From: Candidatus Heimdallarchaeota archaeon
Lineage (GTDB): Archaea > Asgardarchaeota > Heimdallarchaeia > Heimdallarchaeales > Heimdallarchaeaceae
NCBI GenBank assembly: GCA_018238545.1
Contig: JABCTC010000036.1
Location: forward strand, 1-34,972
Direction of reading: 5' to 3'
DNA: 34,972 nucleotides
Shown here in pieces: positions 1 to 34,972 of the stretch. Under the pieces are notes generated by a model. That model ran no database searches. It was not told where the DNA came from and saw only the letters and a list, made by a program, of their open reading frames with translations. Position numbers and translations under genes: made by a program. How positions within the stretch are numbered: position 1 is the stretch's first letter; each line of letters starts with the position of its first letter.

Positions 1-184
1 CCTCTTCTATAATACCTTTTGGCAAAACGTATTTTCCTGTTTTCGTAATTTTATTAACTTTTTTATCAAAACAAAAAACCCGCACTATTCTATCTTCTAT
101 GCAAATAGCGCTTATAGTAAATTCAGGAACCAATAACTTCTGCCAATCTTTTAATGAATACTTAAGATTTATTTTCGCTTTCAT
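1..184 (-). CDS. Partial (runs off window) PilM-like type IV pilus assembly protein N-terminus, probably bacterial (CPR-like)
   Basis: Not in the ORF track. ATG at 184 reads MKAKINLKYSLKDWQKLLVPEFTISAICIEDRIVRVFCFDKKVNKITKTGKYVLPKGIIEE, open to position 1. Resembles the PilM start (xGLDIxDxxIKxxxL...LPxGxIxxG). TATAAT at 198-193, just upstream of the ATG. Confidence 0.5.
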   Translation of the reverse strand, partial: MKAKINLKYSLKDWQKLLVPEFTISAICIEDRIVRVFCFDKKVNKITKTGKYVLPKGIIEE

Positions 185-274
185 ACTTTTTTATTATAAC
201 AACCTCTCGCTTCGCTTAAGAACGTTTCAATTGAAATGTAGCCATTTCAATTATAACATCCGAAAAACAGTAAA

Positions 275-298
275 ACAATCCGCCAATTGGCGGATTGT
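275..298. repeat. Perfect 24-bp palindrome ACAATCCGCCAATTGGCGGATTGT
   Basis: Directly visible; GC-rich core in an AT-rich intergenic gap. Confidence 0.85.
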
Positions 299-328
299 AT
301 ACTGAATACTCAATACAAAATACAGACT

Positions 329-1978
329 TTATTCTTCTAGCGCTGGTAAAGTCGGTTGAGAAGTAGTTTGAATATAATTAACTACTTGACTATCATCTCC
401 CAATTTAGATATCCAAACAACATTTTCTCTATTTATTTCCATTTTATCTTTTGGACCAAATACGGTATTAGTAAACTTCATTAGATTAAAGCCACCTTGT
501 TCTTCATCTATATTTCTTTGTAAATACCAAACATCAGAAAGAGTTACAGAAGAGACATAATTAGGACTCTGAGTTGCCAACCTCCAAGTTCCTGCACTCG
601 TATTTGTTACTATATAATTAATATAATAATCCGTGAGTTTTTCTGACGTGAAAGCTGATGTTTCATTATAATACCAGCTAAAGGTACCGGACCAGTCCAA
701 TGGTATTGAAACTGTCATAGTCCTGTTTGTTAAAGTGTAAAGCGTTAAAACTTCAGATGATGTCCACGTTAAGTTCCAATCCACAGTCATCTCATAGAAT
801 GATGAGTTTAAGGCAGAAAATGTGGAAGAGGCCACATATAGATCTGAGAGATAATAATCATTAATAAAATCAATATCGATAGATGTATTTGATGTTAATT
901 TATGCTCACCGACAAAAGGCACTGTCAAGCTTGAAATAGAATTACTAATAGAGACGCCATTGTCTTTTAAATCAATTTCATCTGGAGATGCAAAAGTTAG
1001 AGGATCATAGCTGATGTCAACTGGATACAATTCAGGTGCAAGTAGAAAATCAAATGAAGTTAAGGTATTCCAAGTTATTGAACCTTCAAGATTGTTTGAA
1101 CTACTGTAAGCTGTATTGGTATAAGGTGCAGAATCATTTCCAAACCATATAACATGAGGATGACCATTATTTGTACTAATAGTTAAGTTTACCAAAATAA
1201 AATAATCCCCTTTTGTAAGAGTAACATCGCTGAAATCATAAACTGGCAGATCTGGATGAACTGAGGTTGGAATATTTTGTGGAGTATATGGTCCAGATTG
1301 TGATAGAACTGTAGTTGCATTAGGTTTACCATCGGAACCTGCAGGAACCAGACTGAGTTCTAGTTGGTCATCGGATATACCTATACCATTTTTTAAGAGG
1401 TAGATTTTTGCGCTTGTAAAATTAGCATAATCCCAAGGAACAGTAAAACCTTGTGCAAATAATCTTGCTGTAAGATTGTAAAGTGTGAGATAAAGAGTTT
1501 GATCTGAATGGACTTCAACTGAGTAATAATCTTGTACGGCTGTTATACTGGTAATATTTGTTTGAGCAGAATCTTGAGTATATCCTAAGTCAGCTGTAGT
1601 ATAATAATCACCTATGAAATCTGTGGTTTCTAATGATGTTTGATTAAATTTGAGACTTTTGGAGTATGATTCAGTGTATTGGAAATTATCAATTATATTG
1701 AAATTGTCACCAGAATTTGATGTAGAATCAATAGGGAAATAAGGAGATCCTATTTCTTCTGGTCTAACATCAGTTCTGACAGATGAATCACTGATTGTTA
1801 TAGTTGTTACAATATTCGCGTTACTATTTAACCCATGATTTGCGTTCATACGGTTCATAGAGCTTCCAACAAGATATGCTTGGGAGATAGGTGTTAACAT
1901 TGCTATGATGAAAAGAGTAAATGTAATTTGATAATAAGACAATTTTCTTAACTTTCTTACAATAAGTGGGAGCTTCAT
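329..1978 (-). CDS. Secreted/surface Ser/Thr/Asn-rich protein; last ~68 aa probably from an unrelated (CPR-like) gene
   Basis: Basic N-terminus plus hydrophobic signal (ITFTLFIIAMLTPISQA), many N-x-S/T sequons, GTWRLATQSPNY motif; the sequence character changes abruptly at TLSDVWYLQ. Confidence 0.7.
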   Translation of the reverse strand: MKLPLIVRKLRKLSYYQITFTLFIIAMLTPISQAYLVGSSMNRMNANHGLNSNANIVTTITISDSSVRTDVRPEEIGSPYFPIDSTSNSGDNFNIIDNFQYTESYSKSLKFNQTSLETTDFIGDYYTTADLGYTQDSAQTNITSITAVQDYYSVEVHSDQTLYLTLYNLTARLFAQGFTVPWDYANFTSAKIYLLKNGIGISDDQLELSLVPAGSDGKPNATTVLSQSGPYTPQNIPTSVHPDLPVYDFSDVTLTKGDYFILVNLTISTNNGHPHVIWFGNDSAPYTNTAYSSSNNLEGSITWNTLTSFDFLLAPELYPVDISYDPLTFASPDEIDLKDNGVSISNSISSLTVPFVGEHKLTSNTSIDIDFINDYYLSDLYVASSTFSALNSSFYEMTVDWNLTWTSSEVLTLYTLTNRTMTVSIPLDWSGTFSWYYNETSAFTSEKLTDYYINYIVTNTSAGTWRLATQSPNYVSSVTLSDVWYLQRNIDEEQGGFNLMKFTNTVFGPKDKMEINRENVVWISKLGDDSQVVNYIQTTSQPTLPALEE

Positions 1979-2052
1979 TAATTATCTCTTACAATAGTGT
2001 CTTAAATATTCTTCGTCAAAGGCTGTACAAAAATGCTTAGGAAATTCAACTT

Positions 2053-3576
2053 TTAATTACCGGGGAATATGCCTAGAATTCTTCTAAAGCCTGAAGGGAC
2101 AAGAATCTCTGAAACAACTATGGCACCTTCAGTGGAGATGTCTATTAGATTGAAACTGTTCTCAATTGAAGCTGTTTTTTGCGATGAAATAGTATTACAG
2201 TTAACAAAAGCAGTTTTTTCCACACGGGTACAAAAAGCCTTTCCAAGATGACCAGAAAGAACTAGATTAACTTCTGTATCAGTAAGCATACGCAATACAT
2301 CTCCTGCATCCTCTAAAGCAGAGGTTTCTATTGTATTTGGTATAGGTATCAAATGGTGATGCATCACAATAGTATGGAATTTATCTTTTGTTTGCATTTT
2401 AGTATGATAGACATATCTTACAAGTCTATTTTGTGTAGTTCTACCTACAACACCTATCTCTGTTTCTGGTGCAGAAGTATTCAGCACATAGAAACTTGAT
2501 TCATCTTTTTCAATAGTGTTTTCTGTGTCAAAATGTTTGTGTAACAGAGTTTCTCCATATCCTCGTAAATCGTTTGGTCCAGGGCAGAAAATTAATTTGT
2601 TTGAATAAGGAGTGAATGCTTGAACAGCAGCTTCATAGTCTGCTGATCTTCCCCTTTCAGTCAGATTTCCACAGTGGATAATTACATCCGGATTTGTTGA
2701 TTCAACAAGTGCCATGCCTTTCTTAAATAATTCTGACTGGTTATTGTTGGATGCACCAAAATCAGTACCAGAGAGCTGAGCCATTCTGAGCCATTTACCT
2801 CCAGTTGAATTAACCATGCGAAAGCGTCTAGTTATGGTTTTTAACTCTGTTCTAATCTCTTCTCCTGTTGTATTTTGGATTCTTACCTTGATATCTTTTT
2901 CTGGGGTAATTTCTACATAGTTAAACGAGCGTTTACCTCCGCTGCGAGTTTTATAACTTGAAACACTTCCTGCAACTATGATAATAGTATCCTCAACTTT
3001 GTAAACATTAGGATGATGTTTATGTCCTGTAAATACCGCGTCAATTCCATTATCAAGGAGAATTGAAAGCATGTTTCCTGCATCTACTGCATTTGATCTT
3101 TCTCTACCAGTTTTAGGAATTGGTAATAAATGATGATGAAATCCAACTAGTTTTAGTTTTGCCTCACTGTATTTTGATAAAATCTTCTTTGTGTAATCTA
3201 GGGCTTCTCTACCAAAACGACCATCATCTCTATCAGGGATACAAGAATCTAATCCAATAAACAATATATCATCAGTAAAATCATGAAACTCTCTTGGTCC
3301 TATCATCTTTTCCCAAACTTCGAATCCTCCACTTCTGCTATCATGATTTCCAATAATCCAGTACACTCTTGGAGAGATAATTTTCTTCCTCATCTTACTC
3401 GCTAATTCATATTCTTCAGCTAAACCATCTTGAGTTAAGTCCCCTGAAAAAATAGCGAAATCATGTGGAGTAGAATTTATCGCATTAACAGTATTATTGA
3501 AATCCTGAACCATGAATTGTGGTCTAGGAGTTATGTGTGTATCACTGAAGTGAATTATTTTGATAGGTTCATCCAT
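2053..3576 (-). CDS. Tandem calcineurin-like metallophosphoesterase (CpdA/Icc-like); second domain degenerate
   Basis: Domain 1: SDTH, GDLT, GNHD, HHH, GHKH. Domain 2: SGTD, GNLT, GPND, HHH, GHLG. Confidence 0.85.
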   Translation of the reverse strand: MDEPIKIIHFSDTHITPRPQFMVQDFNNTVNAINSTPHDFAIFSGDLTQDGLAEEYELASKMRKKIISPRVYWIIGNHDSRSGGFEVWEKMIGPREFHDFTDDILFIGLDSCIPDRDDGRFGREALDYTKKILSKYSEAKLKLVGFHHHLLPIPKTGRERSNAVDAGNMLSILLDNGIDAVFTGHKHHPNVYKVEDTIIIVAGSVSSYKTRSGGKRSFNYVEITPEKDIKVRIQNTTGEEIRTELKTITRRFRMVNSTGGKWLRMAQLSGTDFGASNNNQSELFKKGMALVESTNPDVIIHCGNLTERGRSADYEAAVQAFTPYSNKLIFCPGPNDLRGYGETLLHKHFDTENTIEKDESSFYVLNTSAPETEIGVVGRTTQNRLVRYVYHTKMQTKDKFHTIVMHHHLIPIPNTIETSALEDAGDVLRMLTDTEVNLVLSGHLGKAFCTRVEKTAFVNCNTISSQKTASIENSFNLIDISTEGAIVVSEILVPSGFRRILGIFPGN

Positions 3577-3683
3577 TACGATACATAAAAAGTTTAACTA
3601 ATTATCTTTTCCGTTAGGGTTAACATTTATTTCATTGAGAACTTTCGAAATCTTTAACTTTGAAATAAACACTTACTGTATTA

Positions 3684-4067
3684 ATGACTTTACGAACATA
3701 TGAAATGGACGATCCTGTTTCAAGTGTAATGACAAAAGGAATATTGTACATAGATTCCAAAAAAACTTTAGATGAAGCAATACAGATAATGTCTGATTTT
3801 GATGTGGGGTCACTGGTTGTAGCTTCAAAAAATGATGCTGTAGGCATTCTTACTTGTAAGGACATAACTAAGATAATTGCAAAGGGAAAGGAACTTAAGA
3901 GCATCAAAGTAAAAGACATAATGCAAAGTCCTCTAATTAAAATATCTGGTTATGAAACAATTTCATCAGCTTTATTGAAAATGAAGGAACAAAAGATTAA
4001 CCACCTCATAGTTGTCGATGGAGATAAAATAATTGGAATGATTAATCCATTGAATCTTTTAATTTAG
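3684..4067 (+). CDS. Stand-alone CBS-pair (Bateman) protein
   Basis: Two CBS repeats (VSSVMTK...GSLVV...GILTCKD; VKDIMQSP...HLIVVD...IGMI). Confidence 0.9.
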   Translation: MTLRTYEMDDPVSSVMTKGILYIDSKKTLDEAIQIMSDFDVGSLVVASKNDAVGILTCKDITKIIAKGKELKSIKVKDIMQSPLIKISGYETISSALLKMKEQKINHLIVVDGDKIIGMINPLNLLI

Positions 4068-4116
4068 ATGTCAGTTTGTTATATTATTTCACAAGTAATT
4101 CAAGAGTAGAACCAAA

Positions 4117-5217
4117 TTGAGCAATCAAGAAGAAAACCTATCTGCAGAAGCTGTAAGAAGAAAGCAGAAGCTAAAAACAATACTTTCGACAATAGGTGAG
4201 GGACTACAGGAAATCTTCAAAGCTCATATTCTTGAAAAAACTGGAGAGAAAGTAAATCATATCTCCATAGACAATGTTTCTTCAATAGAGAAGGGCACTT
4301 CAAAGTCAACAGTTCATTTCGTCACATATTTTCTAAATTCTGACGTTGGAAAACATCTTGTAAACGTTGTCGTGAAATTTTCTTCAGATGAAATAAGGTT
4401 TGAAAAAGAAATTAGGAATCATTCAAAAATTGAAAATGTTTCTGAGATTTTTAGTGGTGTTCATGTGCCAAAGATACTCTATAAAAGCTCGCAAAACAGA
4501 TGTATAATCTATGAAGGCATTGATGGGTTGAGTTTTCGTGATGCGAAACTTGATTTGAAGGATAAGGATTTACTAGCTGGACAAGTTTTGGCAGCTATAC
4601 ATGGTATTGGAACTGGTAAATTAGAAGTAGATCCTTACAAAAAACTAGTCTTATACCTTCTTTCAGTTTTAGAGGACCCTCAATTGGAAGAAGAAATTCT
4701 GGACTTGATGTTACCGTATTTCAAAGCAATGGAAAAATCAAAGGGGGCAACAAGGATTCATGGAGACTACCACCAAGGAAATCTATTGCTTTCATCAGAG
4801 GATATAGAATTAGTACAAAAAGGGTCAGATATAACAAACACAAATGTGAAAGTGTATGTTATTGACCCCGAATTTATAATGGAAGGTAGGGACAGAAATG
4901 AGGATATTGGGACGTTTTTTGCTAAACCCTGTATAAAGGAATTTCAAAAAACAGGTAATATTGAAAACGCAAAGAGTAAAATCAAATCTTTTATTGATGG
5001 TTATAATAGGATTCTAAAGATGATAGGATCTAATCTATTATTAAGCGACATATATCCTTCAGGTTTAACTATAGACTTCCATATAGCAACTTATGTTCTT
5101 TATGACCTAGCAGATAAAATTCTAAGCAAGCAATTAACAACACATTCTGAAGAAATAAAGGATAAAGTGAAATTGTTGAAAATTATATTGAAAAAAAGAC
5201 CTTTTCAAAACGATTAG
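4117..5217 (+). CDS. Aminoglycoside/choline-kinase-like (APH family) phosphotransferase
   Basis: VVVK lysine, Brenner motif HGDYHQGNLL, metal-binding IDPE; TTG start. Confidence 0.75.
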   Translation: MSNQEENLSAEAVRRKQKLKTILSTIGEGLQEIFKAHILEKTGEKVNHISIDNVSSIEKGTSKSTVHFVTYFLNSDVGKHLVNVVVKFSSDEIRFEKEIRNHSKIENVSEIFSGVHVPKILYKSSQNRCIIYEGIDGLSFRDAKLDLKDKDLLAGQVLAAIHGIGTGKLEVDPYKKLVLYLLSVLEDPQLEEEILDLMLPYFKAMEKSKGATRIHGDYHQGNLLLSSEDIELVQKGSDITNTNVKVYVIDPEFIMEGRDRNEDIGTFFAKPCIKEFQKTGNIENAKSKIKSFIDGYNRILKMIGSNLLLSDIYPSGLTIDFHIATYVLYDLADKILSKQLTTHSEEIKDKVKLLKIILKKRPFQND

Positions 5218-5222
5218 AAAGT

Positions 5223-5681
5223 TTATTTAAGGAAAGCTTTGGATAAAGCCCATTTGGTTCTAATGAAGTTAAGAAGCTCAAAATAAAGTTTACTCTCTGA
5301 GGTTGAGATAAGTTCTAGACCACTTGTGCCTGGATTATAAGAAACTACAACAAAATAGTTTTCACCCTTATAAATTATCTCAACTAATGCTGTGATTCCT
5401 TCAATAACTGATAAATCGCCAAAAACAACAGTGACATTGTGTAGTGTATTGATAATTTCTAGCATGTCCCTACCAATAATCTGTTCTAAGATTACCATGT
5501 CAGATTTAAACTTTCCAATACCAGTAGCATCTTTGAAAATAGCCTCTAGTTCTGCTTTGTTGTCCTCTGAAACAAATTCAAACTCAATTTGAAGTGTCTG
5601 GACATTTCCTAGATAATTGATTCTTGTCAGTTGGTTAGCTAAATGGTAGATTTCAGGAGAACTTTCACTTGAATAACTCAC
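5223..5681 (-). CDS. Hypothetical protein
   Basis: 152-aa ORF filling the gap convergent to the kinase; natural composition; no motif recognised. Confidence 0.7.
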   Translation of the reverse strand: MSYSSESSPEIYHLANQLTRINYLGNVQTLQIEFEFVSEDNKAELEAIFKDATGIGKFKSDMVILEQIIGRDMLEIINTLHNVTVVFGDLSVIEGITALVEIIYKGENYFVVVSYNPGTSGLELISTSESKLYFELLNFIRTKWALSKAFLK

Positions 5682-5919
5682 TACTTAATCACTCTGGAAA
5701 ACAGATATGTGTTAATCATTATTAAATTTTCTACTAGTTTCACTACATATTAGATATGTATCTAAATAATATGAGAAAAATATCTAACCATATAAGTAAA
5801 ATTGGAATTTTGATATCGCGGATAGATTACCTAGGAATTATAGGGCAATGGCGGATGAATTTCTGAGATTGCTTTTATAAAGGTAATATATCCGTTAATA
5901 TGTAAGCAAGGGGATTTGC

Positions 5920-6135
5920 ATGACGGAAGAAGAAATACCAGTATCAGGAAAAAAACTTTTATCCATTTTGGAGAAAAAAGGACCATTAACTCAAAAACAA
6001 CTAATTAAAGCTTCTGCAATTCCTGCTAGAACAGCAAGATATGCATTAAGAAGGTTAATTGAATTAGGGTTAATTGTGAAACGAAGCAACCTAAACGACA
6101 TGAGATCAGTGTTTTACTTCATTGTAGACAACTGA
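5920..6135 (+). CDS. Small winged-helix (MarR/TrmB-like) DNA-binding protein
   Basis: KKLLSILEKKGPLTQKQLIKASAIPARTARYALRRLIELGLI wHTH pattern. Confidence 0.85.
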   Translation: MTEEEIPVSGKKLLSILEKKGPLTQKQLIKASAIPARTARYALRRLIELGLIVKRSNLNDMRSVFYFIVDN

Positions 6136-6143
6136 GGAGGTCG

Positions 6144-6193
6144 GTTTTCTACAGTTTGTAGAAAACAAAGCCCTTTTTTTCTTTTTTATTTTT
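6144..6193 (+). terminator. Hairpin GTTTTCTACA-gtt-TGTAGAAAAC followed by long T tracts
   Basis: 10-bp perfect stem at 6144-6166, 9 nt after the wHTH stop; T-rich run at about 6174-6193. Confidence 0.5.
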
Positions 6194-6249
6194 ACTAATT
6201 TCAGTTTCTTTACAGATAAACTTATTTTACTGAATACAAAATTATTCAC

Positions 6250-7203
6250 ATGAGTTTAGAAAAATGCGATTTAGCAATTATTGGTTCTGGTTTAACTGGT
6301 ATGTCTGCAGCTTTAGCAGCTTATAGCAGGGATCCTCGTCAAATCATTAAAATTTTTGGCATGCCTTTTGATTCAAACACTGCAAAAAAGGGAGAAATTG
6401 AAAACATACCGGGCATTAACAAGGTAGTTGGAGTAGATTATATTCAGCAAATAATTACGCAAATCGAGAATTTGAGCGCGGAATTTGCAAAAGAAGATGA
6501 ACCAAACAAGTTAGAATTCATAAATGAAGATGTAACAGCACTATCAAAAAATGAGACTCATTTTCAATTAATTACTGATTCAAGAAACATTGAAGCAAAA
6601 ACTGTCATTATCTCTACTGGTCTTCCTGAACTTAAAAATACAATTAAGGGAGAAGACGAATTTGTTCACAAAGGTGTCTCCCACTGTGCTGTCTGTGATG
6701 GTGCACTTTTCAGAGGGAGAAAAGTTGCTATTATTGGAGAAGGAAATTTTGTAGCAAGAGGAGCTTTGTTTCTTAGAAAGTATTGTCGAAAAGTTACAGT
6801 TATCTGTCAAAATTCCACCTTGGATTCAGATGATAGATTTATAAAAAAACTTTCAAAATCAGAAAGGGTATCATTCAAATTCAATATTGATTTGGAATCA
6901 GTAGAAATATTTGGATCACAAAATGTAGAAGGATTAAGATTTCAAGAAGATGGAGAAAGTAGAGAACTATCAATAAACGCTGTCTTTGTAGAATTGAAAG
7001 ATAAACCTGATTTAACATTTCTCAAAGATTTTGCACTTGATATCACCGAAAATGGATATATCATAAAAAGCGCAAAAAATACTACAAGTGTTGAAGGAAT
7101 TTTTGCAGCAGGTTCAATTAGTGGAGAGATGGATTATATTCCAATATTAATGGGCGATGGCTATGAAGCTGGTATATCTGCTACCGAATACTTGAAAAAA
7201 TAA
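6250..7203 (+). CDS. trxB: Thioredoxin reductase family FAD/NAD(P) disulfide oxidoreductase
   Basis: IIGSGLTG FAD motif, KGVSHCAVCDG redox CxxC, IIGEGN, TSVEGIFAAGS. Confidence 0.8.
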   Translation: MSLEKCDLAIIGSGLTGMSAALAAYSRDPRQIIKIFGMPFDSNTAKKGEIENIPGINKVVGVDYIQQIITQIENLSAEFAKEDEPNKLEFINEDVTALSKNETHFQLITDSRNIEAKTVIISTGLPELKNTIKGEDEFVHKGVSHCAVCDGALFRGRKVAIIGEGNFVARGALFLRKYCRKVTVICQNSTLDSDDRFIKKLSKSERVSFKFNIDLESVEIFGSQNVEGLRFQEDGESRELSINAVFVELKDKPDLTFLKDFALDITENGYIIKSAKNTTSVEGIFAAGSISGEMDYIPILMGDGYEAGISATEYLKK

Positions 7204-7258
7204 GATAATCCCAGACACTTTGGAATTATTTTTATATTTCATTTTACATCCTAAAGAT

Positions 7259-7909
7259 GTGAAGCTAGCATTTATTTTCGCACATCCAGATGACGAATCG
7301 CTTAGTACAGGTGGAACTATCGCCAAATACTCCTCTACGGGTCATATAGTTAGTACACTGTGTCTATCATCAACAGAAGCTAGAAAAACGGAATATTTAG
7401 CTGCTACAAAAACTTTGGGAGTCCAGGAACCAAAAATACTGGATTATTGCAATGTAGCAGATTTTGAGACAAAAATAAAAAAAGACATAATTAATTTTAT
7501 TCTTGAATTCCGCCCTGAAATTATTGTTACCCACCTACCAGAAGATTACCACATTGACCATAGAACAACATATCATGTTGTTAAGGAAGCGATAGAATGG
7601 GCTGCACATGAAACACAATATGATAATTCCCATCTAGTTTCAAAATTGTATGTAGCAGAAACAACCATCCTTATTCCTAATCCACATATTCTTGTTGATA
7701 TTTCTGCACATTATAGTGTTAAAGAGAAAGCTATCAAATGTTATTCATCACAGTTAAACAAAGGAGGAGAAGGATTCTATATTAAATTCCACAATTACAG
7801 AACGCTGATGAGAGGAACTCAAGCATCATCCGATTATGCAGAAGCTTATCTTGAGGTTCCTCTCAAGAAGAACAGTCCATTTTTCAGAACTAAACATTCG
7901 GAGCTTTGA
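7259..7909 (+). CDS. PIG-L/LmbE family N-acetylglucosaminyl deacetylase (BshB candidate)
   Basis: AHPDDE and HIDH Zn motifs, VDIS...K..AI.CYSSQ. GTG at 7259 preferred over TTG at 7220. Confidence 0.85.
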   Translation: MKLAFIFAHPDDESLSTGGTIAKYSSTGHIVSTLCLSSTEARKTEYLAATKTLGVQEPKILDYCNVADFETKIKKDIINFILEFRPEIIVTHLPEDYHIDHRTTYHVVKEAIEWAAHETQYDNSHLVSKLYVAETTILIPNPHILVDISAHYSVKEKAIKCYSSQLNKGGEGFYIKFHNYRTLMRGTQASSDYAEAYLEVPLKKNSPFFRTKHSEL

Positions 7910-7910
7910 T

Positions 7911-9833
7911 ATGGAAGAGAATATTGTTTTTCCAGAGATTCACCACTTCATTAATTTTCTGTCTTCTCAAGAAAAAGAACTGTATGTCAAAGAAAAAATT
8001 ACTTACAAAAACAATTCCTTGACAGCACAAAATGAATTGCTAAGAGGGATTTTGAAAAACACTAAAAATCCATCTAAAATTCTGCTCTTCATTGTCGGTA
8101 AAGTTCTTTATTATTTAGTAGAATATGATAGAATATACGAATTATGGGATAAATATGAGTCAGTATATACGCTGTTCTGGTTGGGGTTAACTGAATATAA
8201 AAAAGGTAATTTTACAGAAGCTGAAAAGCATTTCACAAAAGCAGTGTTCTCAGATGATCCTTTGCTTAAAATTGAAGGTAAAATTGGTTTGGCAAGAATT
8301 TCAGATAGAAAAGGTAACAAGAAAGATGCTTCTGTTCTTTTCAGACAAGTCTGTGAGCAATTAAATGAAGTCAAAAATGATGAACGTAAGAATCTATTCT
8401 TAGATGCAAAGTTCAGAGGGATGTATGGTGAGCTTTGGGTTCAGAGAACAGAAAGAAATGTCGAAGAGATGATAGAACAAGCAGAAGGATTGTTGAAAGA
8501 AGCGGAAAATTACGCTGATAGAATTCATATAGCAGATATTCATATGTTGTTAGGAATATTTCACAAATATCTTGGAAAATTGAATGTTGCCAAGGAACAC
8601 TTTGAAATTTCACGTGCTATTTATAGAGATCTTAATAATCTTAGAGGAGAGGTTGCAGTCCTTTCAAATTATTCTGAAGTTGAAAGGATGGAAGGAAAAC
8701 TAGACAGTGCTTTAGGTAGATTATTGAGTATAATTTCGTTTTATAAACAGTGGGACGATAAGAGATCGCTATCCTTAGTCTATTCGGCGTTAGGTCAGAT
8801 TTACGCTCAAAAAAGACAATTTAGAACAGCTATTAACGAGTTTACAAAATCAAAAACAATCTTGAAAGAAATTGATGCAACTGATGAGCATGTAGACTAT
8901 GCATTAGCGGAACTACTTATTGAACAGAAAGAATGGAATGGGTTCAACAAAATCATGTCAGAAATATTGAAGAGGAAGACAAAAAAGGAAGTTGCTCAAA
9001 ATCCCACTTTGATGTTTCTCTATGGAAAAAAAGAAATTCAACATTTAAACCTTTCAAAAGCGAAAAGTTATCTTAGAACAGCTCTCAAACTAGCGGGAGA
9101 GAAAAGTTTAGATCATCTTGGTGCAAAAATTCTGATTGTATCACTACAGATTATTTTGTATAATTACATCTCCCAACCAGAAGAATATGGTTTAATTGAA
9201 GCAAGCAAATTCATTGAAGAATTAAGACTATTCATCGAAGAAACGCAGAAAGAAACAATTTTTTTGCATTTGATAGAGGAAATAGATACTTACAATAACA
9301 AAATTAACCAAGAGAAAGAAAAAACAAAACAAAGAACTCTTGTTTTGGAAATGCAAAAGGCGATAAAAGAGCTAGCTGATTTAATTAGATATAGCACCAT
9401 TCTTGCTAAAGAACCAGAGCTTGTTTTGCCAAACCAGATAGTTGTGTTACATAGATCAGGCATCCCTATCAAAAGATATGCAAAATCAGAGAAAATAGTT
9501 GATGACATTCTATTGTTCGGAGGAATGGTAAGAGCAGCTCAAGATATTGTCACAGAGGTTTTCACAAAAGAGGCAGGAAAAGTCATGAAAATAGACTATG
9601 GAGAAGATATAATTATCTTAGCAGAGTTTGGTGACAAGGATACGGGTATTGTCGTGATTACCTCAAAGGACACTTTTCATCAGCGAAGGTCTCTGCATGA
9701 AGCAGTAAAAGATTTAAACAGAGTAATTTTACCACAACAATTTCATGGAGAAATTGAGATAAAGAAAGAAGAGCAAATTGATAATATTATTATCAAGTGG
9801 TTTGGAGGAGGGTATGTAGGGGAAAGAGGATAA
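7911..9833 (+). CDS. TPR-repeat protein with C-terminal longin/roadblock-like domain
   Basis: Multiple TPR-like helices (LGLTEYKKGNFTEAEKHFTKA; ALGQIYAQKRQFRTAINEFTKS); C-terminal IVVLHRSGIPI...LLFGGMVRAAQDIVTEVF. ATG 7911 avoids overlap with the upstream gene. Confidence 0.75.
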   Translation: MEENIVFPEIHHFINFLSSQEKELYVKEKITYKNNSLTAQNELLRGILKNTKNPSKILLFIVGKVLYYLVEYDRIYELWDKYESVYTLFWLGLTEYKKGNFTEAEKHFTKAVFSDDPLLKIEGKIGLARISDRKGNKKDASVLFRQVCEQLNEVKNDERKNLFLDAKFRGMYGELWVQRTERNVEEMIEQAEGLLKEAENYADRIHIADIHMLLGIFHKYLGKLNVAKEHFEISRAIYRDLNNLRGEVAVLSNYSEVERMEGKLDSALGRLLSIISFYKQWDDKRSLSLVYSALGQIYAQKRQFRTAINEFTKSKTILKEIDATDEHVDYALAELLIEQKEWNGFNKIMSEILKRKTKKEVAQNPTLMFLYGKKEIQHLNLSKAKSYLRTALKLAGEKSLDHLGAKILIVSLQIILYNYISQPEEYGLIEASKFIEELRLFIEETQKETIFLHLIEEIDTYNNKINQEKEKTKQRTLVLEMQKAIKELADLIRYSTILAKEPELVLPNQIVVLHRSGIPIKRYAKSEKIVDDILLFGGMVRAAQDIVTEVFTKEAGKVMKIDYGEDIIILAEFGDKDTGIVVITSKDTFHQRRSLHEAVKDLNRVILPQQFHGEIEIKKEEQIDNIIIKWFGGGYVGERG

Positions 9834-9841
9834 AAGCAAGA

Positions 9842-9918
9842 TGGCGAGCCAGAGGCGATTCGAACGCCCGACCAACTGCTCCGCAGGCAGCCATTCTATC
9901 CAACTGAACTACTGGCTC
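9842..9918 (-). tRNA. tRNA-Arg(GCG), CCA encoded
   Basis: GAGCCAG/CTGGCTC acceptor stem, anticodon arm GCTGC-CTGCGGA-GCAGT, TTCGAAT T-loop, GCCA 3' end. Confidence 0.95.
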
Positions 9919-10152
9919 ATGTCTAAGGACATTTTCAATCTTATCTAACTAATCTTTATAGTTTTCGTTCGAATGAAGAGTGGAGTGTTTGTCACAATTC
10001 TGTTCTAAGAAATCAATAAATTATTCATTTATTATTAGACCTTAAGAAAGTAGATAAGTTTTTAAAATAATTTAATTTGCATGTGAAGTTTTATTAATTA
10101 CTTGAATAGAGGTGAGTGTATAATACTTATATGAATTGACATTTCATTTGAG

Positions 10153-11364
10153 GTGACAGAGATTACAGAAATTATTGATAACAAAAGAATCAAGGCTTTA
10201 CTTGCAAGAGAGAAAAATTTAGAGAGATTCAATTTGAACACATATATGCTTCCAATTGAAGGCCCATCGGGAAGAACTGTAACTGTTGGAGGAGAAGAGT
10301 ATATTATGCTTGGATCTTACAGCTATCTTGGTCTTATAAACCACCCTGAGATAATCAAGGTTGCTCATGAAACACTTGATAAATATGGAAGTGGAGCAGG
10401 TGGAGTTAGGCTATTAACAGGCACTACTGATTTACACAAAAGATTAGAAAATAGAATTGCTGAGTTCAAACAAACAGAAGATTCGATAGTTTATAGTAGT
10501 GGTTACGTTACTAATATGGCACTCATTTCAACTTTACTTGGAAAAAATGATCTTGTCATTATAGACAAATATGATCACCAAAGCATTTATGATGGGTGCA
10601 TTCTTTCCAAAGCAGATTGGAAACGTTTTAATCACAACGATTTAACAGATTTAGATAGGGTTCTAGAAGAACACAGAAAGAACTACGAACGGATTTTAGT
10701 AATAGTTGATGGCGTTTTTAGCATGGATGGAGATATTGCTCCCATGCCAGAAATAGTTGAGATAGCTAAAAAACATGACTCTTTCACCATGGTTGATGAT
10801 GCGCATGGGGTGGGAGCAATAGGACCAAATGGTAAAGGAGTAGAGGATTACTATGATATGAAACCCGGTTCTATTGATATCATGATGGGTACTCTAAGTA
10901 AAGCTATTCCGTCAGTTGGAGGATATATTGCTGGAAATAAAAAGATGATAACCTATCTCAGATACACGTCTAATGCTTTCATTTTTAGCGCTGCACTACC
11001 TCCAGTTATGACTGCAGTTGCATTAAAAGCTCTAGAGATAATAGAAACTGATAAGGATCGTATTCAAGCTTTACAGAAAAATATTGCTACATTCATCACT
11101 CGTGTCAAAGAAATGGGTTTTGATACTCTCAAAAGTAAGGATACGCCAATAGTTCCAGTAATTATAGGAAATGACATAAAGACCTTTAGATTCGCAAAGA
11201 AAATGAAAAAAGAGGGGATATTAGTTCCTCCAATAGTTTATCCTGCCGTTCCTAAGGAAGGTGGCAGATTACGTTGTTGTGTAGTGGCGACACATACAGA
11301 AGATGATATGGAGAAAATTCTTAGTGTAATAGAGAAAGTTGGCAAAAGCATGAATGTTATCTAA
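10153..11364 (+). CDS. PLP-dependent alpha-oxoamine synthase (BioF/KBL/SPT family), SPT-like motifs
   Basis: MLGSYSYLGL, SSGYVTN, DHQSI, DGVFSMDGD, DDAHG, GTLSK (PLP lysine at about 10900), FIFSAALPP, RLR. Confidence 0.9.
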   Translation: MTEITEIIDNKRIKALLAREKNLERFNLNTYMLPIEGPSGRTVTVGGEEYIMLGSYSYLGLINHPEIIKVAHETLDKYGSGAGGVRLLTGTTDLHKRLENRIAEFKQTEDSIVYSSGYVTNMALISTLLGKNDLVIIDKYDHQSIYDGCILSKADWKRFNHNDLTDLDRVLEEHRKNYERILVIVDGVFSMDGDIAPMPEIVEIAKKHDSFTMVDDAHGVGAIGPNGKGVEDYYDMKPGSIDIMMGTLSKAIPSVGGYIAGNKKMITYLRYTSNAFIFSAALPPVMTAVALKALEIIETDKDRIQALQKNIATFITRVKEMGFDTLKSKDTPIVPVIIGNDIKTFRFAKKMKKEGILVPPIVYPAVPKEGGRLRCCVVATHTEDDMEKILSVIEKVGKSMNVI

Positions 11365-11428
11365 AAACAGCTTTTTTTTCATTTATCGTAGACAGTTAAT
11401 TTTATTTGCTTTGTAAGTGATAGGTAAT

Positions 11429-11757
11429 TGAACGAGGCGAAAAGGCAACTTCGGCTTTAGCTGAGGAACCTCCTGACTCCACGAAATAGATGTAGATGTA
11501 AATCTACCATGCGAGAGTGTGGCTCTTGGAACAGAAACGACACGCCCTTTATTCAGAGACAATGATGCGATACCGAATATGGTAACACAAATCGGGATAA
11601 TTTGCTGAGGAGGATAAAGGATACGATGAAACGGCCAATCATCTTGGAGCAAACTTGAATAGGGTTCATCTGAACCGGGTAGAGTGCTTAGATGAATGTT
11701 GCCGGGAAGGTCCTTGACGGCTTCCTAACAAAATCAGGGGTATTTTCGCGACGTTCA
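11429..11757 (+). ncRNA. rnpB: RNase P RNA (archaeal)
   Basis: P1 TGAACG..GCGAAAA / TTTTCGC..CGTTCA; CR-I GAGGAACCTCCTGA pairs with CR-V AACAAAATCAGGGGTA (P4 with bulged U); ACAGAAA, GATGAAAC, GGAGCAA and TTAGATGAATG elements in the expected order. Confidence 0.92.
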
Positions 11758-11872
11758 TTTTATTTTAAACGAACAAATTATGCTATGGGTTTTGTACAGA
11801 AATTATTACCTACTCGGTAAGTTTATTAAATTAAGGAAGGAATCTTATAAAGAATAGAAAAGAAGTGTTTAC

Positions 11873-13624
11873 ATGTCAAATAGGATATTGTACAGTAGAA
11901 TGACAGTTGCTTGTGTTGGATTTATTTTCCTGGTAGCAATGTTTGTTTCCTCGTCGTCTATACAAATCCCATTGGCTCAAAAATCTCAAAGTGAATCAGA
12001 AGTTGCCAGTTTTATGGATCTTGAAAATTCCACTTTAATCTGTTATTTGAGTTCTGATAACATAACTAGGGGGGAAGATGATTTAGTAATATTCTTCCGA
12101 TTCACTTATGAAAACCTCAGTTACATACCTGATTCTAACATATATTATAATATATCAAATTCTTTAGACGAAAAAATCTATGAGAATAATTTAACGGTGA
12201 ATACATCTTTATTATTTAATGACACTGTTATATGGTCAACTTTTAACAGTCAAACAGCTGGAAATTTTACCGTTACATCTGTTGCTAATAGCACATCAAC
12301 TGGTTTAGAAATTTCTGTCAATTATTTTGAATTATCGGTGTTACCTTTCGGCAAAGTAAGAATGTCTTTTCCTTCTAATCCAGCTTTCCTAATAAGAAAT
12401 CAGAATAATGATGTTAAGTGTACTATTACTAACACCGGCGGAACAACAATAACAAATGTTACAGTTACAAGTGAGATTCACAAAACTGGCACATCGGGTT
12501 CAGTTACAAGGTCACATGCAATACCAGAATTGACTCTGGAAGAGGGCGTTCAGTACAATGGTTACATAAGTTTCTTTCCAGATACGTATCTATACCAAAA
12601 ACACTCATTTTCTATAACATATAGAACTATTGACAACCCTGATCAAGAAAGGACACATCTTAGTGACCCACTTGAAATTATTGTGATGCCAAATATAACA
12701 GTTAATATGTATGAAGTTCCCATTAATGCAACTGTAGGGGAAAAGTACAGGATTATTTATAGTATAACAAATTATGAGGGAGTAAATCTGAATGTACTTC
12801 CTTATGTAAGAGTTCAAAATTCCAGTTACATGTTTTTCGATGGTGTAGATCTTGAAGAATCAATAGAGGTTGGTCAAGGTTATCACTTCTATTCTTTAGA
12901 AGGAGAACCTCAAATTTCAGGGATTCAGTATCTGTTTTTCAGAATAGAATTAGAATGGGAAACTGTTTCAGAGACTAAATGGTACTCAAACCTTTTACCA
13001 CTTATTATAACATATATCACAATTTTTCCTGATGATTCAGCTTGGAACTTTTTTGATCCCATAGTAACATATGGTTTGATATTTGGAGCGATAGGAATCG
13101 GAATTTTATATTTCTCAAGAGATATGTTCAAAAATATTGCAAAACGGGTTAGAGGTTCGTCTGAACGTGCTTTTCCCGAAGTAACTTATCCATTAAACAA
13201 AGTTATTCTTGATGGGAGTAATATTGCGTGGGAAGAAAAAAATAATCTAGATAAACCAAAGATAAGCAACATTGAAAATATGATAAATAGACTAAGCAAA
13301 GTGAATTTCACCAAAATCATAACAGTTGCTGATGCAGCTCTAAGATATCAGATAGATAATCAGAGAAGATTAGACAAATTAGTTAAAGAGGGGGCAATGA
13401 AGATGCTACCAGCCAGGGTAGATGGTGATAAATTCATTTTACGTTTAGCTGAAGAGGAGAAAGCAATGATTGTGAGTAATGATATGTTTAAGGAATTCAG
13501 AGAAATGAAAACATGGATTGATCAAAGAAGGATTCCTTATACAATTCTAGATAGCGAGGTATATCTTCACCCAACAGCTGTACAACCGATTAAAGAGGAA
13601 GAAGAAGAGGAAATATCAGACTAA
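11873..13624 (+). CDS. Membrane protein: signal/anchor, extracellular Ig/CARDB-like region, TM helix, cytoplasmic Zc3h12a/Regnase-like NYN (PIN-fold) RNase
   Basis: N-terminal hydrophobic segment; sequon-rich beta region (TITNTGGTTITNVTV); TM PIVTYGLIFGAIGIGILYF followed by basic residues; VILDGSNIA, DGDKFIL, MIVSNDMFKEF motifs. Confidence 0.85.
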   Translation: MSNRILYSRMTVACVGFIFLVAMFVSSSSIQIPLAQKSQSESEVASFMDLENSTLICYLSSDNITRGEDDLVIFFRFTYENLSYIPDSNIYYNISNSLDEKIYENNLTVNTSLLFNDTVIWSTFNSQTAGNFTVTSVANSTSTGLEISVNYFELSVLPFGKVRMSFPSNPAFLIRNQNNDVKCTITNTGGTTITNVTVTSEIHKTGTSGSVTRSHAIPELTLEEGVQYNGYISFFPDTYLYQKHSFSITYRTIDNPDQERTHLSDPLEIIVMPNITVNMYEVPINATVGEKYRIIYSITNYEGVNLNVLPYVRVQNSSYMFFDGVDLEESIEVGQGYHFYSLEGEPQISGIQYLFFRIELEWETVSETKWYSNLLPLIITYITIFPDDSAWNFFDPIVTYGLIFGAIGIGILYFSRDMFKNIAKRVRGSSERAFPEVTYPLNKVILDGSNIAWEEKNNLDKPKISNIENMINRLSKVNFTKIITVADAALRYQIDNQRRLDKLVKEGAMKMLPARVDGDKFILRLAEEEKAMIVSNDMFKEFREMKTWIDQRRIPYTILDSEVYLHPTAVQPIKEEEEEEISD

Positions 13625-13749
13625 TTGTTTGGTTTGAAGTAGAGAGTTAGTTTAGTTTTTTAATCATAGAGAATATAATATTATGTGATTACAAAAACTA
13701 AAAAGCTGTCATAACTGAGTCATTATAAAGTATTTTAATAATATTATAG

Positions 13750-14454
13750 GTGAAGACAATGAATATGGACCACGGGTATATAGGTATTCCATACAGTAAC
13801 ATTCCTACATTAGATGATAGTCTACCATATGACTACTTCTATAGTAATGAGTATGATTATCTTACAATCCAAGAAGTCCAGTTGCTTCTGATTCTATCTG
13901 ACTCTCGGATATCTTATTCTTTTTCAGGTTTGAGAAAGAAAACATCCTTGCATCAACATAAATTGACAAAAGCAATAAGAAGGTTACAAGAGCGTAGTTT
14001 TCTTTCAAAAAATGAAAATGGTTCTTACGAATTAACGGATAATGGAAGCGTTTATACTAGAGAACTCTTGCAAGAACTGGTTAACAAAAAAGCTGTAAGT
14101 CCCACAAAAATGCCCAGTGTTTCCTTAGTAAAAAAACTACGAACCATACCTCCTCTAGAAAAAAGAAAAATAGCTACATTATTAGAAAAACGTTGGTTTA
14201 ATAATTATCGTTTCCTTTATAGAAGAGAAATAGGTGACTTTACAGAACTTTGCTGGGAAGATAATGAGAAAAATCAATGTCATGTATATATAAATCTTGA
14301 AGGCAAGATTCAAATTGAATGTTCATCACTTAAACAAAAATTGAATGAAACTCAATTTATTACAAAGTGGGTTAGTGAAGAGATTCAAAGTAATACTGAT
14401 GTTGAGGTACTGATAGATGAGGAGGAAGAACACACTAAGATTCCCTATAATTGA
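13750..14454 (+). CDS. Winged-helix-containing protein
   Basis: YSFSGLRKKTSLHQHKLTKAIRRLQERSFLSKNENGSYELTDNG wHTH; C-terminal domain not recognised. Confidence 0.7.
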   Translation: MKTMNMDHGYIGIPYSNIPTLDDSLPYDYFYSNEYDYLTIQEVQLLLILSDSRISYSFSGLRKKTSLHQHKLTKAIRRLQERSFLSKNENGSYELTDNGSVYTRELLQELVNKKAVSPTKMPSVSLVKKLRTIPPLEKRKIATLLEKRWFNNYRFLYRREIGDFTELCWEDNEKNQCHVYINLEGKIQIECSSLKQKLNETQFITKWVSEEIQSNTDVEVLIDEEEEHTKIPYN

Positions 14455-14515
14455 TGTTTCTTGGCGTTAAACATTAAATATTTAAACCTAAAAAAATTAA
14501 CAAGAGTGAAGTGTA

Positions 14516-15184
14516 ATGATGAATGCACCAAATTTCAATGGGGTAAATGGAAATCCATTTATGGAACCCAAACATGGAACAACTACAATTGCTTTAAGAT
14601 TTAAAGATGGTGTAGTTGTAGCTGCCGATAAAAGAGCTTCTATGGGCACTTTTGTCGCGTCTAAAAAAGCAGAAAAAGTACACATACTAAATAGTTTTAC
14701 TGTTGCTACTATTGCCGGGCTAGTTTCTGATGCTCAATACTTAATTAATCTTACAAGAGCAAACATCAATTTGTATGAACTAGCCAGAGGTTATCCTCCA
14801 ACATCAAAAATGGCAGGAAATCTCTTAGCATCTATCATGTATGAACAGTATCGACAATACTTCCCATATTATGTAAACATGATTGTAGCTGGTCTAGACA
14901 AAGAAGGACCACATGTGTTTAACTTGGATATGGCCGGTGGTATAACCGATGAAGATTTTGCTTCGACTGGTTCAGGATCATTAGTTGCTATCGGTGTATT
15001 AGAATCTACATGGAAAGCAAATCTACCTGAAAAGGATGGAATCGCAATAGCTATCAAAGCTCTTGCTACTGCTATTAGTAGAGATACCGCCACTGGCGAT
15101 GGTATGGATGTTGCTGTTGTTAACAAGAAGGGGGTTAAAAAGATAAAACCCGAAGAAGTTAAAACTATTTTGGAGGCATTATAG
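14516..15184 (+). CDS. psmB: 20S proteasome beta subunit
   Basis: Propeptide then HG/TTT (catalytic Thr at 14579), AADKRAS, EKV, AGLVSDAQ, GSGS, RDTATGDG. Confidence 0.95.
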   Translation: MMNAPNFNGVNGNPFMEPKHGTTTIALRFKDGVVVAADKRASMGTFVASKKAEKVHILNSFTVATIAGLVSDAQYLINLTRANINLYELARGYPPTSKMAGNLLASIMYEQYRQYFPYYVNMIVAGLDKEGPHVFNLDMAGGITDEDFASTGSGSLVAIGVLESTWKANLPEKDGIAIAIKALATAISRDTATGDGMDVAVVNKKGVKKIKPEEVKTILEAL

Positions 15185-15841
15185 ATGTTAGGACCACAAT
15201 CCATGGGATATGACAGATCACCTCTAATGTATTCTCCTGAAGGTCGTATTATACAGACCGAATATGCAAGAGAATCAGTAAGAAGAGGTAGTATAGGAAT
15301 AGGCATTAAAAGTAAAAACGGTGTCGTACTTGCAGGTTTGCTTCGCGTTGTTGATTTGAATGAACCTGATCATAAGATACACAAAATAAGTGATAGTACT
15401 CAAGCAATATTCGCTGGAGTAGCAGCTGATGGTCGAATTCTTATAAGTCGAGCTAGACTTGAATCTGAGATATTCAAACTCACATATGTTGAATCAATTG
15501 ATGTCCGATCACTTGCTATAAAAATAGGTGACTACATACAAATGTTTACCCAACAAGGCGGTCTTCGTCCTTTTGGTGTAGGAATACTTTTTGGTGGACT
15601 CGACCAAACTGGTCCAAGTTTACAATTTGTTGATCCAGGTGGTGGAGTAGTTTCATGTAAAGCTAAAGCAATGGGTGAAGGTGATTCCGAAGCAATTGCT
15701 TTCCTTAAAGAAAAATACAATGAAGAGCTAACCACTGACGAAATGGTTGAGATTGCTAAAGAAGCAATCAAGAAAGCATCTAGAGATACAGAATTGTCCG
15801 AAGATAGTATTGTTTTAGAGATTATGCCAAGTAAGGCTTAA
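15185..15841 (+). CDS. psmA: 20S proteasome alpha subunit (short, divergent)
   Basis: GYDR...YSPEGRIIQTEYARESV, GVAADGR, TQQGGLRPFGVG, VDPGG; ATG directly follows the beta TAG. Confidence 0.92.
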   Translation: MLGPQSMGYDRSPLMYSPEGRIIQTEYARESVRRGSIGIGIKSKNGVVLAGLLRVVDLNEPDHKIHKISDSTQAIFAGVAADGRILISRARLESEIFKLTYVESIDVRSLAIKIGDYIQMFTQQGGLRPFGVGILFGGLDQTGPSLQFVDPGGGVVSCKAKAMGEGDSEAIAFLKEKYNEELTTDEMVEIAKEAIKKASRDTELSEDSIVLEIMPSKA

Positions 15842-15938
15842 TCCATTTCTTTTCTTTCAATGAATCTTTTTTTTTATTTTACTTCTTATGTTTTGAATAA
15901 GTATTTAAGAAAGAATCTTTTACATTTTAGAGAGGATA

Positions 15939-16955
15939 ATGAGAGTTTATTTATCAAAAGCAATTAGAATTAAAGGGAAGGAGTGGAATATCGCTTGTGA
16001 TAGTACAAATTCGAAATATTACTCTCTAGTTTTTTATAGTCATGCACATTCAGATCATGTCCCAAGAAAGTTACCAGCAACTGACATAATAAGCTCATCA
16101 GAAACTAAATCGTTATTAAAAAATTTCACATCAAATTTTTCAGAAGGACGATTCTTTGAAAATTACAAAATAGGTGAAACAAATTTCACACAGAATTCAG
16201 CTGGTCATATTGTTGGTTCTACAGCACTAAAAATAGAATCAAATGAAGGCACTTTAATTTATACTGGTGATGTTTCGATTAGAAATAAAGGGTTCATTGA
16301 GCCTTTTAAGCCTGAAAAATGTGATACGTTAATTATTGAAAGTACATTTGGTTTATCACAATATGAGTTTCCTGAATATGGTCCATTGATTAGAGAGACT
16401 CAAGATTCAATATCTGAGAATCTAGCTAATAACACACCGGTCGTCTTAATGGGTTATGCTCTAGGGAAAGCTCAGATGTTGTATCATGCTTTTTCTCATC
16501 TGTCAGAAAATATAATATTACATGGAACTAACTATAAAATCAATACTTTACTCAAGTCTGAAGGTATTGAAGGAGCTGTTGATTGTGTTTCCTATCAACA
16601 AGCAAAGGAGAAAGGTTTGATGGAAAAAGAAAGGAATTGGATACTATTTGCACCATTAAAATCTGGCAGAGATGATTTTTATTCCTACTTGAGAAATAAA
16701 TTTGGTGCAGTTCTCTATGCATTTAGTGGATGGTGTATATCATCTAATTACAAATACAGAATGAATGTTGATTACAGTATTCCCATAAGTGATCATGCTG
16801 ATTTCTCTGAACTTATCGAAATATGTGAATCTTGTAATCCTGACAAAATATATACAATCTATGGTCCAAATGTGGAATTTGCTGCTGAATTAAGACGTCG
16901 TGGATTTAATGCTGATCCATTGTCGAAGCAGACCTTACTGGACTCTTACTTCTAA
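15939..16955 (+). CDS. Metallo-beta-lactamase/beta-CASP family nuclease with C-terminal PIP box
   Basis: SHAHSDH, AGHIVGS, YTGD, ESTFG, YALGKAQ, SGW, SDHAD; ends QTLLDSYF. Confidence 0.85.
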   Translation: MRVYLSKAIRIKGKEWNIACDSTNSKYYSLVFYSHAHSDHVPRKLPATDIISSSETKSLLKNFTSNFSEGRFFENYKIGETNFTQNSAGHIVGSTALKIESNEGTLIYTGDVSIRNKGFIEPFKPEKCDTLIIESTFGLSQYEFPEYGPLIRETQDSISENLANNTPVVLMGYALGKAQMLYHAFSHLSENIILHGTNYKINTLLKSEGIEGAVDCVSYQQAKEKGLMEKERNWILFAPLKSGRDDFYSYLRNKFGAVLYAFSGWCISSNYKYRMNVDYSIPISDHADFSELIEICESCNPDKIYTIYGPNVEFAAELRRRGFNADPLSKQTLLDSYF

Positions 16956-16956
16956 G

Positions 16957-17325
16957 TTAGCAACCAATAATCAAATCTTCAATTTGTGTTTCTTTGTAAA
17001 GGATTTCATTAAGATGAACTACCTGTATCGGAATGTTTCTCCTTGCTAAGAAATCACGTGCATTCCCACTAATTGCATTGCACACTAAAATCAGTTTTTT
17101 AAGATTGAAGGAATTAATTAATTGTTCAAGCTGAAGTAATTTGTTTGTAGGAATACTTCTTCTCCAATTCATAGTTACAATGCCTATTTGAGGACCTTGA
17201 AGATAAAAATCTAAGATATATTTTGTTCGTCCTAACTTGTAAGTAACGTTTTCTTTTACTTTGAAATTTCTTTGAGACAGTTCTTGTTTAAGAACTATAT
17301 TTACAATGGACTCTTGTTCATTCAT
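16957..17325 (-). CDS. Small restriction-endonuclease-like (PD-(D/E)xK, Mrr-like) fold protein, probably degenerate
   Basis: FKVKENVTY.....YILDFYL...IGIVTMNWRRSI...LILVCNAISGNARDF resembles an Mrr_cat topology. Confidence 0.5.
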   Translation of the reverse strand: MNEQESIVNIVLKQELSQRNFKVKENVTYKLGRTKYILDFYLQGPQIGIVTMNWRRSIPTNKLLQLEQLINSFNLKKLILVCNAISGNARDFLARRNIPIQVVHLNEILYKETQIEDLIIGC

Positions 17326-17481
17326 TAATGATGAATTATTGGATTATATTAAAAACAAACATTATTACCAACGTAATATGCTGTTAACATCACAAAAACT
17401 CTAATTCTGACAAAAATCGTGAGATGGATGAATTTCAAGCTTTTCTCATTTTGGTATAATTTTGAAAAAAAGAAAGAAAAG

Positions 17482-20028
17482 TTAACCGAATATATATTTC
17501 ATTTCTTTTCGGTTTGATAATCGTAGAAGCAATCTATCAGCAAATGAAACATGACTTTTCACCATAATCTTGGGGATATCATTGAAAACATAAATATAAT
17601 CTATGTTTTTTCTTTCTTCTTCTAATTCCTTATCTTTTATTTTGCATAGAACTTTCTCTTCATCCACTCCAATTAGTTGGCATGCAATTCCAACCTCAAT
17701 TTCTGCTTTAGTATAAAGAATAACAGATTTCCCAATCAATGTTTGCAATGTTACTGTTTGCTTAGTTATTTTATCTTTAGAAAATCTGAGAAGAACAGGA
17801 GGTAGTTCAATTAGCAAATCTTTACCTTTATAAGATATTTCTTCTATCTTGCCAGCTTTATCAACTTCAAATATAAATGAAGATTCAGAAAATGTCTTCT
17901 CTAGCTCAAAAGATTTTATTGTAGCTCCTCTATCAACTCCATCCACATAGAAGAAAATTTCATTGTCAATGTAGCTTTTAATGTACGAGACTGGTTTTCC
18001 AGTATAGTCACTAGTATAGATTTCTTCTTCATTGATCAAAGATTTAAAAGTGAAAACTGGTTTATTGCTTTTTTCTGTGGTTTTGGAGGACACTAAAAGC
18101 CCAGTTCTCCCTTTTTTAGAAATATATGTTTCATTGATTTCAGCATCATGGATTGAGAAATCAGAGACTTGAATATTTATTATATCGCCATCTTTGGTTT
18201 TGATACTCAACGAGAGAGGTCTGCAAATTAATTCGTTTATAACAACACTTTCAGCGTTTCCAATAATCAATATATCTTCTATGTGATCATATGCAATAAT
18301 ATCTCGTCCTACTATTCTGGAAACTAGTTCGTGCATTCTAGTTATTTCAAGAAATGTTTTCACGCCATCTTTTCCATAATATTCAATATATCTCGAAGAT
18401 ATTAAATTAGTGAAATCGTCTCTTTTTCTTGCAAATTTCTTTATTGTTTTACCCCTAATAAAATTTGGTAAAATAAGCCAATAAGGAAGTAAAGCACCTT
18501 TGATAGGAGATAGTTCATCATCAACCATAGCTTGTATTCTATAAGCTGATCTTGGATGAGACATGAAAATGTTTGCTATCATATCCCACCTACCCGGACG
18601 ATACACATGTCGATACAATCGGATAGCAGCTTCACCTAGGAATCTTTGTTTTTCCTCTTCTGTGAATTCCTTTCCTGTTAGTAACTGGACATTTACACCA
18701 AAATCACCAGCTACTCCTTGATAGAACCCCTCAAGTCTATACAATGCTTGAGCTAGTTCTCTACCGTATCCAGCTTTCTTTGTTTGGTTGTCTGCATCAC
18801 CTTCAAGTACTCTTACAAAGATGTAAAGGAAGGCTAAGATTCCATAGTTTATTAAGAAATATACACCAAAAGATACTTCCATATCTCGGTATGCTGAATA
18901 GTCTAAAGTTGTTGCAGGAAGCAAGAATGCTTTTTTAATGATCATCTCAGTAGCTGCAATACCTTGAAGAATAACTACGTGTAATCGCTTATTGTGAGCT
19001 AGTTCGTGTGCCACTATCCCTCTTATATCATCATCATTAAATTCCACTAAGTCTCTACAAACTATTGTTATCCTTTGATCAAACCAAGGGCCAAAAGCCA
19101 TAGCATTAAGAATGGGAGCTTCAACAAAGCCTACTTTTAATTTCTTTTTGATGCCCATTTTTACTCTTACTTCTTCTACCAAAGATAATATTCTTTCATC
19201 CTCAATTGGTTTTATCCCTAGAAGTTTTGTTAGAAGTGGTCCAGAAATAAAATACATACCAAGAGCTGCAAAAATCAACAACTCATATGGACCTAGGGAT
19301 AAGAAAACGATTCTCTCTGCATAACTGATGCTTTCAGGTCCCAGATAAAACCAAGAAAGGTTTGAAACCGTTTCTGTAGGAATCACTTCAATTTTTATTA
19401 AAATATCAATTACAATGTAAAGTGTCACATAAATTAATCCAAAGAGTACTAAATACAACACTTGAGGAGACATTAATCTACTAACTAAAACAAATTTCTT
19501 ACCAAAGAAAATCAAGGCCATTATTATGAATACGAAAATCATAATATTGTATGCCCAAGCTTTGAACAAATCGCTACCACTTCCAGTTAATAGCTCATGA
19601 ACAAAACCCCCAACAATATTATCTGTTGATTGAAAGATAGAAGAACTTTGAATATTATTAGATAACATGTCGTAAACAAAATCGCCTACCGTACCTACAA
19701 GAAAAACTAAGTAAGTTGTAAGCGAAATAATCATAAATTCTCTCCAGACTGGTGAACGCCACAATTGGAACGTTTGATATAAAGCAAGAACAAATAGACC
19801 CAACGCAATTGCCATTAACCAATCTTCAAACACTATTAACACTGCACCAAAAGTTAAAGAAATAAATGCAAGCATCAAATTTTCAGACGTAGTCCCGTGT
19901 CGAATCTTTGTGAATAATTCAGACATTAGAAAGAATAATCCTAACAAAGCAATAATTGCCCCAAGAAGGGAATTTGTACTTCTAGATAAATAATCCCAAA
20001 ATAAAACAAGAATTTCATTAAATGACAT
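17482..20028 (-). CDS. Large membrane M48 (HtpX/Ste24-like) zinc metalloprotease with extra N-terminal TMs and a C-terminal beta-rich extension
   Basis: LNAMAFG, AHELAH (HExxH), EGDAD, ALYRL, SHP..R motifs. ATG 20028 (MSFNEIL) preferred to avoid overlap. Confidence 0.85.
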   Translation of the reverse strand: MSFNEILVLFWDYLSRSTNSLLGAIIALLGLFFLMSELFTKIRHGTTSENLMLAFISLTFGAVLIVFEDWLMAIALGLFVLALYQTFQLWRSPVWREFMIISLTTYLVFLVGTVGDFVYDMLSNNIQSSSIFQSTDNIVGGFVHELLTGSGSDLFKAWAYNIMIFVFIIMALIFFGKKFVLVSRLMSPQVLYLVLFGLIYVTLYIVIDILIKIEVIPTETVSNLSWFYLGPESISYAERIVFLSLGPYELLIFAALGMYFISGPLLTKLLGIKPIEDERILSLVEEVRVKMGIKKKLKVGFVEAPILNAMAFGPWFDQRITIVCRDLVEFNDDDIRGIVAHELAHNKRLHVVILQGIAATEMIIKKAFLLPATTLDYSAYRDMEVSFGVYFLINYGILAFLYIFVRVLEGDADNQTKKAGYGRELAQALYRLEGFYQGVAGDFGVNVQLLTGKEFTEEEKQRFLGEAAIRLYRHVYRPGRWDMIANIFMSHPRSAYRIQAMVDDELSPIKGALLPYWLILPNFIRGKTIKKFARKRDDFTNLISSRYIEYYGKDGVKTFLEITRMHELVSRIVGRDIIAYDHIEDILIIGNAESVVINELICRPLSLSIKTKDGDIINIQVSDFSIHDAEINETYISKKGRTGLLVSSKTTEKSNKPVFTFKSLINEEEIYTSDYTGKPVSYIKSYIDNEIFFYVDGVDRGATIKSFELEKTFSESSFIFEVDKAGKIEEISYKGKDLLIELPPVLLRFSKDKITKQTVTLQTLIGKSVILYTKAEIEVGIACQLIGVDEEKVLCKIKDKELEEERKNIDYIYVFNDIPKIMVKSHVSFADRLLLRLSNRKEMKYIFG

Positions 20029-20143
20029 ACTATCATTGGCTTTGAAATATAGAACAATTAAAAAGTTTTGTTTTTGGAAAAATAACCTACTTGTAATGTA
20101 TTTCATTGGAAAGTTTATTATCTTTGTTAGAAAGCATATAGTA

Positions 20144-21709
20144 ATGATTCCTTATCCATTTAAAGTGGAACCTAAGGAGGGTGAATTCACCCTAAATAGT
20201 AAAACAAGAATAAGCTTTTCCCCTGATCTTGTACAAGTAGCGGACTACTTGAAAAACTTAATCAGGAGTTCAACGGGGTTCAATTTAGCTACCAATCTTG
20301 AAGCTAACAAGAAGAACGCAATTATTTTGGTTTTACATGACACATCTGAAATATTGAACTCAGAGGGATATCATTTATCAATAAATCTTGATAAGATAGC
20401 AATAAAAGCTAAAACTCATCAAGGGATATTCTATGGCATTCAAACTCTTAGACAATTATTTCCTATAGAAATTGAAAGTAGAGAATTAATTGAAGAATTA
20501 ATCTGGACTGTTCCCTGTATGTCCGTAATTGATAAACCCAGATTCAAATGGAGAGGACTTATGTTTGATGTGGGCCGTCATTTCCACAGCATTGATACAA
20601 TAAAGCGAACCATAGATTTACTAGCACTTCTGAAAATGAATGTTTTTCACTGGCACCTTACAGAAGACCAAGGTTGGCGAATTGAAATTAAAAAATACCC
20701 CAAATTAATAGAAATTGGTTCAAAAAGAGAAGATACAAAGATTGGTGGGTGGACAAGTAAAAAATTCAGGGGAAAACCACACAAAGGTCATTATACTCAG
20801 GAACAAATAAAGGAAATAGTCAATTATGCAAGTGAGAGATTCATAACTGTTATTCCCGAAATAGAGATACCGGGGCACTCATCTGCAGCTATTGCATCTT
20901 ATCCTAATCTAAGTTGTGAAAGCAAAGAAATCAAAGTTCCAACCAAGTTTGGAATCTTTAATGATATATTCTGTCCTGGGAAGGAAACTACGTTCGAATT
21001 TCTGGAGAATGTTCTAGAAGAAGTTATTAGTATATTTCCAGCAGACATAATTCACATCGGAGGAGACGAAGTTCCCAAGAAAAAATGGAAACTATGCAAA
21101 AATTGCCAGAGAAGAATGAAGGACGAAGGTTTGAAAACTGTACATGAACTTCAACACTACACTACTTCACGAATCGGGAAGTTTTTAGCAAGCAAAGGTA
21201 AAAGATTAATGGGATGGAATGAAATATTAACAGAAAACACAGATAGAAATTTCATTGCACAATGGTGGATGGGAGGTAAGAGGAATGTTAAAAAACACAT
21301 TAATGAAGGAGGAGAAGTAGTTGTTTCAAAGTTCTTCCGAGTTTACCTTGATTATAATTACATTGTAATACCATTGAAAAAAACCTATTCTTATGAACCC
21401 AATTTGAAGAAAATTGAACCTGAACAGGAAAGACAAATACTTGGTATTGAAGCACCAATATGGACAGAATGGGTTCCTGATAGAGATCGATTAGATTGGC
21501 AACTATTTCCTAGATTAGCAGCTATTTCTGAAATAGGGTGGACGATTAAGAGTAACAAAAACTACAAAAATTTCAGAGAGAGACTCATCAATTTTTCCCG
21601 AAGATTAGACTATTTGGGAGTAAAATATGCAGATTTGAAAAAAGTTGATCCTAATCCGTTGATAAGAGCTTGGAATTTTAGAAGAGCATATAAATGGCCA
21701 GAAATCTGA
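20144..21709 (+). CDS. GH20 beta-N-acetylhexosaminidase
   Basis: MIPYP start, DKPRFKWRGLMFDVGRHF, NVFHWHLTEDQGWR, PEIEIPGHS, catalytic HIGGDE, YLDY, WTEW, FPRLAA. Confidence 0.95.
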   Translation: MIPYPFKVEPKEGEFTLNSKTRISFSPDLVQVADYLKNLIRSSTGFNLATNLEANKKNAIILVLHDTSEILNSEGYHLSINLDKIAIKAKTHQGIFYGIQTLRQLFPIEIESRELIEELIWTVPCMSVIDKPRFKWRGLMFDVGRHFHSIDTIKRTIDLLALLKMNVFHWHLTEDQGWRIEIKKYPKLIEIGSKREDTKIGGWTSKKFRGKPHKGHYTQEQIKEIVNYASERFITVIPEIEIPGHSSAAIASYPNLSCESKEIKVPTKFGIFNDIFCPGKETTFEFLENVLEEVISIFPADIIHIGGDEVPKKKWKLCKNCQRRMKDEGLKTVHELQHYTTSRIGKFLASKGKRLMGWNEILTENTDRNFIAQWWMGGKRNVKKHINEGGEVVVSKFFRVYLDYNYIVIPLKKTYSYEPNLKKIEPEQERQILGIEAPIWTEWVPDRDRLDWQLFPRLAAISEIGWTIKSNKNYKNFRERLINFSRRLDYLGVKYADLKKVDPNPLIRAWNFRRAYKWPEI

Positions 21710-21801
21710 TGAAGTAATTTGTAAATATTATATATAGTAACTTTTCACAACCTCTTCCAAAAGAAATAATAATAATATGCTAGGTACGTAGTTAGAGAAT
21801 C

Positions 21802-22506
21802 ATGTCTGATATAGAAAAGAAGATGAGTATTTTAATTGACGAAGCAAATGCAAATTACAATGCAAGTAGATTTAAGGATGCGGCTAGAACTTTTGAACAT
21901 CTTATATCGCTTGCAATTCAGAATGTTGAACCTGAGGAAGCTATCTATTTTGCTTACCGTGCTGCAGATTGTTGGAAGAAAGAAAAGAACGACATGAATA
22001 GAGTTTTAATTTTCAAAGATATGGCAAAACTAGCTTTTAACTTTTCGTCTCAGATAGCTGATAACATAGTAAAAACATCCAAAAAGCAAGAAGACAAAGC
22101 AAAGGCATTAGATGCCTCTGGAGAATGTTTGTTGTATATTGACCCTACTGTGGCTAAACAAAAACTAATTGAAAGTATCAAGATATCAAGCAAACTTGCA
22201 GAAACAGCAAAGATTGAAGAAGATAAAATAAATTTTCTACTTAACGCACTAGTATCAGCAAAGAAACTAGCTGATAAAAAACTGATTAAAGAGCTTCAAG
22301 TTCAAATTGCTAATCGACATGTGAACAACGCAGAAGCAGAGGTAAAGAAAGGATCTCCAGAAAATCTTCAAATAGCTCTTAGGGCCTTTGAAGATGCTTT
22401 AGAAATTTATAATGAACTTAAACTGAAAGAAGATATTCAAAGAATATCAAAGAAAATTAAGATATTGAAAGTAAAAGTTGCAGAATATGATCCATTTGCA
22501 ACATAA
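21802..22506 (+). CDS. All-helical TPR/SNAP-like repeat protein
   Basis: Repeated helical hairpins (FKDAARTFE, AYRAADCWKK, ALRAFEDALEIY). Confidence 0.65.
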   Translation: MSDIEKKMSILIDEANANYNASRFKDAARTFEHLISLAIQNVEPEEAIYFAYRAADCWKKEKNDMNRVLIFKDMAKLAFNFSSQIADNIVKTSKKQEDKAKALDASGECLLYIDPTVAKQKLIESIKISSKLAETAKIEEDKINFLLNALVSAKKLADKKLIKELQVQIANRHVNNAEAEVKKGSPENLQIALRAFEDALEIYNELKLKEDIQRISKKIKILKVKVAEYDPFAT

Positions 22507-22604
22507 ATGAAGGAGCACATTATTTTTCTAGTTTCAAGTAAGCATTTCTGAATATGCTTAGTAAAGTAAAATTCAAAAGAGGGGCAAGTAATTATAAAAC
22601 ACAT

Positions 22605-22681
22605 GGTCCCGTAGCTCAGCTGGATAGAGCGTTTGCCTCCTAAGCAAATGGTCGGGTGTTCGAATCACCTCGGGATCGCCA
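22605..22681 (+). tRNA. tRNA-Arg(CCT), CCA encoded
   Basis: GGTCCCG/CGGGATC acceptor stem, TTTGC-CTCCTAA-GCAAA anticodon arm, TTCGAAT, GCCA end. Confidence 0.95.
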
Positions 22682-22703
22682 AATCTTATACCAATAAAGT
22701 TCT

Positions 22704-23249
22704 GTGTTTGTGATGAGTTCAGGAAATAATAAACTAATTCAAGTTTCCATTTGTAATTTCCACACTTGTAACCCTAAAATATGTACAGCTCAAAGGATTA
22801 TAAGATCTAGAAAAGCAATTGAAGTTCAGATTAAGCAAATAAAATCTCAGAGTATTGTATTAACTCCCTTTTCCTTCACTGCTCTTTCAATAGAGGATCG
22901 TGAATTAGCACTTAGAAATGGATTAGTTGGAGTAGATTGTTCTTGGAATAACATAGAAGGAGGGGAAGAAGCTTTGAGTAGAGGAACAGGTAGAGCATTG
23001 CCTTTCTTAGTTGCTGCAAATCCTGTAAACTATGGAAAACCCTCGAAATTAAGCACGCTAGAGGCAATAGCTGCTGCATTGTATATTTTAGGTAACAAGA
23101 TGCAATCAAAAGAAATTTTATCCATAGTAAAATGGGGAGATGAATTCTTGAAGATAAATAAAGAATATCTTGAAAGATATGCCAAAGCTAAAAGCAGCAA
23201 AGAAGTAGTTGAAGCTCAAACAATTATAATGAATGAACTATATGATTAA
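22704..23249 (+). CDS. tsr3: 16S/18S rRNA aminocarboxypropyltransferase Tsr3
   Basis: CNPKICTA, VDCSW, RALPFLVAANPVNYGKPSKLSTLEAIAAALYI, KWG..FL.IN. Start may be ATG 22713. Confidence 0.93.
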   Translation: MFVMSSGNNKLIQVSICNFHTCNPKICTAQRIIRSRKAIEVQIKQIKSQSIVLTPFSFTALSIEDRELALRNGLVGVDCSWNNIEGGEEALSRGTGRALPFLVAANPVNYGKPSKLSTLEAIAAALYILGNKMQSKEILSIVKWGDEFLKINKEYLERYAKAKSSKEVVEAQTIIMNELYD

Positions 23250-23308
23250 GGAAAATATTTACAATAAACAACTTTGAGAAGAAATTTTATAATTGTGGAA
23301 TCTATGCA

Positions 23309-24430
23309 ATGATTATGAAAATAGGCATCAATTGTTTTCCAACTGTAGGAGGGTCAGGAATAGTTGCGACCCAACTAGCTATAGAAATAGCTAAAAAAGG
23401 CTATGAAGTTCACCTTATAAGCTACGACACACCATTTTTGTTACGAACTTTTCGACATCCTAACATAACTCTTGATTTAGTAGATATTATTTCATATCCA
23501 CTTTTCAGAGACATTGGTGCCCCTTATACCATTCTTGCAGCTTCAAAACTTGTACAAATAGTTAAAAAATCAGAGATTGATTTAATGCATATTCATTATG
23601 CAATACCAGTAGGGGTCTCAGCATATTTAACTAAGCAAATTGCCAATATTCCTGTAGCGATAACAGCCCATGGATCAGATATTCACACCTTAGGAATCGA
23701 CCCTGCATACAATCCAATAATATCACATGTTTTTAATAATGTAGATGGATTGTCAACAGTATCTAATTACTTGAAAGAAGAGATGATCAGCAAGTTTTCT
23801 AGTCAGAGAGAGATTGAAGTTTTCTACAATCCAATTGATATTAATAAGTATAAGAAGATAGACACCGAGCTTTGTGATTTTAGGATTAAACACGAGAAAA
23901 ATTTTGTGCATATTTCTAACTTTAGACCAGTAAAGAGAGCTCCCTTCATTGTCGAAGCATTCGCAGAAGTTGTTAAAGAACATCCTGATTTAGGATTGAT
24001 CATGGTTGGAGAGGGACCAGAAAGAAAGAAATGTGAAGAACTAGCATATAAATTAGGAATCTCAGACCACGTGATATTCCAAGGAGTTCGTGTTGCTCTC
24101 ACAGCTATTTACAATTGTGCAACAGCTCTTCTCTCAGCAAGTACTAACGAAAGCTTCGGTTTAACTCTTGCTGAAGCTATGGCTTGTGAAGTGCCTGTCA
24201 TTGCTCCTAGAGTTGGAGGTATTCCCGAGGTTATTGATCACAATGAAAATGGGTTCATGTACGATTTGGAGGATAAAACAGCACTAATCGACTACATGAA
24301 GCAACTTCTGGATGATGAACAATTGAAACTGAAATTTGGTAGAAATGGAAGAAACAAGGTAGTAAAACAATTTGAATCGTCCAAGATTGCAGATCAATAC
24401 ATTGCTTGGTACGAAAAATTATTGGAGTAA
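23309..24430 (+). CDS. bshA: N-acetyl-alpha-D-glucosaminyl L-malate synthase (GT4)
   Basis: KIGINCFPTVGGSGIVATQLA, HIHYAIP, HGSDI, HISNFRPVKR, ESFGLTLAEAMACEVPVI, GGIPEVI. Confidence 0.85.
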   Translation: MIMKIGINCFPTVGGSGIVATQLAIEIAKKGYEVHLISYDTPFLLRTFRHPNITLDLVDIISYPLFRDIGAPYTILAASKLVQIVKKSEIDLMHIHYAIPVGVSAYLTKQIANIPVAITAHGSDIHTLGIDPAYNPIISHVFNNVDGLSTVSNYLKEEMISKFSSQREIEVFYNPIDINKYKKIDTELCDFRIKHEKNFVHISNFRPVKRAPFIVEAFAEVVKEHPDLGLIMVGEGPERKKCEELAYKLGISDHVIFQGVRVALTAIYNCATALLSASTNESFGLTLAEAMACEVPVIAPRVGGIPEVIDHNENGFMYDLEDKTALIDYMKQLLDDEQLKLKFGRNGRNKVVKQFESSKIADQYIAWYEKLLE

Positions 24431-26053
24431 TCACAGCATAGAATTGATGAAACCAATTCCGCCTACAGGAGTATCTGGAGAGTAATGTCTTCTATATGAA
24501 GCTATACTATCATTTAAACCAGTAACAACAGCCATTACAAACCATGGCCAACTGACTTCTTGCCATTGATGCTTGTCATCATACATACCATATTGCCAAG
24601 ATCTAAATCGATCAATGAGATTGGTTGGTTTGTTTGTAACTTTCTTAATAGCTAATCTTCTATTATTAACATAATTGCCTAGATTTTTAGAATGTTCTTT
24701 AAGCTCATTTATCTCACCTTTTCTTCTTGCTTTTGCAAGAGAACCTAAAACACCAAAAAATTCTGGAGTAAGAATTGAAAATGGTTCGAGAGAAGGATCC
24801 TTGCTATATTTCTCAATCCAAGGTGTGTTATATAGCATCCGAGTGTATTTGACGTATAATGGAAACTTAAAACCTAGTTTTTGAACAGCAGGAATCACTT
24901 GGGCATTATAATTAATTTCCCCAGGTCCAGATATTCTGATATAAGTGGGAATAATTGTTTGAAGCAGAGCTTGATTAGTATCCAAACGTGGATAAAGGTT
25001 CTTTACATGAGCTGATAGATCAATATTATCTTTGCTCACACTGAATGAATAATCAACTTTATCAATAGGACACTTACCTTGGAAATACAAATTACCATTA
25101 TCCTCCATACATGATAGATTAATCCTGTAATGATCATTCGGACATTCATAAAAGAAGGGAGAGTAATCATGTTTCTTTTTTGCTGTAGTTGGTTTAAATC
25201 CTAGTTCTTCAATCTTATCTGCTGCTCTATTAAACTCTTGAATATAATTAGATCGAGATTGTAAAAATGGTGTATATCCCTCAGAAGTCAGTTTGCGAAT
25301 TTCTGGATGAGAAGTTGGAAGGAACACAACCCCCCAGTCATTAATAATGTTTGCTTGGATGCCCCAAATAAGAGTCATCCATTCACCTAAATCTGAAGAA
25401 CTTCTGTAAGTTTCTCTAATGAAAGTAAGGAGATGTTCAGTTCTTTCAAGAAATAATTTCAATTTATCCTTGCTGATTGTGGATTTGAATTCACTAAATA
25501 TATTCCTGATAATCGAAAGACTTTCCTCCAACCATGAATAGTTATTAGAAGTAATGGTATTTGCTATAACACCATCTATAGCATCGGGAAGATGTATAGC
25601 TTTACTTACTGATGATTGATAGTTTGGCAGATGGATTGTTGTGATTTCAGGCTGGATGCTATCATGGGTATTTATAAGAAAAACTGGAACTAGGAATTTT
25701 CTTTTCTTCTTACTAATTTCGGATATATTGACAATTGCAGAAATTTTATTTCCAATTATCCCAGTTCCACCAAATATTGTAGCTTGTTGACCTGCTAATA
25801 CAACTCCATCTTGTAATTTTGAAATGTTATCCTTTGTTTTTGGGGTGAGAATTCCAAGACTTTCATGATAATTTGTAAGTATCTGTTTAAGTTTTGAAAT
25901 CTTTTCATCTTCAATCTTAATTTCAGGCATTGAAGCTGCATATTCTACAGCATCACCATAAGTTTTGGAGATTTTGTTGTAAAAGTAATCAGAATCTGGA
26001 AAATTAGCTTGTTCATTCACATAAGCTTCGTATAAATCACCAATTCTTTCCAT
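24431..26053 (-). CDS. bshC: Bacillithiol cysteine-adding enzyme BshC-like
   Basis: VVLAGQQ..IFGG, LVPVF, SGPGEINYNAQ; about 540 aa; tail-to-tail with bshA. ATG 26053 preferred. Confidence 0.7.
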   Translation of the reverse strand: MERIGDLYEAYVNEQANFPDSDYFYNKISKTYGDAVEYAASMPEIKIEDEKISKLKQILTNYHESLGILTPKTKDNISKLQDGVVLAGQQATIFGGTGIIGNKISAIVNISEISKKKRKFLVPVFLINTHDSIQPEITTIHLPNYQSSVSKAIHLPDAIDGVIANTITSNNYSWLEESLSIIRNIFSEFKSTISKDKLKLFLERTEHLLTFIRETYRSSSDLGEWMTLIWGIQANIINDWGVVFLPTSHPEIRKLTSEGYTPFLQSRSNYIQEFNRAADKIEELGFKPTTAKKKHDYSPFFYECPNDHYRINLSCMEDNGNLYFQGKCPIDKVDYSFSVSKDNIDLSAHVKNLYPRLDTNQALLQTIIPTYIRISGPGEINYNAQVIPAVQKLGFKFPLYVKYTRMLYNTPWIEKYSKDPSLEPFSILTPEFFGVLGSLAKARRKGEINELKEHSKNLGNYVNNRRLAIKKVTNKPTNLIDRFRSWQYGMYDDKHQWQEVSWPWFVMAVVTGLNDSIASYRRHYSPDTPVGGIGFINSML

Positions 26054-26130
26054 ATTAGAAGGTGAATCTCTACATATTCTTAACAATTTTTATATATCAT
26101 TTTTCTAAGTTTATATCAGAGGAATATAAC

Positions 26131-26490
26131 ATGAAGAATCATGGTTTTGTACATATAGAACTCCCAGCTAAAGATTTAGAAAAAACAAAAGAATTCTACG
26201 AATAAGTCTTCGAGTGGGAAGTGTCAATCCAGACAGGATTCGATGATTATGCCTTTTTCAAAGAATCAGAAGACAGCATAGGTAGCGCTTTTCAAAAATC
26301 AGACAAGATAGTTAATGGTGAGATTACATTATATATTAACACAGATAACATTGATTTATCTTTGGAAAAAATTAAGAAAGCTATGGGAGAGGTTGTTCAA
26401 AAGAAGACACAAATTTCTGAAGAGCATGGATTCTTTGCTTTATTTAAGGACATCTCGGGTAATTTAATGGGTCTATGGTCTAAGAATTAA
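26131..26490 (+). pseudogene. VOC/glyoxalase family gene interrupted by an in-frame TAA (26203-26205)
   Basis: MKNHGFVHIELPAKDLEKTKEFYE*VFEWEVSIQTGFDDY...GFFALFKDISGNLMGLWS; GAGGA upstream of the ATG. Confidence 0.8.
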
Positions 26491-26492
26491 AA

Positions 26493-26516
26493 CCGGCTAA
26501 ACTATTGTCTAGCCGG
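26493..26516. terminator. GC-rich hairpin CCGGCTAAAC-tatt-GTCTAGCCGG
   Basis: 10-bp stem with one mismatch, 2 nt after the VOC stop codon. Confidence 0.4.
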
Positions 26517-26671
26517 CATCCGACATAAAGTTGCTAGCTTTGGTTTATCTTGATAACTTCTTCAAGAATTAGATGAATGCTTGATATATTTCACTGATTC
26601 TTACACAAATTTTTTAAAGGAAGAACTAGTAATGAAAACTACAAGAAACAATTCTAAAGGTGAAAATAAGA

Positions 26672-26830
26672 ATGGCTAAAGAGTGTCCCAAGTGTCATAG
26701 TAAAAATCTCAAAGAAGTAGAGGATAAAACTAAAGTGATCGCATATTTCAACCATCAACCTATCTATAGAAAGAAAGCTGTTTGTCGAGATTGCACTTAT
26801 GAATGGTTCCCTGAAGGTGGAGCAGAGTAA
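26672..26830 (+). CDS. 52-aa zinc-ribbon protein (absent from the ORF track)
   Basis: MAKECPKCHSKNLKEVEDKTKVIAYFNHQPIYRKKAVCRDCTYEWFPEGGAE; two CxxC; AGGTGA Shine-Dalgarno-like motif upstream. Confidence 0.8.
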   Translation: MAKECPKCHSKNLKEVEDKTKVIAYFNHQPIYRKKAVCRDCTYEWFPEGGAE

Positions 26831-26929
26831 GCTAAGTCAGATCATGTTTTTAATTTTCTCCACTTTTACTTCCTCCTTCCTTTTAAACGATGTTGTACTC
26901 ATATTTCACACACATTGTAGGGATAAACA

Positions 26930-28024
26930 ATGAAGATAACTACTTTTCTTAAGAAATATCTATTCAGAATATTAGTCGTTCTTCTCATGCTAGGAGCATT
27001 AACGTTCTTCTTTGTAGACCTAGCACAGAGAGACCAGCTAGGAGAAGCTTTTTCACGTTTCTTAACAGCAAATATACTATATTTAGTATTGGCAGCTCTA
27101 CTAATGTTAGTAAGTATGATAATCAAAGCTTACAGGTTCTTCATTCTTATTAAGCCATCAAATCCTGAACTTAAATTTCACAAGTTTCTACTGCCATTTT
27201 TCCTTGGCTATGGTTTTAGCACCTTAGGACCGTTGAAATCTGGAGAGATTGCTAGTGTTGAAATCAATAAAAGATCATTATCTGTTCCCCGCTCATCATC
27301 ATTAGCAGCAATAGCATTTTTCCGAGTATTTGATTTATTCGTTGTTCTTATACTGTTTATTATTGGTTTAGGAACAACAATTCCTAGAATCGTCGTAGAG
27401 GAGCAATACACAATTGCTCTAAATATCGTTTTCTATATCGCTTTAACAGGGATAATTATCCTATCTATTTTACTCTTCTTCCCTCCAGTTGGAAGATTGT
27501 TCTTGCGTGGAGTAAAAGCAGTTGTAGGAAAGATATCTCAGAAGGGAGAAAAATGGTTAGCTGCTGTAATAGATCCAGCACTTGAAAACTACTATACTTC
27601 TCTGCAATATCTTTACAAAAAAGTTTTCTTAGCTGTTTTAGTTGTTGTCACTACACTAATCAGATGGTTTCTAGAATTTCTTTCCTTTAAATTAACTATT
27701 ATGGCATTTGGTGAAAATATCACTCTTTTAGATGCAGCGGCCATTTCTTCTATTACACTTTTTGTTGGAATATTAACATTAGTTCCAGCTGGTTTAGGTA
27801 CAGGAACACTTACCACACAATACCTTCTAGAACAACTGTCTATAGCACCTGCAATTGCAGCAGCATCGGTAATCTTTCAAACCATTGTTGGAACTGGAAT
27901 AACGCTATCTATTGCAGCTATTTCCTCATTCTTTGTGAAGGAACAAAAGGAGAGCAAATCACAAAAATCAGAAAAAGAAAGTGAAACAGAAGAAGCTGTT
28001 CCTTTAGACAAAAATAATAATTAA
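26930..28024 (+). CDS. UPF0104 / lysylphosphatidylglycerol-synthase TM domain flippase-like membrane protein
   Basis: About 8 TMs; AYRF, GPLKSGE, RVFDL, VPAGLG motifs. Confidence 0.8.
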   Translation: MKITTFLKKYLFRILVVLLMLGALTFFFVDLAQRDQLGEAFSRFLTANILYLVLAALLMLVSMIIKAYRFFILIKPSNPELKFHKFLLPFFLGYGFSTLGPLKSGEIASVEINKRSLSVPRSSSLAAIAFFRVFDLFVVLILFIIGLGTTIPRIVVEEQYTIALNIVFYIALTGIIILSILLFFPPVGRLFLRGVKAVVGKISQKGEKWLAAVIDPALENYYTSLQYLYKKVFLAVLVVVTTLIRWFLEFLSFKLTIMAFGENITLLDAAAISSITLFVGILTLVPAGLGTGTLTTQYLLEQLSIAPAIAAASVIFQTIVGTGITLSIAAISSFFVKEQKESKSQKSEKESETEEAVPLDKNNN

Positions 28025-28747
28025 TCATATCCCTCTTTTTAAACGGTTTATCAAAAACGGGTGAAACAGCAATTCTTCCATTTTTTTGCAGGTTGTTTCT
28101 ACATCATATTCTAATCTAACGTGTTCATATTCAAAATTCTTGCTCTCTTCATTTATTTTGAAAGTCATGAAGGAAGCTCTTGGATCATTATCTCTAGGTT
28201 GACCTACAGAACCAGGATTGAAAAGATGCTTTTTCTCATTTACAATGTGTAATGGTTTGTGAGTGTGCCCTACGAATAGAAAATCTATTTCTGTAAACTC
28301 TCTTGTAATCTCAAAGAACATATTGTATGACCATGAAGGTAAATTTGGAGAAACATAATCTCGTAAAGGTTCTCTTGGAGAACCATGAACAAACATTGCA
28401 TTTCCTTCAGAAATGAAAAGTGGAAATATTGAAAACAATGGGTGAGAGCCGAGAAGTTGAATTTCTTGCTCTGATAGTTGTTCTTTTGTCCACAGAAGCG
28501 ATAGTTTTGGAAGTGGATTAAAATGGATGAAATTATTAGTGAAAAGAGCATAATCGTGGTTACCTACTACATGGATTTGTGACATACTCTCAACAACTTC
28601 TACACATTCCTTTGGGTTGGGTCCGTACCCAACTGTGTCACCCAAGTAAATAGTAATATCGGCCGATAAATCTTTAATTTGATCACTAACTACATTTAGA
28701 GCTTCAAGATTTGCATGCACGTCAGAGAATATAGCAAGGGTAATCAT
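28025..28747 (-). CDS. Metallophosphoesterase (YfcE/MJ0912-like)
   Basis: SDVHAN, GDTVGYGP, GNHD, HGSP, GHTH, NPGSVGQPRDNDPRAS. Confidence 0.9.
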   Translation of the reverse strand: MITLAIFSDVHANLEALNVVSDQIKDLSADITIYLGDTVGYGPNPKECVEVVESMSQIHVVGNHDYALFTNNFIHFNPLPKLSLLWTKEQLSEQEIQLLGSHPLFSIFPLFISEGNAMFVHGSPREPLRDYVSPNLPSWSYNMFFEITREFTEIDFLFVGHTHKPLHIVNEKKHLFNPGSVGQPRDNDPRASFMTFKINEESKNFEYEHVRLEYDVETTCKKMEELLFHPFLINRLKRGI

Positions 28748-28827
28748 TAGTAACTCTTAACCATGGTTCACCTTTGAAGTATAATAATATTTTTCAGTAA
28801 AAGAAAAAGGAAGGGATTAGTTGAAGA

Positions 28828-29760
28828 TTATTTAGATCTCCACTGTTTTTCCATTTCGACTATTTTGTCTGATACAATCGTTTGTATCTTTTGTGGTGCT
28901 ACTTCAAATGATACGTTTGTTGCTCCAAAACTCAGAATTTCCCCTTCAAGCTCTATGGGTAGAGGTTTTGACATCTCCAATGTAACTTTTTTAGCTCGAA
29001 GATAATAAACACCTTCTCTTCCAAGATGTTTTCCCGGTTTTAACGAATTCAGGAGATTTATTTGACTGAGTTTTTTAATGTCCCTTGCATAAAGAACTGC
29101 AAAGTCATCCATAAAATGATAGTTTTCAGGTAATATATTAAAACCTCCACCAAATCTACTTCCTGGACCAACGGCCAGAATCACTAAACCAACATCTTCT
29201 AACAATTGATCATCAATTGTTAAAACTGATTTAACTAATCGATATTGGAGAAGTTTCTTAAAAGCTAAATAATAATATTTCAAAAAACCTTTTAACAACT
29301 TAGCTTCTGTGAAGGAAGCAACTGATACAGTTGCCCCTACACCAGTATCTGCAACGTTTACAAAATACCTTTTTTCACCATTGGTTTCTGCAATTCCAAC
29401 AGTTACGCCAATTGTTTTACCTGCTTCAAGTATATCAAGACTTCTTTTGAAATCATCATCAAAATCTAAGCTTATAGCAAAATCGTTACCATTTCCAAGA
29501 GGGATGAGACCGAATGTTTTATCAGTACCATACAAACCATTAGTAACTTCATTTATTGTTCCATCTCCACCAACAGCAACAACACAATCAAAGTCCTTTT
29601 CCATCTCTTTTACAATTTCCATTGCATGGCCTTGGTGTTGAGTGTATACAGACTTATGGTCTAGTCCTCTTCTCAATATCTCCTCCTCAACCTTTGGCCA
29701 CATTTTTCCAATTCCACCATTACGAGCGTTTGGATTTATAACGAACAAATAAGTTGTCAT
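28828..29760 (-). CDS. Diacylglycerol/sphingosine kinase family lipid kinase (YegS/DgkB-like)
   Basis: INPNAR, GGDGTINEV, PLGNGNDFA, YFVNVADTG, FGGGF, ELEGE. Confidence 0.9.
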   Translation of the reverse strand: MTTYLFVINPNARNGGIGKMWPKVEEEILRRGLDHKSVYTQHQGHAMEIVKEMEKDFDCVVAVGGDGTINEVTNGLYGTDKTFGLIPLGNGNDFAISLDFDDDFKRSLDILEAGKTIGVTVGIAETNGEKRYFVNVADTGVGATVSVASFTEAKLLKGFLKYYYLAFKKLLQYRLVKSVLTIDDQLLEDVGLVILAVGPGSRFGGGFNILPENYHFMDDFAVLYARDIKKLSQINLLNSLKPGKHLGREGVYYLRAKKVTLEMSKPLPIELEGEILSFGATNVSFEVAPQKIQTIVSDKIVEMEKQWRSK

Positions 29761-29812
29761 AATATAGGAATTCTGTGCCTTTATTTAAATATTCATGCGA
29801 AAAATAAGAAAT

Positions 29813-29901
29813 TGGAGCCTCAGAGGGGACTTGAACCCCTGCCCTGTGACTTTCTCGATAGTTTACGAGATCACTGCTCTGGCGAACTGAGCTACCGAGG
29901 C
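29813..29901 (-). tRNA. tRNA-Thr(CGT) with 12-nt intron at 37/38 (intron 29852-29863), CCA encoded
   Basis: GCCTCGG/CTGAGGC acceptor stem, U discriminator; GTGAT-CTCGTA[AACTATCGAGAA]A-GTCAC; CTCG/CGAG central helix with 3-nt bulges (BHB). Confidence 0.92.
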
Positions 29902-30050
29902 ATTATTTATCCATTTCTTCAGATAAATTTAAAGATTTTATGTCTAGGTTTATTTTTGTCGATTTAAATCTAATCTATTTATTACATTGTGAGAGTTAGA
30001 GAAAGAATCTCACATAAAATGAAAAAAGTAACGACAATTTCGTCTATTTC

Positions 30051-31277
30051 TTACTTCTCCATTGGAAATGCGGCATAGCCCCTAAACTCTATCCAGTCCT
30101 GTAGTTTATCTTCAATTATTTCTTGTATTGCATCTTGGTCTAGATCCTTAGCCATGCTTTCATCTGTTGTTAGCATTGCCATGATATAACGTTCGCCACT
30201 GAATTTCAAGTCACGAAGAATGAAAATTTCATTTACATTATCATCTAGTGTATACCGTCGAATTCTGAGAAATGGTTCTCTTATATCAACAATTGATTCG
30301 ATTGCATCATAATAGGCATTATGGGCCAAATCTTCGAGCTCGTCTTCTTTTGCAAATCTAGCAAAACAGATATTGCTTCTGAAATCGTACAGTCCAAAGA
30401 AATCTGCATCTAATCCTTGTGCAACACTTTCTGTAGCTTCGTTTACTCCATCTTGTATTAAAGAAATCCCTCTAAATATGTGTGAGAATGCACCTAGAAT
30501 GGATGAACGAATTCTAACACTGGTTCTAAAGAAATCTGTTGCAGGATTAAAGTAAGGACATTTATCAGCCATATATTCAATAATTGAATTAAAAACCTCT
30601 GCGCTTTTATCGTCAATCTCATATTCAGGATCCGATTTATGGAAGAAAATTTTCCAAGGAACTTTAATTTTAAGATTGTTAGCTACATTAATAATCTGTT
30701 TTAAATATTCAAAACTTTCTTGGAATCTATCTTTAGCTTGTATATCAATCACATAGATTATTGTATCAGTTCCAACAAAATATTGCTGCGGATTTTCTAA
30801 ATAATCTTCACGGTAAATACTTTGCCCTCCTAACTCGTGAAGATGGACATCCATTCCAAAAACATCAATTTTGCTACGAAGAAGACCGCGGGTTGGTGTT
30901 AATCCATTTAATCTCTGGAATAAAGAGGATAATGCACCCCTATGTTTTAACGCGATTGAAAGAGAAGTTTTCCCAGCATTGTCAATACCAACCATGATAA
31001 TTTTTGCACCAGTAGTGACCTTTTCTGTTTCCTCAACTAATAAAAGTCTACTAGCAGCTATCCAACTATTTATTCTTTCTTTGGGGACTTTTTTAGCCAT
31101 TTTAGCATATTGATCACTCCATTTAGTAGAGAGGTTCTCAATTGTGTCTAAACCCAATTCCTTCAGAAGTTTAGATTCTTCTTCTGTTATATCTAATAGA
31201 GCTACAACTGGAAAGTTCCTAAGATCTTCTTTGTCTTTATATTCATCTTTTAGCAATTTGTCTTTTAGTTCAGACAT
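30051..31277 (-). CDS. Arf/Rag-like small GTPase with N-terminal HhH-like domain and C-terminal roadblock/longin-like domain
   Basis: G1 GIDNAGKTS, G2 PTRG, G3 ELGGQ, G4 HKSD, G5 TSV. Confidence 0.85.
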   Translation of the reverse strand: MSELKDKLLKDEYKDKEDLRNFPVVALLDITEEESKLLKELGLDTIENLSTKWSDQYAKMAKKVPKERINSWIAASRLLLVEETEKVTTGAKIIMVGIDNAGKTSLSIALKHRGALSSLFQRLNGLTPTRGLLRSKIDVFGMDVHLHELGGQSIYREDYLENPQQYFVGTDTIIYVIDIQAKDRFQESFEYLKQIINVANNLKIKVPWKIFFHKSDPEYEIDDKSAEVFNSIIEYMADKCPYFNPATDFFRTSVRIRSSILGAFSHIFRGISLIQDGVNEATESVAQGLDADFFGLYDFRSNICFARFAKEDELEDLAHNAYYDAIESIVDIREPFLRIRRYTLDDNVNEIFILRDLKFSGERYIMAMLTTDESMAKDLDQDAIQEIIEDKLQDWIEFRGYAAFPMEK

Positions 31278-31454
31278 TTTTTTCTTCTCCAGAGTTAGAT
31301 AAAGGTATTTTATTATCCTCTTGGATATATATTCACTCTGTCAAATAAGTATTTTGTTAACGCTAGTAGAAAACTAACTAATAATTTCTATATACATAAA
31401 TAAAATTTAAAAAGGCAAAAGTTAGCGCTTATTTAATCTAATGGAGTATTCAAA

Positions 31455-33482
31455 ATGCGAACACACAAAGTCAAAGGACTTATATTTCTATCTACAATCA
31501 TGTTAGGCTTCGTTCTTACAAGCTTCTTCGGAGCTTCTATGTCAATTACAAGCCCTAATAGCGCATCACAACTTGATCAAACAATCACAGAAGATTTGGT
31601 TTTCTTAAATAGCACATCTCCAATTATTGATGGAAACTTAACAAGTTTTGAAGGAGAATGGGAAAATGCTACAATATATAATACCGAATTTGGTTCAGGA
31701 AATAAAGCTTTGACTATACGTGTGTTAGCAAATGAAACACACTTGTTTATGGGTATAAATTATGTAAGCTCAATATTCATACCTGTCAATGAAACCATTC
31801 CAATAGATGAAGACTTCAATAACGAAACTCATACTTGGTATACAATTGTTTTTGATAGAAATTATGACGGTGTTGCTGGTTCAGAATTAACTCCAGATGA
31901 CGCTATAGTGATAAATTATCGAGTAGAAGGAGCACAGGATGCTTACATCAATGGCACAAAATTAAATTCTATTGCAATGGATGTAGATATTTCAGGAATA
32001 GAAAATTCTTATGCAAATGTTAGTGAGTACGAAGATGATTTTTATAATCATGTAGTTACAATTGAAGTTGTAAAAGAACTTGAATCTAATGATGAAATAG
32101 GGAATGATATTGACTTACACGCAAGTGAATCAATTTTCTTTGCCATAATAGTAGCCGAAAATGCAACAGCAATATATAATCGCACATTATTAGGAGAAAT
32201 AGATGCATTCACACCATGGAAAAAAATTCAATTTGTTACTTTGCATGATTATTTTTCATATGTAGAAGATGTATCAGATCTAGACGTATTAATATTTATT
32301 TCAGAATCAGAAGCATCAAATTATGATAATCTAAGCAGCATTGTCGTATTCTTACTAAATTATGGTGCAAATGTAACATTTAATTTTGATCATCTTGATC
32401 ACGACATTAACTATCGTAGTTTATCTCATCTAGATCTTTTAATCCTCGTTGGAGCGCACCCCAATTTAAGTGTAGACGAAATAGAAGCAATCGCACTCTA
32501 TATTGCTTCTGGTGGAAGTGTATATATTCTCGCAGACCCTGTCAGTAAAAACGGAAAATTGAATCAATTACTGTCTAAATTCGGAATGGAAGTATATAGT
32601 TCATACCTATACTCTACAGATACTGCAATTAACTCTTCTATTAAGATTGATTCATCCGATATCGAATCTCTACCTTATATGATGGGCACAAATATCTTTA
32701 CTGATCAAATTGTGGATGAAATTTTATACACAGGAACAGCTATTAACTTCACATCTACACTTGGTGAAGGCAAGTTCATGTCCCAAGAAGGTGATCTTTA
32801 TCCGATCATAAATCTTACTGGAGACTATTACATAGATGTTGATGATAACGGTGAGTTCAATGCAGAAGATATTGAGCTTAATGATACAATTGTTCAAGCA
32901 GGTCTAGAACTTCAAAGAGGAGGCAGACTCATAGTTACTAGTTCTGCTGATCTGTTGAATGCAAGTTACATTGCAGAAAGCGATAACAAAATATTCTTTT
33001 TGAGGCAAATCCAATGGTTGATGAAACTTCAAAACGCTATAAATTTTGAAAACTATGTTGTTGAAGAGATTAATATTATAGAGGGTGAAGCAATAAGCGT
33101 TAGTGTTGAAGTTCGAGGAGATAATGAAACCGTTTTAACTGACCTTAGAGCCTGGGTAGTTGTACAGGAATTAAAATCAGATAAAAACAATGTTACTCTC
33201 ACTATGCATGAAGACAAAATTAATTTCAACGGAACTATCACTTCCGAAGATATAAAAGCCAATTTTGTTGATGTTAGCATTAGACTGCATCAAAGAGGTT
33301 ACGGCTATAATGAAACAGAACTAGTTGAAGTATTTCTAGAAGCAATTATAGGAAGACCTATCAGTATTGAAGTAACTGCAACAATTATATTTGTAATCTC
33401 AATCGGTTTAGCAGTTTTAGGAGCTTTTGCTATTAAAAAATATAAAAAACCAGAAGTGGAAAAAATAGAAAAAGGAAAGTAA
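31455..33482 (+). CDS. Secreted, C-terminally anchored surface protein with DOMON/CBM9-like and GIFT (GldG/IFT52)-like domains
   Basis: Signal peptide; PIIDGNL...EWENA; LDLLILVGAHPNLSVDEIEAIALYIASGGSVYILAD...LNQLLSKFGM...GGRLIVTSSADLL; C-terminal TM plus Lys-rich tail. Confidence 0.7.
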   Translation: MRTHKVKGLIFLSTIMLGFVLTSFFGASMSITSPNSASQLDQTITEDLVFLNSTSPIIDGNLTSFEGEWENATIYNTEFGSGNKALTIRVLANETHLFMGINYVSSIFIPVNETIPIDEDFNNETHTWYTIVFDRNYDGVAGSELTPDDAIVINYRVEGAQDAYINGTKLNSIAMDVDISGIENSYANVSEYEDDFYNHVVTIEVVKELESNDEIGNDIDLHASESIFFAIIVAENATAIYNRTLLGEIDAFTPWKKIQFVTLHDYFSYVEDVSDLDVLIFISESEASNYDNLSSIVVFLLNYGANVTFNFDHLDHDINYRSLSHLDLLILVGAHPNLSVDEIEAIALYIASGGSVYILADPVSKNGKLNQLLSKFGMEVYSSYLYSTDTAINSSIKIDSSDIESLPYMMGTNIFTDQIVDEILYTGTAINFTSTLGEGKFMSQEGDLYPIINLTGDYYIDVDDNGEFNAEDIELNDTIVQAGLELQRGGRLIVTSSADLLNASYIAESDNKIFFLRQIQWLMKLQNAINFENYVVEEINIIEGEAISVSVEVRGDNETVLTDLRAWVVVQELKSDKNNVTLTMHEDKINFNGTITSEDIKANFVDVSIRLHQRGYGYNETELVEVFLEAIIGRPISIEVTATIIFVISIGLAVLGAFAIKKYKKPEVEKIEKGK

Positions 33483-33580
33483 TCCACTTCTTTCATTCTA
33501 TTTTCTAGAAAAATGTATCAAGGCAATTTTCATAAGGGTATCATGAGATAGTATCACAGTAATATCTTTGGTGAAAAACA

Positions 33581-34039
33581 GTGCATAAAGGCTTTTTAAT
33601 AAAAAAACTGACGATGGAAGAAGTAAAATCAAGAGCACTTGATATACCAGAGACAGATAGAGAGATGTTCCCAAAAGAGGGAGTAGTATTTTTTATGGAA
33701 TCATTTGAAGAATACTATGGATGTCATATTACACAAAGTAGAAGCATAACAGGACTAGATGAGTGGTTTGAAGGATATCCTGTCAAACAAAACGACACTA
33801 TAATCATATCGAAATATTCTGAAGGATATTACCTTGTACCGCTATCTGAAATAGTAGATCAACAACAGCATTTCAACCTAGAAATGGAGAGAATACTTTT
33901 GCTAGAGCCTGAGGATATTTTGTGTCCAAACTGTAGGTACAGGTTGGAACATGCGGGATTAGGATCAACGGAAGATTCATATATTTTAAAATGTGCGAGG
34001 TGTGGATTTACTTTAGTGAAGAAAAGTCATTTTGATTAA
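33581..34039 (+). CDS. Hypothetical protein with C-terminal zinc ribbon
   Basis: CPNC...CARCGF; GGTGA upstream of the GTG start. Confidence 0.7.
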   Translation: MHKGFLIKKLTMEEVKSRALDIPETDREMFPKEGVVFFMESFEEYYGCHITQSRSITGLDEWFEGYPVKQNDTIIISKYSEGYYLVPLSEIVDQQQHFNLEMERILLLEPEDILCPNCRYRLEHAGLGSTEDSYILKCARCGFTLVKKSHFD

Positions 34040-34179
34040 TTGAAGGGAAAATTACAGATTTTTACAAAAAAATCTATTCTTTATTCAGAGTGGATATCAG
34101 CGGCTTTTTCACTTATTTGTATATGAGTAAACATATCTATGTATTATGTGCCTTTTTGTGTATATCCTAACTTCTTCAT

Positions 34180-34800
34180 ATGAAACTTATGTTACATAAC
34201 TTGTGGATAGCTAAAGATACGGGTGAATGTCTTTTCCATAGAAAGTATGGTAGCATAGAACAAGATGAAAATTTAATCACGAGTTTCCTAAGTGCCATAG
34301 AGATTTTTGCTCAGAACATAGATAATGGATGCGATTTTCTTCAAACGTCCAGTTACAAATTCATCTACAAAACTGGAGAACAAACAGTTACAGTTGCATG
34401 TGTTGATAGCGAAGATGATGAAAGTATCATTCGTCAGGAGCTTGTAAAGATAGAGAAAGAATTCTATAGTAGATTCTCGCAAAATTTGAAGGAATGGAAT
34501 GGAAGAGTAGAGGGATTTGCTGATCTATCAGACTTTGTTGATAATCACCTGAAAAAATACAGTTCGCCCATCAGGAAATTAGCAGATACTAAATTAGAAT
34601 TAAACCCAATTGTTACAAAAGAGAATCTTAAGAGCATGTTTAGTCCACAACAGGAAAAAGTTATCTCTCTCTTGAAATATAAAGGGACAGCAACACTTCA
34701 TGATATTATCAAGCTTATGAAACTCTCAGAAACTGATGCTGAAAAAGCAGCAAAAGGACTCCTATACCACGATATCATAAGACAGATTCCAAGTGCATAA
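34180..34800 (+). CDS. Longin-like domain plus C-terminal winged helix
   Basis: NLWIAKDTGECLFHRKY...NLITSFLSAIEIFAQ...IEKEFYSRF; SPQQEKVISLLKYKGTATLHDIIKLMKLSETDAEKAAKGLLYHDII. Confidence 0.75.
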   Translation: MKLMLHNLWIAKDTGECLFHRKYGSIEQDENLITSFLSAIEIFAQNIDNGCDFLQTSSYKFIYKTGEQTVTVACVDSEDDESIIRQELVKIEKEFYSRFSQNLKEWNGRVEGFADLSDFVDNHLKKYSSPIRKLADTKLELNPIVTKENLKSMFSPQQEKVISLLKYKGTATLHDIIKLMKLSETDAEKAAKGLLYHDIIRQIPSA

Positions 34801-34809
34801 TATCAAGTA

Positions 34810-34916
34810 TCAACGCACGTCATGAAACTTGGTCAAACTTGCCAGAGGCGGTCTAACCGTCGTTTAAGTGGGGCCCCTCACGTGCGTTGAGGGGAAGAAT
34901 CATGAGGATCATGATT
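34810..34916. repeat. Cluster of inverted repeats in a GC-rich terminal segment
   Basis: TCAACGCACGT (34810-20) / ACGTGCGTTGA (34880-90); CCCCTCA (34874-80) / TGAGGGG (34888-94); AATCATGA (34898-905) / TCATGATT (34909-16). Confidence 0.7.
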
Positions 34917-34972
34917 GGGGAAGGAATGAAGGGAGTGCGCATTTACTCCGACAACATTTCCTGCCATTGCGC

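Follow-up and report, generated by a model that had tools for sequence, protein, structure and literature searches.

Gene architecture and membrane topology

The window, by which we mean the whole 34,972-nucleotide stretch of DNA that was analysed, holds at positions 11,873 to 13,624 of the plus strand a single ORF encoding 583 aa, as a preliminary description of this DNA had reported. The gene, here called TM-NYN, occurs once in its own genome, and its 68 homologues match the 583-aa protein over the full length at 41–100% identity. The features of the coding region are as follows:

11873–13624 (+): whole ORF, 583 aa plus stop, comprising signal/anchor, ectodomain, TM helix and NYN RNase (predicted; ORF listing)
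11906–11962 (+): N-terminal hydrophobic segment, residues 12–30, preceded by Arg4 and Arg9; Kyte-Doolittle 2.23
12020–12343 (+): ectodomain D1, residues 50–157, membrane-distal beta-sandwich with 9 of the 13 ectodomain sequons; pLDDT ~90
12344–12691 (+): ectodomain D2, residues 158–273, beta-sandwich of the DUF7507/DUF11/CARDB class with a GGTTITNVTVT motif
12692–13036 (+): ectodomain D3, residues 274–388, membrane-proximal beta-sandwich, from the model
13058–13120 (+): single TM helix, residues 396–416, from hydropathy, model and conservation
13121–13192 (+): basic juxtamembrane linker, residues 417–440, flexible
13193–13573 (+): predicted Zc3h12a/Regnase-type NYN (PIN-like) endoribonuclease domain, residues 441–567; PF11977
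13574–13621 (+): acidic C-terminal tail, residues 568–583; mean pairwise identity 0.30, pLDDT <50 at residues 572–583

An AlphaFold2 model of the full-length protein (mean pLDDT 81.7) comprises three beta-sandwiches, a TM helix and an NYN domain. Since Foldseek with this full-length model gave generic multi-Ig matches alone, with low TM-scores, the NYN domain was folded separately. Sequence and model together predict a type I single-pass membrane glycoprotein, with three Ig-like beta-sandwich domains outside and a Regnase-type NYN domain under the membrane. The relatives keep this fusion, and a misassembly or fusion artefact can be ruled out because the identical ORF layout is found in closed, single-contig genomes as well as on contigs of 0.7–3 Mb.

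Residues 12–30 putatively form a Sec signal peptide or an N-in signal anchor: most homologues carry two to four Lys/Arg ahead of this segment, which has no lipobox because Cys is absent from it, and AlphaFold2 models the N-terminus as a helix (residues 2–25) followed by disorder (residues 26–49). The preliminary description had placed a TM helix at 13,058–13,114 (residues 396–414), and both the hydropathy scan (residues 394–415) and the AlphaFold2 helix (residues 396–426) agree with it. Small residues are abundant in the helix (G401, G405, G408 and G410), which ends in a near-invariant boundary motif, Y413-F-S415-R416-D417, with Y413, S415, R416 and D417 each at least 90% conserved.

In 43 homologues, the 15 residues before the TM helix contain zero or one Lys/Arg and the 15 after it mostly three to six (five in the present protein), a distribution that obeys the positive-inside rule throughout the TM-NYN family. 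The basic residues remarked on earlier are thus a family-wide trait, and the cytoplasmic C-terminus deduced from them is backed further by the limitation of sequons to the region before the TM helix, save for a single unconserved one in the cytoplasmic part. Hydropathy, Lys/Arg distribution, sequons and model all predict the layout of a type I receptor: an N-terminal signal, an ectodomain, one TM helix and a cytoplasmic effector, with the mature chain N-out/C-in. Linker residues 417–434 have pLDDT <50, and the linker keeps the RNase domain within about 25 residues of the membrane.

A divergent, sequon-rich ectodomain

Residues 46–390 contain 13 N-x-S/T sequons, versus 5.8 ± 2.1 expected from composition-preserving shuffles (P = 0.0016), and at least 32 of the 43 homologues have nine of these sequons at conserved positions. 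AlphaFold2 models three beta-sandwich domains here with pLDDT around 90, in keeping with the original impression of a sequon-rich, beta-rich region. By structure comparison the folds are generic Ig-like/MG-like sandwiches: D1, for example, matches single Ig-like/transglutaminase-type barrels at VIA Z 11.3–11.8 and rmsd 2.4–2.5 Å. The class of D2 emerged from an exhaustive phmmer search, in which residues ~138–250 of the 343-aa ectodomain query (protein residues ~183–295) matched 14 stretches of one 1588-aa protein, repeats that belong to Pfam DUF7507/DUF11/CARDB.

Mean identity of the ectodomain within the family is 0.34–0.46 (mean pairwise 0.45 for D1 and 0.34 for D3, the least conserved of its domains) versus a mean pairwise identity of 0.79 for the NYN domain, which indicates much more rapid divergence of the ectodomain than of the RNase domain. 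Pairwise BLASTP between families of the order found no ectodomain similarity, and one conserved ligand would explain this between-family divergence less well than a lineage-specific partner or drift at an exposed surface. The ectodomain has no paralogues in its own genome, and among 1.84 billion representatives it was found in no other fusion, apart from D2-type repeats in giant surface proteins.

A Regnase-type NYN domain with a conserved active site

Pfam PF11977 (RNase_Zc3h12a) matches residues 441–564 over profile positions 2–139 of 154 with 62.7 bits (cut-off 23; E 4.2e-17), and an Asgard NYN profile matches ZC3H12C, ZC3H12B, ZC3H12A and KHNYN at E 5e-15 to 1e-10. Folded alone, the domain reaches pLDDT 91.7, and the same four proteins are its best Foldseek matches (TM-score 0.65–0.72, E 1.6e-8). 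VIA comparison of the model with 7ndk, 8wzc, 5h9v and 3v33 gave Z 16.0–17.0 and rmsd 2.6–3.0 Å over 133–135 residues; the matches at Z 16–17 are to ZC3H12C, KHNYN and Regnase-1. Alignment to human ZC3H12A (Regnase-1) locates the active-site motifs:

13211–13222 (+): D447-G-S-N450, aligned with Regnase-1 D141 and N144
13409–13429 (+): P513-A-R515-V-D517-G-D519; P513/R515 align with P212/R214, and D519 with D226
13478–13495 (+): N536-D537-M-F-K-E541, aligned with N243-D244...D248

The preliminary description had recognised a Regnase/N4BP1-type NYN domain with an intact acidic site from VILDGSNIA, DAAL, VDGDKFIL and IVSNDMFKE, and this assignment stands: all four motifs are present, supplying D447 (codon 13,211–13,213), D487, D517/D519 and D537/E541, respectively. 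D447-G-S-N450 is invariant in the 43 homologues and in 40 Asgard NYN domains. Within the 43 homologues P513, D519, N536, D537 and E541 are likewise invariant, and conservation is 90% or higher at R515 and D517. The counterparts of Regnase-1 D141, N144, D226, D244 and D248 (D447, N450, D519, D537 and E541) therefore never vary, and the D225 position is occupied by G518 with D517 adjoining, so that five of six catalytic positions are kept and one is shifted. An additional invariant Asp, D487, lies in the same pocket region. These residues suggest a catalytically competent domain, which would be expected to act as an RNase.

Mutation of P212 or R214, residues of the Regnase-1 head-to-tail dimer, yields monomers without RNase activity (PMC4772114). 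Judging from the alignment, TM-NYN retains both residues as P513 and R515; in most other Asgard NYN domains, Gly occupies the position equivalent to R515. Pfam gave no match beyond PF11977: the NYN domain is followed by 16 tail residues alone, with no zinc finger or other domain, and no RNA-binding accessory domain (zinc finger, KH) was found anywhere in the protein. As the CCCH zinc finger after the NYN domain is absent, we treat TM-NYN as a member of PF11977 and not as a Regnase orthologue.

Distribution and inheritance

TM-NYN is confined to one order of Heimdallarchaeia, where it was found in 38 of 45 other genomes (25/29, 1/1, 2/3 and 10/12 by family). The absences coincide with assembly breaks; the four Heimdallarchaeaceae genomes without the gene also lack the adjoining, essential RNase P RNA gene, and their absences are therefore assembly gaps. 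The NYN tree follows taxonomy, with support of 96/96 for the TM clade, and the pattern as a whole points to a single-copy, vertically inherited core gene of the order.

PF11977 is a widely used module in Asgard archaea, with NYN matches in 170 of 399 genomes. The other forms are TPR-NYN, STAND/AAA-NYN, HhH-NYN-2TM, a small NYN protein of ~170 aa, and, in another Asgard family, a protein with a signal peptide, a PQQ beta-propeller, a TM helix and an NYN domain. The ectodomain of this last form is unrelated to that of TM-NYN, and it represents a second, independent ectodomain-TM-NYN fusion. The same architecture was also sought in the largest family sampled (f20), whose NYN proteins of 500–590 aa have no TM helix and are fused to TPR or unknown domains. 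A homologue search restricted by region, with the NYN domain as query, returned the same family alone and has no bearing on bacteria or eukaryotes; the ESM Atlas gave no usable match. Our literature search found no paper pairing Asgard archaea with Regnase, Zc3h12a, NYN or PF11977, nor any TM form. A survey of PIN-like domains described as comprehensive likewise mentions no TM form of the Regnase-type NYN family (PMC5499597), which accords with the earlier remark that known Regnase/N4BP1-type members are usually soluble.

Genomic neighbourhood and probable promoter

In Heimdallarchaeaceae, TM-NYN always lies 70–190 nt downstream of the RNase P RNA gene, in a block of RNase P RNA, TM-NYN, a wHTH gene, psmB, psmA and a metallo-beta-lactamase-like gene. 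TM-NYN does not stay linked to the RNase P RNA gene or the proteasome genes throughout the order, and hence there is no firm functional tie to either. In all families examined, the neighbours of TM-NYN are housekeeping genes. The intergenic region in the window contains two elements:

11818–11830 (+): TATA/BRE-like element TAAGTTTATTAAA, 43 nt upstream of the ATG
11862–11867 (+): SD-like GAAGTG, upstream of the TM-NYN ATG

The element TAARYTTATTA recurs at this position in each of 16 intergenic regions compared among Heimdallarchaeaceae, and TAAGTTTATTAAA is probably the gene's own promoter, with a predicted transcript start at about 11848–11852. Co-transcription with the RNase P RNA gene is unsupported: a T-run follows the RNase P RNA, and the conserved TATA-like element intervenes in the gap before TM-NYN. 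Scanning the locus for bacterial sigma-70 promoters and hairpin terminators is uninformative for an archaeon.

The wHTH gene downstream had been put forward as a possible part of the system. It adjoins TM-NYN in Heimdallarchaeaceae only, on either strand; in a sister family it lies beyond psmBA, and in two further families (f3 and f4) it is unlinked, on other contigs. We therefore rejected it as an unproven functional partner and regard it as a neighbour at the family level only.

Discussion

Tentatively, and with a confidence just below an even chance, we read TM-NYN as a receptor-type housekeeping transmembrane RNase controlled by clustering. The state of the ectodomain (ligand-bound, or touching the cell envelope or another cell) would set clustering in the membrane; clustering would let the NYN domains form the head-to-tail dimer that Regnase-1 requires for activity; and the active enzyme might then cut membrane-proximal RNAs, such as mRNAs translated at the translocon. 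Outside-in signalling of this kind is plausible from the layout, the conserved dimer residues and the analogy of a second ectodomain-TM-NYN fusion. A receptor logic is suggested because the conserved 345-aa ectodomain far exceeds the needs of a membrane anchor, because it occurs in no other protein family, and because the PQQ propeller-TM-NYN fusion arose independently in another Asgard family; control by oligomerisation is suggested because P513 and R515 align with Regnase-1 P212 and R214. Against this reading, one of the five acidic residues of Regnase-1 (D225) is replaced by Gly, with D517 beside it; specificity is left unexplained, as the protein has no zinc finger or KH domain; and the families of the order share no ectodomain similarity detectable by pairwise BLASTP.

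A constitutively active RNase that is merely localised at the membrane would, moreover, give equal sequence evidence. TM-NYN could thus be a tethered enzyme of RNA decay or processing, its TM helix serving only to place a housekeeping NYN domain at the inner membrane face, much as RNase Y and RNase E are positioned in bacteria, and its ectodomain acting as a structural surface or envelope module without signalling. A core, single-copy, vertically inherited gene whose NYN domain is under very strong purifying selection (mean identity 0.79) would suit such an enzyme, as would its conserved Heimdallarchaeaceae block with genes of RNA and protein turnover and an ectodomain from a generic class of prokaryotic surface repeats (DUF7507/DUF11/CARDB). 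However, a helix would suffice for a tether, whereas a putatively glycosylated ectodomain of three domains and 345 aa, in which sequons and motifs are conserved, implies a role outside the cell; the residues of Regnase-1 dimerisation are retained, and the linkage to RNase P RNA and the proteasome does not extend across the order. We regard constitutive tethering as somewhat unlikely. Regulated proteolysis at or near the membrane could instead free the NYN domain into the cytoplasm, the membrane form being a latent store. The flexible, low-confidence juxtamembrane linker of ~25 residues and the near-invariant YFSRD motif would accommodate cleavage, and a gene for a large membrane M48/M56 (BlaR1-like) peptidase lies within 4–6 kb in the three Heimdallarchaeaceae loci examined, but at none of these is it adjacent, no cleavage-site signature is known, and such purely circumstantial points leave release by proteolysis highly improbable. 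The chance is very small that the NYN domain is no RNase here, whether it only binds RNA or DNA, cuts DNA instead, or is catalytically weakened by G518 in place of D225: DNA nucleases do exist among PIN-like domains (PMC5499597), but the Asn and four of the five acidic residues never vary, the pocket region also contains D517 and the invariant D487, and the nearest folds are all RNases.

Defence had been offered as an alternative to signalling in the preliminary description, and the present analysis does not support it. An antiviral or abortive-infection sensor would respond to virion adsorption or envelope damage at the ectodomain with non-specific RNA cleavage. Eukaryotic Regnases, KHNYN and N4BP1 are reported to restrict viruses; fusions of this NYN domain with TPR and STAND/AAA modules, both characteristic of conflict systems, occur in other Asgard lineages; and between families the ectodomain diverges much faster than the RNase domain. 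Within the family, however, the ectodomain is conserved (0.34–0.46 identity, with conserved sequons) rather than hypervariable, and the near-universal, taxonomy-congruent distribution differs from the patchy one of defence genes. PADLOC-DB v2 had no match for the TM-NYN protein and only a generic winged-helix match for its wHTH neighbour, and the gene sits among housekeeping genes, outside variable islands and without mobile-element context. Because it is single-copy and order-wide, with a tree that follows taxonomy, housekeeping neighbours and no PADLOC match, we consider TM-NYN a housekeeping gene; nothing links it to defence, and an antiviral sensor is quite improbable.

The clustering-controlled receptor RNase that we favour recalls IRE1, the ER type I transmembrane kinase/RNase, in logic and topology: a non-cytoplasmic sensor, one TM helix and a cytoplasmic RNase. 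Oligomerisation is an established activator of IRE1, and we propose it for TM-NYN. The two are not homologous: IRE1 combines a kinase with a KEN RNase domain and has a luminal domain of MHC-like type; Pfam matched neither a kinase nor KEN (Ribonuc_2-5A) in TM-NYN at E <0.1, so that the analogy, first drawn in logic only, keeps precisely that scope. In its strongest form, in which external events (the binding of a ligand, changes in the cell envelope or in secreted proteins, cell-cell contact) cluster the glycoprotein and trigger Regnase-type degradation of membrane-proximal mRNAs, the proposal is an unlikely one; if true, TM-NYN would be a non-homologous archaeal counterpart of IRE1/RIDD, and its RNase domain would be the one that later served eukaryotes in Regnase, KHNYN and N4BP1. 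To our knowledge, RNA cleavage is the direct end point of transmembrane signalling in very few systems, of which IRE1 is the classic example; we know of none with an NYN/PIN-like nuclease and none in archaea. Nor do we know of any other described membrane-anchored Regnase-type RNase, which holds even if TM-NYN is a tethered decay enzyme alone. Here an Asgard order has, in one of its core genes, a well-understood RNase domain of eukaryotic immune regulation behind a putatively glycosylated ectodomain. If regulated from outside, this arrangement would represent a signalling principle that is both new and accessible to experiment, in the prokaryotes most closely related to eukaryotes; assays of the cytoplasmic domain, which is small, should be easy.

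The catalytic domain is homologous, at 24–27% identity, to the eukaryotic Zc3h12a-type NYN RNases (Regnase-1/MCPIP1 = ZC3H12A, ZC3H12B-D, KHNYN and N4BP1; PF11977), with which it shares the DGSN...D...SND..(D/E) site and, with Regnase-1, the Pro-x-Arg of head-to-tail dimerisation. These enzymes are soluble and carry CCCH zinc-finger, KH, UBA or CUBAN modules, whereas TM-NYN has a predicted signal peptide, a 345-aa putatively glycosylated ectodomain, a TM helix, a short acidic tail after the NYN domain and Gly at the D225 equivalent. Other Asgard NYN proteins likewise carry PF11977 as an effector module, placed internally or at the C-terminus, and the PQQ-propeller form shares the outside-TM-inside layout. 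Their NYN domains do not group with the Heimdallarchaeales TM clade, however; they have unrelated fusion partners, and the majority of these proteins are soluble. Bacterial nucleases are also held at the inner membrane face: RNase Y by an N-terminal TM, RNase E by an amphipathic helix, and PIN.COG4956/YacL, which has four TM helices, PIN and TRAM (PMC5499597); these belong to other nuclease families or PIN subgroups, have no substantial extracellular domain and differ in topology. The NYN domain of PRORP (protein-only RNase P) falls in the same PIN-like structural group (profile E 8.5e-10, VIA Z 13.3), but PRORP, unlike TM-NYN, has PPR and zinc-binding domains and processes pre-tRNA. The host genome keeps an RNA-based RNase P, the RNA gene of which is the upstream neighbour of TM-NYN.

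Domain architecture and topology

Positions 11873–13624 (+) form one unbroken open reading frame of 583 aa, in a window with a G+C content of ~33% along its whole length. The sole Pfam domain is PF11977 (Zc3h12a-like NYN ribonuclease) at residues 441–564 (E 4.2e-17; 62.7 bits versus a curated cut-off of 23), in agreement with the NYN assignment of the preliminary description, and an NCBIfam search of the protein returned nothing beyond PF11977. The motifs named in that description were also correctly placed: the TM helix at 13058–13114 covers residues 396–414, the DGSN aspartate at 13211 is D447, DAAL contains D487, VDGDKF contains D517 and D519, and SNDMFKE contains D537 and E541. The public annotation is no more specific than "NYN domain-containing protein" or "hypothetical protein."

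A Kyte-Doolittle scan of this protein and 42 homologues found two hydrophobic segments in almost all 43: an N-terminal one (residues 12–30 here) with 2–4 Lys/Arg ahead of it, and one near residue 400 with 0–1 Lys/Arg in the preceding 15 residues and mostly 3–6 after. By the positive-inside rule, this distribution argues for a cytoplasmic C-terminal domain, as had been proposed, and the NYN side is predicted to be cytoplasmic regardless of the fate of the N-terminal segment, be it cleavage or retention as an anchor. Sequon distribution lends independent support to the predicted topology: residues 46–390 contain 13 N-x-S/T sequons versus 5.8 ± 2.1 in shuffles (P = 0.0016), 9 of the 13 are positionally conserved in at least 32/43 homologues, and the 167-residue cytoplasmic part has a single, non-conserved sequon. 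These sequences show the protein to be a genuine, conserved membrane glycoprotein of type I whose Regnase-family NYN domain lies in the cytoplasm.

The whole protein was modelled with AlphaFold2 from a 43-sequence alignment (mean pLDDT 81.7).

Parts of the AlphaFold2 model, by residue
about 50–157, 158–273 and 274–388: three beta-sandwich domains (D1–D3), mostly pLDDT around 90
396–426: TM helix
417–434: low-confidence linker
441–567: compact alpha/beta domain

The ectodomain resembles tandem Ig-like/macroglobulin-type domains generally (Z ~12, with a large multi-domain rmsd), with complement C3/C5, alpha-2-macroglobulin and factor XIII barrels as look-alikes, and D2 is of the DUF7507/DUF11/CARDB class of prokaryotic surface repeats; no ligand is indicated by these folds. 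Modelled alone, the cytoplasmic part reached pLDDT 91.7, and its best fold matches were ZC3H12C, ZC3H12B, Regnase-1 and KHNYN (Foldseek E 1.6e-8, TM-score 0.65–0.72; VIA Z 16–17, rmsd 2.6–3.0 Å over about 135 residues), followed by PRORP (Z 13.3).

Active site and dimer residues

Residue equivalences come from aligning human ZC3H12A with a profile built on 40 NYN domains from Asgard archaea.

Active-site residues and their Regnase-1 equivalents
D447: D141
N450: N144
D519: D226
D537: D244
E541: D248

All five are invariant across the transmembrane NYN family. The proteins differ at the Regnase-1 D225 position, which is G518 here with a conserved D517 beside it, and at the invariant D487, an extra aspartate without a Regnase counterpart. 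Invariant R491 aligns with Regnase-1 R183 or K184, varying by alignment, both of which are RNA-cleavage residues (PMC4772114). Regnase-1 activity in vitro needs head-to-tail PIN dimerisation, and the substitutions P212A and R214A each leave a monomer with no RNase activity (PMC4772114). P212 and R214 align with P513, which is invariant in the transmembrane family, and R515, which is at least 90% conserved there; the R515 position is glycine in most other Asgard NYN domains. The catalytic site is thus intact and the dimer residues are conserved; the NYN domain looks catalytically competent and, to judge from these alignments, probably retains features coupling activity to self-association.

Distribution and evolution

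A word-indexed protein search found 68 full-length relatives (41–100% identity), every one from Heimdallarchaeia and including Ca. Heimdallarchaeum aukensis (3.08-Mb contig); an LC_2 relative was added by region search. The window's own genome holds just one member of the NYN family, and a search there for an ectodomain paralogue found none. In a profile search over 399 Asgard genomes (E ≤ 0.001), 170 had a match, but those outside the window's order, Heimdallarchaeales, were to the NYN domain only. The fusion is indeed present in relatives, with the full-length architecture in 25/29, 1/1, 2/3 and 10/12 genomes of the order's four families (f1, Heimdallarchaeaceae, to f4). The NYN gene is missing from four Heimdallarchaeaceae genomes, and precisely these four also have no detectable RNase P RNA gene; since that adjacent gene is essential, we attribute these absences to assembly gaps.

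The transmembrane NYN domains group into a single clade (96/96 support) in a maximum-likelihood tree, with internal branching that matches the families, a pattern that fits a single fusion in the order's ancestor followed by vertical descent. Divergence is very uneven along the protein: pairwise identities average 0.79 in the NYN domain, 0.34–0.46 in ectodomain domains D1–D3 and 0.21 in the signal region. Between families, ectodomains are undetectable by BLASTP and NYN domains are still about 47% identical, and phmmer, run exhaustively against 1.84 billion representatives, found the ectodomain absent outside the transmembrane NYN family. One f2 genome (G010) has a second copy (L028 1963–3663 (+), contig G010:C55) with the same signal peptide-ectodomain-TM helix-NYN layout; its NYN domain lies within the same clade, and its ectodomain has no pairwise similarity to the window's.

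Genomic context

Features around the NYN gene in the window
11397–11408: promoter-like TAATTTTATTTG upstream of RNase P RNA
11432–11754 (+): archaeal RNase P RNA (Rfam RF00373, 141.7 bits), 118 nt before the NYN ATG
11755–11769: T-run terminator directly 3' of RNase P RNA
11818–11830: conserved TATA-like element TAAGTTTATTAAA, 43 nt before the NYN ATG (intergenic comparison)
13750–14454 (+): wHTH protein, 234 aa
14516–15841 (+): psmB-psmA proteasome pair
17482–20106 (−): membrane M48/M56 (BlaR1-like) peptidase, 874 aa

The conserved Heimdallarchaeaceae block runs RNase P RNA, NYN gene, wHTH gene, psmB, psmA, with a metallo-beta-lactamase-like gene after psmA in 2/3 loci; the wHTH and M48/M56 peptidase genes are both retained nearby in the three loci examined. 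Same-strand tandems of RNase P RNA and NYN genes (gap 70–190 nt) occur in 25/26 Heimdallarchaeaceae genomes holding both genes, the 26th having a contig break at the junction. The tandem spans five genera and is kept in Heimdallarchaeum despite different upstream genes and an inverted wHTH gene. RNase P RNA lies elsewhere in the order's other three families, and we therefore claim no functional link and treat the tandem as family-level synteny.

Given the T-run, the TATA-like element and an SD-like GAAGTG in the intergenic regions, transcription of the NYN gene most likely starts from a promoter of its own. In the leader, GAATA/GAATAG repeats precede GAAGTG (11852–11867), with equivalents in the L041–L055 leaders and a genome-dependent copy number of one to four; within the genus, this stretch may serve the NYN gene as a conserved element for translation or regulation.

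The suggestion that the wHTH gene may belong to the same system was not supported: it adjoins the NYN gene, with varying strand, in Heimdallarchaeaceae only, lies beyond psmA-psmB in G010 and is on other contigs in f3 and f4. We likewise treat this adjacency as family-level synteny, not a functional link; the wHTH gene would fit better into a BlaR1/BlaI-like protease-repressor pair than with the NYN gene. In two families psmB-psmA is a direct neighbour of the NYN gene, lying downstream of it in f1 and divergently upstream in f2 (L040 on G010:C183), and two f4 genomes have the pair within 5–12 kb of it, an arrangement that resembles an ancestral gene order in decay more than an operon. In f4 the surrounding genes are unrelated housekeeping ones, tRNA synthetases and phosphatases among them. 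Rfam also identified three tRNA genes in the window, at 9845–9918 (−), 22605–22678 (+) and 29816–29901 (−).

Possible function

We infer that the conserved 345-aa ectodomain far exceeds an anchor's needs. Because the enzyme family also needs self-association, clustering control is the most economical explanation: ectodomain clustering would bring about NYN self-association and hence the cutting of RNA at the membrane, in response to a signal that is housekeeping or physiological in kind. We favor this receptor-type RNase tentatively, at somewhat short of even odds. Its main rival, a constitutively active decay enzyme that is merely tethered, would leave the ectodomain's size and the conserved dimer residues to be explained; we consider it possible but rather unlikely. 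Antiviral sensing, part of the defense reading in the preliminary description, is improbable, since a PADLOC search of the protein gave no match and the NYN gene is a core gene of one order without defense context. Proteolytic release of the NYN domain seems more doubtful still, and a non-RNase role, set beside the invariant active-site residues, is the least probable of all.

The likeness of the proposed receptor-type RNase to IRE1 is in logic only, as originally drawn: Pfam detects no kinase or KEN domain. PF11977 has been described as of "unknown function in bacteria," with 23 archaeal sequences counted, in a comprehensive PIN-like classification that leaves a transmembrane form unmentioned (PMC5499597), and our literature search for Asgard NYN proteins found no publication. 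What is new here is the undescribed receptor-like architecture; the RNase domain itself is already known.

Other Asgard NYN proteins

Inspection of 36 loci from the 399-genome search found mostly soluble fusions outside the window's order: TPR-NYN, STAND/AAA-NYN, NYN proteins of ~550 aa with unknown domains, and small proteins of ~170 aa. PF11977 is a module reused in many Asgard fusions (example loci include L005, L020, L024/L025 and L029–L030). The membrane-associated forms are of two kinds: one has HhH-NYN followed by two hydrophobic segments, and the other is a propeller protein in genome G297.

L021 2860–4869 (−), contig G297:C1: signal peptide, PQQ-type beta-propeller, TM helix, NYN

Its TM helix (YTLYAMIGASGVGIIAAFGYWLY, near residues 457–480) is followed by HKKK, and PF11977 matches at 511–651. 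Since its NYN domain falls outside the Heimdallarchaeales transmembrane clade in the maximum-likelihood tree, and the full-length propeller-TM-NYN form occurs in one genus only (three genomes, in another Asgard family), this outside-TM-RNase design was assembled independently.
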